Shown here in pieces: positions 1 through 49,364 of a DNA stretch of 49,364 nucleotides (position 1 is the stretch's first letter; each line of letters opens with the position of its first letter). Source of the stretch: Patescibacteria group bacterium (lineage in GTDB: Bacteria; Patescibacteriota; Minisyncoccia; 2-02-FULL-40-12; GWA2-44-9). Location: positions 1-49,364 of the forward strand of contig JBBUGO010000014.1 in NCBI GenBank assembly GCA_038056025.1, written 5' to 3'. Below the pieces are notes generated by a model. The model made no database searches, was not told the origin of the DNA, and saw nothing but the letters and a program-made list of their open reading frames with translations. The position numbers and the translations under genes were made by a program.

Positions 1-1
1 C

Positions 2-199
2 GTACGACGGAAAAAACCTACCGCCGCCATGGAAGAGGAAAAATTTTCCGGGTATCGCAATCAGCTTGCCCAACGCGTTGAGCTTGTCTTCGATGGACTG
101 GTGGGGCTTGGCCTGAGGGCACGCATCATCCCCACGGATGAACTGAAACAACTTTTTTATGCATTCTATAATCCCGGCGTGAGAATCACCCAACCGTAA
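2..199 (+). CDS. VirB4/TrbE-like type IV secretion ATPase, upstream segment (5' end outside window)
   Basis: The frame is open from the window edge to TAA at 197-199 (...RNQLAQRVELVFDGLVGLGLRARIIPTDELKQLFYAFYNPGVRITQP*). It is absent from the ORF track because it has no in-window start. Its stop lies 1 nt before the ATG at 201. Confidence 0.5.
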   Translation, partial: VRRKKPTAAMEEEKFSGYRNQLAQRVELVFDGLVGLGLRARIIPTDELKQLFYAFYNPGVRITQP

Positions 200-200
200 T

Positions 201-1949
201 ATGGCATTTCGAGAAACCGAACAACTGATGCCCGATGCGCTCGCGCCGTCTGCGCTCAATATTTCGTCGACGCATGTCCAGATTGGACAGAAACTGGTGC
301 GGACCATCTTTCTTGCAACCTACCCGCGCTATCTTCATACCAATTGGTTTGCGTCTATCGTCAATCTGGATCGCGAACTATCCATTTCCATCTATGTCGC
401 GCCAAAAAATACCGCTACAGTCCTAAAACAACTCCGCGACCAGCTTGCGCGCCTTCAGGCACAAGCATTTGACGAGGCCGCCAAGGGAAAGGTGCGTGAC
501 CCGCTTCTGGAAACGGCTATCGCCGACATTGAAACGTTGCGAGATAAGCTCCAGCAGGGAACTGACAAATTCTTTGACCTTGGTGTCTATATCACATTCT
601 ACGAGAACGACCTAAAAGCGCTCGAGGAAGCCGAAAACAAAATCCGCGGACTCTTGGAATACCAGCTGGTGTTCCCGAAACCGTCCATCTTCCGCATGGT
701 TGAGGGATTTATGTCGACACTGCCCCTGAACGATGACCGCCTCCAAATCTCCACGCCGCTCAACACCGAACCCATCTCGTCAATCTTTCCCTTTGTCTCG
801 TACGACCTGACATCGGATTCGGGTATTCTTTACGGCATTAACACCCATAACAACTCCCTGGTACTGTTTGACCGATTTGATCTGGAAAATGCTAACAGTG
901 TTGTGTTTGGAAAATCGGGAGGCGGTAAAAGCTATGCCGTAAAACTTGAGATTCTCCGAAGCTTAATGTTCGATACGCAGGTCCTCGCCATCGACCCCGA
1001 AGAAGAATATAAGTTCTTGGCAGAAACCGTTGGTGGAACTGTTGTCAAAATTTCCATCAACTCTGATCAGCACATCAATCCGTTTGATCTACCCATACCT
1101 AAAGAGGGGGAGTCGCCCTCTGACGTCTTCAAATCCCATATCCTTGACCTTGCGGGCCTTATGAAGCTCCTCCTGGGGGAATTGACGCCGCAGGAGGATT
1201 CTATTCTCGATGAGGCGCTCATGCAGACCTATGCCATAAAGGACATCCTGCCGGATAGCGATTTCTCCCAATCGCAACCGCCGCTTTTGGCCGATCTCCA
1301 GAGTGTGCTTGAGGGAATGACGGGCGCAGATGCCATGGCAGTACGCTTGCGCAAGTTTACCCAGGGCACCTTTGCGGGATTTCTCAACCGACCCACCAAT
1401 GTCGCCCTCAATAACCAGCTCGTGGTGTTCAGTATTCGCGATATGGAGGAGGAGCTACGGCCTATCGCCATGTACCTCGTGTTAAGCCATATCTGGACAC
1501 AAGTACGTCGCGAATTGCGTAAACGCCTGTTGGTGGTTGATGAGGCCTGGTGGCTTATGAAATATCCCACGGGGGCGGATTTTCTATTTAATATCGCCAA
1601 ACGAGGAAGGAAATACTACGTCGGACTTACTACCATTTCCCAAGATATACCGGATTTCATGGCAACGCCCCAGGGAAAGGCCATCGTCACCAATTCCTCA
1701 ATGCAGATCCTCATGAAACAGTCGCCAGCCGCCGTTGATATCATCCAGCAAACGTTCAATCTGACTGACGCAGAAAAATATTATCTTCTGGAGGCGCGGG
1801 TTGGATTCGGTCTCTTCTTTTTAGGACAGAACCATATCGGCATCCGCGTAGTTGCATCCTACGCCGAGGATCAGGTCATCACATCTGATCCGCGCCAGCT
1901 TCTAGAAATCGAAAAAGCAAAGCAGGAATGGGCAAAAATGACACAGTAG
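201..1949 (+). CDS. VirB4/TrbE/TraC-like secretion ATPase (ATPase portion)
   Basis: 582 aa. Walker A is GKSGGGKSY and Walker B-like is LLVVDEAWWLM. The overall layout matches VirB4-family conjugation/T4SS ATPases. Confidence 0.8.
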   Translation: MAFRETEQLMPDALAPSALNISSTHVQIGQKLVRTIFLATYPRYLHTNWFASIVNLDRELSISIYVAPKNTATVLKQLRDQLARLQAQAFDEAAKGKVRDPLLETAIADIETLRDKLQQGTDKFFDLGVYITFYENDLKALEEAENKIRGLLEYQLVFPKPSIFRMVEGFMSTLPLNDDRLQISTPLNTEPISSIFPFVSYDLTSDSGILYGINTHNNSLVLFDRFDLENANSVVFGKSGGGKSYAVKLEILRSLMFDTQVLAIDPEEEYKFLAETVGGTVVKISINSDQHINPFDLPIPKEGESPSDVFKSHILDLAGLMKLLLGELTPQEDSILDEALMQTYAIKDILPDSDFSQSQPPLLADLQSVLEGMTGADAMAVRLRKFTQGTFAGFLNRPTNVALNNQLVVFSIRDMEEELRPIAMYLVLSHIWTQVRRELRKRLLVVDEAWWLMKYPTGADFLFNIAKRGRKYYVGLTTISQDIPDFMATPQGKAIVTNSSMQILMKQSPAAVDIIQQTFNLTDAEKYYLLEARVGFGLFFLGQNHIGIRVVASYAEDQVITSDPRQLLEIEKAKQEWAKMTQ

Positions 1950-1955
1950 CATTCC

Positions 1956-2378
1956 ATGGCCGATATTACTTCAGAAGAACAAGTCCAAGTCGAGCTTGAA
2001 CGACAGCGGCAACGGGGTCTCCAACCGGCGGAGGGGGGTCAATCAGGCCAGGCCGACTCGTCTCAACGAGAAGAATCCCTCGGTTGGGTCGTGTCTTTTT
2101 GCCTTATCGTTGTTTCTCTTATCGGAGATGCCGTCGAGATTATGACGATAGGGACATTGGGATGGTTTGTGGGGCTCTTGTGCGACGGCATTCTTCTTGT
2201 GGTCCTCGGCTTCACGAAAAGCGGTAAAAAACACTTCCGCCGCGTGCTCGTGGGTGTTTTCGGAGAACTCATCCCGGGACTCAACATCCTCCCTCTACGG
2301 ACAGTCTTCGTGCTCTGGGCAATTATTAAATCACGCAGTACCACCGTACAGCACGTTGCGCGTCTAACCTCACCATGA
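1956..2378 (+). CDS. Small polytopic membrane protein, function unknown
   Basis: 140 aa with a charged N-terminus followed by about 3 hydrophobic helices. It is tightly packed after the VirB4-like gene and overlaps the next ORF by 4 nt. Confidence 0.5.
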   Translation: MADITSEEQVQVELERQRQRGLQPAEGGQSGQADSSQREESLGWVVSFCLIVVSLIGDAVEIMTIGTLGWFVGLLCDGILLVVLGFTKSGKKHFRRVLVGVFGELIPGLNILPLRTVFVLWAIIKSRSTTVQHVARLTSP

Positions 2379-3463
2379 GCGAACACCGTTGGTTACTTAT
2401 TCTTGTCGTCATCGTTGTCGCCGCAAACATATTTGTGGGGAGTTATCTTTGGTGGTCACAAAAGACCGAACTGCCCGTTGCACATATTGCGCGTAGCGTT
2501 GCCGAAAACACTCCGGGTGAGGAGGACCTGCCGGTCTCCTTGCGCCTCACGCGAGTTAATTCTGAACGAGTGCTCTTTCCGACCATCACACGCGGAGGCA
2601 ATGTCAGGTTTTGGGATGCCGGCAACGCAACGTTCGCAGAGTCAAAGCCCGACGGGGGACAGTACCAAACACTTGCTACGCTTTTGCACACCGCCGTTCG
2701 GGACGTAGTATGGAGCCCGGATGGATTTACGATCGCCGCGTTAGTCGATTCTGCCATGCTCCACGGTTGGCAACTCTTCGATCTTCGTACGGAATCGTTT
2801 CGATCCCTTCCGGCCAATGTGCTCGCCGTCGCGTTTTCGCCCAAGGGGGACGAGGTCGTGTATCTTGAAAATGACGGCGCTCGGGGACGTATCGTGGTAA
2901 CGCTTGCCGATGGAACCGGTGCAAAAGAGATTTTGGCAACACGCATGAACAGCGCAGAACTTTCCTGGCCAACTCCGGAACGTATCGCGCTCATCGCCAC
3001 CGATAGCGACGGGTTACGTACTCTCTATCTTCTCGGCCTTGATGGACGGCTTGTCCAAGTCATTCAGGGACGCAGCCAGCTTCATGCCGTATGGTCGTCT
3101 GACGGCTCCCGGGTACTCCTTTCGTGGTTCGAAGATGGCTCGCTTCACACCAGTATCATTACCCTTGCTACCGCTCGAGAGGATGCCCCTCCCATCACAA
3201 CGCTCGCATCGAAATGTGCGTGGTCCACGGTTACCGCATTCGTCTGCGGCATGCCCAAGACGCCACTTTCCAGTGAGGGATACGGCAATACCGTGGTGCC
3301 CGATGTCCTCGCGGTTACCCGTATGACAAATGACACCCCATGGGTCACCACTACCTATGCAACGACTCCGCTGAGTGTGCGAGAGACGTTAACCCACGGA
3401 GGGTGGGGGGTTGTCCGCAATGCCTACGATGGTCTTCTCTGGTCGTTTATTATTCCGCAATAG
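2375..3463 (+). CDS. Membrane-anchored TolB/PD40-like beta-propeller repeat protein
   Basis: 362 aa with an N-terminal TM helix. It has repeated motifs VWSPDG, AFSPKGDEVVY and VWSSDGSRVLL, typical of PD40/WD40-like propeller blades. Confidence 0.55.
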   Translation: MSEHRWLLILVVIVVAANIFVGSYLWWSQKTELPVAHIARSVAENTPGEEDLPVSLRLTRVNSERVLFPTITRGGNVRFWDAGNATFAESKPDGGQYQTLATLLHTAVRDVVWSPDGFTIAALVDSAMLHGWQLFDLRTESFRSLPANVLAVAFSPKGDEVVYLENDGARGRIVVTLADGTGAKEILATRMNSAELSWPTPERIALIATDSDGLRTLYLLGLDGRLVQVIQGRSQLHAVWSSDGSRVLLSWFEDGSLHTSIITLATAREDAPPITTLASKCAWSTVTAFVCGMPKTPLSSEGYGNTVVPDVLAVTRMTNDTPWVTTTYATTPLSVRETLTHGGWGVVRNAYDGLLWSFIIPQ

Positions 3464-3929
3464 GAGCCGCCTTGATAACAATCCTCCGGGTTGGCTCTTG
3501 TCCAACGCTCTCGGTGGTAATCCCCGGATATGCCGCCAGCGTTGTATGTACCGCGCGGCGTTCTTGCGAACTCATCGCCATTAGGGTTTCCGCTTGTCCG
3601 GTCGCGCGAACCCGCTCCGCCGTTTGTTGAGCAAGTGTAATGGCGCGCTCAAGTCGCATGTGCCGATGTCTATTGACATCAACAGATATCGCAACTCTAT
3701 CGGTAGCGTCTCGGCCGTGCATGAGCCTCACGACGTGCTCGAGCGCGTCCAACGCCTGGCTGTTCCTCTCGATAAACACCTCTGCGTGGTCGGGGACGGT
3801 GATGGCTACCGAAATTTCTCGAAGCCCGTCACGAATATTCTCTTGGATATCCACTGTTCCCTCCAATTGCATAAGCCGGAGCGTGGCAGAAATAAATTGT
3901 TGTATGGCTTCCCGCAACGTCGTGTCCAT
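3450..3929 (-). CDS. jag: Jag/KhpB-like KH + R3H RNA-binding protein
   Basis: 159 aa. The C-terminal R3H-like segment reads ETLMAMSSQERRAVHTTLAAYPGITTESVGQEPTRRIVI. It lies downstream of yidC, the conserved gene order. Confidence 0.75.
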   Translation of the reverse strand: MDTTLREAIQQFISATLRLMQLEGTVDIQENIRDGLREISVAITVPDHAEVFIERNSQALDALEHVVRLMHGRDATDRVAISVDVNRHRHMRLERAITLAQQTAERVRATGQAETLMAMSSQERRAVHTTLAAYPGITTESVGQEPTRRIVIKAAPIAE

Positions 3930-3939
3930 GGTAATGTGA

Positions 3940-4659
3940 TCAGCGAACCGCCTTCCGGAGATATAATTGTTCTCCGATAGAAAATAATGCAGTCGCGATC
4001 CAGTACAATGTGAGGCCGGCGGGGAGATTCCAACCTATCACCACTACCATAATGGGGAAGATATAGACCATTTGAGCATTCAGTGCGGCTGCCATCTCCG
4101 GTTGAGGGCTGGTGGTTTGGGCAGTCATCGTTATCTTCGCCTGTAAAAACTGGGCAATACCGGCTCCCACGGCAAGCAGGGGGCTCTGCGCGGTTATGGT
4201 GATAATGCCGAACGAAAGTGTATTAATAAATTCGGGCCGAGGCACGAATGAGTAGAGGAGGTTAAGATTTTCTGGTTTAAATCCCGCAAGGAAGGCCTGA
4301 TACAGAGCAATGATGACCGGAAGTTGGATAAGAAGGGGCAGGCACCCGGAAAGCGGATTAACTTTTTCCTGGCGATAGAGCGCCATCATAGCGGCTGATT
4401 GTCCCGCTTGATCCTGTTTAAATTTTTCTCGGAGTTCTTGTATGCGCGGGTTGAGTTTCTGCATCACCCGTTGGGAGCGTGCCGTCGCAAGCGATAGCGG
4501 TAAAAGAAGTCCCCGAATAATAAGCGTCAGCGCAATAATTGCCAAGCCAAAATCGTTGCCGGGAAGCAGCTGGGAAATCCAGACAAGCACATTGAAGAGC
4601 GGACGATACAGAATTTCGTTATATAACCAGGTCATATGCGTAGACAGCGCCCGCTCCAC
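3940..4659 (-). CDS. yidC: YidC/Oxa1-family membrane protein insertase (short form)
   Basis: 239 aa and polytopic. It contains the conserved segment NPLSGCLPLLIQLPVIIALY and sits in the rnpA-yidD-yidC synteny. Confidence 0.85.
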   Translation of the reverse strand: MERALSTHMTWLYNEILYRPLFNVLVWISQLLPGNDFGLAIIALTLIIRGLLLPLSLATARSQRVMQKLNPRIQELREKFKQDQAGQSAAMMALYRQEKVNPLSGCLPLLIQLPVIIALYQAFLAGFKPENLNLLYSFVPRPEFINTLSFGIITITAQSPLLAVGAGIAQFLQAKITMTAQTTSPQPEMAAALNAQMVYIFPIMVVVIGWNLPAGLTLYWIATALFSIGEQLYLRKAVR

Positions 4660-4877
4660 GGATGGCAGTGGGCAAGTCGTTCAAGCGCCATAGTACCGCC
4701 GCGAATGAGACCGTGGCGAGAGATCGCTTCTTCGGCAAATCGAGAACATGACACGGGAAAGCGGCATCCCGAGAACGTCTGAAGTCCACCGAACGACAAC
4801 ACCCACGGCGCCAGAGAGCGATAGATGCGAATGCCCCCCAGAACCATTTTCCTCATAGCTATGTGTAGGTAATTCAA
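4632..4877 (-). CDS. yidD: Membrane protein insertion efficiency factor YidD
   Basis: It carries the motif CRFPVSCSRFAEEAISRHG...RLAHCHPW. It lies between rnpA and yidC. The start could instead be the internal Met at 4856. Confidence 0.7.
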   Translation of the reverse strand: MNYLHIAMRKMVLGGIRIYRSLAPWVLSFGGLQTFSGCRFPVSCSRFAEEAISRHGLIRGGTMALERLAHCHPWSGRCLRI

Positions 4878-5203
4878 GATTGAGAAATAATTTTTTCGAA
4901 CGTGCGCCTAAGTTGTCCTGGCGGCTGTTCTCCCCTATGTTTTCTCACCATTATCACAATATCATACCCGACCGCCGCATCCTTGACCACCGGCTCGATC
5001 TCTTGCGCCATACGCCTCCGTGTTGCTACACGATCCACCGCGCTAGGCACGAGTCGCACCGGAATACCCATGCCTACCCGTATCACTCCCAACTGATTCG
5101 GCAAGATCTTAAAAAAGAAAAAACTGTCTTGCACAGTTTTTCCTTGCGTTAGGACCTGCCGGAAAATCTTGGCCGGTAGACGGTGTTGTGTTGCGAGTGC
5201 CAC
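4874..5203 (-). CDS. rnpA: RNase P protein component
   Basis: 109 aa and basic, immediately downstream of rpmH. Order and size are typical of rnpA. Confidence 0.8.
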   Translation of the reverse strand: MALATQHRLPAKIFRQVLTQGKTVQDSFFFFKILPNQLGVIRVGMGIPVRLVPSAVDRVATRRRMAQEIEPVVKDAAVGYDIVIMVRKHRGEQPPGQLRRTFEKIISQS

Positions 5204-5208
5204 GGTTA

Positions 5209-5352
5209 CTAGACCGCCAGGCGTGCACGTTTTTTACCTCTGCGACGCTGCAGGACTCGTTGTCCGCCGCGTGATCGCATTCTGCTTAGGAATCCGTGCT
5301 TTCGCTTGCGCTTTTTACGTTTCGGCCGATAGGTTAGTGCTTTTGCGCCCAT
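5209..5352 (-). CDS. rpmH: 50S ribosomal protein L34
   Basis: Hand-translated as [47 protein letters not shown] (47 aa), below the ORF-track size cutoff. It is divergent from dnaA. Confidence 0.9.
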
Positions 5353-5557
5353 GAGTTCGTGGGGTGAGTATATCTTCCACGACTCCGTTCGTCAACATAT
5401 TTTTCACCCAACAACGTTTTTTTCAGCCGTCAATATTGCGTCCGTTTTTCCACCTGCTATAAACAGGTTGTCCACTAAAACCCTCCTTTCCTTTCTTGTC
5501 TCGTGCGCTATCGTGGTTTCGGACAACGTTTGCGGCGTCTCATATTTTTTAATCACC

Positions 5558-6934
5558 ATGCAGAACGAGGATATTTGGAAAGCGGTGCTCGGCGAAATGG
5601 AGATAGCTCTTTCGCGCGCTCATTTCACCACATGGTTTAGAAACACTTCCGTTGTTTCGCGAGACCAATCGAACATCCTCGTCAGTGTGCCGAATGGCTT
5701 TGTCAAAGAGTGGCTCGAAAATAAATTCAATAAACAAATTCTCCAATCGGTCCGCAAGCTTGTTCCGGAGATCAGAGACGTTCGCTATATCATTGGGCAG
5801 CCCAAACCAGAGCTCACCAAGCAGGATTTTTCAAAAATCATCTTGGAAAAAGAGCTTGAGGAGACCTCGCGAGCAGATATCGACCCCGATGTCGACCGTA
5901 CCACCAATCTTAATAAGAAATACACTTTTGACTCGTTCGTGGTCGGCTCCAATAATGAACTCGCCCACGCTGCCGCACTTGCCGTCACAAAAAGTCCAGG
6001 GAAACTCTACAATCCGCTGTTTATCTACGGGGGGGTGGGTCTAGGGAAGACCCACCTCATCCAAGCCATTGGTAACCGCCTCCTTTCCCAACAGAAAGAA
6101 AAGAAAATTCTCTACATCGCCGCTGAAAAAATGACCGCGGCGATTGTCGAGGCAATCCGAACGAGAACGATTGAGGATCTTAAAAACGCTTATGCGCGAC
6201 TCGATGTGCTCGCTATAGATGACATTCAGTTCATCGCCGGCAAAGAGAAGATGCAAGAAATTGTGTTTTCCGTCTTCAACGAACTCCACGTAAAGAATAA
6301 GCAGGTTGTCCTTACCTCGGATCGCCTCCCCAAGGCCATTCCCGCGCTTGAAGAGCGCTTGAGCTCGCGCTTTGAGGGGGGTATGGTCATTGACGTTGGC
6401 CTGCCCGACTTTGAAACGCGCCTTGCCATTCTCAAGATCAAGTGTACTGAAAAAGAGTACGCCACAAGCGATGAGGCGCTGGCCTACATTGCCACCCATA
6501 TTCAAAAAAATGTCAGGGAGCTTGAGGGAGCGCTGAATCGCGTTATTGCGTTTGCGCAAATTTACAACCGTATGCCCGACCTCAAGGAGGTAAAAAACAT
6601 TCTTAACGCCTACCTAAGCGTTCCCTATAGAAAGACCTCTCCTCAAACCGTTCTTAAGGCGGTCGCGGATTTTTTTAACATCTCCCTTAATGATCTCACG
6701 CGGCGAAGTCGTAAAAAAGAGGTTGTCCGGCCGCGCCAAATCGCCATGTACCTCTTGCGAGAGGAGATCAAGCTCTCGTTCCCCGAAATTGGCTCTAAGC
6801 TCGGCGGTCGCGACCACTCAACGGTCATTCACGCGTGTGAGAAGATAAAAAGGGAGGAGGCTGCCGACGACCCACTTAAGCAAGAGCTTATCCTTATCAA
6901 AGAGCGTATTTATAATTCATTTGAAACGCGCTAG
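5558..6934 (+). CDS. dnaA: Chromosomal replication initiator DnaA
   Basis: I place the start at [19 protein letters not shown], because the track ORF's 69-aa N-terminal extension covers the rpmH-dnaA intergenic region. Walker A is [10 protein letters not shown]. The C-terminal DNA-binding helix reads [11 protein letters not shown]. Confidence 0.95.
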
Positions 6935-7180
6935 TCCGCTGTGTATAACGTATCGATAATGTGGGGCTTGGGTGTTGAAAAAATAACATTGGATTTCTTA
7001 TGAAAAACGTTTCACACATTTTTTCCAATCAGTATCAGATATCTATCCACATGTTACACGGTTTCCTGTTGCTGTTTTTAGCGAGAGATTCTGCCATGGT
7101 TAACGCGTACGCCGGGTATCCATGTGGTAAAAAGCCGGAGTAATAATAACAATAGTTTAAGTAATTACTTATACCTTATT
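6935..7180. promoter_or_regulatory. Candidate oriC (dnaA-dnaN intergenic DnaA-box cluster plus AT-rich unwinding stretch)
   Basis: TGTGTATAA at 6940-6948 is the reverse of TTATACACA and fits TTATNCACA. CTATCCACA lies at 7043-7051 and a TTTCACACA-like box near 7010-7018. The AT-rich run taataataacaatagtttaagtaattacttataccttatt lies at about 7141-7180. Confidence 0.5.
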
Positions 7181-8272
7181 ATGAAACTTACCGTCGGGCA
7201 GAAAAATTTTAGACGAGCGCTCTCGCTCATCGAGCCGATTATTGGGAAGACGGCCGCGCTCCCCATTCTCGCCGATGTCGTTCTTAAAACGGAGGGTGGG
7301 CGGCTTAAAGTTGCCGCAACAAACCTTGAGATAGGCATTACCTGTTTTATCGGCGCAAAAACCGATGAGGTCGGGGAGATTGCAGTTCCAGGAAGAATAC
7401 TAAACGACGTTATTCAAAGCATTGAGGAAGAAACCGTTGTACTATCAACGAAAAGCAACACGCTTCACATCACAAGTAAGGCGCATAAAACAGCAATTCT
7501 CGGCACCGATACCAAAGAGTATCCCATTATACCTAAAATTTCAGCCGAGACACTGTTTTCGATGGGAGCTCCGGCATTAAAAGACCTACTAGCGTCAGTG
7601 GTTGATGCTATTGCAACGTCTGAATCAAGGCCAGAACTTTCGGGATTACTGTTAGTGGCGGGGTCGGGGACGGTTACCTGTGCGGCGACCGACTCCTTTC
7701 GTCTCGCAGAGAAGATCACCAAAGGGAAGGTTCGCGGGAGCGCGAAAGTTATTATTCCTCGCGCAACGGCGATTGAGGTATTACGCCTCACCGCAGATGA
7801 CGCCCTTGATATAAGCGTGGCAGTGGGGGACAATCAGATTGCATTTACCTCTCAAGATTGCCAGATTATCTCGCGGCTCATCGACGGGAACTATCCCGAC
7901 TACAAAAAGGTTATTCCAGAAAAATGGGCCTCAAAGGCACTGATCAGTCGAACGCAATTGGAGCGCAACGTGCGGCTTGCGGGCCTTTTTTCCTCGTCAA
8001 TTTCCGATGTAACGGTTTCGTGCGAAGACGGGACACTGAGTGTTACCGCGCGTAACAGCGACAAGGGCGAGGTACAAGCCACGACCGACGCGGTGTTAAA
8101 AAACGACGCTTTTTCTTTAGCGTTGAACTTCCACTACCTTCTCGACGGGTTGAAAGCAATCACCACAGAAAAAGTGGTGGTGGAGTTTACCGGGGACGGA
8201 AGCCCGCTCATTATTCGTCCGGCCGATGACAAAAATGAGTTCACGTATCTCATTATGCCCTTGAGGCGGTAG
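7181..8272 (+). CDS. dnaN: DNA polymerase III beta sliding clamp
   Basis: 363 aa from MKLTVGQKNFRRALS. It follows dnaA and ends with the typical MPLR-type C-terminus. Confidence 0.9.
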   Translation: MKLTVGQKNFRRALSLIEPIIGKTAALPILADVVLKTEGGRLKVAATNLEIGITCFIGAKTDEVGEIAVPGRILNDVIQSIEEETVVLSTKSNTLHITSKAHKTAILGTDTKEYPIIPKISAETLFSMGAPALKDLLASVVDAIATSESRPELSGLLLVAGSGTVTCAATDSFRLAEKITKGKVRGSAKVIIPRATAIEVLRLTADDALDISVAVGDNQIAFTSQDCQIISRLIDGNYPDYKKVIPEKWASKALISRTQLERNVRLAGLFSSSISDVTVSCEDGTLSVTARNSDKGEVQATTDAVLKNDAFSLALNFHYLLDGLKAITTEKVVVEFTGDGSPLIIRPADDKNEFTYLIMPLRR

Positions 8273-8290
8273 GGAGGCGCCGAGGTAGCA

Positions 8291-10429
8291 TTACAGCGCT
8301 CCCGGAGAGACCCAGGTTCTCGCGGCTGATTCCCAATTCTCGAACTGGAAGTCCCTACTGGGATTCGCAGGCAGGGGGCCAAGGGGGTTGCGTCGGTCAA
8401 CGTACCAAAGGATGGAATGAATTTGTCCCGCCGCGTCTCGGAATTGCCCGTTGAGCATTGTTTTGTCGGAAGACACGGGGCTTGGCTCGTCGAACATTCC
8501 GCCCGACGCGTTCGCAAGTGCTATAAATTCGCGCCACAGGGGCCCCGACGCACTGATACCTGCCCCCGCGCGTGTCATAGAGGCGTTGTCGTTGTTGCCG
8601 GTCCAGACGCCCACTGCGACTGACGGGGAATATCCGACGACCCACGCGTCGCGATTCTCTTGCGTGGTTCCTGTTTTTGCGGCGATAGAATGGTTGGGAA
8701 AAAAGAGAGGGCTGTTGTAGCCAAATACACCCGCCCGAGCATCGTTGTCGCTAAGCACGCTGGTGACGAGTCGCGCAATTTGAGAGTCGAGAACTCGGCT
8801 GGGGGATGATTCTGTTTCCTCAAGGACGGTTCCGTCGGCGCGCTCGATACGCTGAATAAGGAACCATGGGTTACGCACGCCGTCGTTTGCGAAAACGCCA
8901 TATGCGGAAACGAGGTCAACAAGTCGCACCTCTGCGCCGCCCAACACAAGCGAGAGCCCGTAGCGGGCGGGTTCGTTAAGGCTGGTAATGCCCATCTTCT
9001 GGGCAAGCGCAATGGTATCGGGAACACCGGCGAGGTAGAGCGTCTTCACCGAGGGAATGTTTAATGACTGCGCAAGTCCCTGTCGCATGCTCACGGGACC
9101 TCGATAGAGGCCGTCATAATTCTGCGGGTGATAGCACTTATCTCCGAGGCGGTCCTTCTGTTGCAGGGCGTTAGCGGAGCACAAGGGGTTAAATTCCGTT
9201 CTGACGTCAAACAACGTTGTTGCGTCGGGATATCCCTTAATAAATGCAGCCGCATAGGCGAACGGCTTAAACGCAGACCCGGGCTGGCGAAGGGCAGTCG
9301 CAACATTGAAGTTTCCCTCGTGTTCGATGTCAAAATAGTCGTGAGATCCCACGAGCGCAATAACGCCACCGGAGCGGGGATCGACCGCGACGAGGGCGGC
9401 ATTAGAGGCCTTGTAGCGGACGGTATTAATTTCGGCATACTTTTTTACGAGCTCTTCCGCCTTGGTCTGAAGTTTTGCATCGAGCGATGTCACAATCTTA
9501 AAACCGCCAGAACTGACGGCATCGGATCCATATTTACGCTCGAGGTAGTCCTTTACCATAATGACAAAGTGAGGAGCACTCAACCCGGTACGGCCAGAGG
9601 TAAATTCGAGCTTATCATCAAGCGCTGCGCCGTACTGTTCGTCACTAATAAAATTCAACTCTCGCATTCGCTGAAGGATGAAATCCTTGCGGCCCGTAAG
9701 CTCCTCGGTGTGGCTTCCATAGGGGGAAAGATAGCTTGGTGCTTGGGGTAGTGCGGCAAGGAGGGCCGATTCGGCAAGGGCAAGTTCTTTGGCGGGCTTG
9801 CCGAAAAATGTGCGACTCGCGGACTCAATGCCATAGGCATTGGAGCCATAGGGAATCTGATTAAGGTACATGAGAAGGATCTCTTCTTTGGTAAAATGCC
9901 GTTCGACCTCGATTGCTAGCATCAGCTCGCGTATCTTGCGGGACGGCGTCTTCTCGTCGCTCAAGAGAGCCTTTTTAATAAGCTGCTGGGTGATGGTGGA
10001 CCCGCCCTGCGAAACGGTGCCGCTGGAGAGAATCTTAAAGAACGCACGCACAATGCCACGGATATCGAAGCCCTTGTGCCCGTAGAAATTAGCATCTTCA
10101 ATGGCGACCGTTGCGTCTTTTACGGCTTGTGGGATTTGATCCCACCCGATGACCGTACGCCGCTCTTCGTCATAAATATCATAGAGGAGTGTCTCTCCGG
10201 TGCTATCGTATATTTTAGTTGATTCCTTAACCTGGCGCGTGGCAATCGCCTCTGGATCGGGGAGCGTTGTTCTTAAATAAATAATCCAGGCAAAAAGGAG
10301 TGCGCCACCACCGGCGACAACCCATAGCGCAAGGAGCGTCCACGCGTGAACCCGGGCAGATATATTGTGCGCCGGACGATACGGGAAAATTTTCACTGAA
10401 CAATTGTGCCATAAAAAATGTGTTTTCAC
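8291..10429 (-). CDS. Class A penicillin-binding protein (PBP1A-type glycosyltransferase/transpeptidase)
   Basis: It has an N-terminal TM helix. GT51 motifs are EDANFYGHKGFD and GGSTITQQL. The transpeptidase SxxK motif is SAFKPF, and KTGT is also present. Confidence 0.9.
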   Translation of the reverse strand: MKTHFLWHNCSVKIFPYRPAHNISARVHAWTLLALWVVAGGGALLFAWIIYLRTTLPDPEAIATRQVKESTKIYDSTGETLLYDIYDEERRTVIGWDQIPQAVKDATVAIEDANFYGHKGFDIRGIVRAFFKILSSGTVSQGGSTITQQLIKKALLSDEKTPSRKIRELMLAIEVERHFTKEEILLMYLNQIPYGSNAYGIESASRTFFGKPAKELALAESALLAALPQAPSYLSPYGSHTEELTGRKDFILQRMRELNFISDEQYGAALDDKLEFTSGRTGLSAPHFVIMVKDYLERKYGSDAVSSGGFKIVTSLDAKLQTKAEELVKKYAEINTVRYKASNAALVAVDPRSGGVIALVGSHDYFDIEHEGNFNVATALRQPGSAFKPFAYAAAFIKGYPDATTLFDVRTEFNPLCSANALQQKDRLGDKCYHPQNYDGLYRGPVSMRQGLAQSLNIPSVKTLYLAGVPDTIALAQKMGITSLNEPARYGLSLVLGGAEVRLVDLVSAYGVFANDGVRNPWFLIQRIERADGTVLEETESSPSRVLDSQIARLVTSVLSDNDARAGVFGYNSPLFFPNHSIAAKTGTTQENRDAWVVGYSPSVAVGVWTGNNDNASMTRAGAGISASGPLWREFIALANASGGMFDEPSPVSSDKTMLNGQFRDAAGQIHSILWYVDRRNPLGPLPANPSRDFQFENWESAARTWVSPGAL

Positions 10430-10458
10430 AAGCCGTTCCGGTATGCTACGCTGATGCT

Positions 10459-11589
10459 ATGAGCGAGAAAGAAAAAATTGTTGACGAACTACTCACACGG
10501 CGGGTCGAGGGAGAGATGGCATATCCCTCAAAAGAGGTAGTGCGAGAGCGTCTCCTTGGCGCGACCCCCCTTGTGGTATATTGGGGGATCGATCCAACAG
10601 CTCCGGAAATTCATCTTGGCCACACCATCGCACTCTTGTTCCTGAAACAGCTCAAGGCACTAGGACATCGCCCCGTAGTTCTTATTGGGGATTTTACCGC
10701 TCGTATCGGGGATCCTACGGACAAGGCTGCAGCGAGACGCTCCCTCACGAAAGAGGAGGTAGAGGGCAATATGGGGCACTATATTGACCAAATCACCAAG
10801 ATCTTACCACGAGGGTCGTTCGAAATTCGACGCAATAGTGAGTGGCTTGCCCCGATGACGCTAGAAAATGTGATCGGTCTTGCCAGTAGCGCTACGGTAC
10901 AACAAATGCTTGCGCGTGATATGTTTCAGGAGCGCATGAAGCAGGAAAAACCGATTTTCATTCACGAACTTCTCTATCCACTTATGCAGGGGTACGACTC
11001 GGTGGCGATGAATGTTGATGGCGAAGTCGGGGGAAGCGACCAGACGTTCAATATGTTGGTCGGGCGAACTCTCATGAAACAATTGTCGGGCAAGGAAAAG
11101 ATCGTGTTCTCGCTACGCTTATTTGCTGACGCAGCCGACGGAAAGAAGATGGGCAAGAGCGAGGGCAATCTCATTGCAATTTCTGATGAACCGCAGGAAA
11201 TCCGGCGCAAAATTCTTATGCTCGACGATAAGGTTGTCGCCACAGCATTTGAATTGTGTACCGAAAAAGACCTCGACTGGATTGGAGAACATGCGCAAGG
11301 AGACCCCCGCCAATTCAAGGAAGAGTTGGCAGAGGAGCTGGTGAGGATGTATCACGGTCAAGGTGCCGTGGAAAGAGCCACCCAAGACAAGGAAATGGCA
11401 ATACGTGGTCAGTCCCTGGACAAGGGACTGGTGACCGCGGGTGTTGCTCCAACTATGTCAGCGGCCCATCAACTTATTGATCAGGGGGGTGTCGAGATCG
11501 ATGGTCAAAAAATTAAAGAGTGGAAGTACGTGCTCAAGGAGGGAGAACGGCTAAAAGTCGGTAAAGGAAAATTCCTCAAGGTATCATAA
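10459..11589 (+). CDS. tyrS: Tyrosine--tRNA ligase
   Basis: I place the start at MSEKEKIVDELL. The HIGH motif is HLGH and the KMSKS motif is KMGKS. The C-terminus has an S4-like domain. Confidence 0.9.
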   Translation: MSEKEKIVDELLTRRVEGEMAYPSKEVVRERLLGATPLVVYWGIDPTAPEIHLGHTIALLFLKQLKALGHRPVVLIGDFTARIGDPTDKAAARRSLTKEEVEGNMGHYIDQITKILPRGSFEIRRNSEWLAPMTLENVIGLASSATVQQMLARDMFQERMKQEKPIFIHELLYPLMQGYDSVAMNVDGEVGGSDQTFNMLVGRTLMKQLSGKEKIVFSLRLFADAADGKKMGKSEGNLIAISDEPQEIRRKILMLDDKVVATAFELCTEKDLDWIGEHAQGDPRQFKEELAEELVRMYHGQGAVERATQDKEMAIRGQSLDKGLVTAGVAPTMSAAHQLIDQGGVEIDGQKIKEWKYVLKEGERLKVGKGKFLKVS

Positions 11590-11609
11590 AACGGCCCGCG
11601 GGCCGTTTT
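11588..11609. terminator. Perfect palindromic hairpin between convergent genes
   Basis: The sequence aaaacggcccgcgggccgtttt has A/T runs on both sides, so it could act as a bidirectional intrinsic terminator. Confidence 0.7.
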
Positions 11610-11626
11610 ATGATAGAGAGTAGTTG

Positions 11627-11797
11627 TCATCCCGCAACTTCGTCATCCTCGTCTTCTTCGTCATCGTCATCAGCCCATGGCCGCTCCTTCTTATCGTCAT
11701 CGTCTTCTATGGTCGTTTCTTCCCCTTCCTGCTCCTCCGCCCAGATCTCCTGTCCGTATGCGTAATGCGGTGATGATAAACGTATGTACGGCTTCAT
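11627..11797 (-). CDS. Small, extremely acidic protein (hypothetical)
   Basis: About 56 aa from MKPYIRLSSPHYAYGQEIWAEEQEGEETTIEDDDDKKERPWADDDDEEDEDDEVAG. It lies downstream of ruvC on the same strand. The start is uncertain. Confidence 0.35.
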   Translation of the reverse strand: MKPYIRLSSPHYAYGQEIWAEEQEGEETTIEDDDDKKERPWADDDDEEDEDDEVAG

Positions 11798-11927
11798 ACT
11801 GGAGCGGCCGACGGGAGTGCGGCGCCTTGGGCGCACGAGCACTTCGCGCAAGCGCAAAATTTAACAGTGATACAAAATCTTGGCTCATTGTACCTGGGGG
11901 GGAAGGAGTGTCAACGGGGATATCCAC

Positions 11928-12395
11928 TTATCGGGGGGCACTCGCGCAACTGATGGCAATCGCCAATGCATCGGCAGCATCATCTGGTCGAATTGGCTCG
12001 GCATACCCCAGAATTCGCTGCACCATAAGCTGCACTTGGCGCTTTTCCGCCCGCCCATAGCCAGAGATTGATTTCTTCACTTCTAGCGGGGTCAGTTCAT
12101 GTACCGGAATGCCACACTGGGCGAGCGTGGCCAGGATAACCCCTCTCATTTCGCTGACGGCCATAGCCGTTTTTTGGTTCTTCTCGAAAAAGAGTCGCTC
12201 AATTCCGGCCGCAACTGGCCGAAACTGCGTGATGAGTTCCCGAATGCGAGTTGCGGTGTCAAGAAAGCTGTCCTGGCGATCGGTCCCTGGCTTGCCGATG
12301 ATGCCGTATGCCAAGCACGAAAAGGCGTTATTCTGATACTCGACAATTCCATATCCGATCTTTGTAGTGCCGGGATCAATGCCAAGAAAAATCAT
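11928..12395 (-). CDS. ruvC: Holliday junction resolvase RuvC
   Basis: The N-terminus MIFLGIDPGTTKIGYGIV is typical of RuvC. 155 aa. Confidence 0.9.
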   Translation of the reverse strand: MIFLGIDPGTTKIGYGIVEYQNNAFSCLAYGIIGKPGTDRQDSFLDTATRIRELITQFRPVAAGIERLFFEKNQKTAMAVSEMRGVILATLAQCGIPVHELTPLEVKKSISGYGRAEKRQVQLMVQRILGYAEPIRPDDAADALAIAISCASAPR

Positions 12396-12910
12396 GCGGT
12401 TGGTGCTATGTTTGTCTGTACGCCCTGTACGTCATCGTGCTCTTGGAGCGCCACTACCAACTGTGACAGTGCCGAAGCTTCGGATTCAGAAAGAGGCGCA
12501 GAAGCACCGGCCCTAAACATCCACGCGAGAGAGCCGGGTTCCATTATCCGTCCTGCGTGAAGCGCTACGAGCCGCTTGATCTCCTGCATAGTCCTGTTCC
12601 TACTGTCGGTAATAGCACTGACCACAAGCGCGGTATTACCGGGCCCTAGAATTTCGATAGAGAGCTCCTCCAGGCGAGCACTGTCAACGTCGCTGACTTT
12701 CTGAACTGCCCGGTCGATGTTCTCGTTGGGCATATTTTCCTTCCGGGCTGCTTCCATAGCGGCGCGGAGTCGAACATTGCTCTTTGGATCGGGGTTTCCG
12801 CACGCTGCGACGGTGATTGCGCGTGCGAGTTTGCTAAATACACGACCCCTTTTCTGGTCGCTGACTGCCTTCTTGTGTTTGATTTGAGCCCATTTCGAAT
12901 GTCCCGACAT
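12392..12910 (-). CDS. yebC: YebC/PmpR-family regulator (shortened, 172 aa)
   Basis: It starts MSGHSKWAQIKHKKA. The track ORF's N-terminal extension overlaps the ruvB 3' end. The protein is about 60-70 aa shorter than typical family members as I recall them. Confidence 0.85.
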   Translation of the reverse strand: MSGHSKWAQIKHKKAVSDQKRGRVFSKLARAITVAACGNPDPKSNVRLRAAMEAARKENMPNENIDRAVQKVSDVDSARLEELSIEILGPGNTALVVSAITDSRNRTMQEIKRLVALHAGRIMEPGSLAWMFRAGASAPLSESEASALSQLVVALQEHDDVQGVQTNIAPTA

Positions 12911-12911
12911 G

Positions 12912-13931
12912 TTAGAAAGCAAATCCACTATTTTTTGGCTCCAATCCCAGGTGAACGCGCCCGCCGTCGGTGATAACACGTCCCTTGGAGGTTCGGGCCA
13001 TAAGTCCTGCGCGTATGAGGAAGGGTTCGTACACGTCTTCAATGGTAGCTTCTTCTTCCGAGAGTGCCGCCGCGATTGACTTTAAGCCGACAGGACCGCC
13101 GTGGAAGTGCTCTTCAATGATGCGCAAGATTTTTCGATCTGTCTCCTCGAGTCCTCGATGATCAATCTCAAGCATTTTAAGGGCGCTGTGGGCGATAGGG
13201 ACATCGATGGTTCCCGCCTCGTGCATCTGGGCAAAATCGCGCACACGCTTCAGGAGTCGATTAGCAACGCGCGGGGTAAATCGCGCTGCTTCAGCAATGG
13301 CCCTAACCGCCTCTGGCGCGATGGCAATACCGAGAAGATCCGAGGAACGTGTGATAATGTGCTCGATGTCGTCTTGGGTATAGAAATCGAGTCGGAAATT
13401 CGCGCCAAAGCGTGAGCGGAACGGGGATGAGAGCGCAGATATTTTCGTTGTGGCGGCGATCAGCGTAAAACGCGACAGATCAATCTGAAGGGTTTTCGCC
13501 GCATTGCCTTTGCCAATAATAATGTCCAGCTTGAAATTCTCCATGGCTGGATAGATAACCTCTTCAACTGCACGGTTAAGGCGGTGGACTTCGTCAATGA
13601 ATAACACGTCGCCGTCGGCAAGTCCGGTTAGGATTGACCCGACGTCACCGGCTTTTTCCAATGCGGTACCCGAAGTTATTTTTAGATTGGCACCGAGCTC
13701 GCGGGCGATCAGATAGGCGAGGGTGGTTTTTCCCAATCCAGACGGCCCGTGGAGAAGAATGTGTTCAATGGGCTCTTTGCGCTTGCGCGCGGCTCCGATA
13801 AGAATCTTGAGATTCTCTTTTATTTGCCGTTGGCCGACATATTCTTGAAAGTGCTTCGGGCGCAGCGTCTGATCAAGAGCCTGATCGTCGACAGTGGCCC
13901 GGGGTGCGGTGGAAGGGGTCTTGACATCCAT
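12912..13931 (-). CDS. ruvB: Holliday junction helicase RuvB
   Basis: Walker A is GPSGLGKTT and Walker B is LFIDEVHRL. 339 aa. Confidence 0.95.
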   Translation of the reverse strand: MDVKTPSTAPRATVDDQALDQTLRPKHFQEYVGQRQIKENLKILIGAARKRKEPIEHILLHGPSGLGKTTLAYLIARELGANLKITSGTALEKAGDVGSILTGLADGDVLFIDEVHRLNRAVEEVIYPAMENFKLDIIIGKGNAAKTLQIDLSRFTLIAATTKISALSSPFRSRFGANFRLDFYTQDDIEHIITRSSDLLGIAIAPEAVRAIAEAARFTPRVANRLLKRVRDFAQMHEAGTIDVPIAHSALKMLEIDHRGLEETDRKILRIIEEHFHGGPVGLKSIAAALSEEEATIEDVYEPFLIRAGLMARTSKGRVITDGGRVHLGLEPKNSGFAF

Positions 13932-14002
13932 GTGTTTTTGGATTAGAATGAATACAACGATCCCGTAGCAGAGTCGGGGTCTTTAATTCTCGCGCAGAGT
14001 TC

Positions 14003-14169
14003 AGGACCATTGTAATCTGTAGGCAATTGGGCATCAAGTTCACACGCGACGTCCAACCGGGATACCATCTTAGCCGGATAATTCGGTTTCGACTGGATTA
14101 CTCCTCGGAAGTATCTTACCTCGTTCTTGTATAAGAAAGAGGACTTTGCCTACAGGTTACAGTGGTCCT
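14003..14169 (+). ncRNA. Candidate structured RNA (alternatively a MITE-like inverted-repeat element)
   Basis: Position 14003-14026 (aggaccattgtaatctgtaggcaa) pairs with 14146-14169 (ttgcctacaggttacagtggtcct). The two non-Watson-Crick positions are U.G on the plus strand and A.C on the minus strand. Internal hairpins lie at 14072-14088 and 14119-14142. Confidence 0.35.
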
Positions 14170-14179
14170 TTTAATGTAC

Positions 14180-15862
14180 TCATAACACGCGCCGTATTTC
14201 CTCAAGCGACGTGATGCCCTCCAATAATTTAAGGTATCCATCCTGAAGCATAGTCACCATGCCTTCCTTAATTGCAAGCTCGCGCACTTCCGAAATGGCC
14301 GGCTGGGCTAGGATCAGCTTTTCCATCGTTTTAGTGACAAGGAAGACTTCGTATACGCCGATGCGGCCCTGATAGCCGGTCATATTGCACTGCGTGCATC
14401 CCGCGGATTCGTAAATTGTTGCCGTGGCGAGGTTGGGAACGGAAAGGCGTGCGCGAATCGGCCCGAGCTGTTCTTCCGCTTCTTTTTTATCTGATGCCGA
14501 GAGTTTTGTGGCCCTTTTGCATTTCTGGCAGAGGCGCCGCACGAGTCGCTGGCCCATGGCGAGGATGATGGCGGGGGCGATAATCGGCGGACGTATGCCC
14601 AGATCAATAAGGCGCGGGATTGTTCCCGCCGCATCATTGGTATGGATCGTGGAGAATACCAGGTGGCCCGTCAGTGCGGCATTCAGCGCGATATCTGCCG
14701 TTTCATTATCTCTAATTTCGCCCACGAGGATGATATCGGGGTCCTGGCGAACAATGGCGCGCAGGCCGTTTGCGAACGTGTAATCCTTTGAAGGATCCAC
14801 TTGTGTTTGAGAGATACCCTCGATGTGATACTCGATCGGATCCTCGATCGTGATAATTTTTGTATCGGATGAGTTGAGAAAATTGACGAATGCATACAGT
14901 GTAGTCGTTTTTCCCGAACCCGTAGGGCCGGTGGTGAGGATGGCACCATTGGGTTTTGCGAGTTGTTCCTTGACGACGGCGAGAATATCGGAGCGCATAC
15001 CCAAACTCTCAAGGTCCGCACGGATGGTTCGCGGATCCAAGAGACGAAGCACGATCGTCTCGCCATACTCACTCGGTAGCACGGAAACACGAACCTCGAT
15101 AGGCGTTTGTGCGTGTCGGATGGTGAAACGTCCATCCTGCGGTGCTTTGTGAATATTCAGCTTAAGTCGGGAGAGCACTTTAACGCGATTGAGAATGCGA
15201 CCATAGTAGTCCTCGGAGAGTCGGCCGACGTCTTGGAGGAGGCCGTCCAAACGAAAACGGATGCGTGCTCCGGTTGATTCGGACTCGAAGTGGACATCCG
15301 AGGCATGCACCGTAAGCACTCCCGCAAGGAGTGTTTCAAGGAGCTCGGTGGTGGAAGCGCTTCCTAGGGCGGCTTCCACATCGCTTAAATTCTTTATTTT
15401 CCCCGAGAGCGCCTCGATTTTCTTTTCATCAATATCGATTGCCCCTACCTCAAATGTTTCTTGGGGTTTTTCGTGTCCGTAGCGCTCGTATGCGCGGTTT
15501 AATCCCGTCGGGGTGGTGACGATAAGGGTAAGTTGGAAATTTCGAGTACGGAGCTGCTCGGTGACCGCTTGGGTCTGGGGATCACGAGGATTCAGCACGG
15601 CGATGGTAAGCGCGGAACCGCTTTGTCCGATGACTGCGATAGTGCCGCGGCGCGCGGTCGGCTCATCAACAAGCATGAGGGCATCGGGGTCAATGGGGAT
15701 TGCGTTAAGGTCAGAAAAGGGAAGTCCCGCTTGTTTGGCTATTGCCTGGGCGACGGCGTTCTCCTTCTGGGTAGCTATAGACGACAATTTTCGTTCGAGT
15801 TCTTGCTCGAGTTGGGTCGTTTTACTTTTTTGCGTGTGAGCGGGTTGATTGGGCATGTCCAA
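14180..15862 (-). CDS. pilB: GspE/PilB-family type IV pilus / type II secretion ATPase
   Basis: 560 aa. Walker A is GPTGSGKTTT. It has Asp/His boxes and a C-terminal tetracysteine cluster, CQKC...CTQC. Confidence 0.9.
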   Translation of the reverse strand: MDMPNQPAHTQKSKTTQLEQELERKLSSIATQKENAVAQAIAKQAGLPFSDLNAIPIDPDALMLVDEPTARRGTIAVIGQSGSALTIAVLNPRDPQTQAVTEQLRTRNFQLTLIVTTPTGLNRAYERYGHEKPQETFEVGAIDIDEKKIEALSGKIKNLSDVEAALGSASTTELLETLLAGVLTVHASDVHFESESTGARIRFRLDGLLQDVGRLSEDYYGRILNRVKVLSRLKLNIHKAPQDGRFTIRHAQTPIEVRVSVLPSEYGETIVLRLLDPRTIRADLESLGMRSDILAVVKEQLAKPNGAILTTGPTGSGKTTTLYAFVNFLNSSDTKIITIEDPIEYHIEGISQTQVDPSKDYTFANGLRAIVRQDPDIILVGEIRDNETADIALNAALTGHLVFSTIHTNDAAGTIPRLIDLGIRPPIIAPAIILAMGQRLVRRLCQKCKRATKLSASDKKEAEEQLGPIRARLSVPNLATATIYESAGCTQCNMTGYQGRIGVYEVFLVTKTMEKLILAQPAISEVRELAIKEGMVTMLQDGYLKLLEGITSLEEIRRVL

Positions 15863-15948
15863 ACGTCCAGATGCCTCTGGTCACCATAGCGAACAACACC
15901 TGTTTGTAAAGCAATTTTGTGGATAAGTGCGCAGAAAACGCGCTCCCA

Positions 15949-15977
15949 TTGACTCTCGACAAGCGGTTTGCTACAAT
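15949..15977 (+). promoter_or_regulatory. Sigma70-like promoter upstream of nusA
   Basis: TTGACT (15949-15954), a 17-nt spacer, then TACAAT (15972-15977). Confidence 0.5.
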
Positions 15978-16059
15978 AATCCCATTGGGAGTATATCCTG
16001 TATGTTGACTGGTCCGCGGTACGCGGACTTGTTCTTTATCAGAGCCTCCCCAGCATAAT

Positions 16060-17319
16060 ATGTTTGATGTTAAGCAGTTCTCATCCGCAATACGTCAGAT
16101 TGTCGAGGAAAAAGGCATCTCTGAGACAAGCGTTCTAGAGACCATAGAAGCGGCTATTGCCGCGGCGTATAAGCGCGACTATGGTAAAAAGGGGCAGATT
16201 ATTCGCGCCAAGCTCAACACCGAGACGGGCGCTCTTGAGATTACCCAAGTGCACTACGCGGTGGATGGCTACGACGAAGAGGGGTACGTTACCGGAGTGC
16301 TTCCTAAGAAATTGATGGAGGAGCATTCCGATCCGCAGGATTTCGATGGCCAGAGACGCATGCGTTCTGAAGCGGTGGCCCATGAGCCGGGAGAAAGCGC
16401 TGAACCGCGTCTCAAATTTAATCCCGAAAAACACGTTACGTTACATGACGCGCGTCGCAAAGATGAAAAAATCGAAATAGGAGATGAGCTCACTACATCA
16501 CTGGAGCCGAAAACGGAATTCGGGCGCATCGCCGCGCAAACAGCCAAGCAAGTTATCATTCAGCGCTTGCGGGAAGCGGAGCGCGATGCGGTACTGGCGG
16601 AATTTAAAGGCAGAGAGGGACAGCTCATTAGCGGCGTGGTGCAACGCCGAGAGGGAGCGCTGGTATTTGTTGATTTAGGCAAGACCAATGGGCTTTTGAT
16701 TCCCGCGGAGCAAGTACCCACCGATAACTACCGCATCGGTCAGCGATTTCGATGCATCATTGCGCGCGTTGAGGAAACACCGCGGGGTCCCGTTGTCGTG
16801 GTATCGCGCGCACACCCGAAGCTTGTCGAGGAACTTTTCCGCATGGAAGTACCGGAGATCGACAGCGGTGCCGTGCAGATTAAAGGTATCGCCCGCGAAG
16901 CCGGTTCTCGGACAAAGATTGCGGTTACCTCGCGCGAAGAAGGCGTCGACCCCATAGGGTCACTCGTTGGTCAAAAAGGAGTCCGCGTTCAGACGGTAAT
17001 CAACGAACTGTCAGGGGAAAAAATCGATATCATTCTGTGGGATGAACGCCCGGGTGTCTATATTGCCAATGCACTTTCTCCCGCCAAGACCCTGGACGTT
17101 AAATTGGTAGACGAAGAGCACAACAGCGCGCTGGTTGAGGTTTCTGATGACCAATTTTCTCTTGCGATTGGGCGACGAGGGCAGAATGTGCGTCTTGCGG
17201 CAAAACTTACCGGCTGGCGCATTGATGTCCGCTCTCCCAAAGAAGCGCTGACCTATCAGGAAAGTGAGTCACAAGTTGCTCCAGAAAAAGCTCCCGGAGC
17301 CGACAAGCCGACGGAATAA
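16060..17319 (+). CDS. nusA: Transcription termination/antitermination factor NusA
   Basis: The N-terminal domain begins IRQIVEEKGISETSVLETIEAAIAAAYKRDYG, followed by an S1 domain and two KH domains. An extra segment of about 70 aa is inserted in the N-terminal domain. Confidence 0.9.
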   Translation: MFDVKQFSSAIRQIVEEKGISETSVLETIEAAIAAAYKRDYGKKGQIIRAKLNTETGALEITQVHYAVDGYDEEGYVTGVLPKKLMEEHSDPQDFDGQRRMRSEAVAHEPGESAEPRLKFNPEKHVTLHDARRKDEKIEIGDELTTSLEPKTEFGRIAAQTAKQVIIQRLREAERDAVLAEFKGREGQLISGVVQRREGALVFVDLGKTNGLLIPAEQVPTDNYRIGQRFRCIIARVEETPRGPVVVVSRAHPKLVEELFRMEVPEIDSGAVQIKGIAREAGSRTKIAVTSREEGVDPIGSLVGQKGVRVQTVINELSGEKIDIILWDERPGVYIANALSPAKTLDVKLVDEEHNSALVEVSDDQFSLAIGRRGQNVRLAAKLTGWRIDVRSPKEALTYQESESQVAPEKAPGADKPTE

Positions 17320-17335
17320 CGAATACCCTCGATTT

Positions 17336-18616
17336 ATGCGCGTGGACTCCAAAACTGTTGATGATGCCACGCGGCAACTGGTCGTGGAATTAAATGCCGA
17401 CGATATCAAAAAATATATTACCCGGACGGAGCGTGTGGTAAACGAGCAAACACGCATTGACGGTTTTCGACCCGGTAAAATTCCTCAAAAGAAACTCAAA
17501 AACCATGTTGGCCAGGAAGCCATTCTGCAGCAGGCTCTTGCCGCTGCGGTACGGGGCTCGCTCGACGAAGCGGTAGCATCCGAACAGTTAGACGTTGCCG
17601 AGGTCAGCAACCTGCATGTTCGGGAAAATGGCCCCGAGCATCTTGTCTATGAGGTCACTATGGCCCTTTTTCCACACGTCACGTTGCCCGACTTTACCAC
17701 CATCAAGGTTGAGCGGCGGAAAGTTGAAGTAACCGATGCCGAGGTGGAACAGACCCTCGAAACGTTGCGCCAGCACCGCGCAACATTTCTTCCCAAAGAA
17801 AGCTCTGTGGCCTTGGGGGACCGAGTGGAAGTTGATTTTGCAGTTCGGAACAATGGAGGAATTGTCACCGGGGGAGAGAGCAACAATCATCCGCTCATCG
17901 TTGGCGGCAAGTCGTTTTTGCCGGGATTCGAGGATCAATTAATAGGTCTGCGCACCGGAGAAGAGAAAGATTTTACGCTTCGTGCTCCCGACGACTATTT
18001 CCAAAAAGATATTGCCGGCAAGGAACTCTCGGTTCATGTAAAAATTAACCTCGTGCAGACCGTACAGCTCCCCGCGCTTGACGACGCTTTCGCACAGAAA
18101 GCAGGAAAGTTCGCAGATCTGGCCCAGTTGCGATCCAATGTGCATGACGGAATTGCACAGGAAAAAGGACATAAGGAACAGGAGCGCATACGGTTGGCGA
18201 TTCTTGATGCCGTTATCGCTCACGCGCCCATCAAAGTACCTGCGAAGATGGTAGAGGAACAGCTTGAGGTCTTACTTGCGGGTTTTGACCAGCAGTTGCA
18301 TGAGCGCGGCATGGAATTGGCTCCCTATCTTGCGCATATCGGAAAAACCCGCGAACAACTGCGCGATGATTGGCGCAAAGACGCGGAGCGCGAAGCAAAA
18401 ATCCGCCTCGTTATTCATACTGTCGGAAAACAGGAGAATATCGCGGTAAGCGATCGAGAAATTGAAGAGGAGTTGGCCGCGGTGGTGCAATCATTGGTAC
18501 TCCGGCAAAATCTATCTCCCGAGCAGATCGATCTCGGACGCGTACGTCAGCAAGTCCGCCAGCAGGCACTCGTCGAAAAGGTATTGGATTTCATTGAAAA
18601 GCGTTGTGCGGTATAA
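17336..18616 (+). CDS. tig: Trigger factor
   Basis: I place the start at MRVDSKT. The ribosome-binding motif is GFRPGKIP. It also has an FKBP-like middle domain and a C-terminal arm domain. Confidence 0.85.
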   Translation: MRVDSKTVDDATRQLVVELNADDIKKYITRTERVVNEQTRIDGFRPGKIPQKKLKNHVGQEAILQQALAAAVRGSLDEAVASEQLDVAEVSNLHVRENGPEHLVYEVTMALFPHVTLPDFTTIKVERRKVEVTDAEVEQTLETLRQHRATFLPKESSVALGDRVEVDFAVRNNGGIVTGGESNNHPLIVGGKSFLPGFEDQLIGLRTGEEKDFTLRAPDDYFQKDIAGKELSVHVKINLVQTVQLPALDDAFAQKAGKFADLAQLRSNVHDGIAQEKGHKEQERIRLAILDAVIAHAPIKVPAKMVEEQLEVLLAGFDQQLHERGMELAPYLAHIGKTREQLRDDWRKDAEREAKIRLVIHTVGKQENIAVSDREIEEELAAVVQSLVLRQNLSPEQIDLGRVRQQVRQQALVEKVLDFIEKRCAV

Positions 18617-18625
18617 TGGGTACGC

Positions 18626-19000
18626 ATGGTACAGTCCCTCCGGTATTCACAATGGGTATTGCGCTTGTCGCTTGCGGCGGTATTTCTTTGGTTCGGGGTG
18701 GGAAAGTTTATCAACCCGGACTACTGGATCAATGCCTGGCTTCCTCAATGGATCTACGGCATGCTCGAGACATTCAACATCTCTGCTAAGAATTTCATGT
18801 ATCTCAATGGAATTTTCGAGGTGCTGGTCGGTGTGAGCGTAGTTTCAGGAATCTTCATCCGCATCTTCTCTGTTTTGGCGGGTCTTTTTCTCCTGGGCGT
18901 GATGGGGACGCATGGTTTGAATGAAGTTCTGGTCCGTGATGTTGCCCTCGTCGGGGGATTTCTTGCTCTCTTTTTCTGGCCCGATCGGCATCTCGCGTAA
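18626..19000 (+). CDS. DoxX-like small membrane protein
   Basis: 124 aa with four hydrophobic helices. The N-terminal segment LSLAAVFLWFGVGKF resembles the DoxX family. Confidence 0.55.
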   Translation: MVQSLRYSQWVLRLSLAAVFLWFGVGKFINPDYWINAWLPQWIYGMLETFNISAKNFMYLNGIFEVLVGVSVVSGIFIRIFSVLAGLFLLGVMGTHGLNEVLVRDVALVGGFLALFFWPDRHLA

Positions 19001-19052
19001 TTGTCTTCAACTGTCGGTTTGTGCTAGGGTAGGGGCGCCTTCGAGGCGTTTG

Positions 19053-19075
19053 CCTGCCGGTCGGCAGGTTTTTTT
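19053..19075 (+). terminator. Intrinsic terminator
   Basis: Hairpin cctgccggtcggcagg followed by a T7 run, immediately before the next ATG. Confidence 0.6.
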
Positions 19076-20263
19076 ATGAAAAAAACAATCTTTCTCGACT
19101 ATGCCGCGGGAACACCGTGTGACCCTCGGGCGCAACAAGCGTTTCTTACTGCAGCGCGGGAAATTGGAAATCCATCTTCTCTCCACAGCGCCGGTCGTCG
19201 GGCGGCAGACATTCTCTACAAGAGTCGCAAAGACGTGGCTACATTCCTTGGTGCGCGGCCAGGAGAAATATTTTTTACCGGTTCAGGATCAGAGGCGAAT
19301 AATATGGCGGTGATGTGTGTCGCCGGAGCGGCTCCCGATACGATTCGCATCGTGGCCACCACGCCTATTGAGCACCTTTCACTTCTTGATCCTATGCGCT
19401 CACTTTCGGAGAAGGGGTTCAAGGTGCAGATGATACACGTTGATCGCACCGGCAGGGTGGATTTTGAGCACATCAAACAACTGGTAACGCCCCAAACGCT
19501 CCTTGTCTCGGTCATCTACGGGAGTAACGAGATCGGCACGATAGAACCCATCGCGAAAATCGGCAATTATATACGCGAATTCCGCCGGAAGCACAATTCT
19601 CCCTACCCGCTTTTTCATACGGATGCATGTCAGGCGGCCGAATATCTCGACATGAACGTCCAGCATCTCGGCGTGGATCTTTTGTCGTTTAATAGTTCGA
19701 AAATATATGGGCCCCGGGGCGTGGGAGCGCTCTATGTCCGCCAGGGGACGCCCATCGTACCCTGGATCCGTGGCGGTCACCAAGAGCAAGGCATTCGCGC
19801 GGGAACGGAAAACGTCCCCGGCATTGCGGGGTTTGCCCGCGCGGTGGGACTAATTCATCACGCGCGGATACGCCGCATGCGCGCGTTGAGGGACTATTTT
19901 ATTACCAAGGTACAGAAACAGCTTCCCGACATAAAAATCAACGGGCCATTGGGAGAGGAACGATTGCCCAACAATGTGCATATCGCGGTGTCTGGCATGG
20001 GGAGTGAGCATCTTTTGCTGGAACTCGATCAGCGAGGAGTCGCAGTGGGAAAGGGCTCGGCATGCACCGCTCACTCGGTGGAACCTTCGCATGTATTAAG
20101 AGCCATCGGTGTACGCGCGCCGTATCTCGGCGGAGCCCTGCGTTTTTCATTCGGGCGGGCGACGACCAAAAAGGACATCGATACGGCATTAGACGCACTT
20201 AACGCCTCACTTTCTACGTTAAGAAATCGGTACGGGGCTAATCCCCGCACATTGAAGAAATAG
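19076..20263 (+). CDS. Cysteine desulfurase (NifS/IscS-like class V aminotransferase)
   Basis: 395 aa. The PLP-lysine region is SSKIYGPRGVGALYV and the catalytic-Cys region is GSACTA. Confidence 0.85.
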   Translation: MKKTIFLDYAAGTPCDPRAQQAFLTAAREIGNPSSLHSAGRRAADILYKSRKDVATFLGARPGEIFFTGSGSEANNMAVMCVAGAAPDTIRIVATTPIEHLSLLDPMRSLSEKGFKVQMIHVDRTGRVDFEHIKQLVTPQTLLVSVIYGSNEIGTIEPIAKIGNYIREFRRKHNSPYPLFHTDACQAAEYLDMNVQHLGVDLLSFNSSKIYGPRGVGALYVRQGTPIVPWIRGGHQEQGIRAGTENVPGIAGFARAVGLIHHARIRRMRALRDYFITKVQKQLPDIKINGPLGEERLPNNVHIAVSGMGSEHLLLELDQRGVAVGKGSACTAHSVEPSHVLRAIGVRAPYLGGALRFSFGRATTKKDIDTALDALNASLSTLRNRYGANPRTLKK

Positions 20264-20280
20264 GATTTTTCTGGTATAGT
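20252..20280 (+). promoter_or_regulatory. Putative promoter for the tRNA-Arg/tRNA-Lys unit
   Basis: TTGAAG (20252-20257), a 17-nt spacer, then TATAGT (20275-20280). It overlaps the end of the desulfurase gene. Confidence 0.4.
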
Positions 20281-20303
20281 ATTACCGTCTTTTTGCGGGA
20301 AAT

Positions 20304-20375
20304 GTCCCCGTAGCTTAACGGATAAAGTAGCAGCCTTCGAAGCTGTTGATGGGGGTTCGATTCCCTCCGGGGACA
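20304..20375 (+). tRNA. tRNA-Arg (anticodon UCG)
   Basis: Hand-folded cloverleaf. The acceptor pairs GTCCCCG with CGGGGAC. The anticodon loop is CTTCGAA and the T loop is TTCGATT. No CCA is encoded. Confidence 0.85.
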
Positions 20376-20555
20376 CAACCAAGAATTTGTACTCCACTGC
20401 TGGAGTGCAGATTCTTGGCTATGAATCCGAAAGGAGGAATCGAAAGGCGGAGCGATGTCTCGCAAGCTTGCGAGACCGCGAGCCGGGGTCGCGAAATCAG
20501 CGAGTGACTGACGAAGCTGATATTTGTGACCGATTCCCTCCGGTTATAAATAAAT

Positions 20556-20628
20556 GCGCCCTTAGCTCAGTTGGTAGAGCTGCTCCCTCTTAAGGAGATG
20601 GTCGGGGGTTCGAATCCCTCAGGGCGCA
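20556..20628 (+). tRNA. tRNA-Lys (anticodon CUU)
   Basis: The acceptor pairs GCGCCCT with AGGGCGC. The anticodon loop is CTCTTAA and the T loop is TTCGAAT. There is one G-A mismatch at position 27-43. Confidence 0.8.
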
Positions 20629-20633
20629 CAAAA

Positions 20634-20661
20634 TACTAAAAGCCCCGAAAGGGGCTTTTAG
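20634..20661. terminator. Bidirectional hairpin terminator
   Basis: The hairpin actaaaagccccgaaaggggcttttagt lies between tRNA-Lys (+) and the 3D-domain gene (-). Confidence 0.7.
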
Positions 20662-20665
20662 TATT

Positions 20666-21199
20666 TTAGAGAGGCAATACTTCGATGGTTACGGTCTTGC
20701 GACCGAACCGCTTCGCTGACTCACGATTCGGGAACCAGATATCCAGGTTGTAGGTATACCGCTTGTTCATACGGTCTTCAACAACGAAGATCTTGTTGCC
20801 GAACAGTTTCGGGATTTTGACCCGAGTACCGAACGGTAACATGTTGGTTGCCACGATACCGTCGCGAACGTAGGTGTTCGAAGCGGTAATAAATGGCGAA
20901 TCGTCAGTCTGGTCGGGCGTCGAAGAGTACGCCGACACACTCACAACGTAAGTCTTGCTGATTGCCTTTTTCACTGGGGTTGCGGGGGCCTTCGATACAG
21001 GCCGCGCAGGAACATCGTTTTCACTAGTATCCGCGATAGCACTGTAAAGTTGCTCAAACGGCAGAGCATCACTGCCGACAAGAGACGTCGACAGCTTTGA
21101 GCCGACCCAGTCGAGCATACCGGCGGAAGCTTGGTTGTAAGAGAAAAGGACTGCAATCAATACGATCACTGCGATGTAGTTCTTGTTCATAATGTACAA
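20666..21199 (-). CDS. Secreted 3D-domain (MltA/RlpA-like DPBB) cell-wall-binding or hydrolase protein
   Basis: It has a signal peptide. The C-terminal segment reads SAYSSTPDQTDDSPFITASNTYVRDGIVATNMLPFGTRVKIP...FVVEDRMN, typical of 3D domains. Confidence 0.75.
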   Translation of the reverse strand: MYIMNKNYIAVIVLIAVLFSYNQASAGMLDWVGSKLSTSLVGSDALPFEQLYSAIADTSENDVPARPVSKAPATPVKKAISKTYVVSVSAYSSTPDQTDDSPFITASNTYVRDGIVATNMLPFGTRVKIPKLFGNKIFVVEDRMNKRYTYNLDIWFPNRESAKRFGRKTVTIEVLPL

Positions 21200-21362
21200 C
21201 CGAGGGAAAGTAGTTCGGAGGTCACGATCCCGATGCTATGCATCGTGAATCGGGACAACAAAAAATGGCGTCTATAGCCAATTTCTGTGCATAAAGCTAC
21301 TCTCTAGGTTGTACGTACATTATAGCATTTCAGGTATATAAAGTCAATGATTCCTGGGGGCT

Positions 21363-21390
21363 AAAAACAGGCCCCTTTTGGCCTGTTTTT
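21363..21390. terminator. Hairpin with flanking A/T runs
   Basis: The hairpin aaaaacaggccccttttggcctgttttt lies downstream of the NUDIX gene (-). Confidence 0.6.
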
Positions 21391-21421
21391 GACTGACTTT
21401 CGAGCGGATTAGTAGATGATA

Positions 21422-21820
21422 TTAGAACCTGTTAGCAGACCGAAAATACTCATAAAGTTTTTCTTTACAATCAAAGGCAAAGTTGATTTTCGAGATATCT
21501 TCCTCTGAAACAAAAATGACTTCTAAAACCTCTTCTTTATTGAGATTGAGCTCGCCTCTGGTAGTTCCCGTAAAATAATAAACCCTCCAGGGATTAACCA
21601 GGTCATGACTTTTATCCAACGATTCGGATTGGCCAGTGGGAGTGAAGTCCAATCCTATTTCTTCTTTAACCTCGCGAATTACTGCATCCTTCGGATTTTC
21701 GTCTGGTTCTGGCTTACCACCGACTAGCGCATAGAGCCCGGCCCCCACACCTCTAGCCCTCTTAATGAGCAGGACACGATCTTCTTTGTTTGTAATGATG
21801 GCTCTAACTACTTGTTTCAT
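21422..21820 (-). CDS. NUDIX hydrolase
   Basis: I place the start at MKQVVRAII, because the track ORF's N-terminal extension runs through tRNA-Gly. The Nudix box is GGKPEPDENPKDAVIREVKEEIGL. Confidence 0.8.
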   Translation of the reverse strand: MKQVVRAIITNKEDRVLLIKRARGVGAGLYALVGGKPEPDENPKDAVIREVKEEIGLDFTPTGQSESLDKSHDLVNPWRVYYFTGTTRGELNLNKEEVLEVIFVSEEDISKINFAFDCKEKLYEYFRSANRF

Positions 21821-21894
21821 TGGAGCGGGTAGGGGGAATCGAACCCCCGTCATGTGATTGGCAACCACATGTAATACCATTATACGATACCCGC
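21821..21894 (-). tRNA. tRNA-Gly (anticodon GCC), CCA encoded
   Basis: The reverse complement reads GCGGGTATCGTATAATGGTATTACATGTGGTTGCCAATCACATGACGGGGGTTCGATTCCCCCTACCCGCTCCA. The anticodon loop is TTGCCAA. Confidence 0.85.
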
Positions 21895-21898
21895 AATT

Positions 21899-22594
21899 TT
21901 ATCTGTTCTTAGCGATTCCCGAAATGAGGCCCATGATTCGATGAAAGAGATCGGTGCTGTTGACTGATATTTGCATAACCCCGTAGGGCAGGGAATTAAA
22001 AGGTTTCCTTCTCTGGCTCGAAATACTTATCGTTTGGATCGTCTTTCGGAAGTTGCTATAGGGAATTTTACAGATTTTTTGCCAAAAGTCCAGAATATAT
22101 GTCGGGTCTTGATGTCTGAATGTTCTGACATTCGCGATAATCTTATCATCAGATACCTCGCAAATTTCCCTGAGAAATCTCAGGAATATTCCTATCAGTT
22201 CTGGGTTGGAATTTGTTAGACTTACCCGGTGATAGGTTCTGGGACTTCCATTTCTTATGATGGGCCTCTTATATCCCTCTGCCCAGTAGAGAGCGCTACC
22301 CAGCATGAGGAGATCCCTCTTAGAAAGCTCGCGCACACTTTTTGCGGATTTCTCTCGGGTCTCTTGTGCTCGCACTTGAGCCAGGCGGGTCTGATTTTTA
22401 TTCCGCGCAAGAAGACCTCGCAGAGAAGCGGCACTTACCCGTACTTTAAGTCGCTTCTGTGCTTCTTCCGATAATGAAAGACCGGAAAACCATCCCGACA
22501 AGGTGCTTTTTGGGATTTTTAAAGATTTCGTTATTTCGTTATAACTTTTCCCCGTGATTCTTAGTTGATATGCTTTAGCTTTTTCGTACCTCAT
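21899..22594 (-). CDS. Free-standing LAGLIDADG-like homing endonuclease with N-terminal HTH
   Basis: 231 aa. The HTH is GKSYNEITKSLKIPKSTLSGW. A single LAGLIDADG-like motif reads LLMLGSALYWAEGYK, followed by VSLTNSNPELIGIFLRFLREI. The gene is AT-rich. Confidence 0.6.
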   Translation of the reverse strand: MRYEKAKAYQLRITGKSYNEITKSLKIPKSTLSGWFSGLSLSEEAQKRLKVRVSAASLRGLLARNKNQTRLAQVRAQETREKSAKSVRELSKRDLLMLGSALYWAEGYKRPIIRNGSPRTYHRVSLTNSNPELIGIFLRFLREICEVSDDKIIANVRTFRHQDPTYILDFWQKICKIPYSNFRKTIQTISISSQRRKPFNSLPYGVMQISVNSTDLFHRIMGLISGIAKNR

Positions 22595-22678
22595 TACCTA
22601 TAACTATAGCACAGCAGTACGGATTAGAAATGAAAAAGTTGATAAGTAGCTGTGGATAGAGATTGCGGTCTTGGGGTT

Positions 22679-22706
22679 TTGTAAAACGATGATTTCGTGC
22701 TATAGT
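22679..22706 (+). promoter_or_regulatory. Putative promoter of the intron-containing tRNA-Phe
   Basis: TTGTAA (22679-22684), a 16-nt spacer, then TATAGT (22701-22706), 9 nt before the tRNA 5' end. This is the same TTGTAA/TATAnT pattern seen upstream of ssrA. Confidence 0.45.
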
Positions 22707-22715
22707 CTCCTTCAC

Positions 22716-22997
22716 GCCGCGGTAGCTCAGTGGTAGAGCGCAGCCCTGAAATCTTTGGGGCTTTCCGTCGAGAGACGGATTGAAAAATCGGGTGAACTCG
22801 GGAAACACCCCGCCTTTGCGGGACAATCCCGAGCCAAGCCCCGACCATGTCGGGGAAGGTGTAGAGACTATCCCGCAAGGGAGTACTTCTGCCTAAGGCG
22901 GAGGGAAGCGCCCGAGTCGCTTTAAGCGATATGATATAGTCCAATTCAGCTTCGGAAGAGGCTGGCGTCGGGTGTTCGATTCACCCCCGCGGCACCA
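22716..22997 (+). tRNA. tRNA-Phe (anticodon GAA) interrupted by a group I intron; CCA encoded
   Basis: Exon 1 is 22716-22747 (GCCGCGGTAGCTCAGTGGTAGAGCGCAGCCCT). Exon 2 is 22955-22997 (GAAGAGGCTGGCGTCGGGTGTTCGATTCACCCCCGCGGCACCA). Joined, they form a canonical cloverleaf with anticodon loop CUGAAGA. Confidence 0.8.
22748..22954 (+). ncRNA. Group I intron (IC3-like, no internal ORF)
   Basis: P1 pairs AGCCCU (22742-22747) with GGGGCU (22757-22762), with U.G at the splice site. P10 pairs GAAGA (22955-22959) with UCUUU (22752-22756). The terminal G is at 22954. The core strings GAGCCAAGC, GAAGGTGTAGAGACTA and CCTAAGGC resemble the Azoarcus tRNA-Ile intron as I recall it. Confidence 0.75.
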
Positions 22998-22999
22998 GA

Positions 23000-23034
23000 A
23001 ATTATAAAAGCCCCGTTACGGGGCTTTTATAATT
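23000..23034. terminator. Bidirectional hairpin terminator
   Basis: The hairpin aattataaaagccccgttacggggcttttataatt lies between tRNA-Phe (+) and tRNA-Val (-). Confidence 0.7.
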
Positions 23035-23035
23035 G

Positions 23036-23107
23036 TGCGCGCTGTAGGGATTGAACCTACGACCTTCTCGACGTCAACGAGACGCTCTACCACTGAGCTA
23101 AGCGCGC
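23036..23107 (-). tRNA. tRNA-Val (anticodon GAC)
   Basis: The reverse complement reads GCGCGCTTAGCTCAGTGGTAGAGCGTCTCGTTGACGTCGAGAAGGTCGTAGGTTCAATCCCTACAGCGCGCA. The anticodon loop is TTGACGT. Confidence 0.85.
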
Positions 23108-23119
23108 ATTGTCAAAATG

Positions 23120-23203
23120 TGCGCGGGAGAGGATTTGAACCTCCATGCCCTTGCGGGCGCTACCACCTCAAGGTAGTGCGTCTGCCAGTTTCGCCACCCG
23201 CGC
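23120..23203 (-). tRNA. tRNA-Leu (anticodon GAG), long variable arm
   Basis: The reverse complement begins GCGCGGGTGGCGAAACTGGCAGACGCACTACCTTGAGGTGGTAG. The variable arm is CGCCCGCAAGGGCAT. The anticodon loop is TTGAGGT. Confidence 0.85.
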
Positions 23204-23230
23204 GTAATGTGCATATAGTAACAAACCCAA

Positions 23231-23626
23231 CTATGAGGAGGCAACTTCTTGAGGGGCTTCTGCAGGAGTGCTTACCGCGTGTTTGGTCTTCCTGCGGATT
23301 TCTTTTGAGGACTTTTCACGGAGGTAGTACAACTTGGCTCGTCGAACGCGAGGACGCTTCACCACCTCAATCTTTTCAATAGACGGGAGACGCAAGGGAA
23401 GGATTTTCTCAACGCCAATGCCACCGGTGACTTTACGGACGGTAATCGTAGCTCCGGGCTCGTCACCATGCTGGCGAGCGATGATAACACCTTCGAACAT
23501 TTGACTTTTGGCCTTCTCTCCCTCGCTGATCTTCTGATAAATCTTTACTGTCCAGCCAACGCGAAGATCAGGAAAGCGGTTTTCTCCGGTATGTTTGGTA
23601 ATGAAATTGTGCAGGGCAGTACTCAT
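23231..23626 (-). CDS. rplS: 50S ribosomal protein L19
   Basis: 131 aa. The segment FPDLRVGWTVKIYQKISEGEKAKSQMFEGVIIARQ is typical of L19. Confidence 0.9.
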   Translation of the reverse strand: MSTALHNFITKHTGENRFPDLRVGWTVKIYQKISEGEKAKSQMFEGVIIARQHGDEPGATITVRKVTGGIGVEKILPLRLPSIEKIEVVKRPRVRRAKLYYLREKSSKEIRRKTKHAVSTPAEAPQEVASS

Positions 23627-23638
23627 GTTTTGAGAGTT

Positions 23639-24328
23639 CTATTCTAGCGTATCTAGGGCCTTCTGTAAAGATTCCGGTAGTTCAACTTCGAGTGTAAGCG
23701 CTTTGCCGTCGGGCGCGGTAAAACTTAGAGTCGTGGCGTGTAAAAACATACGATCCAGCCCCGGAGGTTTTGTTTTACCCGTGGCATAGAGCGCGTCGCC
23801 AACAATAGGGCACCCGATGCTTTTTAAATGCACACGAATCTGGTGGGTGCGGCCTGTTTGCGGCATCACACGCAGAAGTGTGTAATCTCGGAATGATTTT
23901 TCAGTCGCATAATCAGTAACAGCGTCGCGTTCTACTAGCTCTCGGCGACCCTTAAGTTGCGTCGTCTGCTTAGCGCCAATTTTACCTAAAGGAGCGGCGA
24001 TGGTTCCTTTTGGTTCTTTCGGATGGCCATATACGAGTGCGAGGTATTCTTTCTTTACCAACCGGCTTTGAAACTGTTCTTTAAGAAAGAGAAACGCAGA
24101 TTGATTTTTTGCGATGAGCATGATGCCCGATGTTTCCTTATCAAGGCGGTGCACGAGGCCCGGGCGCAGAGGGCTTTCGCCAACACTGGCTAAGTACGGC
24201 CGCTCACGCACAAGGATGTCAGCCACGGTTTCTTGCGGGTCCGTGGGACTGGCTTTATGTACGGCAATGCCCGCGGGCTTATTGATAACGAAGAGATTGT
24301 CGTCTTCGTAGACGATGGGGAGGGTCAT
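23639..24328 (-). CDS. RluA-family pseudouridine synthase (no S4 domain)
   Basis: 229 aa. The catalytic motif is HRLDKETSGIMLIAK. Confidence 0.85.
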   Translation of the reverse strand: MTLPIVYEDDNLFVINKPAGIAVHKASPTDPQETVADILVRERPYLASVGESPLRPGLVHRLDKETSGIMLIAKNQSAFLFLKEQFQSRLVKKEYLALVYGHPKEPKGTIAAPLGKIGAKQTTQLKGRRELVERDAVTDYATEKSFRDYTLLRVMPQTGRTHQIRVHLKSIGCPIVGDALYATGKTKPPGLDRMFLHATTLSFTAPDGKALTLEVELPESLQKALDTLE

Positions 24329-24558
24329 CGGTTTTTAACCAAGGCTGCGACAGCAATCAATCCCCAGATAGTCTGTAGAGCAAGCGCGGGCCAGGCGTGT
24401 TGGTAGAAAACATTAGCACCGACACCAATGACACCGACGAGGTTCATTAATTGATAGACAGCGCTGGTAGGGGAAAGTTTCTTGTTTGAAACTAAAAAAT
24501 AGGCAAGTAAAACAAGAAACGTCCCAATCCACCCGAGAACCTGAGTTAGTATTTCCAT
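24325..24558 (-). CDS. Small 3-TM membrane protein (CBU_0592-like, by recollection)
   Basis: 77 aa with three hydrophobic helices. It overlaps the pseudouridine synthase start in an ATGA junction. Confidence 0.5.
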   Translation of the reverse strand: MEILTQVLGWIGTFLVLLAYFLVSNKKLSPTSAVYQLMNLVGVIGVGANVFYQHAWPALALQTIWGLIAVAALVKNR

Positions 24559-24561
24559 ATG

Positions 24562-24633
24562 TGCGCGCTGTAGGATTTGAACCCACGACCCCTGCTGTGT
24601 AAAAGCAGTGCTCTACCACTGAGCTAAGCGCGC
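24562..24633 (-). tRNA. tRNA-Val (anticodon UAC)
   Basis: The reverse complement reads GCGCGCTTAGCTCAGTGGTAGAGCACTGCTTTTACACAGCAGGGGTCGTGGGTTCAAATCCTACAGCGCGCA. The anticodon loop is TTTACAC. Confidence 0.85.
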
Positions 24634-24637
24634 AATG

Positions 24638-24710
24638 TGGGCCTGCCTGGATTCGAACCAGGAACCTAACGGATATAAGCCGTTTGCTCTAACCGTTGAG
24701 CTACAGGCCC
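24638..24710 (-). tRNA. tRNA-Ile (anticodon UAU)
   Basis: The reverse complement reads GGGCCTGTAGCTCAACGGTTAGAGCAAACGGCTTATATCCGTTAGGTTCCTGGTTCGAATCCAGGCAGGCCCA. The anticodon stem pairs AACGG with CCGTT, and the loop is CTTATAT. Confidence 0.8.
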
Positions 24711-24721
24711 ATGCGGATATT

Positions 24722-26542
24722 CTACGCGCTTCCTATGAGTGCGTAAAATTCTTTCTGTTCGAGAGTCTCTTTCTCGATGAGCGCTTGGGCTATTCTTTCC
24801 AAGTGCTCGAGCTTCTGGGTAATGACTTTTTTCGCGGTGGTAAACGCGCGCGTCAAGAGTGCGCTCACCTCACGATCGATTTCTTGCGCAATATGTTCTG
24901 AATAATTGCGTTCGGTGCCGATTTCTTTGCCCAGGAATACCAGCTCATCTTTTTCTCCGAATGTAACCGGCCCGAGTTTTTCGGACATGCCGTATTGCGT
25001 GACCATCTTGCGCGCGATATCAGATGCCACCTTCAGGTCGTTGGATGCTCCCGTGGTTAACTCTTTAAACTTTAATTGTTCTGCGGTATAGCCACCCAGT
25101 AAGACCGCAAGCTCTGACTCGAATTCAGATCGTGATTTCAGGTGCTTGTCCTCCGTAGGAAGTTTGAGGGTGTAGCCGCCGGCTCGACCGCGGGATACAA
25201 TCGAAACCTTATGCACCGGATCCGTGTGGGGAAGCGATGCGGCAACCAACGCATGGCCCGCTTCGTGGTAGGCGGTGATTTCTTTTTCCTTTTTGGAAAA
25301 TGCATGCGAGCGCCGCTCTGGCCCCAGGATTACTTTTTCAATGGCCTCAAAGATATTGTCCTGGTTAATATGCGTCTGTCGCTTGCGAGCGGCCAGAATA
25401 GCTGCTTCATTGACGAGGTTGGCAAGATCAGCACCGGAAAATCCGGGAGTGCGTTCAGCAACTTTTTTGAAGTCCACATCAGGTGCAAACGGCTTATCCT
25501 GCGCATGAATACGCAAAATGGCGTCTCGGTCTTTCAATGATGGCTCATCCAGAAGCACGCGGCGGTCAAATCGTCCGGGTCGCAGCAGTGCCGGATCGAG
25601 AATATCGGGGCGGTTGGTGGCGGCCATCACAATAACGGCCTCGTGACGGTCAAAACCATCCATCTCTACAAGGATCTGGTTAAGCGTCTGCTCGCGTTCA
25701 TCATGACCGCCGCCAAGACCGGCGCCGCGATGGCGGCCAACCGCGTCAATCTCATCGATGAATACGATGGAAGGAGCGGTCTTCTTTGCCAGATCAAATG
25801 TATCGCGCACACGATTGGCGCCTACGCCGACGAACATCTCAACGAACTCCGATCCGGAGACATAGTAGAACGGTACCTCGGCTTCGTTGGCAACCGCCTT
25901 TGCCAGGAGCGTCTTGCCAGTTCCCGGTGACCCGATAAGGAGAATGCCGCGCGGAATCCGAGCACCCAGTTTATGAAAGCGCTGGGGGTCCTTAAGAAAC
26001 TCAACGACTTCCGACACTTCTTCTTTGGCCTCTACCAATCCTGCGACATCCTTGAAGGTGATTTTTTTCTTTTCATTATCAAGGTTGGCCAAGCGTGCGC
26101 GGGTTTTGCCAAAACTGAAGGCCTGCATGGAGCCCTTTTGCGCCTGCCGGAACATAAACCAGAAGAGGGCGATGATGATAAGAAGGGGAATGAGCGTAGG
26201 CAACAGTGACGAGAGAATAACTGCTAATCCACCGGGATCGCGCACCTCAATGGCAACTTTTGCAAGCTTATCCTTGTCAGCGCCTAGAGCGAGCAAGCTT
26301 TCGCTTACCGAAGCATCCGATTCCTTTTTCGCAACGATCACGGATTTGTCGGCAAGCGTGACGGTGAGTGTATGTCCCTCTACCACGATTTCTTTTGCGC
26401 TCCGGTCGTTGATATGGGCGACGATTGCAGATAAGGGAACCGTAGTAGTATCGCTAAACGAACCATCCAACAATGCCGCAATACCGGATGCGGCAAAAAG
26501 GATTAAGGTGACCAATGCAATATATTTGGTGATTCGAGACAT
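24722..26542 (-). CDS. ftsH: ATP-dependent zinc metalloprotease FtsH
   Basis: 606 aa with two TM helices. Walker A is [11 protein letters not shown]. The second-region-of-homology segment is present. The zinc motif is HEAGHA. Confidence 0.95.
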
Positions 26543-26566
26543 GGTAGCTAGGAAGAATGTGTAAGG

Positions 26567-27655
26567 TTACGGAACGGGAGAGAGGACAATCTTGTGATTG
26601 GCGGGGTCGATGCTCACAATGGACAATGGATATTCTCTGCCAACTTCGAACTGGGCTAGGGCTTCGGGGGTCAATGCCGTAGAGGGGATGAGGCCGACAA
26701 TATCTCCCGGCAGTTCCACGAAAATACCATTAGCGCGCACCTTGATGACGCGTCCCTGCACCTTTTGATCAACTTGGTAGTGATCCTGTATGGTCAGCCA
26801 GGGATTGTCTTTTAGGGCTTTCAGGGAAAGCGAGACACGGCCCCCATCCAAACTGATGATTTTTGCCGAAATAGTCTGACCCGGCTGAAGAACATCGCGA
26901 GGGTCTTCGACATACTTCCAGTCAATTTCCGAAGAATGGATAAGTCCATCAAGCGTTTCACTCAAGCGGACAAATGCACCGAAATCAGTCACCTCCGTCA
27001 CGGCACCCTCGACGATCTGGCCTACCGAAAGTTTGGCAAGCTCTTCTTTGACCACTTCTTCCTGAATGGCGCGCTCGGAAACAATGAGCTTGTGTTCCTG
27101 TTCTGAATAATCGAGGACTTTTACCTTAAATTCCTGTCCCTTGAATTTTTGCAGTGCTTGGACGATTTTCGTGGTATCGCCGCCCTCCACGCGCGGGTAG
27201 TGTTCGGGAGCGAGCTGGGACAATGGCAAAAATCCCTGGACGCCTTCAATCTGCACAATGAGACCCCCTTTATTGATGTTCATGATGGGCGTGGCGATGA
27301 CTTGTCCTGTTTCTCTGAGTTCTCTAATGCGTTGCCATGCGGTGGTCAACTGTGCGGCCTTGAGCGATAACTCGCGGTAGCCCTCGTCGCTCTCCAGTTC
27401 GATGAGCATCGTGGATACCGGGTCGCCCGGCTTCAGAGCCCGCATACGATCAGGGTTATCGTAAAACTGCCCGGGGTATACGATGCCGATGCCGGACGAT
27501 CCAAGGTCAACCAGGACGCTTGATTTTGATGCCGCGATGATTGTCCCAGTTAAAATCTGCCCTGGTTTGGGCAAATGATATTCCTCTTTCGCCAGGAGGT
27601 CTTTCATCGACTTGGCGCCATTGAGAGAGGCAGTCATATTCATAAAATAAGACAT
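26567..27655 (-). CDS. rpsA: S1 RNA-binding domain protein (ribosomal protein S1-like, four S1 repeats)
   Basis: 362 aa with repeated OB-fold S1 motifs (GQILTGTIIA..., GQVIATPIMN..., GQIVEGAVTEVTDFGAFVRL..., VQGRVIKVRANGIFVEL). Confidence 0.8.
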   Translation of the reverse strand: MSYFMNMTASLNGAKSMKDLLAKEEYHLPKPGQILTGTIIAASKSSVLVDLGSSGIGIVYPGQFYDNPDRMRALKPGDPVSTMLIELESDEGYRELSLKAAQLTTAWQRIRELRETGQVIATPIMNINKGGLIVQIEGVQGFLPLSQLAPEHYPRVEGGDTTKIVQALQKFKGQEFKVKVLDYSEQEHKLIVSERAIQEEVVKEELAKLSVGQIVEGAVTEVTDFGAFVRLSETLDGLIHSSEIDWKYVEDPRDVLQPGQTISAKIISLDGGRVSLSLKALKDNPWLTIQDHYQVDQKVQGRVIKVRANGIFVELPGDIVGLIPSTALTPEALAQFEVGREYPLSIVSIDPANHKIVLSPVP

Positions 27656-27746
27656 CCGATACTCTACATGATATAGCGTAATTTTGCAAGCATTTTTGAA
27701 TCATTTTTCTCTTGCGAAATAAGCCATTTTTTGATATCATGGAGGT

Positions 27747-28385
27747 ATGACGATAAGTTGGTTTGGGCAGAGTTGCTTCCGCATTGAGGCGAAAGAGGGG
27801 AGCCTTCTCATTGATCCATTTTCAAAGGAAATTGGGCTCCGGCCGCCGAAAATTAGGGATGATTTGGTATTGGTGACGCACGCGCATTATGATCATAACC
27901 ATACCGAAGGAACAGAAGAGGGAGCGCTCATTATTGCAAACCCGGGAGAGTATGAGCGCAAGGGGGTCGCCGTGCTGGGCATTCGCTCGTTTCATGACCG
28001 TACTAGCGGTGCAGAGCGAGGCCTCAATACTATCTTTGTTATTAAAGCGGAAGATATGACCGTGTGCCATCTGGGCGATATTGGGCAGGAGACCTTGACC
28101 GAGGAGCAGGTCGAGATGATCGGCGATGTTGATGTGCTCATGGTTCCCGTGGGCGGTACCTTTACGGTAGGATCCAAGGAAGCCGCCGCAATCGTGTCGC
28201 AGATTGAACCAAAAGTTATCATTCCCATGCACTATAAGATTCAGGGCCTTGCCATAAAAGAGCTGGATGGACCGGAAAAATTTGTCAAAGAGATCGGGTT
28301 GAGCCCTGAAAAGACGGAAAAGTACCGGATTGTGAAAAAGAATCTGCCCGTTGACGAGACCAAACTCGTCATACTCACGGCGTAG
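27747..28385 (+). CDS. MBL-fold metal-dependent hydrolase (UPF0173-like)
   Basis: 212 aa. It begins MTISWFGQSCFRIE and contains VLVTHAHYDHN. Confidence 0.8.
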   Translation: MTISWFGQSCFRIEAKEGSLLIDPFSKEIGLRPPKIRDDLVLVTHAHYDHNHTEGTEEGALIIANPGEYERKGVAVLGIRSFHDRTSGAERGLNTIFVIKAEDMTVCHLGDIGQETLTEEQVEMIGDVDVLMVPVGGTFTVGSKEAAAIVSQIEPKVIIPMHYKIQGLAIKELDGPEKFVKEIGLSPEKTEKYRIVKKNLPVDETKLVILTA

Positions 28386-28395
28386 TACACGCGTT

Positions 28396-28767
28396 ATGTC
28401 ATTACTCAAAGAAATTCAGAAACAACCACTCCACGTACGACAACTGTTATTCGGCCTTTCCATGCTCGTGGTAATTCTTGTCGTCGGATTCGTATGGTTG
28501 AGCTCATTCCAACGCGAGGTCTATGCGTTGCTCAACCCCAGCGCTGAAGACCAGCAGCAATTTGCGGCACAAGCCCAGGAGGCGCTCCCGCTGCGTGCAA
28601 CCATCAGTACGATGTTCAACACGCTGCGCGCGAGCGTCTATAACCTTTTTAACTTCAACGATACTGAACAACCGCAGGAGAGTGCTCCGCGTTCTCAAGA
28701 CACGGGTGTGCGCACATTACCGACCGCGGGTATACGCAGTACGCCTCGTCCCTCTCCGGGGATCTAA
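28396..28767 (+). CDS. Hypothetical membrane-anchored protein
   Basis: 123 aa from MSLLKEIQKQ. It has one TM helix followed by a low-complexity tail. I recognised no motif. Confidence 0.4.
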   Translation: MSLLKEIQKQPLHVRQLLFGLSMLVVILVVGFVWLSSFQREVYALLNPSAEDQQQFAAQAQEALPLRATISTMFNTLRASVYNLFNFNDTEQPQESAPRSQDTGVRTLPTAGIRSTPRPSPGI

Positions 28768-28773
28768 TATACC

Positions 28774-31206
28774 ATGCAGAACGGAACGCCCCCGATTGTT
28801 ACCAGAGAAATTACCGAGGAGATTCAACGCTCCTATCTTGATTATGCGATGAGCGTCATTGTCGCGCGCGCGCTTCCCGATGTGCGCGACGGTTTGAAGC
28901 CCGTGCATCGGCGCATTTTATGGGGTATGTGGGAAAGCGGCAATGTTGCCGGTGCAAAACTACGTAAATCAGCCAACACTGTCGGCGAAGTTATGGGACG
29001 CTACCATCCGCACGGAGATACAGCGATCTACGACTCGCTCGTCCGTATGGCACAGGATTTTTCACTCCGCTATCCGCTCATTCAGGGGCAGGGAAATTTT
29101 GGAAATGTTGACGGTGATGCCGCTGCAGCGATGCGCTATACCGAAGCGCGCCTGGCATCCATTGCGCATGAAATGCTGGAGGATATCGACAAGGATACGG
29201 TGAATTTTCGCCCCAACTACGATGGTTCTCGACGGGAACCAACCGTCCTGCCGGCGCGCATCCCCAACCTTCTTGTTAATGGGTCTGTAGGTATTGCCGT
29301 GGGGATGGCAACGAGTATCCCGCCCCATAATCTAGGAGAGGCGCTCGATGCCCTGATACACCTTGCCGATAATCCGGAGGCAGACCTTGGCGACCTCATG
29401 CAGTTCGTGAAAGGGCCGGATTTCCCCACGGCAGGTTTTATCTATAACGAGCGGGACATTATCAACGCCTATGCTACAGGACGCGGGCCCGTCGTGATGC
29501 GTGGCAAAGCAGAAATCGTGGAGGGGAATAAGAATTTTCAGATTATCATCAACGAGATTCCCTACCAAGTAAATAAAGCGGAATTAATCATCAAAATTGC
29601 CGATCTCGTTAAGGAAAAGAAAGTTGAAGGCATCCGAGATCTTCGCGACGAATCTGACCGGGAGGGAATGCGCATTGTCATTGACCTCAAGCAGGATGCG
29701 TTTCCCAAGAAGGTTCTCAATCAGCTGTACAAATACACCGAGCTCCAGAGGACGTTCCACTTTAACATGCTCGGATTGGTGGACGGCATCCAGCCACAAA
29801 TTTTGGGCTTAAAGCCGTTGCTGGAAAAATTTATTGAACACCGCCGGGAAGTGGTTACGCGGCGCACAAAATTCGATCTTACCAAGGCAAAAGATCGCAC
29901 GCACATCCTTGAGGGTCTTTCCAAGGCGCTGGATCATATTGATGCCATTATCAAACTCATCAAAGCATCCGAATCGCGCGATGACGCCCACCGTCAACTC
30001 ATGGCGAAGTTTAAGTTTTCCGATAAACAGTCCAGCGCTATTTTGGAGATGCGCTTGCAGGCATTGGCAGGCCTTGAGCGCAAAAAAATCAATGATGAAC
30101 TCAAGGAAAAACGCGACCTCATCACGTATTTGGAGGGCCTTTTGGCAAGTCCAAAGAAGATACTCGGAGTGATCAAGGACGAATTCAAAGATATTAGGCA
30201 AAAATTTGGTGATGAGCGCCGGACCAAGGTAGTCAAGTCGGAGCTGAAAGAAATCGGCGAAGAAGAATTAGTCCCCGAGGAGAATTCACTCTTTATGCTC
30301 ACCCGCGGCGGCTACATCAAGCGGCTTTCGCCCGATGAACTGCACGCTCAAAAGCGCGGCGGTAAGGGTCTCATGGGAATTGCAACCAAAGAAGAGGACG
30401 TAGTGAGCCATTTCTTTTTGGCTAATACCCATGATGGGCTTTTATTCTTTACTAATTCCGGGAAGGTATTCCATACCAAGGGATATGAGGTGCCGGAATC
30501 ATCCCGTCAATCCAAAGGCAGGTCGTTGGCGAACTTTTTGCAGGTTTCAACCAACGATCGAATCACCGCCGTGGTGCCGATCCCCAAAAATAAAAAAGGT
30601 CTCTATCTGTTTATGACTACGGCCAATGGCGTTATCAAAAAAGTTGCCATGGATGCGTTTGAGCAGGTGCGCCGCAACGGCATGATCGCCATTAATCTCA
30701 AGGGAGACGATGAGCTGCATTGGGTACTGGCGACCTCCGGCATGGATCAGATTATTTTGACTACCTCTGACGGCAATGCAATTCGTTTCAGCGAAAAGGA
30801 CGTTCGTCCCATGGGGCGCGCCGCGGCAGGCGTGATCGGTATTCGCTTAGAAAAACAGCAACGTGTGGTAGGGGCTGATGCGGTTCCGGGTGGAGTAGAA
30901 AAAGGACTTCAGCTTCTCGCGGTCATGGATCGCGGGTATGGCAAGCGCACCGATGTAAAAGCATATAAAGTACAAAAGCGCGGCGGCAAGGGTATTATGA
31001 CGGCAAAGATAACTGATAAAACGGGCCCACTGGTGTCAGCGCATATTGTTTCAGAAGAAAATAAAGAACTGATCGCAGTATCGCAGAAGGGACAAGTTAT
31101 TCGCACGAGCGTAGAGAGTATTTCGGTACTCGGCCGTGCGACACAGGGCGTTCGTGTCATGCGCCTGGATTCCTCGGATCGTGTTGCCTCGGTTGTGTTG
31201 GTATAG
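28774..31206 (+). CDS. gyrA: DNA gyrase subunit A
   Basis: 810 aa. Conserved segments are [16 protein letters not shown] and [27 protein letters not shown], and the active-site region is AMRYTE. The C-terminus is a beta-pinwheel. Confidence 0.95.
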
Positions 31207-31256
31207 TGGGGATAATTCGACTGAAAGCGTACCCCCGGCATGGTATACTGTAGGGG

Positions 31257-31841
31257 ATGAGTTTTGTTGTCCAAAACCCAGCACTAAGAGGGAGTGCTCC
31301 TGTCGGAACAAAGGGGTTTCTCAATGCGCAAACGGTAACCGATGATCTCGGACTCCGCCCTGGAATGCGTGCAGCTGATTTCGGATGTGGTTCGGGGTTT
31401 TTTACGATGCTCATTGCCAAGCGAGTGGGGAAAGAAGGCAAGGTGACCGCGATTGATGTGCAGGAAGCGGCGCTGGACAGTATTCATGCAAAAGCCAAAG
31501 AAAAGGGCTTAATGAATATCGATGCTGTCCATGCCGACCTGGAAGTTCCGGGAAGCTCGCGCCTGGCAGATGGCTCACAGGATGTAGTGCTCATGGCGAA
31601 TGTATTGTTTCAATCGCAGAAGAAGGCAGACATTCTCACTGAAGCAAAACGGGTGCTCGCCTCCTCGGGTCGTCTCGTTATTCTCGAGTGGGATAAAGGA
31701 ACCGGCGGATTTGGTCCGCCCGATGAATTGCGTATGGATCGTGAGGCGATGAAACAGTTGGTGCAACAACAAGGATTTGCGTTTGAACGCCTGCTCGAAA
31801 CCGGACAGTATCACTACGGACTAGTATTTACCAAGCCCTAA
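31257..31841 (+). CDS. Class I SAM-dependent methyltransferase
   Basis: 194 aa. SAM-binding motif I is DFGCGSGFF. Confidence 0.7.
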   Translation: MSFVVQNPALRGSAPVGTKGFLNAQTVTDDLGLRPGMRAADFGCGSGFFTMLIAKRVGKEGKVTAIDVQEAALDSIHAKAKEKGLMNIDAVHADLEVPGSSRLADGSQDVVLMANVLFQSQKKADILTEAKRVLASSGRLVILEWDKGTGGFGPPDELRMDREAMKQLVQQQGFAFERLLETGQYHYGLVFTKP

Positions 31842-31845
31842 TATT

Positions 31846-33162
31846 GTGGATTTAGGAACTTTTGCCAATTCGCGACGCGTCCTTTATATCCTCGTAGCCG
31901 GTATTGTTCTGCTGGTGTTTTTGACCGTGATTCTTATCGTCAGAAGTTTCGGTGATCGAAATGCTGACCGGGCGGTGCTTCGGTTTTGGGGAGTATTTGA
32001 CCTACCAGCGGCATTTGAACAGGTGGTACGAGAATTTGAGGGGCTTCATCCGAATATTCGCATTGAATATTCGCAAATGAGCTATGAGGATTACGAAAGC
32101 TCGGTGATCAGCGCTTTAGCGGCCGGGACGGGACCCGATGTTTGGATGATTCACAATACCTGGCTTCCCAAGCATGCCGATAAGCTTCGCCCCATGCCCA
32201 ATGAGGTGCTTAGTCAGCAGGGTATGACGACGCGAGAGTTTCAAGACGCATTCGTTGAGGTGGCCTATGCTGATTTAGTGCGCAATGACGGCATCTATGC
32301 ACTCCCCCTATATATAGATACGCTCGGGCTCTACTATAACCGCGATTTGTTCAATGCCGCTGGCATCGCCAGTCCGCCGCGAACATGGAAAGAATTTCAA
32401 GATGTCGTTGCGCGGCTGACAAAATTTGACCAGAGCAATAACATTATTCAGTCCGGTGCGGCGATCGGCTCGGCACGCAATATCAATCGTTCGACCGATA
32501 TTCTCATGTCGCTCATGCTGCAAAGCGGGGTACAGATGACCGATCCCGGGGGAACGTCAGCGACATTTTCCCGTTCCGTGGATAACCAGCGCGTAGGAGA
32601 CAACGTGCTCCAGTTCTATACGGATTTCACCAATCCCTCAAAGGTGGTGTACTGCTGGAATGATGATCAGCACTACTCCATCGATGCTTTTATAGAAGGT
32701 ACCACCGCGATGATGTTTAACTATGCGCATCAACAGGATGTATTGCGTACACGCGCATCACGGCTGAACTTTGCGGTTGCGCCGATACCCCAACCAACCC
32801 TTGACGACGTGCGCACCTACGCGAGCTACTGGGCGCCTGCCGTATCAGCCGCATCATTGTATCCCGAGCAAGCGTGGGCATTTGTTCAGTATCTTGCGTC
32901 GCGTCAAGGCGCGCTTGCCTACTTGAATACTGCGCGGCGACCAGCGGCGCGGCGCGATCTCATTGAACTTCAGCGTAACGATGCCGATCTAGGCATCTTT
33001 GCGGTGCAGGCGCTTGCGGCGCGCTCATGGTATCAAGCAGACAGCCAAGCCATCGAGACCATCTTCGCTGACATGATTGATGATGTGAATTTCAGCCGTG
33101 CGTCCATTCAGGATGCGCTGGAGCGTGCAGAAAACAGGGTATCAACTCTTATGAACCGGTGA
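31846..33162 (+). CDS. Extracellular solute-binding protein (ABC family 1-like), membrane anchored; no permease or ATPase partner in the window
   Basis: 438 aa with a GTG start and an N-terminal TM helix. Its length and motifs (PDVWMIHNTWLPK, YIDTLGLYYNRDLF) are typical of sugar-type SBPs. It overlaps the next gene by 4 nt. Confidence 0.7.
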   Translation: MDLGTFANSRRVLYILVAGIVLLVFLTVILIVRSFGDRNADRAVLRFWGVFDLPAAFEQVVREFEGLHPNIRIEYSQMSYEDYESSVISALAAGTGPDVWMIHNTWLPKHADKLRPMPNEVLSQQGMTTREFQDAFVEVAYADLVRNDGIYALPLYIDTLGLYYNRDLFNAAGIASPPRTWKEFQDVVARLTKFDQSNNIIQSGAAIGSARNINRSTDILMSLMLQSGVQMTDPGGTSATFSRSVDNQRVGDNVLQFYTDFTNPSKVVYCWNDDQHYSIDAFIEGTTAMMFNYAHQQDVLRTRASRLNFAVAPIPQPTLDDVRTYASYWAPAVSAASLYPEQAWAFVQYLASRQGALAYLNTARRPAARRDLIELQRNDADLGIFAVQALAARSWYQADSQAIETIFADMIDDVNFSRASIQDALERAENRVSTLMNR

Positions 33163-34295
33163 TGCGCAAGACATTTCTCATACTAGGTACGGTCGTGGTT
33201 CTCTTCAGCGCGTTGGCTCCCATTGCGTATGCCGTTGACTGGTGGCCGCTGGTGCCGTGCGGACTAAATGAGCCCCCAGCCGGTAGGCCGCGATTAGATG
33301 CCTCCTATTATCAGCCGTGCAATCAGTGCGATCTCTTTAAGCTTTTCAAAAACATTATTGACTTCATTCTCTTTGGAGTGGTACCTGTTTTCGGCACGCT
33401 GTTAGTGGTGGTTGCGGGATTTATGATGCTCCTAGGCGGCGCTAATCCATCGCTCTATTCTCGGGGCCGCGCAATGTTACAGAATGTCTTTTACGGCATC
33501 ATGCTCATCGCATTCTCATGGCTCATTGTAACGTCGCTCTTGCGCACCGTGCTGGGCGATGAGAACAAGGCAACCCAATGGTGGAAGATTTCCTGCACGG
33601 CAAGAGTGCCGGGCGTCACGCCGACCCCTACACCAGCTGCGGGTAGTTGTACTGGGGTGGCATGCTCTGGCGATACTTCAAGTGTATGTGGGCCTGTAAA
33701 TCCCGGTGACGGCTGCGACGTCGGAGTAATTGGCGGACTTGCAAGCGATATTTCTGCTGGTGCTGGCACGAGAAGTGTTTGTTCTGGTGTAGATACCGTA
33801 AAACTTCTCAAAGCAGTTATGGCCAATGAAACGGGAGGGCGATTCATTAATTCCAATGACGGCAAATCCGCGGGGCCATACCAGCTAACCATAGACACAG
33901 CTAATAGATTCATGAGCGCCTGTGGCGTTACGGCGACCATCGATTTTGACTGGCTTAATACGAGAAACACACTATCAGCGCAATCATGTATAGCGGCTGA
34001 ATTCCTGAAAACACTGGTAGGTCCATGCGGATGCGATGTGCGCCAGTTAGCGGCGGGCTACAATGGGGGAGGAGCCCAGCTTGGTGCATGCGAAACGAGT
34101 ACGAATTGTGGACCTGCGGCAAAAGCCCAGGGCGGGGAATGCTCCATGTGTGCGGGCCAGACCGGACCGACGCGGCGGTGGGAATGCTTATGGGACGATA
34201 ATGAGCATAAAGTTTGCAATAAAGATCGCGCTGGGAACTTCAGTGCAACACGAATCTATGCTCCGCACGTGGAATTTTGCTATGGCGTTTTCTAA
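33159..34295 (+). CDS. T4SS-pilin-like N-terminal domain fused to an SLT/VirB1-like lytic transglycosylase domain
   Basis: It has a signal peptide and the motif LVPCG...PCNQCDLFKLFKNIIDFILFGVVPVFGTLLVVVAGFMMLLGGANP, a two-TM hairpin. The C-terminal SLT motifs are ANETGG, GPYQLT and AGYNGG. The protein is Cys-rich. Confidence 0.65.
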   Translation: MMRKTFLILGTVVVLFSALAPIAYAVDWWPLVPCGLNEPPAGRPRLDASYYQPCNQCDLFKLFKNIIDFILFGVVPVFGTLLVVVAGFMMLLGGANPSLYSRGRAMLQNVFYGIMLIAFSWLIVTSLLRTVLGDENKATQWWKISCTARVPGVTPTPTPAAGSCTGVACSGDTSSVCGPVNPGDGCDVGVIGGLASDISAGAGTRSVCSGVDTVKLLKAVMANETGGRFINSNDGKSAGPYQLTIDTANRFMSACGVTATIDFDWLNTRNTLSAQSCIAAEFLKTLVGPCGCDVRQLAAGYNGGGAQLGACETSTNCGPAAKAQGGECSMCAGQTGPTRRWECLWDDNEHKVCNKDRAGNFSATRIYAPHVEFCYGVF

Positions 34296-34323
34296 ACGGT
34301 GTTTTTACGAGAAGTGATATAAT

Positions 34324-35496
34324 ATGAAAGTGCATTGGAAAAGAACTCTATTTATCTTTTTATTCACACTCTGGGCAAGTGGAGGTTTTCTTTTCAGTTC
34401 CCAGAATTCTTATGCGGCCGAATCCGGCGTTTCCGTTATCTTTGACGCCCTGCCGGGTGTTAATCCAAAGATTTTACCTCTTGACGGCAGGGTGCCTGTA
34501 GCGCTGAGGGTGATTATCCGCCTTGAACAATACAGCGCTTTTTGCGGGTATCCCAGTATAACTAGCTTTAGGTGGTCTGTTTTAGCAGAATTTAGCAATA
34601 CAGCTGATCAAACTTTTGTTACCAAAACAGTTTCGTTCGAAAGAACCTCCGCTGTCGTTTCCAGAGAAATAAGTGACACTATCGTCATCCAAGACACTGG
34701 CGTGGGCAGAACAGAGGACTATACCTATAAGTTGTATGCTCTTATAGAATGTCACGACGGGACTAATGCGGCCGAGTCGTCCCGTGTTAGTGTTACTGCC
34801 GGGTCAGGCGATACAACATATACCTGCGTGGCACCAGAGGGAAGTGGGTACATCTACGCATGCAGTCCAGCAAACCTTTCTACTTGTTCTGATAATCCAA
34901 AATGTGCAGGCAAACCATGCTTTCAGATAAGAAAGAGTTTGTGTGGCGACCCCGCCCCTCCGCCGGGCCCGACACCACCGCCTGGTGGGCCGGGCGTACC
35001 CGGGCCCACGGGTCAACCCGTAACCTTCAATTTCGAAATCCAAAACCCACTCAAGATCAACAGTTTCCTGGAATTTTTCACCACGATTGCGGTGTGGATC
35101 ACCAACATCGCTATTCCCATCGCGGTGGTTCTGATTGTCTATGCTGGGATTCTATTTTTAACCGCCGGGGCAGTACCGGCGAATGTTTCCAGGGCGCGCA
35201 CGATTTTGACGTATGTCATTATCGGTCTTGCGGTTATTCTTATCGGCCGTGGGTTCATTTCACTTATAGAAAGTGTTTTGAACCTCGGCGGTAGTACCAC
35301 AAGCCCCACAACAACCGTGTCACCCACAACTTCGGTGCCAGCAAAATGTGACCTAGCCAATCCGTGCCCCAGCGGCTATGTGTGTAACAGGAGTCAGGCT
35401 TGTATACGAGAACCGGTTGGTCAATGTACGTTGAGTAACCCCTGTCCGAGCGGATTTATATGTAATAGTCAGCTGAAATGTGTGCTCGATGAATAA
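34324..35496 (+). CDS. Secreted protein: N-terminal domain, Pro/Gly linker, T4SS-pilin-like TM hairpin, then two Cys-knot-like repeats
   Basis: It has a signal peptide. The linker reads PAPPPGPTPPPGGPGVPGPTGQP. The hairpin reads FFTTIAVWITNIAIPIAVVLIVYAGILFLTAGAVPANVSRARTILTYVIIGLAVILIG. The tail reads CDLANPCPSGYVCNRSQAC / CTLSNPCPSGFICNSQLKC. Confidence 0.6.
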   Translation: MKVHWKRTLFIFLFTLWASGGFLFSSQNSYAAESGVSVIFDALPGVNPKILPLDGRVPVALRVIIRLEQYSAFCGYPSITSFRWSVLAEFSNTADQTFVTKTVSFERTSAVVSREISDTIVIQDTGVGRTEDYTYKLYALIECHDGTNAAESSRVSVTAGSGDTTYTCVAPEGSGYIYACSPANLSTCSDNPKCAGKPCFQIRKSLCGDPAPPPGPTPPPGGPGVPGPTGQPVTFNFEIQNPLKINSFLEFFTTIAVWITNIAIPIAVVLIVYAGILFLTAGAVPANVSRARTILTYVIIGLAVILIGRGFISLIESVLNLGGSTTSPTTTVSPTTSVPAKCDLANPCPSGYVCNRSQACIREPVGQCTLSNPCPSGFICNSQLKCVLDE

Positions 35497-35901
35497 ATGA
35501 TGAAAATATTTCTCTGGGTCATGGTTCTTGCGGGTGTTGCTCTGGGCTTAGCGAGCCCCGTGCTTGGCGCTGCCATACCCATCGGCGGGCCGTTGGGGGG
35601 CGATAATTTATCGGGTCAGCCGGGGGTAGAGTTAACGGCAACCAAGATATTTAGTATACTGAATGGGTTCGCATGCTGGACAGCGCGGATAGCCGTTACC
35701 CTCATTCTTGCGGCACTGGCGGTCTATGCTCTGCAATTCTTTTTCAGCCGAGGCAATCCCTCTGCCGTGCAGTCGGCGAACCGCGCATTCTGGCTGGGCA
35801 TTGTTGGCATTATCGTGATCTTCGGCGCCTATACGATTATTGCCACGGTTGCCTATAGTGTGGGGGCGAAATCAAGTCCGTATCCTATTTTGTGTGACTA
35901 A
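35497..35901 (+). CDS. T4SS-pilin-like (VirB2/TrbC-like) small membrane protein
   Basis: 134 aa with a signal peptide and a two-helix hairpin, ARIAVTLILAALAVYALQFFFSRGNPSAVQSANRAFWLGIVGIIVIFGAYTII. Confidence 0.55.
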   Translation: MMKIFLWVMVLAGVALGLASPVLGAAIPIGGPLGGDNLSGQPGVELTATKIFSILNGFACWTARIAVTLILAALAVYALQFFFSRGNPSAVQSANRAFWLGIVGIIVIFGAYTIIATVAYSVGAKSSPYPILCD

Positions 35902-35911
35902 TACTACAACC

Positions 35912-36412
35912 ATGAAACGATATACCATTGCGGCAGTTGGCATTACGATAGCGGTGGTCTTTGTTGCCTCTGTGACCCTTGCTACCGCGGCGACACCTAC
36001 ATCTACATCAACACTTACACTTCCCCCTGGACAGCCAGTTACACTCCCATTTATAGAATATGTGGTTTCAAAATTGACCGACTTTTTGCTCTATATATCA
36101 GGCACGGTTGCGGTATTCTTTGTGGTGTTGAGTGGTATTTTGTGGGCTACATCGGGTGGCGATCCAGGAAAGCTAGAATCGGCAAAAAACATGCTCCGGG
36201 CCGCAATTATTGGTTCGATTATCATTTTTGGTGTTGGCGTGATTGTGAATACTATAGAAAACTGTATTCAGGGTGATTGTCTTTCAAGCCGCGGGTTTTT
36301 CGGTGGGGGCGGGCGAGTGCCGCGCGGAGCACCATGTAGCTATGACAGCCAGTGCGTTTCCCGGCGTTGTTCTCCCGTCTTGGTCGGCACGCGTATTAAT
36401 GTGTGTCAATAA
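35912..36412 (+). CDS. T4SS-pilin-like small membrane protein with a C-terminal Cys module
   Basis: 166 aa from MKRYTIAAVG. The hairpin reads LLYISGTVAVFFVVLSGILWATSGGDPGKLESAKNMLRAAIIGSIIIFGVGVIV. The tail reads CSYDSQCVSRRCSP...VC. Confidence 0.55.
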   Translation: MKRYTIAAVGITIAVVFVASVTLATAATPTSTSTLTLPPGQPVTLPFIEYVVSKLTDFLLYISGTVAVFFVVLSGILWATSGGDPGKLESAKNMLRAAIIGSIIIFGVGVIVNTIENCIQGDCLSSRGFFGGGGRVPRGAPCSYDSQCVSRRCSPVLVGTRINVCQ

Positions 36413-36471
36413 TCCCTGTTGGCATTGCCTTTTTTGTTGTACTATAGAGAGAAGTTCAATTATTATGATGA

Positions 36472-36867
36472 ATGTTTATGAAAGGGGGTGTGGTTGTGAA
36501 TAGAAAAGTTGCGACATGGGTGCGCGTAGGTGCCACACTCGCGATGTTCGCCTTGCCATTGGTGGCATTGGCGTTGACCAATCCCACTATCCCTGCAGGT
36601 ATCGGCGGACGGCCGGTGACCTTGAGTGAGATTGAGGACATTATTCGTCTTATTGCCCAGTTCCTCATTCTCATTAGCGTGGTAATTGCAGTCATCGTCA
36701 TTATTTGGGGCGGTATCGTGTGGATGACGGCGGGCGGCAGTGACGAGCGAGCAAAGTTAGGAAAAGGCATTATTCTCAAGGGTATTTTTGGTGCGGCAGT
36801 CATCCTCGGCGTAGGTGTTATTCTACAAACACTCGCAGGTATCGTAACGCGTCAATTCTTGCAATAA
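36472..36867 (+). CDS. T4SS-pilin-like small membrane protein
   Basis: 131 aa with a signal peptide. The hairpin reads IAQFLILISVVIAVIVIIWGGIVWMTAGGSDERAKLGKGIILKGIFGAAVILGVGVIL. The start is uncertain. Confidence 0.55.
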   Translation: MFMKGGVVVNRKVATWVRVGATLAMFALPLVALALTNPTIPAGIGGRPVTLSEIEDIIRLIAQFLILISVVIAVIVIIWGGIVWMTAGGSDERAKLGKGIILKGIFGAAVILGVGVILQTLAGIVTRQFLQ

Positions 36868-36879
36868 GTGTAAGTAGTT

Positions 36880-36923
36880 AAATCAAAACCCCGCCCTTCA
36901 GCTGAGTGGCGGGGTTTTGATTT
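36880..36923 (+). terminator. Strong hairpin terminator ending the pilin-like array
   Basis: aaatcaaaaccccgcc (36880-36895) pairs with ggcggggttttgattt (36908-36923). Confidence 0.7.
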
Positions 36924-36959
36924 GATGAAAGATGTATGGTTGGGGTAGGATACAGCCAC

Positions 36960-37043
36960 GCCCAGGTGGCGAAACTGGCAGACGCACCAGCTTTAGGAGC
37001 TGGCGATCGCAAGATCATGTGGGTTCAACTCCCACCCTGGGCA
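36960..37043 (+). tRNA. tRNA-Leu (anticodon UAG), long variable arm
   Basis: The sequence reads GCCCAGGTGGCGAAACTGGCAGACGCACCAGCTTTAGGAGCTGGCGATCGCAAGATCATGTGGGTTCAACTCCCACCCTGGGCA. The anticodon loop is TTTAGGA. Confidence 0.85.
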
Positions 37044-37442
37044 CTATTCCGAGATGCGTATCTTTTTACCCCTCGTCTTATCCAAACGTGGTAGGCGAAG
37101 CGTCAAAATACCGTTTTTCATGGATGCTTTGGCACTGTCAGCATCTACGTCGGCAGGCAGAATAATAGTGCGGGAAAACGGTCCCCAGTAAAGCTCCTGA
37201 TAGTAGTAATCCGAAGAGCCCACTCTGGTATCAGGGGTGCGACGACCCTTGATGGTGACGATGTCTTTCGCTACGGAAATATCGATGTCCTCGCTTTTTA
37301 CGCCTGCGATAGTGGATTGAATCACCACGTCGCTGTCATGCTGAAATACGTCAACCGTAAGCTGACCCTCTGGCTGACGAGGGGTGCGTTCGTGCCGTAT
37401 GGCAAGCTCCGACCCGCTCTGATTATCTTCGATATAGCTCAT
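37044..37442 (-). CDS. Hsp20/alpha-crystallin small heat-shock protein
   Basis: 132 aa. The alpha-crystallin core reads TVDVFQHDSDVVIQSTIAGVKSEDIDISV...ASMKNGILTLRLPR. Confidence 0.85.
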   Translation of the reverse strand: MSYIEDNQSGSELAIRHERTPRQPEGQLTVDVFQHDSDVVIQSTIAGVKSEDIDISVAKDIVTIKGRRTPDTRVGSSDYYYQELYWGPFSRTIILPADVDADSAKASMKNGILTLRLPRLDKTRGKKIRISE

Positions 37443-38167
37443 GTCAGTTGTACGATGCGCTTTTGGCGCCGTTCTCTTATCTTATCAAACAATACCGAAA
37501 CGAAAAGCGCCATAACCCCCAACAGTGCCGTGGCGTAGATCAACGAGAGCAGCTTGTACGATGATATGGATAGGAACATGTTGAATGCAAAGTGGAACAG
37601 GGTAGCAAGCAAGACCCCGAATATGAGAAGTTTCGACCGGTGGCGATCATAGAACCACGAAAGCGCCAAGAAATAACCCACAATAGCCGAGGAGAGCGCA
37701 TGTAACAGTGTGGCGCCGACAAAGCGCAGTAGCCAGATGCTGATAGTGCCATTGAGGCCGTCGGGTGCGACGCGAACCATGACGAGGATGTTTTCCATGG
37801 CGGCAAAACCCAATCCGGCGATGACCATATAGATCATAGCATCAATCGGTTCGTCAAAATCAGCGGTGCGCAGGGCAATCATCTGTACCGCGTACAATTT
37901 TATCACCTCTTCCACCAACGATGCCCAGAGATAGAAGCTTGGGCCATCCGTGGTTGCTGGCGATCCGGTCAGGTATTCCAGAAATCGGACAAACACAAGC
38001 TGGAGAATAATCGCGATAGGGGAGACGATAATCCCCATCAGGAACGTCTTGACGACCATCGCCTTGGGTTCCGGATGGCAATCTTTACGCAGATAGTAGG
38101 AAAGCCACAGGATGCTTGGCAACACTCCCACTGTCACGAGTGTGCCATAGTATAACGTTGGCGGCAT
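37439..38167 (-). CDS. prsW: PrsW-family intramembrane metalloprotease
   Basis: 242 aa and polytopic. It carries the motifs LVEEVIKLYA (EExxK) and FHFAFN (HxxxN). Confidence 0.75.
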   Translation of the reverse strand: MPPTLYYGTLVTVGVLPSILWLSYYLRKDCHPEPKAMVVKTFLMGIIVSPIAIILQLVFVRFLEYLTGSPATTDGPSFYLWASLVEEVIKLYAVQMIALRTADFDEPIDAMIYMVIAGLGFAAMENILVMVRVAPDGLNGTISIWLLRFVGATLLHALSSAIVGYFLALSWFYDRHRSKLLIFGVLLATLFHFAFNMFLSISSYKLLSLIYATALLGVMALFVSVLFDKIRERRQKRIVQLT

Positions 38168-38185
38168 GAGTACAGTATACCGTAT

Positions 38186-40285
38186 CTAGGCCCGTTCTGG
38201 CACGGGCCAATCCTCGACAAGGAGGAGTTTTTTGTTTTCCAGTGGAAGCTTTGACCAAATTTCTTCGGTCACAAATGGCATGAAGGGATGGAGAAGCTTT
38301 AGTAGGTTAATAAGATAAAGAACAAGGTTTTGTTTTATCTCCTCTTCATCGGGCGTATCCTTATTTTTTGACATCTCTATATATTTGTCGGCGATCTGAT
38401 GCCACATGTAGTCGTAGATGATGTGGGCGGCCTCTCCAAAGCGATAGTTACTTATGTGTTTTGTTACCTCTTCGGCAGTTGTTCTCATTGGCCCACCAAA
38501 ACTCACCGAACCAGAGATTTTGTCTATGGGAAATGGTTTATATCTATCCCAATCTCCGTCTACTCTTGTTACTATATACCTTGCAATATTCCAAAGCTTA
38601 TTTGCAAACTTTTTTCCCATGAGTATGGTATCTTCCCCGAATCGCAGGTCTTGAAGGTCGGTTGTTTGATAAGCAAGACCAAAACGCAGAGCATCAGCAC
38701 CATATTTATTGATGAGTTCAATGGGATTAATGCCGGTGCCGAGCGATTTCGACATTCTTTTGCCGTCTTTCGTCAAAACGGTCGCGTGAATATAAATATC
38801 TTTGAATGGTGCTTTGCCAGTAAATTCCATACCGGAAAATACCATGCGCACCTGCCACAGAAAAAGAATATTTCTGTCTGAGGTAATGAAATTTGTTGGG
38901 TAATACTCCTTGAAATCAGGCGCAGCTGTATTTGGCCAACCGAGCGTCGCAAATGGCCACAACGCCGAGGAGAACCAGGTATCGAGGACATCGGTCTCCC
39001 CCTCGATGGGTATTTGGTGGCCCCACCAGAGCTGGCGTGAGATATTCCAGTCACGCACATTCTCAAGCCAGCGATCATAGGGGCCGGCCCAGCGTTCGGG
39101 AATGAGTCGGAAATCACCGTCTCGGCGCGCCTTCAGAGCTAATTGTGCAAGATCTTTCATCTTTAAGAACCATTGCTTCGATGGGAGCGGTTCGATAACT
39201 GAATTACATCGATCGCAACGCCCGACGTTGTGCTCGTAGTCCTCGATTTTTTCTATAAGACCGAGCGTCTGAAGATCTACGACGATCTTTTTCCGTGCTT
39301 CTGAAGTTTTTAAACCCTGATAACGTACCCCTGCATTCTCGTTCATACGGCCGTGTTGGTCGACGATGGTGATAGAAGGGAGTGTATGGCGCTGACCAAT
39401 TTCAGAATCGGTGACATCGTGTGCGGGAGTAACCTTGATGATGCCAGTGCCAAAATTTTTATCGACTGCTTCATCTGCGACTACTCGAATCGAGATTTTC
39501 TTGAGCTTGGGGGGCTGCTCGGGGAGAACATTGTTATCTACCGACTCAATTTCTAATTCTTTTCCTACATATGTAGTGTAACGTTCATCGTTGGGGTGAA
39601 CTGCGAGCGCGGTGTCGCCGAGTTTTGTTTCTGGCCGTGCGGTGGCGAGTGTAAACGGACCATACTTAATATAGTAGAGCTTTCCTTTTTCCGGCACATA
39701 GTTTACCTCTAAGTCGGAAATACTGGTACCACATCGGACACACCAATTAATAACGCGCTCACCCTTATAGATCCACTTTTTTTCTTTGTAGTAATAGAGG
39801 AAAACCTTTTTAACCGCCTCTTGATAGTCGGGGTCCATGGTGTATTTGGTCCGTGTCCAGTCAACGGAGAGCCCTAGTTTTTTGGACTGTTCTAGAATTG
39901 CGGTGCCATATTTCTCTTTCCATTGCTCGACGCGCTCGATGAATTTTTCTCGCCCGAGATCTTGACGCTTAAGGCCTTCTTTGGCAAGCTCCTTTTCCAC
40001 TACATTTTGCGCAGCAATACCGGCGTGATCAATTCCCGGAAGCCAGAGCACTTTATATCCCTGCATGCGTTTCATGCGCACAATAATGTCCTGGAGTGTT
40101 GTTTCTAGCGCGTGACCCATGTGGAGCTCCCCAGTGATATTAGGAGGAGCAATACAGGTGACAAATTTCTTTCTTCGTTCTCCGGGAAGTTTCTCTGGCG
40201 TAAAGTAGCCGCTGTCCAGCCATTGTTGGTAGATGCGGCCTTCGGTTTCTTTCGGATTGTATGCTTTAGAGAGTTCTTGCGGCAT
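38186..40285 (-). CDS. valS: Valine--tRNA ligase (compact, 699 aa)
   Basis: The HIGH region is PPNITGELHMGHAL. An editing-domain segment, ARPETKLGDTALAVHPNDERY, is present. The KMSKS motif is KMSKSLG. It lacks a long C-terminal coiled coil. Confidence 0.85.
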   Translation of the reverse strand: MPQELSKAYNPKETEGRIYQQWLDSGYFTPEKLPGERRKKFVTCIAPPNITGELHMGHALETTLQDIIVRMKRMQGYKVLWLPGIDHAGIAAQNVVEKELAKEGLKRQDLGREKFIERVEQWKEKYGTAILEQSKKLGLSVDWTRTKYTMDPDYQEAVKKVFLYYYKEKKWIYKGERVINWCVRCGTSISDLEVNYVPEKGKLYYIKYGPFTLATARPETKLGDTALAVHPNDERYTTYVGKELEIESVDNNVLPEQPPKLKKISIRVVADEAVDKNFGTGIIKVTPAHDVTDSEIGQRHTLPSITIVDQHGRMNENAGVRYQGLKTSEARKKIVVDLQTLGLIEKIEDYEHNVGRCDRCNSVIEPLPSKQWFLKMKDLAQLALKARRDGDFRLIPERWAGPYDRWLENVRDWNISRQLWWGHQIPIEGETDVLDTWFSSALWPFATLGWPNTAAPDFKEYYPTNFITSDRNILFLWQVRMVFSGMEFTGKAPFKDIYIHATVLTKDGKRMSKSLGTGINPIELINKYGADALRFGLAYQTTDLQDLRFGEDTILMGKKFANKLWNIARYIVTRVDGDWDRYKPFPIDKISGSVSFGGPMRTTAEEVTKHISNYRFGEAAHIIYDYMWHQIADKYIEMSKNKDTPDEEEIKQNLVLYLINLLKLLHPFMPFVTEEIWSKLPLENKKLLLVEDWPVPERA

Positions 40286-40305
40286 AGTGTCAGTATATCC
40301 AGGTT

Positions 40306-41352
40306 CTATGCCGAAGCAAAATTAAGATTCGCATTCATGGAAACTTTATTCCACTCTGCCTTGTGTTTGTTCTTCTTCCAGCTATAGTAGCCGGCGACTG
40401 CGATCATAGCCGCATTATCAGTGGTAAACTCCATAGGCGGCTGAAAGTAGAGGATACTGGCATCCGTGCATCGCTGCGCGAGCTGTTCTCGCAGCATCTT
40501 GTTGGCGGAGACACCACCAGAGAGTAGTATAGCTTTTACGTTGTAGTGGCGTGCGGCTCGCATGGTTTTCTCAACGAGTACTTCGATGGCGGCTTTCTGA
40601 AATGATGCGGCGATGTCAGCTTTGAGTTGTGCTGATGGTTTTTTGATATTTAAATCGCGTAGTAAATAGAGAACTGCCGTTTTGAGTCCCGAATAACTGA
40701 AATCGAAGCCCTTTTTATCGAGCATGGGGCGGGGGAGAGAATAGGCATCAGGATTCCCTTCTTTCGCTAGGCGATCAATGATAGGTCCGCCGGGATAACC
40801 AAGTCCCAGTAGGCGTGCTGCTTTATCGAATGCTTCGCCCACGGCATCATCGAGCGTTTCCCCCACGAGTCTATACTCGCTGTGGCTGCTCATCAGGACA
40901 AGTTCCGTATGGCCGCCGGAAACCAGGAGATTGAGCGCTGGGAATATGTCCGGCAGTGGTTCCTCGCGACCCAACCAATTAGCATGCACATGGCCGTCCA
41001 GGTGGTTTACGCCAACCAGCGGCTTTTTATAAAGCCACGCTAGGGTTCGCGCAAAAGTAAGTCCTACCAGAAGTGCTGGCCCGAGACCGGGACCGTGAGT
41101 AACGGCAATAAGATCGATCTCTTTTTCAAAATCTCGGATACCAGCTTCAGTTAACGCGCTCTCGAATACATGAGAAATGTTCTTCGTATGTTCGCGTGAG
41201 GCAAGATTGGGCACCACGCCGCCATATTTGGCGTGGAGTTTTACCTGCGACGAGACTACATTCGATAAAACAGTGAATTGTTCTGTGCTAGAGACCCCAA
41301 CAACTGCGATGGCGGTCTCGTCGCAGGAGGTCTCAATGGCGAGGATGGTCAT
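40306..41352 (-). CDS. tsaD: tRNA N6-adenosine threonylcarbamoyltransferase TsaD (Kae1/Gcp)
   Basis: 348 aa. It begins MTILAIETSCDETAIAV and contains GVNHLDGHV. Confidence 0.9.
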   Translation of the reverse strand: MTILAIETSCDETAIAVVGVSSTEQFTVLSNVVSSQVKLHAKYGGVVPNLASREHTKNISHVFESALTEAGIRDFEKEIDLIAVTHGPGLGPALLVGLTFARTLAWLYKKPLVGVNHLDGHVHANWLGREEPLPDIFPALNLLVSGGHTELVLMSSHSEYRLVGETLDDAVGEAFDKAARLLGLGYPGGPIIDRLAKEGNPDAYSLPRPMLDKKGFDFSYSGLKTAVLYLLRDLNIKKPSAQLKADIAASFQKAAIEVLVEKTMRAARHYNVKAILLSGGVSANKMLREQLAQRCTDASILYFQPPMEFTTDNAAMIAVAGYYSWKKNKHKAEWNKVSMNANLNFASA

Positions 41353-41355
41353 AAG

Positions 41356-42006
41356 TTATCTCCAGTGTGTTTCTGTAATCTTTGCATGTGGAGGGTTCTT
41401 AACCTCGATTTTTGTAGAAAATAACGAAGAAAGATTTTCCATAGAGCTGAATTTTATGACAACATTTAGGGGACTCTCTGAAAGTGTGTCAATTTCTTCA
41501 TGAGTTAATTTTCTATTGTCCTTTTTGATGTCTACCCCTATCGCATCTCCCTGATAAATAGCGTTAACGCCCCCACAATCAATCTCAAATTCGTTATTAT
41601 CAGTTACGATCTCAATATTCAGGGCGGTACCCTTCCCCTGATTTGTGAGAATTAAAACCCAGTCACCGTTATTAGGCCGCATCCATCTCATTGTCAGGCC
41701 CGGTTGGTGCGCGCTCCTATTTGCCTCTAATGTAGCCTGTGCCAAGCTATAAGTCTCATCTCTTAATCTATAAGTTTCGATTGTGTATAAAATAATAACC
41801 AGAAATGTCCAAAATAAAATTAAGTCCGATGAACTTTTGATTATGCTTACTGCGCCGAGAAATCTTAGTAATGGCCAGCTAGATAAAGCGTACTTGTAGT
41901 CAACAAATCCAAGGATACCCAACACTAGAACCAGAAAGTATAAACGATAAATGAAGCCGGGTTTATCCAACAGCCATTTCTTGAACTGGACGATATATTT
42001 CATCAT
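41356..42006 (-). CDS. Hypothetical membrane protein (AT-rich orphan)
   Basis: 216 aa with 2-3 N-terminal TM helices and a soluble C-terminal domain. I recognised no motif. One 60-nt line I counted here is about 30% GC. Confidence 0.45.
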   Translation of the reverse strand: MMKYIVQFKKWLLDKPGFIYRLYFLVLVLGILGFVDYKYALSSWPLLRFLGAVSIIKSSSDLILFWTFLVIILYTIETYRLRDETYSLAQATLEANRSAHQPGLTMRWMRPNNGDWVLILTNQGKGTALNIEIVTDNNEFEIDCGGVNAIYQGDAIGVDIKKDNRKLTHEEIDTLSESPLNVVIKFSSMENLSSLFSTKIEVKNPPHAKITETHWR

Positions 42007-42047
42007 AAGAATCGGTTTATTCTCAATCTCTTGTACTGTGAATTGAT

Positions 42048-42065
42048 TGCAGCCCCGAGGGGATT
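42048..42065 (-). repeat. Displaced copy of the last 18 nt of tRNA-Glu (direct repeat of 42193-42210)
   Basis: tgcagccccgaggggatt occurs identically at 42048-42065 and at 42193-42210. It covers the T-loop 3' part, the 3' strand of the T stem, the 3' strand of the acceptor stem, the discriminator and 2 further nt. Confidence 0.85.
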
Positions 42066-42194
42066 AGGTCACAACTCTCAACGATAGGCAAAGGTAGTCC
42101 TTCGATCGTTCGACGTGCTCACGATGGTGAGCGTAATCGAACCATAAACTCAGGACACTTCTCCAGTTCAGTTTACACTGAGCTTGTCGAAGTG

Positions 42195-42268
42195 CAGCCC
42201 CGAGGGGATTTGAACCCCTGTACCAAGCTTGAAAAGCTTGTGTCCTAACCAGGCTAGACGACGGGGCC
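42195..42268 (-). tRNA. tRNA-Glu (anticodon UUC)
   Basis: The reverse complement reads GGCCCCGTCGTCTAGCCTGGTTAGGACACAAGCTTTTCAAGCTTGGTACAGGGGTTCAAATCCCCTCGGGGCTG. The anticodon loop is TTTTCAA. Confidence 0.85.
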
Positions 42269-42279
42269 ATTGTTGCGAT

Positions 42280-42519
42280 TCAATAATGTCGCAGTATTGA
42301 ATTTCGCTTGGCGTAATTTGTCTTTAACTCTATTTCTCTCTGTCTCGCTTTTATTCTATCACCGTACTTCTCTTGATGGATAATTTTCCACGGCTTGTAC
42401 GCTCTCGTTGAACGTACTTTATCAGTATTGTGAGCGATCAGACGTACATGTATGTTCGCGCTTATCCCGATGTAATGTTTGCCCGCATTGTTTTCTAAAA
42501 TATAGAGATAGTAAGACAT
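42280..42519 (-). CDS. Small GIY-YIG nuclease (YhbQ/UPF0213-like)
   Basis: 79 aa from MSYYLYILENNAGKHYIGISANIHVRLIAHN...ARQREIELK. The track ORF's 46-aa N-terminal extension reads through a tRNA fragment and a palindrome, so I rejected it. The stop lies 11 nt before tRNA-Glu. Confidence 0.75.
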   Translation of the reverse strand: MSYYLYILENNAGKHYIGISANIHVRLIAHNTDKVRSTRAYKPWKIIHQEKYGDRIKARQREIELKTNYAKRNSILRHY

Positions 42520-42528
42520 TATTCTAGT

Positions 42529-42568
42529 CCAGGCTACCTGCCTGCCGGCAGGCAGGGACGACGGGGCC
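42529..42568 (-). repeat. tRNA-Glu 5' fragment (nt 1-20) split by a 20-nt perfect palindrome
   Basis: On the plus strand, ccaggcta (42529-42536) and gacgacggggcc (42557-42568) match the intact tRNA at 42249-42268. They are separated by cctgcctgccggcaggcagg (42537-42556). Confidence 0.8.
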
Positions 42569-42704
42569 ACGGTCGCGCGAAACTTAAATAGTATGTCATA
42601 AAAACGCTCTTTGAGCAATGTAGTTTCTCGCAACTCTTGTGTGGTATGCTCCGTCATAGAGAGCAGTCCTAGTTATCGCTACGAGCTGCCGCTCGTACCA
42701 AGCC

Positions 42705-43262
42705 ATGGAGGACACCACATTGCAACGGTTTGAACAGTTGGTTGCACAGTATCAACGGACTATGGTTAATTTCCATTTCCGTTTTGTGGGAGATAAGTTC
42801 CAGGCGGAAGACCTGGCGCAGGACACTTTTTTGAAGGCCTATAAAAAATTTCATACGCTGAAAGACCCCGACAAAGTAAAGTCGTGGCTCATGGCTGTTG
42901 CTCGCAATGTTGTGATCGACTTCTATCGGAGGAACAAAGACAAAACGGTTGTGCTGGACGAATCGTTGCACGTGACCCATCCAGAGGCGACAACCGTTGA
43001 TTATCAGGACCAAATCAGTCAGGCGGAATTGTCGCGACAACTTGCGCAGTGCATCGACCGGTTGGTGAAGGAAGACCGGGCGATTGTTCGATTGTTGTAT
43101 TACGAAGGTTTTTCTTATCAGGAGATCGGCGAACTCTTGGGGATCAACCAAAACACATTAAAAAGCCGACTCCATCGGGCGCGGAAAGCGCTGCTGGGCG
43201 TGATCAAATCCGACCGAGCGCTTGCCGATGCCGCGATGGAGTATGGCAGTACACATCCCTAG
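42705..43262 (+). CDS. ECF-type sigma-70 family RNA polymerase sigma factor
   Basis: 185 aa. Region 2 reads DLAQDTFLKAYKKF. The region 4 HTH reads YYEGFSYQEIGELLGINQNTLKSRLHRARKAL. Confidence 0.85.
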   Translation: MEDTTLQRFEQLVAQYQRTMVNFHFRFVGDKFQAEDLAQDTFLKAYKKFHTLKDPDKVKSWLMAVARNVVIDFYRRNKDKTVVLDESLHVTHPEATTVDYQDQISQAELSRQLAQCIDRLVKEDRAIVRLLYYEGFSYQEIGELLGINQNTLKSRLHRARKALLGVIKSDRALADAAMEYGSTHP

Positions 43263-43263
43263 T

Positions 43264-43674
43264 ATGGATACCCATCATAAGGATGAGACGGTGATTGATA
43301 ATTATTTGCGGGCACATTTTATACGGGACACCCAGCTCATAGGGGGGATTGAACCATCGCGGGATTTTGTACCGCGGACGTTACGCCGCATCAAAGCATA
43401 TGACCACCGCCGACAGATCGTTCAAGACAGCGTGGTGGTAATGCTTACCGGATTGCCGGTCTTCCTGCGGCAGACATGGCTCTGGTTTCGGCAGGACTAT
43501 TTTTCCGTTGCGTCGCTTCCCTTTGGGCATACGATCAAGTATTTCTACGAACTATTCCTGTCAGCAATGACGCTCTATGGATTGGCGGCATTGGGGCTTG
43601 TTGTCCTCGCTTCCTATGTGATGAAGTTCCGCAAGAGCTTTATGATCCCAGCGCGGCAGTTTATCTCCTGGTAG
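43264..43674 (+). CDS. Putative membrane anti-sigma factor (by position only)
   Basis: 136 aa from MDTHHKDE. It lies immediately after the ECF sigma stop and has two or more TM helices. It has no zf-HC2 motif. Confidence 0.35.
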   Translation: MDTHHKDETVIDNYLRAHFIRDTQLIGGIEPSRDFVPRTLRRIKAYDHRRQIVQDSVVVMLTGLPVFLRQTWLWFRQDYFSVASLPFGHTIKYFYELFLSAMTLYGLAALGLVVLASYVMKFRKSFMIPARQFISW

Positions 43675-43680
43675 TATAAT

Positions 43681-43710
43681 ACAAAAACACCTCGTACGAG
43701 GTGTTTTTGT
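43681..43710. terminator. Bidirectional hairpin terminator
   Basis: The hairpin acaaaaacacctcgtacgaggtgtttttgt lies between convergent genes. Confidence 0.7.
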
Positions 43711-43712
43711 AT

Positions 43713-44057
43713 TTAGGGGGCTTGCTGGAGAACCCTTTTGAATACATCCGGGTGATTCGCTGCAAGGTCTGACAGCATTTTTCGGTCAAGCTCGATGTGA
43801 GCTTTTTTAAGTCGCGCAATCAGCCGCGAATAACTCACGCCTTCTTGCCGTGCAGCCGCTCCAATCTTGATTTGCCAAAGGCGACGGAAATTGCGCTTTT
43901 TCTTTTTACGGTCGGCAAATTGAAATGCCCAGGCATGCAGAAGGGCTTCTTTTGCCTGGCGCGGCTTTGATTTGCGCGTCCACTTAAAACCTTTTACGTG
44001 CTTGAGTAGACGTGTACGCTTTTTATTTGCAATGGTGCCTCGTTTAACGCGTGTCAT
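43713..44057 (-). CDS. rplT: 50S ribosomal protein L20
   Basis: 114 aa from MTRVKRGTIANKKRTRLLKHVKGF. Confidence 0.9.
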   Translation of the reverse strand: MTRVKRGTIANKKRTRLLKHVKGFKWTRKSKPRQAKEALLHAWAFQFADRKKKKRNFRRLWQIKIGAAARQEGVSYSRLIARLKKAHIELDRKMLSDLAANHPDVFKRVLQQAP

Positions 44058-44140
44058 GGTGGAGTATCGGAGTGGGGGTCCCCGGTCGCCCGCGAGGGTC
44101 CCTTTAGGGACATGCATAGGCGACTAGCGGGAACTCTGTG

Positions 44141-44341
44141 CTAATAACTGGGGATCAGCGCCTTGGTTACATTCACTAAATAGCTAGGTACGTGAACCGT
44201 CCCGCGCTTTGAGCGAGTGCGGTTGCCTGATTCTTTTGCATTGAAATGGTTTTGATGCGGGTGGCGCTTAGTAATGCCCCCTCCGCCGGTGATTTTAATC
44301 CGTTTCAGAAATGATTTGTTGGTTTTATTGCTCTTTGCCAT
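44141..44341 (-). CDS. rpmI: 50S ribosomal protein L35
   Basis: 66 aa. It contains KSFLKRIKITGGGGITKRHPHQNH. Confidence 0.85.
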   Translation of the reverse strand: MAKSNKTNKSFLKRIKITGGGGITKRHPHQNHFNAKESGNRTRSKRGTVHVPSYLVNVTKALIPSY

Positions 44342-44351
44342 ATGCTACAAG

Positions 44352-44879
44352 CTATTTGCTGTTTACCTTCTTGTCCCTTTGCACCATGATGACCCATCCG
44401 TAGGGCGACCGCCGAGGCTGGTCAAGGGTTATGAAAGGGTGCTGGAGAAGCTTTAAAAATTCCAGAAGCTTTTGCCTGCCCATCTCGGCAAGGCCTTTTT
44501 CGCGGCCGCGCAACGTGAGCTCTACTTTAACGTTATGGCCCTCGCCCAAGAACTCATCGGCCCTCTTTGCTTTGACCTGCAGGTCATGTGCACCGGTTTT
44601 GAACCCAACGCGGATGGTCTTTGTTTCCTGATCTTTTGGTTTTTTTACGCCGGATTTCTTTTCCTGACGCTCTTTCTGGTACAGGTACCTACCCAAATCC
44701 ATGATCTTGGTGATGGGCGGCTGGGCATTCGGGCCCACCTCCACCAAGTCCAAATCCTGCTGTTGGGCGAGCTTAAGCGCTTCGTAGGTCTTCATCGTAC
44801 CCAGCTGTTCACCGGAGGGGCCAATGACCTGAACTTCGGGAACGCGGATAAAGTTGTTGGCGCGAAGTTGTTTCTGCAA
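44352..44879 (-). CDS. infC: Translation initiation factor IF-3
   Basis: 175 aa. It contains NNFIRVPEVQVIGPSGEQLGTM and KEKGLAEMGRQ. The first codon in the track ORF is TTG, a non-ATG start, as is common for infC. Confidence 0.9.
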   Translation of the reverse strand: MQKQLRANNFIRVPEVQVIGPSGEQLGTMKTYEALKLAQQQDLDLVEVGPNAQPPITKIMDLGRYLYQKERQEKKSGVKKPKDQETKTIRVGFKTGAHDLQVKAKRADEFLGEGHNVKVELTLRGREKGLAEMGRQKLLEFLKLLQHPFITLDQPRRSPYGWVIMVQRDKKVNSK

Positions 44880-44920
44880 CGTATCAAAAAATCAGTGCCC
44901 CCAAGCGTACCACGAGATTG

Positions 44921-45256
44921 CTAAATTGCCAAGAGGTGGTTAATCTTTGCCGCCATGATGAAATCATTCTCCGATAAGCCGCCGATGGAGTGGGTCCACA
45001 GTTCAAGACGCAGTGTGGCGTACGAGAGATGAATGTCGGGATGATGTCCTTCTCGTTCGGCAAGATCGGCAATTGTATTGACCAATGCCATAGCACTCCG
45101 GAAATTCTTCAGCCGAAGTTCTTTGGAGATTTTTTTATTGCTGTTATCCAGCGTCCAACCAGTTGCCTGTGCTAGGTATTGGTGCGATTGCTCTGGCGTC
45201 ATAGGAGGAACGCCACCCTCGCATGGTACACATTTTTTATTGAGAAGAGTATCCAT
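44921..45256 (-). CDS. Pterin-4-alpha-carbinolamine dehydratase-like protein
   Basis: 111 aa from MDTLLNKKCVPCEGG. It contains AEREGHHPDIHLSYATLRLELWTHSIGGLSENDF. Confidence 0.8.
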   Translation of the reverse strand: MDTLLNKKCVPCEGGVPPMTPEQSHQYLAQATGWTLDNSNKKISKELRLKNFRSAMALVNTIADLAEREGHHPDIHLSYATLRLELWTHSIGGLSENDFIMAAKINHLLAI

Positions 45257-45324
45257 ACTTCCACTGTATGAAAAACAGACGCCCGCCGCAACTCCGTATG
45301 AAGTTGCGACGGGCACAGCGGGCG

Positions 45325-45798
45325 TCATGACAGCGGCCAAGCGCCGTCATTATCGCGCCGGTAGGGCGGTTTTTGACCGTGCCCGAGAAATCTGATGTCG
45401 TAGAACCTGCGCTGGAGAGATGTGGTCGGCGGACGCTTGCCGACATCGAAGTAGCATCGCCGGCCCTGGAAACGATCGGGGAATCGCGGGTCAGCGGGTG
45501 GCACATCGAGCGAGCCGTATCCGGCAACAACCCAGTTCCATCGCTGGAGGTTCAGCCGGTACATTCGCAGACGCACGGGCATGTCTAAAAAATCCGGTAG
45601 CGTGATGTAGATCGCCCAACGCTCAACACCCTCATGACGACTGGTAAGCCGCTCGCGCTTCCTAATGTGGAAACGCGCGCCGCGAATTGGCCGGAGACTT
45701 TCAGCGACTTGTGCGATTTCTTTAAGGAACGCTTCCGTCTCTTCACGAACACCTCTCACCACAGACCAATCGATAGAGTACATGTCCTCCTCCAACAC
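45325..45798 (-). CDS. Hypothetical protein (GC-rich orphan)
   Basis: 157 aa with no recognised motif. Two 60-nt lines I counted here are 55% and 65% GC. Confidence 0.35.
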   Translation of the reverse strand: MLEEDMYSIDWSVVRGVREETEAFLKEIAQVAESLRPIRGARFHIRKRERLTSRHEGVERWAIYITLPDFLDMPVRLRMYRLNLQRWNWVVAGYGSLDVPPADPRFPDRFQGRRCYFDVGKRPPTTSLQRRFYDIRFLGHGQKPPYRRDNDGAWPLS

Positions 45799-45825
45799 TA
45801 TCGTAGCGGCTTGATGAAGGTTTTG

Positions 45826-46455
45826 TCAACGGCGATTTGTTAAAAGTGGGAGAGGATCAATAGCGTGTCGCAGGACGTATACGCCAAGGTGGAGGTGATA
45901 GGGAGTGTCTTCTGCATTTCCAGTATTGCCGACAAAACCAAGGATGGTGTCAGTGGTAACTTCTTGCCCCACACGCAGACCTTTTGCGAACCTATCGAGA
46001 TGTGCGTAGTAATAACGGCGTCCTCCTGCGCCGACAATATTGACAATATTGCCGCCAATATCGGTGGCGGCAATACGTGTGACATAGCCGTAGGTACCGG
46101 AGAAAACAGGCGTGCCCTTGGGGGAAAAGATGTCCTGGCCTTCATGAGTGCGGTCTTCAGGGCGCGGCGCTCCCCACGAATCGGCAATACCGGAAACTTT
46201 TACGCCATATACAGGCACAAGGATTTCTGTGTCGGGTGCTTGCCAGGAAAGACGGGCAATTTTAATAGGTAATGTGATGCGCTCAAGGAAGTTGCGAGTG
46301 GTCTCTGAAAGGGTGAGTGTTTGATCGGGGTAGTATTTAGGAAAGTTAACAGTGAGGTAGAGAAGATAGACACACACGGACAGAAAGAGAATGACCAGTA
46401 TGAGAATGATTCGTGTGGATCGTTTTTCCAACATAGAGAAATTATAGCATGACAC
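45826..46455 (-). CDS. M23-family metallopeptidase, membrane anchored
   Basis: It contains the HEGQDIF motif and the HLH motif (TPYHLHLGVY), plus an N-terminal TM helix. The start may instead be the Met at 46434. Confidence 0.85.
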   Translation of the reverse strand: MSCYNFSMLEKRSTRIILILVILFLSVCVYLLYLTVNFPKYYPDQTLTLSETTRNFLERITLPIKIARLSWQAPDTEILVPVYGVKVSGIADSWGAPRPEDRTHEGQDIFSPKGTPVFSGTYGYVTRIAATDIGGNIVNIVGAGGRRYYYAHLDRFAKGLRVGQEVTTDTILGFVGNTGNAEDTPYHLHLGVYVLRHAIDPLPLLTNRR

Positions 46456-46458
46456 AAT

Positions 46459-46486
46459 AAAAAACCGCCCATGGGCGGTTTTTTAT
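46459..46486 (-). terminator. Intrinsic terminator after ssrA
   Basis: The hairpin aaaaaaccgcccatgggcggtttttt lies directly 3' of the tmRNA. Confidence 0.7.
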
Positions 46487-46491
46487 TAGGG

Positions 46492-46845
46492 TGGAGATGG
46501 GCGGAATTGAACCGCCGTCCAAAGTCGGAATCCGTGGATGTACTACCGTGGTAGGCGATTTGGTATGGGCGTGAAGTAAAAACCGCCAAAATAATTCACA
46601 CCGTGTTCTCTAAAGTTTCGGCTGTACGCGAGAGAACGACGCTCCAGCCAGAGCTCGATAATAACACCCCATGATCTCGTATCGAGCATCCGAGTGGGAT
46701 GGCTTACCTAACCGAAGTTAGGCGAAAGCGTAGTTACTGGAATAGTTGCCAGTTACTTTGATTGGCCGAAAGATTTACGTGGCTCACAGCCATCCACGCG
46801 CGGCATCACACAGATGAACAAACTTCGTCGAAGCCGATCATCCCC
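46492..46845 (-). ncRNA. ssrA: tmRNA (SsrA)
   Basis: The 5' end reads GGGGATGATCGGCTTCGACG and the 3' end reads GGACGGCGGTTCAATTCCGCCCATCTCCA. The acceptor has a G3.U70 pair. The tag frame GGCAACTATTCCAGTAACTACGCTTTCGCCTAA (complement of 46718-46750) encodes GNYSSNYAFA*. Confidence 0.9.
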
Positions 46846-46853
46846 GTGGGTAT

Positions 46854-46882
46854 AGTATAGCAAAAATGCGCACTCTTTACAA
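46854..46882 (-). promoter_or_regulatory. Putative ssrA promoter
   Basis: On the minus strand, TTGTAA, a 17-nt spacer, then TATACT, 8 nt before the tmRNA 5' G. Confidence 0.5.
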
Positions 46883-46908
46883 GACGTATAAACACTGCAT
46901 AATGTTGG

Positions 46909-47199
46909 GTGCAAGGAGGAGCTTTGACCCACAGAGGCGACGAGTTCAAGAAGAACCTTACCGCGTTGTGGTATCTATTGAGCCGACTTCCCGATCATGT
47001 GCTCCGGACACTCCGAGATGCGCCCATCGATAAGCCACTTTCAGAACTTCCAACGCCCATTGCGACGGAAGATCGTTTTCTTCTGGAGCAGTTTTGGACG
47101 GAGCCAGTGACGAAAGAACTCGTTCGTCTGGCAGTTCAGGAAGAACTTACAGGTCGGGCACAGAAAGCAAGAAGTTCAAAAACACCAACTATCCACTGA
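46909..47199 (+). CDS. Hypothetical protein
   Basis: 96 aa with a GTG start in the track. An in-frame TTG at 46924 sits just after an AAGGAGGA motif. I recognised no motif. Confidence 0.3.
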   Translation: MQGGALTHRGDEFKKNLTALWYLLSRLPDHVLRTLRDAPIDKPLSELPTPIATEDRFLLEQFWTEPVTKELVRLAVQEELTGRAQKARSSKTPTIH

Positions 47200-47238
47200 C
47201 CCGTCGTGCCCAGAGGAGCGCGGCGGGCTTTCGTTTAT

Positions 47239-47280
47239 AAAAAAGAATCGGGTGCTACGCGAACATGCGCAACACCCGAT
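47239..47280 (-). terminator. Intrinsic terminator downstream of the 155-aa orphan ORF
   Basis: On the minus strand, atcgggtgttgcgcatgttcgcgtagcacccgat is followed by tctttttt. Confidence 0.6.
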
Positions 47281-47290
47281 GGGTTGGCCG

Positions 47291-47758
47291 TCAGGCCAGG
47301 TAGGGACGCCTTCGTTCGAAGGTCGGCAAGCTGGGGGACGCGGTTTGCCTGAGGCGGTTCGTGACCGTAGTCGGTCTCCACCGCAGGAAGTTGCGCAGCA
47401 CTTGGGCCGCGCAACTTTCGGTGTGGCAGTCCGGATAGATCTTCACCGCTTGCTGAAGGTCGCCGGGGATCCATGCGGGGAATCGATGAGAGGTGTCCGT
47501 TCCCCGGCAGATGAAGCGGAAGTGCCGCTTCGTCTCTCCGGTTCGAGGGATGCGGTCGAAGACCGGCACGGGTAGGCGATCATGTGGCAGTCGCAGTAGC
47601 CACTCCATGATCTCCTCCCCCTCTTCTGCCACAAGATGCAAAGTGCCGGATCTGGCGCCTCCGCTCTCCCGTTGCAGCTTGATGGCAGTTGCGATCACGG
47701 CTTCGCTGAGACGGTTCGACCCAGCCAGCGTGAACAGCGCAATTCCGTCTTTACTCAT
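47291..47758 (-). CDS. Hypothetical protein (GC-rich orphan between smpB and ssrA)
   Basis: 155 aa with no recognised motif. It is followed by a terminator. One 60-nt line I counted (47301-47360) is 65% GC. Confidence 0.4.
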   Translation of the reverse strand: MSKDGIALFTLAGSNRLSEAVIATAIKLQRESGGARSGTLHLVAEEGEEIMEWLLRLPHDRLPVPVFDRIPRTGETKRHFRFICRGTDTSHRFPAWIPGDLQQAVKIYPDCHTESCAAQVLRNFLRWRPTTVTNRLRQTASPSLPTFERRRPYLA

Positions 47759-47948
47759 TTCACCCCCATGAAGGAAAAGCCAGTCCCCGGGATTCGGGAG
47801 CTGGCTTGAGGTTTTCTTTAGACGATTTGGATCATGTTTGGAGAAATTCTCGAGTCAACACCCGAACCCTCATGACAGAGGGCAATAAGCAACTTCGTAA
47901 ACAGGACGTAGTGCGCTCGGGACATAGGGTTATACTATCAGCTATTTC

Positions 47949-48383
47949 TTATCCGTCAATGCCTCGCTGACGGGCTCGGGCAACGTCTTTTTTCTTGATT
48001 GCTTCCCGTTTGTCATATTTTTTCTTACCCTTAGCGATGCCAATGAGGAGCTTGATACGCCCGTGCACCGCATAGAGTTTGAGGGGAATGAGCGCAAGGC
48101 CATGAAGTCCTGTAAGCGCGTTGATCTGCTTTTTATTCAGTAGGAGCGCCCGACTTGCTTGCGGGTCGTAATCACCGGGAATATTGGCCGGCTGGTACGG
48201 CGCGATGATAGCGCCGACGAGCATGGGTCGACCGTTGATGATTTTGACGTACGAGCCCTTGAGTGAGGCCTTGCCCGTTTTGATTGATTTTACTTCGTAG
48301 CCCTTGAGCACCAACCCCGCCTCGAGCGTTTCAAGGATTTCATAGTCAAACGTTGCTCGTGGGTTGGAAGCGAAATCTGGCAT
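47949..48383 (-). CDS. smpB: SsrA-binding protein SmpB
   Basis: 144 aa. It contains NPRATFDYEILETLEAGLVLKGYEVKSIK and a basic C-terminal tail. Confidence 0.9.
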   Translation of the reverse strand: MPDFASNPRATFDYEILETLEAGLVLKGYEVKSIKTGKASLKGSYVKIINGRPMLVGAIIAPYQPANIPGDYDPQASRALLLNKKQINALTGLHGLALIPLKLYAVHGRIKLLIGIAKGKKKYDKREAIKKKDVARARQRGIDG

Positions 48384-48386
48384 GCA

Positions 48387-49364
48387 TCATGTTCTCTCTT
48401 GGAGGACAACGGGAAGTTTGAGCGTTTTTTCACCGCGCATGACCGTGAGGGTCACTTCTTCACCGACTTTGCATTTTTGCAATGCGTCAGTCAGGTTCAC
48501 CTTTTCATTCAGCGCCTTTCCGTTGACTTCGGTGATGATGTCATTCTCTTTGAGCCCTGCTTTTGCGGCGGGAGAGTGCGGGATGACGGCTTGAGAGTCG
48601 GGGCGATGATCGCGCATGACTAATGCCCCGTAATCAACGGGGAGCGAATATTTTTCTTTAGCATCTTTTGAAAGCGTCACATACATCAGCCCAATGTAGG
48701 GTTTGATGATGCGGCCGTGTTTTATGATGTCTTCCAGATCCTGCTTGGCCCAGTTAATGGGGATAGAAAAGCCGATGTTTTGCGCGCCAAAGATGACGGC
48801 GGTGTTGATGGCCACGACACGGCCCTCCAAATCCAATAGGGGCCCTCCGGAATTTCCCTGGTTGATGGCCACATCGGTCTGCACCACGCCGCGGAGCTCC
48901 TCGGCGTGTTCGCCGGAACCCAGTGCGGCAGAAATACTGCGCGCAAGGCCGGAGATGATACCTTTAGAGACACTATTGGAGAATAACCCAAGTGCATTGC
49001 CGATGGCTACTACGGTCTGCCCGAGTTGGAGTTGACCAGAGTTGCCCAGCTCAAGGATGGGAAGATCTTTCGCCTCAATCTTTAATACGGCAATATCATT
49101 AACCGGATCGCGCGACAGCACCTTAGCGGGATGTTCCTTCTCATCACTCGTGATGACGGTATATTCTGCGTCGGTATCGAAAACGACATGCTTATTCGTG
49201 AGAACGAGGCCGTCTGACTTTACAATGAACCCGGAACCGCCCCCGACCTTTGTCTTCTGCTTTGCGCCATCATCCACGTCTTCTATCGCAAAAGGATTAA
49301 AGAGCGACGCGGGGCTTAGTCCGCGTACTTTAGGCAGGTATTTAGTGATTACAATACTGACGAC
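48387..49364 (-). CDS. HtrA/DegP-like trypsin-family serine protease with C-terminal PDZ (5' end outside window)
   Basis: The frame stays open to the window edge. The His region is TNKHVV, the Asp region is DIAVLK and the Ser region is GNSGGPL. The PDZ domain includes GLKENDIITEVNGK. Confidence 0.85.
   Translation of the reverse strand, partial: VVSIVITKYLPKVRGLSPASLFNPFAIEDVDDGAKQKTKVGGGSGFIVKSDGLVLTNKHVVFDTDAEYTVITSDEKEHPAKVLSRDPVNDIAVLKIEAKDLPILELGNSGQLQLGQTVVAIGNALGLFSNSVSKGIISGLARSISAALGSGEHAEELRGVVQTDVAINQGNSGGPLLDLEGRVVAINTAVIFGAQNIGFSIPINWAKQDLEDIIKHGRIIKPYIGLMYVTLSKDAKEKYSLPVDYGALVMRDHRPDSQAVIPHSPAAKAGLKENDIITEVNGKALNEKVNLTDALQKCKVGEEVTLTVMRGEKTLKLPVVLQERT

Follow-up and report, generated by a model that had tools for sequence, protein, structure and literature searches.

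A likely group I intron between U33 and G34 of tRNA-Phe(GAA) recurs across Patescibacteria

What interrupts the tRNA-Phe gene in this stretch of patescibacterial DNA, and could the gene still give rise to a mature tRNA? The 49,364-nt contig that we analysed (the window) carries a tRNA-rich region together with tmRNA, and its closest named homologues point to Paceibacteria/Yanofskybacteria, of which the source looks like a relative. Neither ARAGORN with default settings nor the Rfam tRNA model reported a tRNA-Phe gene in the window, and an uninterrupted tRNA-Phe was found neither in its 49 kb nor in the DNA flanking the gene in 120 CPR relatives, 832 kb in all. Run on the window in intron-search mode, ARAGORN returned Phe(gaa) i(34,207). 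The initial annotation had assembled a perfect cloverleaf from two forward-strand exons, 22716–22747 and 22955–22997, and ARAGORN agrees when given the joined sequence: the product is a 75-nt tRNA-Phe(GAA) with the loop CUGAAGA and discriminator A73. The 5′ exon (32 nt, ending CAGCC-CU) comprises the acceptor strand, the D arm, CAGCC as the 5′ strand of the anticodon stem, C32 and U33. The 3′ exon starts GAAGA-GGCUG, that is, G34, A35, A36, G37 and A38 followed by the 3′ strand of the anticodon stem, GGCUG, and its distal part holds the variable loop, the T arm, the acceptor strand with A73 (A22994) and an encoded CCA (22995–22997).

The exons are separated by 207 nt (22748–22954, forward strand) that contain no ORF and end in G22954, the putative terminal (omega) G. 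Searching with the Rfam group I model (RF00028, Intron_gpI) gave a match at 22738–22964 that spans the full model (1–253) and scores 66.1 bits, above the curated gathering threshold of 50 bits, with E=1e-14 for the whole window. The same threshold was passed at 15 of the 17 homologous loci tested, and the diagnostic intron patterns are expected to give 0 matches in shuffles. Several hallmarks of group I membership are present: a P1 with a U.G wobble, a terminal G, a P10, and covariation in the P4-P6 and P3-P8 domains. We consider it very probable that this element is a true group I intron, kept in place by selection, that interrupts the anticodon loop of patescibacterial tRNA-Phe(GAA) between U33 and G34. 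Such an intron and such a site had been proposed from the bare sequence, and the proposal holds up against the Rfam score, the P1 and P10 pairings, the covariation of the core helices and the existence of intronless counterparts of the gene.

The splice sites are defined by a guide near the 5′ end of the intron. In P1 (22742–22762, forward strand) the exon sequence AGCCCU (22742–47) pairs with the internal guide GGGGCU (22757–62), placing the wobble U22747.G22757 exactly at the predicted 5′ splice site. Immediately upstream, UCUUU (22752–22756, forward strand) is complementary to the first five bases of the 3′ exon, GAAGA (22955–59), as required for P10. Since the intron and the 3′ exon both start with GAA, moving both splice sites by 0–3 nt leaves the product unchanged; among these registers, only the unshifted one has a U at position −1 together with a G at the end of the intron. 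A shift of both sites by 4 nt also gives a valid tRNA-Phe cloverleaf according to ARAGORN, in this case with A37 in the loop.

A survey of tRNA-Phe genes in related genomes shows that the interruption is not confined to the window. We scanned one genome per species with a pattern consisting of GATATAGTCC, a spacer of 6–36 nt, GGAARA and then a T-loop context. By demanding GAARA and a downstream T loop this pattern partly preselects a tRNA-Phe host, while the 5′ exons do not enter into it. Nearly all of the matches listed (at least 120) come from MAGs of Patescibacteria (CPR), among them Paceibacterota, Saccharibacteria, Yanofsky-, Doudna-, Magasanik-, Uhr- and Falkowbacteria, Gracilibacteria and others. 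At least 115 further complete split tRNA-Phe genes could be rebuilt, all interrupted at the same site and repeating the exon architecture of the window's gene; once their exons are joined, all 115 relatives are called Phe(GAA) and all have A73. ARAGORN with intron search mis-assigns some of these relatives as Pro, Leu, Tyr or Ser. The introns are 195–310 nt long, and the terminal G assigned to 22954 by the initial annotation recurs as the last intron base in 116 of 116 genes, the window's included. The intron is a widespread feature of the lineage rather than a curiosity of the window. The view that Phe(GAA) is an unusual host holds against the classical list of host tRNAs and fails within Patescibacteria, where this host is widespread.

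With these genes in hand, the guide can be judged by comparison. Near the 5′ end of each intron an 11-nt guide complements the ligated junction, nt 28–38. U33 stands opposite G in 115 of 115 genes, in keeping with the U.G pair originally read at the 5′ splice site. Upstream of it the pairs change in concert: nt 32 and the guide form C:G in 111 genes and U:A in 4, nt 31 forms C:G in 76, A:U in 38 and U:A in one, and nt 30 forms G:C in 71 and C:G in 43. On the other side of the junction, nt 37 pairs as G:C in 76 genes and as A:U in 36, with 3 exceptions, and P10 as a whole is paired in 96% of cells of the 61-sequence alignment described below. When introns were exchanged between genes with different junctions, the guide-pairing scores fell. 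The covariation of nt 37 with the guide supports the P10 that had been proposed, and it implies that G37, where encoded, is present in the product.

The same covariation bears on the 4-nt shift, in which splicing would occur after A22751 and after G22958 to give the loop CUGAAAA with A37. That loop is the canonical bacterial one, the product is as valid a cloverleaf, and G22958 could act as the terminal G. The base before such a 5′ site would, however, be an A rather than a U and would have no wobble partner, the guide base is C where the exon has G37 (76 genes) and U where it has A37 (36 genes), and intronless relatives carry CUGAAGA. The guide covariation and the intronless genes led us to reject an alternative junction yielding A37, and we regard the shifted register as very improbable.

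Those intronless genes were collected by searching metagenomes for tRNA-Phe genes that share the D loop, have the loop CUGAAGA and are not interrupted. At least 119 were found; 8 of them match the predicted spliced product of an intron-bearing gene at all 72 nt compared, and one type differs by 2 nt from the predicted product of the window. Because intronless genes coincide with the predicted products, they place the junction at U33|G34 and can be taken as the comparative equivalent of a cDNA junction. tRNA-Phe genes are thus polymorphic for the presence of the intron, some of the intron-bearing and intronless ones having identical exons. They also bear on the remark that G37 in the mature loop is unusual, which does not extend to Patescibacteria: position 37 is G in 77 of the split genes and A in 39, and G37 is, as far as gene sequences tell, common in CPR tRNA-Phe genes, the intronless ones included.

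Could the split gene instead be a dead copy, with a working tRNA-Phe elsewhere in the genome? Standard tRNA finders miss it, and only 49 kb of the genome are visible. The exons nevertheless form a perfect cloverleaf that co-evolves with the guide in at least 115 species, no intact tRNA-Phe lies near the gene in any of the 120 relatives, and signals for expression appear to be in place. A consensus scan picked out a promoter-like TTGTAA-16 nt-TATAGT with a TG extension (22679–22706, forward strand; a consensus match only), which stops 10 nt before the tRNA begins. Downstream, a perfect 35-nt palindrome read directly from the sequence, AATTATAAAAGCCCC-G-TTA-C-GGGGCTTTTATAATT (23000–23034, strand-neutral), sits between the convergent tRNA-Phe and tRNA-Val(GAC) genes and is probably a bidirectional terminator, although the scan tool did not flag it. 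We therefore give the pseudogene explanation hardly any credence.

To assess the fold, 61 short-tail members of the family, including the window, were aligned with MAFFT, the helices of the window were mapped onto the alignment and pairs were counted. The helices are paired in 88.1% of cells, versus 73.8% after shuffling (0 of 500 shuffles reached the observed value), and the covariation score is 0.376 as against at most 0.121 when the partners are slid. Following the forward strand from P1, the P2 hairpin CCGUC-GAGA-GACGG (22765–22778) is 98.4% paired, with all five pairs changed on both sides. The 5′ strand of P3, UCGGGUG (22788–22794), pairs with CGCCCGA (22909–22915) in 100% of cells, has three double-change pairs and also appears in the Rfam alignment. 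P4 (22797–802 with 22828–33) encloses P5 (22809–13 with 22818–22), the whole extending over 22797–22833; P4 is 96% paired and mostly invariant, while P5 is 84% paired with 5 of 5 pairs changed on both sides. It is followed by P6 (CC/GG) and P6a (CCCCGAC-CAU-GUCGGGG) at 22834–22859, P6a being 96% paired with double changes in 7 of 7 pairs. The presumed guanosine-binding helix, P7, is formed by G-A-GACUA (22864–22870) and UAGUCC (22937–22942), whose strands are invariant and 100% complementary in the 61 sequences. As P7 and most of P4 never vary, covariation cannot probe them, and their pairing is consistent with the fold.

Between P7 and P3′ the intron carries two extra hairpins (22871–22904, forward strand), UCCC-GCAA-GGGA at 22871–82 and CUUCUGCC-UAA-GGCGGAGG at 22886–904. 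Relative to the Rfam model this segment is a 36-nt insertion, and it measures 36–38 nt in two hairpins. We take two hairpins between P7 and P3′ to correspond to the IA-type P7.1/P7.2 position of the Michel-Westhof scheme. The first, P7.1-type hairpin is found in about 28 of the 61 relatives, the rest having a different insert. P8, UCGCU-UUA-AGCGA (22917–22929, forward strand), is double-changed in 5 of 5 pairs; its 67% of paired cells is low because MAFFT, which misaligns variable peripheral helices, misplaces length variants here. P9 is absent, UAGUCC being separated from the terminal G by a mere 12 nt, and the tails of the 61 members measure 8–17 nt. When the pre-tRNA is folded to minimum free energy (−135.7 kcal/mol, z=−6.05), P1, P2, P6a, P7.2, P8 and the tail hairpin all form. 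The three core strings that the initial annotation likened to the Azoarcus intron could all be located (GAGCCAAGC at 22831–39, GAAGGTGTAGAGACTA at 22855–70 and CCTAAGGC at 22892–99), and GAGCCAAG and AAGGUGUAGAGACUA are indeed shared with Azoarcus, but CCUAAGGC had to be discarded as a conserved core element: it is the P7.2 loop region and is not conserved among the homologues in the 61-sequence alignment.

The fold also speaks to a different route of removal, by a protein endonuclease and a ligase acting on an archaeal-type bulge-helix-bulge, with the likeness to group I introns being incidental. We found nothing in its favour. The insert matches RF00028 and has covarying group I helices, no bulge-helix-bulge is visible around the junctions, and the window is bacterial, since it carries tmRNA; of all the explanations considered here, this is the one that we find least credible. 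Comparison establishes, for the proposed group I intron, the predicted helices, both splice sites and the spliced product, P4 and P7 being consistent with it.

The short tail of the intron has a counterpart in the exon. In the window, CAGCU (22947–51) can pair with GGCUG of the 3′ exon (22960–64) to form a tail helix at 22947–22964 (forward strand), which emerges both from the counts of tail pairing and from the minimum free energy fold. In short-tail introns generally, a 5-nt stretch at a distance of 1–3 nt from the terminal G is a repeat of the anticodon stem's 5′ strand (CAGCU for CAGCC, UAUCC for CAUCC; also GACGC, UCGCC and UUGCC) and is able to pair with exon nt 39–43. This pairing is perfect (5/5) in 49% of the 61 short-tail introns versus 4.9% in swap controls, and the perfect cases span six different stem sequences. 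Long-tail members, mostly of the A37 class, have no tail helix. The repeat suggests that the tail stands in both for the absent P9 and for the unzipped anticodon stem, and so positions the 3′ splice site.

A splicing pathway can be proposed from these elements. Transcription would give a 282-nt pre-tRNA in which the guide 5′-UCUUU-GGGGCU-3′ (22752–62) would pair with both exon ends: GGGGCU with exon nt 28–33 as P1, the U33.G wobble setting the 5′ splice site, and UCUUU with exon nt 34–38 as P10. With one strand of the anticodon stem, the 5′ one, taken up by P1, the tail CAGCU would pair with the freed 3′ strand GGCUG, which would hold the 3′ splice site beside the core. The core, made up of P3-P8 and P4-P6, in which P7 would bind the guanosine, would then catalyse two transesterifications, in which an external guanosine attacks after U33 and the 3′-OH of U33 subsequently attacks after G22954 to release a mature tRNA-Phe with the loop CUGAAGA. 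Guanosine-initiated two-step transesterification is the established chemistry of group I introns (PMC3984707) and would apply at this locus, perhaps with no protein involved. Given the small size of the intron and the missing P9, a protein cofactor might be needed in vivo.

A candidate for such a partner, or for a mobility factor, lies next door. A gene for a 231-aa HTH protein (21899–22594, reverse strand) is divergent from tRNA-Phe and accompanies intron-bearing tRNA-Phe genes; upwards of 600 homologues of its product are present in CPR genomes, and where they carry an annotation it goes no further than HTH protein. Among loci flanked by 900 nt or more on either side, the ORF lies within 400 nt of tRNA-Phe (median 67 nt) in 34 of 75 intron-bearing and 2 of 56 intronless cases (Fisher p=2.5e-8, a statistic that ignores phylogenetic non-independence). 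It is beside none of the 16 intronless genes that differ by at most 4 nt from a spliced intron-bearing gene (p=3e-4, kinship again ignored), and in a reciprocal test four homologues picked by protein alone all adjoin a split tRNA-Phe. Three arrangements of the ORF with respect to tRNA-Phe are seen, and it is lodged between tRNA-Phe and tRNA-Gly(GCC) in 18 loci and between tRNA-Phe and tRNA-Pro(UGG) in 14. One locus (L354) represents the empty state, in which both intron and ORF are absent and just 20 nt separate the two tRNAs, and another (L228) the filled state; apart from this pair, the flanks of intron-bearing and intronless genes were too diverged to yield strain-level pairs.

What the protein does may be sought in homing, in splicing or in some other process. 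Pfam, PHROGs, NCBIfam and PDB searches, by sequence and by profile, revealed an N-terminal HTH and none of the nuclease domains looked for (LAGLIDADG, GIY-YIG, HNH, PD-(D/E)XK and others). Two AlphaFold models (pLDDT 85.7 and 87.1) gave no Foldseek match with E<1e-3; a match to I-DmoI (E=0.09, TM 0.27) was lost when the C-terminal domain was searched alone. The motif GSALYWAEG had suggested a LAGLIDADG endonuclease, a candidate that we dropped with these searches returning an HTH only and no Foldseek match below 1e-3. As a splicing factor, the protein would be a maturase or chaperone on which a group I fold depends in vivo. Its presence a median of 67 nt from the split gene in 45% of sufficiently flanked loci, as against almost never beside intronless genes, the 4/4 reciprocal test, the lack of P9 and weak Foldseek matches that include L7Ae-type RNA-binding folds (E about 0.2) are in line with such a role. 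Against it, the ORF is missing from the neighbourhood of 41 of the 75 intron-bearing loci (though it might lie elsewhere in the genome), whereas a helper needed for an essential tRNA should be universal; the N-terminal domain is a DNA-type HTH, and no RNA-binding family was detected. Dependence of the intron on this protein is therefore unlikely in our estimation, if well short of negligible.

Somewhat better placed, yet still tentative and in our judgement rather doubtful, is the idea of a mobile element in two parts, the split tRNA-Phe and the 231-aa gene, that would have dispersed across Patescibacteria, with the protein as an unrecognised free-standing homing endonuclease or a DNA-targeting helper. 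The model for it is collaborative homing, in which a free-standing homing endonuclease acts with an ORF-less intron (PMC3984707; F-CphI, PMC6083498). Like those systems, the window's locus has an ORF-less intron, a separate gene adjoining the interrupted gene, joint presence or absence of the two, and empty sites. Unlike them, it offers no recognisable nuclease domain, while collaborative homing has an endonuclease. If the idea is correct, the target would be intronless tRNA-Phe, and the ORF-less intron would ride along and shield the host gene, as in collaborative homing; a protein fold that matches no solved structure would then define a new family of homing enzymes, aimed at an essential tRNA gene in tiny genomes.

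The very probable group I intron itself has practical consequences. Since standard tRNA finders miss the split gene, Patescibacteria genomes can appear to have no tRNA-Phe, an apparent loss that distorts estimates of completeness and coding capacity. The proposed arrangement is compact and differs from the classical tRNA introns: the universally conserved U33 would serve as the splice-site U, the anticodon stem would be unzipped for P1, and the intron's own tail would replace the missing strand. With G37 present in a bacterial tRNA-Phe, one may ask which modification these bacteria use at position 37. Genes with identical exons, with and without the intron, together with the companion gene, constitute a tractable system for following how introns are gained, lost and moved within a bacterial radiation that is uncultivated, the interest of which would rise if the companion proved to be a mobility or splicing factor.

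Among known introns, the closest parallel in size and setting is the IC3 intron of Azoarcus sp. BH72 tRNA-Ile(CAU), which is likewise ORF-less, about 200 nt long and located in the anticodon loop of a bacterial tRNA. Both introns build P1 from anticodon-loop and stem bases, and they have GAGCCAAG, AAGGUGUAGAGACUA and the ...AUAGUCC 3′ strand of P7 in common. The Azoarcus intron is inserted after position 36, the window's after U33; the former has a P9 hairpin and passes straight from P7 to P3′, while the latter has two extra hairpins and a 12-nt tail that can pair with the 3′ exon. IC3 introns are defined by a P7 followed directly by P3′, with no P7.1/P7.2, and by a P9 hairpin after P7. The window's intron has the IC3 core sequence around P6 and J6/7-P7, but its P7 does not lead directly to P3′ and P9 is missing, and this insert and this absence rule out plain IC3 membership. 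The GAGCCAAG...AAGGTGTAGAGACTA stretch is shared with IMG/VR tRNA-Leu and tRNA-Met introns, which have short P3′-P8 segments. GAGCCAAG and AAGGUGUAGAGACUA also occur in at least 120 introns on IMG/VR contigs, and with at least 120 viral loci matching, the broad core pattern GAGCCAAG...AAGGTGTAGAGACTA was too general to be diagnostic. Crystal structures of the Azoarcus intron are cited in PMC3984707.

Introns of the tRNA-Leu(UAA) type resemble the window's in being ancient and vertically widespread, in lying in the anticodon loop and in being present or absent among relatives. They differ in their site, 34/35 (as seen in the viral locus L090) as opposed to 33/34. In a tRNA-Leu(UAA) precursor the anticodon stem stays paired, whereas in the window's intron P1 would consume the 5′ strand of the stem and the tail would replace it. 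Two introns on viral contigs initially called as tRNA-Phe were rejected as such, the U/G rules giving a UAA anticodon and the 34/35 site for both; L090 is a standard tRNA-Leu(UAA), and the other (L028) has no long variable arm. For the Anabaena intron to be spliced, the exons must pair in the anticodon stem (Zaug et al. 1993, as cited in PMC3984707).

The layout of the 3′ half is instead shared with phage introns: three IMG/VR introns (L128, L127 and L122) and the window's run GACUA-UCCCGNAAGGGA-GUA-hairpin-GAAGCGCC (P3′)-P8-GAUAUAGUCC. The T4 td and Twort introns are IA-type introns with P7.1/P7.2. Phage introns, however, interrupt protein-coding genes, while the window's lies in a cellular tRNA gene whose bases form P1 and P10. 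By blastn, phage introns such as the one in psbA of S-CBWM1 resemble the window's only in short local hits, and we accordingly abandoned subgroup assignment through annotated phages. A Phe-targeted pattern applied to viral contigs yielded only introns of protein genes, through chance GGAARA matches.

Our literature searches found no description of a group I intron in tRNA-Phe; a 2025 preprint by Nakagawa et al. (bioRxiv 10.1101/2025.07.03.662931), to judge by its title, probably deals with introns of this kind, at a ‘novel site’. It may well cover the 33/34 site of tRNA-Phe, in which case the intron itself would be less new. Some CPR tRNAs have been described as difficult to find because of the group I introns that they carry (Lui et al. 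2021, PMC8172020), and the window's intron matches those introns in phylum, type of element and class of host. From known tRNA introns it is set apart, as judged by comparative sequence analysis, by the 33/34 site, the Phe host, the insert that separates P7 from P3′, the lack of P9 and the predicted tail helix.

The intron-bearing tRNA-Phe gene of the window is adjoined by a gene on the minus strand (21899-22594) for a 231-aa HTH protein, a candidate homing or splicing factor. The protein consists of an N-terminal HTH, a long helix and an alpha/beta C-terminal domain in which the motif G..LYW.EG.K is invariant. Its gene is found beside the split tRNA-Phe in the window, in loci L185, L176, L228 (the filled state) and L369-L372, and in ~50 further loci, flanked by tRNA-Phe and either tRNA-Gly(GCC) or tRNA-Pro(UGG); it is hardly ever adjacent to intronless tRNA-Phe genes. 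No catalytic domain was recognisable in Pfam, PHROGs, NCBIfam, PDB and Foldseek searches, and a Foldseek search of predicted structures found no significant match to the alpha/beta domain.

The introns themselves vary in the P6a hairpin of the P4-P6 domain. In the alignment of 61 short-tail introns (columns ~170-240), four members from the split-gene scan (L132, L160, L176 and L192) carry ~100 nt extra within the P6a loop, with the common motif ...GGATTGCAAGCAAGC...GCCTGC.... Too short for an ORF, this insert is a conserved peripheral expansion.

Bacterial tRNA-Phe normally has A37, whereas many Patescibacteria genes among the genome and metagenome matches listed, intron-bearing or intronless, have G37 (loop CUGAAGA), and the position-37 modification pathway may therefore differ in these bacteria. 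A second class among these loci combines A37 with the anticodon stem AAGGA/UCCUU.

The convergent genes for tRNA-Phe and tRNA-Val(GAC) are separated by a perfect 35-nt palindrome (23000-23034) that has a GCCCC...GGGGC core between AT-rich arms. From its sequence it is likely a bidirectional terminator; a consensus scan made no terminator call there. The window also encodes a tRNA-Ile(UAU) (24637-24710, minus strand), an anticodon rare in bacterial tRNA-Ile, and six further tRNA-Ile(UAU) genes occur in the flanks of the related CPR loci. The presence of a tmRNA (46489-46845, minus strand, 133 bits) confirms that the window is of bacterial origin. The tag peptide of this tmRNA reads GNYSSNYAFA.

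Five MAG contigs from binchicken assemblies (L138, L140, L175, L183 and L195) are labelled 'uncultured Gammaproteobacteria'. In all five the tRNA-Phe gene is split in the CPR manner and the tRNA arrays resemble those of CPR, and the labels are probably wrong.

Group I introns also interrupt many tRNA genes on IMG/VR contigs classed as viral (among the matches listed), the hosts called by ARAGORN in intron mode being Leu(UAA), Tyr, Lys(CUU), Arg(UCU), Thr(GGU), Met(CAU), Gln(CUG) and Ser(UGA). Some of the contigs may in fact be cellular DNA that was wrongly classed as viral. According to a 2014 review, every phage intron then known resided in a protein-coding gene (PMC3984707).

Follow-up and report, generated by a model that had tools for sequence, protein, structure and literature searches.

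Loci in which VirB2-like genes stand in tandem are known from the Patescibacteria T4SS as arrays of VirB2-like pilins (PMC12102498, PMC10633639, PMC12857230). Such arrays have been published for 383 Patescibacteria assemblies; the 441 VirB2 arrays described comprise 2–11 genes with a mean identity of 25%, and the T4SS genes lie near dnaA (PMC12102498, Quinonero-Coronel et al. 2025). An array is defined there as 2–11 pilin genes, in tandem or one gene apart, with ~25% identity and a VirB4 in the genome. In the cultured Saccharibacterium Southlakia epibionticum ML1, the pilin array (SEML1_0006-0019) is essential (PMC10633639, Wang et al. 2023; PMC12857230), and in methanogen-parasitising Paceibacteria, T4SS pilin genes are among the top-expressed genes of unknown function (PMC10936435).

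The window analysed here is a stretch of 49,364 nt covering the origin region in the genome of an ultra-small, Yanofskybacteria-like member of the Patescibacteria from groundwater. It carries, at 33159–36867, five successive plus-strand genes, P1–P5 (Table 1), which we read, with a probability of roughly 0.7, as the pilin module of a monoderm-type (MPF-FATA-like) T4SS typical of Patescibacteria, chromosomally encoded and made up of differentiated subunits. In agreement with the published definition, there are five genes with a core identity of 13–32% and a VirB4 on the same contig. As in the arrays of S. epibionticum and of N. lyticus TM7x (there called 'Sec secreted array'), the genes are tandem, on the same strand, divergent and PF18895/VirB2-like, and they accompany a T4SS of monoderm type whose PrgI/VirB3 and VirB4 genes adjoin dnaA and near which no relaxase or coupling protein was seen. 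Unlike those arrays, the present one is located ~31 kb from virB4 and not inside the T4SS cluster, and it opens with a gene that fuses the hairpin to a lytic transglycosylase; unlike the Saccharimonadia arrays, it belongs to a Yanofskybacteria-like (Paceibacteria) lineage. It is well supported as a kind of locus that has already been described and is not a new one. The ancient, fixed-order paralogues and the widespread hairpin-SLT fusion go beyond the published accounts of arrays, as far as searched; those parts of the literature on Patescibacteria arrays that were covered by word search make no mention of a fixed A-B-C-D(n) order.

Organisation of the Locus

Consecutive genes of the array are separated by −62 to +59 nt. 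The array is closed by an intrinsic-terminator-like hairpin of −32.7 kcal/mol (z = −7.85), the stability of which was equalled in 0 of 200 shuffles, bearing out the strong terminator proposed in the initial annotation. Both flanks are conserved housekeeping synteny (gyrA-MTase-SBP ... Hsp20-PrsW-ValRS). Nothing indicated a phage lysis cassette of holin and endolysin, since P1–P5 gave no PHROG match at E ≤ 0.01 and the flanking genes are conserved housekeeping genes. No transporter genes stand beside the SBP_bac_1 gene, which immediately precedes the array in 15 related loci; a functional tie between this gene and the array is putative.

Table 1. Features of the window relevant to the pilin-like array.
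Feature	Coordinates	Strand	Remarks
TraC-like (VirB4 N-domain) ORF, 3′ end	1..199	+	remainder upstream of the window
VirB4-type ATPase domain protein (TraG P-loop, AAA_10, DUF87)	201..1949	+	
PilB	14180-15862		
SBP_bac_1 solute-binding protein, membrane-anchored	31846..33162	+	stop overlaps P1 start
P1, class A	33159..34295	+	called start ATG 33162
P2, class B	34324..35496	+	
P3, class C	35497..35901	+	134 aa
P4, class D	ORF 35840..36412	+	mechanical start TTG 35840; likely start ATG 35912, giving 166 aa
P5, class D	ORF 36472..36867	+	likely start GTG 36496, giving 123 aa, behind AAAGGGGGTG
Intrinsic-terminator-like hairpin	36877..36926	+	G+C-rich stem, then T-rich run; ends the array
tRNA-Leu(TAG)	36960-37044		directly 3′ of the terminator hairpin

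Hairpin Architecture and Pilin Family Assignment

Kyte-Doolittle hydropathy, used as a heuristic, revealed for each of P1–P5 an N-terminal hydrophobic segment followed by two hydrophobic segments of ~20–35 residues. The leaders end in AXA-like sites (AYA/V, SYA/A, VLG/A, ATA/A and ALA/L in P1 to P5, the slash marking the site), and the turns (GGANP in P1, AGAVP in P2, SRGNP in P3, SGGDP in P4, AGGSD in P5) are each followed by 2–3 K/R. AlphaFold2 yielded helix-turn-helix hairpins for P1 (55–93/96–131) and P2 (248–280/285–322). Hydropathy, leader sites and predicted structures agree with the signal peptide plus two-helix hairpin that the initial annotation had assigned to five same-strand genes, and all five turn motifs it had quoted are present. 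The added domains are all on ends predicted to face outside, consistent with a signal peptide plus hairpin.

It had further been suggested that the array is linked to the PilB encoded in the window. PilB acts on type IV pilins bearing class III signal peptides; type IV pilins carry a class III leader with cleavage behind Gly, next to which comes one hydrophobic N-terminal helix that contains Glu5. P1–P5 possess neither this leader nor the single N-terminal helix. Their N-termini are ordinary Sec-type leaders in which no motif of the kind G, cleavage, F/M-T-L-I/V-E was visible by eye, no type IV pilin Pfam match was obtained among them, and all five match T4SS pilin models instead. The pilB gene, coding for a T2SSE/type IV pilus ATPase, has no adjoining pilus genes, its neighbours being ruvB and nusA. 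Although type IV pili matter in Patescibacteria (PMC12857230), P1–P5 are almost certainly not handled by the PilB (type IV pilus/T2SS) machinery as its substrates, and the suggested link is unsupported.

For all five proteins, the best Pfam family was T4SS_pilin (PF18895; gathering cut-off 26.6 bits), the family that had been named in the initial annotation. The cut-off was passed by P2 (28.6 bits), P4 (34.8 bits) and P5 (35.1–35.3 bits), whereas P1 (18.2 bits) and P3 (10.3 bits) scored below it with PF18895 still as their top match. P1 and P3 are counted in the family because their orthologues, taken one per genome, match it (17 of 19 for P1 at E ≤ 0.001; 10 of 12 for P3 at E ≤ 0.01). Pilin profile matches were obtained for all five, above the cut-off or through orthologues, and the heuristic topology showed no conflict with a signal peptide plus hairpin.

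The proposed TrbC/VirB2 kinship (PF04956; gathering cut-off 27.9 bits) held for the orthologues, with 12 of 18 small-subunit orthologues matching at E ≤ 0.01 (best E = 1.4e-6), but not at the level of the window proteins, none of which reached the cut-off (best P5 with 22.5–23.0 bits, E about 1e-4; P1, 16.1 bits; P2, 11.2 bits). Judged by profile scores, P1–P5 are relatives of PF04956 and not members by the curated cut-off. Alignment to Agrobacterium VirB2 by hhalign was in register and weak (probability only 20%), and a profile search with the small subunits found no solved VirB2/TraA pilin. The signal peptide, the hydrophobic hairpin and the short basic loop are shared with the Gram-negative pilins VirB2 of Agrobacterium, TrbC of RP4 and TraA of F; classes C and D are likewise small, and the genome also has VirB3/VirB4. 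In contrast to those systems, the host is monoderm, several obligatory paralogues take the place of one major pilin, and two members have large extracellular domains. VirB2 and TrbC are known to be cyclised head-to-tail; a conserved Cys pair in P1 and P3 may replace this cyclisation here. Comparable to P1–P5 is also the Mycoplasma ICE Mbov_0395-family pilin-like conjugal transfer protein (NF045849), a small two-helix protein of a wall-less/monoderm T4SS, which, unlike the array, belongs to a mobile element and is present in a single copy; its model matched P3, P4 and P5 below threshold (E 0.0012–0.3, 10.8–18.5 bits, cut-off 40).

Domains Added to the Hairpin

The extracellular additions that had been noted from the sequence (an SLT domain in P1, an N-terminal domain with a Pro/Gly linker in P2, and Cys modules) were all recovered. 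P1 consists of a signal peptide, a Cys-flanked hairpin (~55–131), a Pro/Thr linker and a C-terminal SLT domain (~190–377), which is rich in cysteine (20 Cys). On its own, P1 scored only 12.6 bits against PF01464 (cut-off 21.3), while 16 of 19 orthologues match this family. Invariant in the P1 family are E223 (the predicted catalytic Glu), G238, Q241, A297 and G299-Y300-N301-G302; S224 and A298 are near-invariant, P1 of the window having T224 (ANETGG). The family profile matches MltE (E = 1.8e-4), and the top Foldseek matches of the SLT domain, modelled with pLDDT >90, were MltE, MltF, Slt and g-type lysozymes. From motifs and predicted fold, the P1 C-terminus is assigned as a family-1 lytic transglycosylase of VirB1-like type. 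With VirB1-type and Gram-positive T4SS hydrolases (Agrobacterium VirB1; pIP501 TraG, PrgK, TcpG) and with MltE of E. coli, it shares the family-1 signature (Glu-Ser/Thr, G-x-x-Q, A-x-Y-N-x-G), and P1 likewise has an MltE-like fold, a membrane tether and a gene accompanying T4SS parts. It departs from these hydrolases in that a VirB2-like hairpin serves as tether, which makes pilin and hydrolase one polypeptide, and in that the SLT domain is Cys-rich and occurs without a CHAP or amidase domain. Database matches put the fusion as widespread, with 287 cluster representatives at E ≤ 1e-30 and an end-to-end match in 61 of the best 150.

The N-terminal domain of P2 is modelled as an Ig-like beta-sandwich (36–180, pLDDT 82–93), to which a Cys-rich stretch is added. 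A Pro/Gly linker (217–245, pLDDT <50) leads to the hairpin (248–322), followed by a Ser/Thr/Pro linker and two small C-terminal Cys modules (C-x-NPCPSG-x-x-CN-x-C). P3 has two invariant cysteines, one preceding helix 1 (Cys60) and one C-terminal (Cys133), whose positions suggest a possible extracellular disulfide staple, and P4 ends in a tail forming a 6-Cys module. P5, a plain small subunit without Cys, is the protein most conserved across genomes, its core sharing 47–62% identity with the final gene in related arrays, and is a candidate for the major subunit.

Paralogue Classes among Relatives

Comparison with relatives from Yanofsky-, Doudna- and Taylorbacteria and Paceibacterota revealed that 90 of 93 hairpin cores find their best match in another genome and not in their own locus, with a median core identity of 63% between genomes versus 36% within a locus. 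Each window protein pairs with the gene of the same rank in other arrays. The order A (SLT fusion)-B-C-D(n) recurs in at least 13 loci, classes A, B and C being present in one copy per locus and in the same order in 13–15 loci, and class D in one to three copies. The paralogues are, thus, ancient and fall into four classes, the order of which is fixed in the relatives.

VirB2 paralogues of Bartonella and Anaplasma have been proposed to serve antigenic or host-range variation. Interchangeable, phase-selectable major pilins of this kind, as considered in the initial annotation and raised for Patescibacteria arrays (PMC12102498), would suit the low core identity in the window, the variable copy number of class D and the Doudnabacteria-like loci, where 7–8 members belong to one expanded group. 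The positional orthology and the single-copy, fixed-order classes A, B and C contradict such a role, the paralogues differ in fixed domains, and no DNA repeats between paralogues, invertible segment or simple-sequence tracts were found at the array; neither were rearranged joints seen in metagenome contigs, a comparison of low power. Ancient paralogues in fixed order therefore favour differentiated, co-assembling subunits over phase-selectable variants, which we consider highly improbable.

T4SS Genes on the Contig

The VirB4-like ATPase that had been placed at 1–1949 is real, yet its ORF starts only at 201, bases 1–199 being the end of a TraC-like ORF; VirB4 is, accordingly, split into a TraC-like N-domain ORF and an ATPase ORF spanning the window start. 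The stretch upstream of the window (L001, 6421–9999) holds the rest of the TraC-like ORF, PrgI/VirB3 and a 717-aa polytopic protein with seven segments, a candidate VirB6 analogue. The earlier statement that no cognate VirB6, VirB8, VirB9 and VirB10 genes are visible reflects, as regards VirB6/8, the window edge; the absent partners are mostly an effect of this edge, because the genes just named lie at or upstream of the window start. VirB5, VirB7, VirB9 and VirB10 were not seen, nor, nearby, were a relaxase or a coupling protein.

From the array, PrgI/VirB3 and VirB4 are ~31–35 kb away on the same contig, across dnaA. Because of this distance and the embedding in housekeeping synteny, co-function of array and VirB4 is something we infer. 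No pilin-like ORF stands beside virB4 in L001, and the array is, therefore, the sole candidate partner in the ~59 kb examined (window plus L001); the VirB4-type protein is presumed to be the motor of the same T4SS. The remote position within housekeeping synteny would also fit a hairpin reused as a membrane anchor, with the exo-proteins (wall hydrolase, adhesin, small peptides) acting without a T4SS, as in the remodelling of the wall of the cell itself or in its division. P1 and P2 do resemble an anchored enzyme and adhesin, and a pilin gene was near virB4 in only 1135 of 1948 assemblies (PMC12102498). Three of the five genes, however, are without any cargo domain, the PF18895/TrbC relationship points to a pilin role, and the Saccharibacteria array is inside the T4SS cluster and essential along with it (PMC10633639). 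Together with the lack of another VirB4 partner on the contig portion examined, this renders an anchor function improbable.

Proposed Assembly

As a T4SS pilin module, P1–P5 would be exported by Sec and then lose their signal peptides, each protein coming to lie in the membrane as a hairpin of two helices whose ends would face outward (N-out/C-out) and whose short basic loop would be cytoplasmic. From the homology with VirB2/TrbC, we infer that the hairpins would be pulled out by the VirB4 ATPase and stacked into a tube that spans the envelope or into a short pilus. The lytic transglycosylase of class A would, in the manner of VirB1, open the peptidoglycan at the point of passage through the wall. 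Going by domain content, class B, displaying the Ig-like domain and disulfide-rich knobs, may be an adhesin or a tip/spacer subunit; in the small class C subunit, the conserved Cys pair could staple both ends; and class D would provide plain small subunits, most of the bulk probably coming from P5. The essential array of S. epibionticum suggests, by analogy, that the assembled structure would probably serve host-cell contact or exchange.

An 820-aa protein with eight tandem hairpins was also found, a fusion suggestive of packing between hairpins. Such a polyprotein is easier to accommodate in a membrane bundle or ring than in a helical filament, and the large N- and C-terminal additions of P1 and P2 are awkward in a tightly packed pilus. 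Gram-positive T4SSs are generally without pili. The hairpins may, then, be channel or stalk parts that line or gate a pore with the VirB6-like protein, the SLT domain, Ig-like domain and Cys knobs decorating its outer face and no extracellular filament being formed; the sub-threshold matches to the Mycoplasma ICE model (NCBIfam) are in line with this, as is the requirement of VirB2 for substrate transfer even without a pilus (PMC12857230). We regard it as a tentative, rather unlikely alternative, given the homology to filament-forming TrbC/VirB2 and the several plain small class D subunits (1–3 copies), which resemble bulk building blocks. That Paceibacteria express T4SS pilin genes strongly (PMC10936435) is likewise easier to reconcile with a polymer than with a pore component present in single copy.

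Architecture and family assignment of the pilin-like array

The initial annotation had described five consecutive same-strand genes (P1-P5), each with a signal-peptide-like N-terminus and a two-helix hairpin. All five were recovered, including every one of the quoted turn motifs, with an intergenic spacing of -62 to +59 nt. Hydropathy analysis revealed three hydrophobic segments per protein, an N-terminal one that closes with an AXA-like site and two long ones further on; directly after each turn motif come two or three basic residues. In the AlphaFold2 models, a helix-turn-helix hairpin was found at the expected position in P1 (mean pLDDT 78) and in P2 (mean pLDDT 74). The strong terminator reported to close the array was evident as a stable hairpin, directly followed by a tRNA-Leu gene. 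A promoter and terminator scan, where counts were not above those in shuffled sequence, had overlooked it owing to the loop rule of the scan.

Features of the array and its surroundings (window positions unless stated otherwise)
Feature	Coordinates	Strand	Details
P1 (class A)	33159-34295	+	ORF; start called in public data ATG 33162, 377 aa
P2 (class B)	34324-35496	+	ORF, 390 aa
P3 (class C)	35497-35901	+	ORF, 134 aa
P4 (class D)	from TTG 35840	+	ORF; sensible start ATG 35912, 166 aa
P5 (class D)	from 36472	+	ORF; GTG 36496 behind AAAGGGGGTG gives a textbook leader, 123 aa
Array-closing terminator hairpin	36877-36926		-32.7 kcal/mol, z = -7.85; 0/200 shuffles equally stable
17-nt inverted repeat	33122-33138 / 33384-33400		94% complementary, arms 245 nt apart
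Solute-binding protein (SBP) gene	31846-33162	+	SBP_bac_1, membrane-anchored
717-aa protein gene	directly upstream, outside window		about seven hydrophobic segments, long hydrophilic tail, no Pfam match
PrgI/VirB3 gene	directly upstream, outside window
TraC-like N-domain ORF	directly upstream of VirB4 ORF, mostly outside window		208 aa
VirB4-type ATPase domain ORF	201-1949	+	582 aa
Both VirB4 ORFs	1-1949; 9373-11749 in L001, the contig stretch that reaches upstream of the window		different frames, 1-nt gap
Two genes directly downstream of VirB4	1956-3463	+	140 aa and 362 aa
PilB	14180-15862		T2SSE ATPase
tRNA-Phe(GAA)	22716-22997	+	207-nt group I intron in anticodon loop
Group I intron (Rfam RF00028)	22738-22964		66.1 bits

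PF18895 (T4SS_pilin) was the top Pfam family for all five proteins, with P2, P4 and P5 scoring above and P1 (18.2 bits) and P3 (10.3 bits) below the gathering score. The latter two were nevertheless assigned to PF18895, because their orthologues match it (17/19 members of the P1 family at E≤0.001 and 10/12 members of the P3 orthogroup at E≤0.01). For PF04956 (TrbC/VirB2), sub-cut-off matches were obtained with P1, P2 and P5, and 12 of the 18 small-subunit orthologues matched this family, with a best E-value of 1.4e-6. Profile-to-sequence alignment by hhalign to the single sequence of Agrobacterium VirB2 (pTiC58) brought helix 1, loop and helix 2 into register at a probability of only 20%. Searching the small subunits against PDB sequences, either as single sequences or as profiles, retrieved no solved pilin, the matches being at chance level (E=0.41 for a CFA/I fimbrial fusion, about 0.7-1.1 for rhodopsins). 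From the cut-off results, the weak VirB2 alignment and the lack of a solved pilin match, we conclude that, at the level of sequence, P1-P5 are members of PF18895 and relatives of VirB2/TrbC, not VirB2/TrbC members by the curated cut-off. The T4SS pilin identification of the initial annotation was, thus, right on the PF18895 scores and the orthologues.

A tblastn search against 72,556 plasmids yielded 0 matches to P5. A phage lysis cassette was dismissed, since a PHROG search of P1-P5 gave no match, and type IV pilins were dismissed, as P1-P5 are without type IV pilin features.

Domains fused to the hairpin

One paralogue had been noted to carry an SLT domain. P1 alone reached only 12.6 bits against the SLT Pfam model PF01464, which was matched by 16 of 19 P1 homologues. 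Across the alignment of these 19 sequences, Glu223, next to Ser/Thr224, as well as G238 and Q241 were invariant, and the A297-G-Y-N-G302 block was kept, with A298 being nearly invariant; together, the motifs around Glu223, G238/Q241 and A297-G302 make up the three-motif signature of family-1 lytic transglycosylases. The P1 family profile retrieved E. coli MltE at E = 1.8e-4. The domain was modelled with a pLDDT above 90, and the best structural matches were MltE, MltF, Slt and goose-type lysozymes. Judged by motifs, orthologues, the MltE match and the predicted fold, the assignment of a C-terminal SLT domain to P1 is sound. An exhaustive search with the P1 family profile returned 287 cluster representatives at E≤1e-30, and 61 of the best 150 matches covered hairpin and SLT domain end to end in one stretch. 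This implies that the hairpin-SLT fusion is a widespread family and no accident of this genome.

P2 contains the N-terminal domain with Pro/Gly linker and the Cys modules of the initial annotation, in the order Ig-like β-sandwich (residues 36-180, confident model), disordered Pro/Gly linker, hairpin and two small Cys modules. Fold searches with the β-sandwich gave generic Ig-like matches only, so that no specific function is readable from the fold.

An invariant Cys pair is present both in P1 (one Cys before helix 1, Cys145 after helix 2; alignment A1 of the P1 family) and in P3 (Cys60 just before helix 1, Cys133 at the C-terminus; alignment A4 of the P3 orthologues). Both pairs are predicted to be on the outer side and may form a disulfide staple joining the hairpin ends, which would resemble the way VirB2 and TrbC are cyclised head to tail. 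Every added domain is located at a hairpin end that is predicted to be outside the cell, where peptidoglycan and host surfaces are.

Ancient, ordered paralogues in related loci

An HMM seeded with the five hairpin cores of the window was run over 24 related loci from a scan of one genome per species. It revealed 88 further hairpin genes, almost always in same-strand arrays of 3-8 genes, and no extra hairpin copy in the window or beside virB4. For 90 of 93 cores, the best match was in another genome and not in the own array, with a median best core identity of 63% between genomes versus 36% within a locus, indicating at sequence level that the array paralogues are ancient. In other arrays, each window protein has its match at the corresponding rank; P5, for example, shares 47-62% identity with the last gene of related arrays and at most 36% with its own neighbours. 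When the cores were clustered, P1, P2 and P3 each fell into a group with one member per locus, and P4 and P5 came together in a single group. The order A(SLT)-B-C-D, with 1-3 copies of class D, was found in at least 13 loci, and the flanking synteny gyrA-methyltransferase-SBP-[array]-...-Hsp20-PrsW-ValRS is conserved. By its conserved order and synteny, the array is an old, vertically inherited chromosomal module.

In seven related arrays (L003, L007, L013-L016 and L018), a gap of 470-730 nt separates the class A and class B genes, which could accommodate an extra, non-pilin gene absent from the window. A database protein of 820 aa (P0191) contains eight tandem T4SS_pilin-like hairpins with linkers of 30-50 residues and is effectively an array as one polypeptide; by the Rosetta-stone argument, this suggests that the hairpins pack side by side.

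According to the initial annotation, the appendage might be phase-selectable. Searches for direct, inverted and tandem repeats revealed neither repeats between the paralogues nor an invertible segment or simple-sequence tracts; the only hits were the terminator and a single 17-nt inverted repeat spanning the junction of SBP and P1. Rearranged joints were absent from the available metagenome contigs, which showed four point differences, in what is a low-power test. Together with the conserved rank and order, these results disfavour phase selection. Adding the age of the paralogues and the eight-hairpin chain, we favour differentiated subunits that would co-assemble. The 17-nt inverted repeat brackets the SBP stop and the P1 start; its chance expectation was estimated at about 0.03, and it is treated as a coincidence, since it was not conserved in eight related loci.

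T4SS neighbours of the array

The window sequence is contained in contig CAYISC010000002.1 (assembly GCA_964366015.1). No VirB6/8/9/10 genes had been seen by the initial annotation; this is mainly a window-edge effect, as three further genes lie just upstream, encoding a TraC-like N-domain, PrgI/VirB3 and a 717-aa protein that is a candidate extended-VirB6 analogue. A monoderm would not be expected to have VirB7, VirB9 or VirB10. PilB, which had been proposed as a partner of the array, is the T2SSE ATPase of a type IV pilus system and has no mechanistic link to VirB2-like proteins.

The division of VirB4 into two ORFs may reflect either a true split of the gene or a frameshift in the assembly. 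Directly downstream of VirB4 are genes for a 140-aa protein with three hydrophobic segments and for a 362-aa membrane-anchored protein with weak WD40/β-propeller matches. Neither matches a known T4SS family, and both may be lineage-specific T4SS parts.

Proposed assembly and significance

Much of bacterial diversity belongs to the Patescibacteria, which live attached to host cells. VirB2-like pilin arrays are already known from this group, to which the window array adds one more. According to Quinonero-Coronel et al. (PMC12102498), 3,035 Patescibacteria genomes searched with PF18895 and VirB2 profiles are reported to contain 441 arrays, spread over 383 assemblies and made up of 2-11 pilin genes each, with an average identity of 25%, T4SS genes being close to dnaA and relaxases generally lacking. 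Other studies describe the T4SS genes and pilin series of S. epibionticum as essential for epibiotic growth by Tn-seq (Wang et al., PMC10633639), Patescibacteria T4SSs as standing alone among Gram-positive-type T4SSs in having potential pili (2025 review, PMC12857230), and T4SS pilin genes as belonging to the genes of unknown function with the highest expression in methanogen-parasitising Paceibacteria (Kuroda et al., PMC10936435). In a non-exhaustive word search of the literature passages, neither a fusion of hairpin and SLT domain nor a fixed order of classes was mentioned.

The analysis shows family assignment, architecture, SLT signature, T4SS neighbours and positional orthology. The most likely mechanism, which relies on putative filament formation and co-assembly and on putative roles of the individual classes, would start with Sec export of each of P1-P5 and their insertion as N-out/C-out hairpins. 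VirB4-driven assembly would then give an envelope-spanning tube or short pilus, with class A opening the wall locally and class B mediating host contact. The main rival explanation holds that the hairpins are purely membrane-embedded and have a channel role.

Rather unlikely, in our estimation, is a hetero-oligomeric conduit of fixed composition in which a pilin doubles as the wall-cutting enzyme. Class A, as a VirB2-VirB1 fusion, would be incorporated into the tube or nucleate it, so that the filament would carry its own lytic transglycosylase for passing through the wall of the bacterium itself or for breaching that of a bacterial host where the two are in contact. Defined positions would go to the other classes, B being the adhesive tip, C the stapled adaptor and D the bulk shaft. 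If true, such a conduit would account for the apparent lack of a separate VirB1 in most Patescibacteria that have VirB2 homologues, and it would provide a first list of parts for the essential machine by which the phylum contacts its hosts.

T4SS and pilin array are essential in the one Patescibacteria species tested, and the window locus adds a clean Paceibacteria-type example. Two testable points emerge from the 24 related loci: the paralogues are old, ordered and class-specific, which fits a multi-part assembly and not a wardrobe of variants, and subunit 1 is fused to a predicted peptidoglycan-cutting enzyme in a widespread fusion family. Both narrow the search targets for experiments on cultured relatives.

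Further features of the window

The window sequence was present only in groundwater metagenome DNA runs. Relatedness is closest to Yanofskybacteria and other Paceibacteria-type Patescibacteria, GyrA being up to 77% identical. Gene content is housekeeping, comprising yidC, jag, dnaA, dnaN, a class A PBP, tyrS, ruvB, nusA, tig, ftsH, gyrA, valS, tsaD, many tRNAs and tmRNA.

The SBP gene is an orphan, permease and ATPase genes being absent beside it, and its stop overlaps the P1 start (TGATG). In 15 related loci, it immediately precedes the pilin array, with an intergenic hairpin between both genes in some relatives, and a functional tie to the array is possible. The intron-containing tRNA-Phe(GAA) was overlooked by default ARAGORN and recovered with introns allowed.
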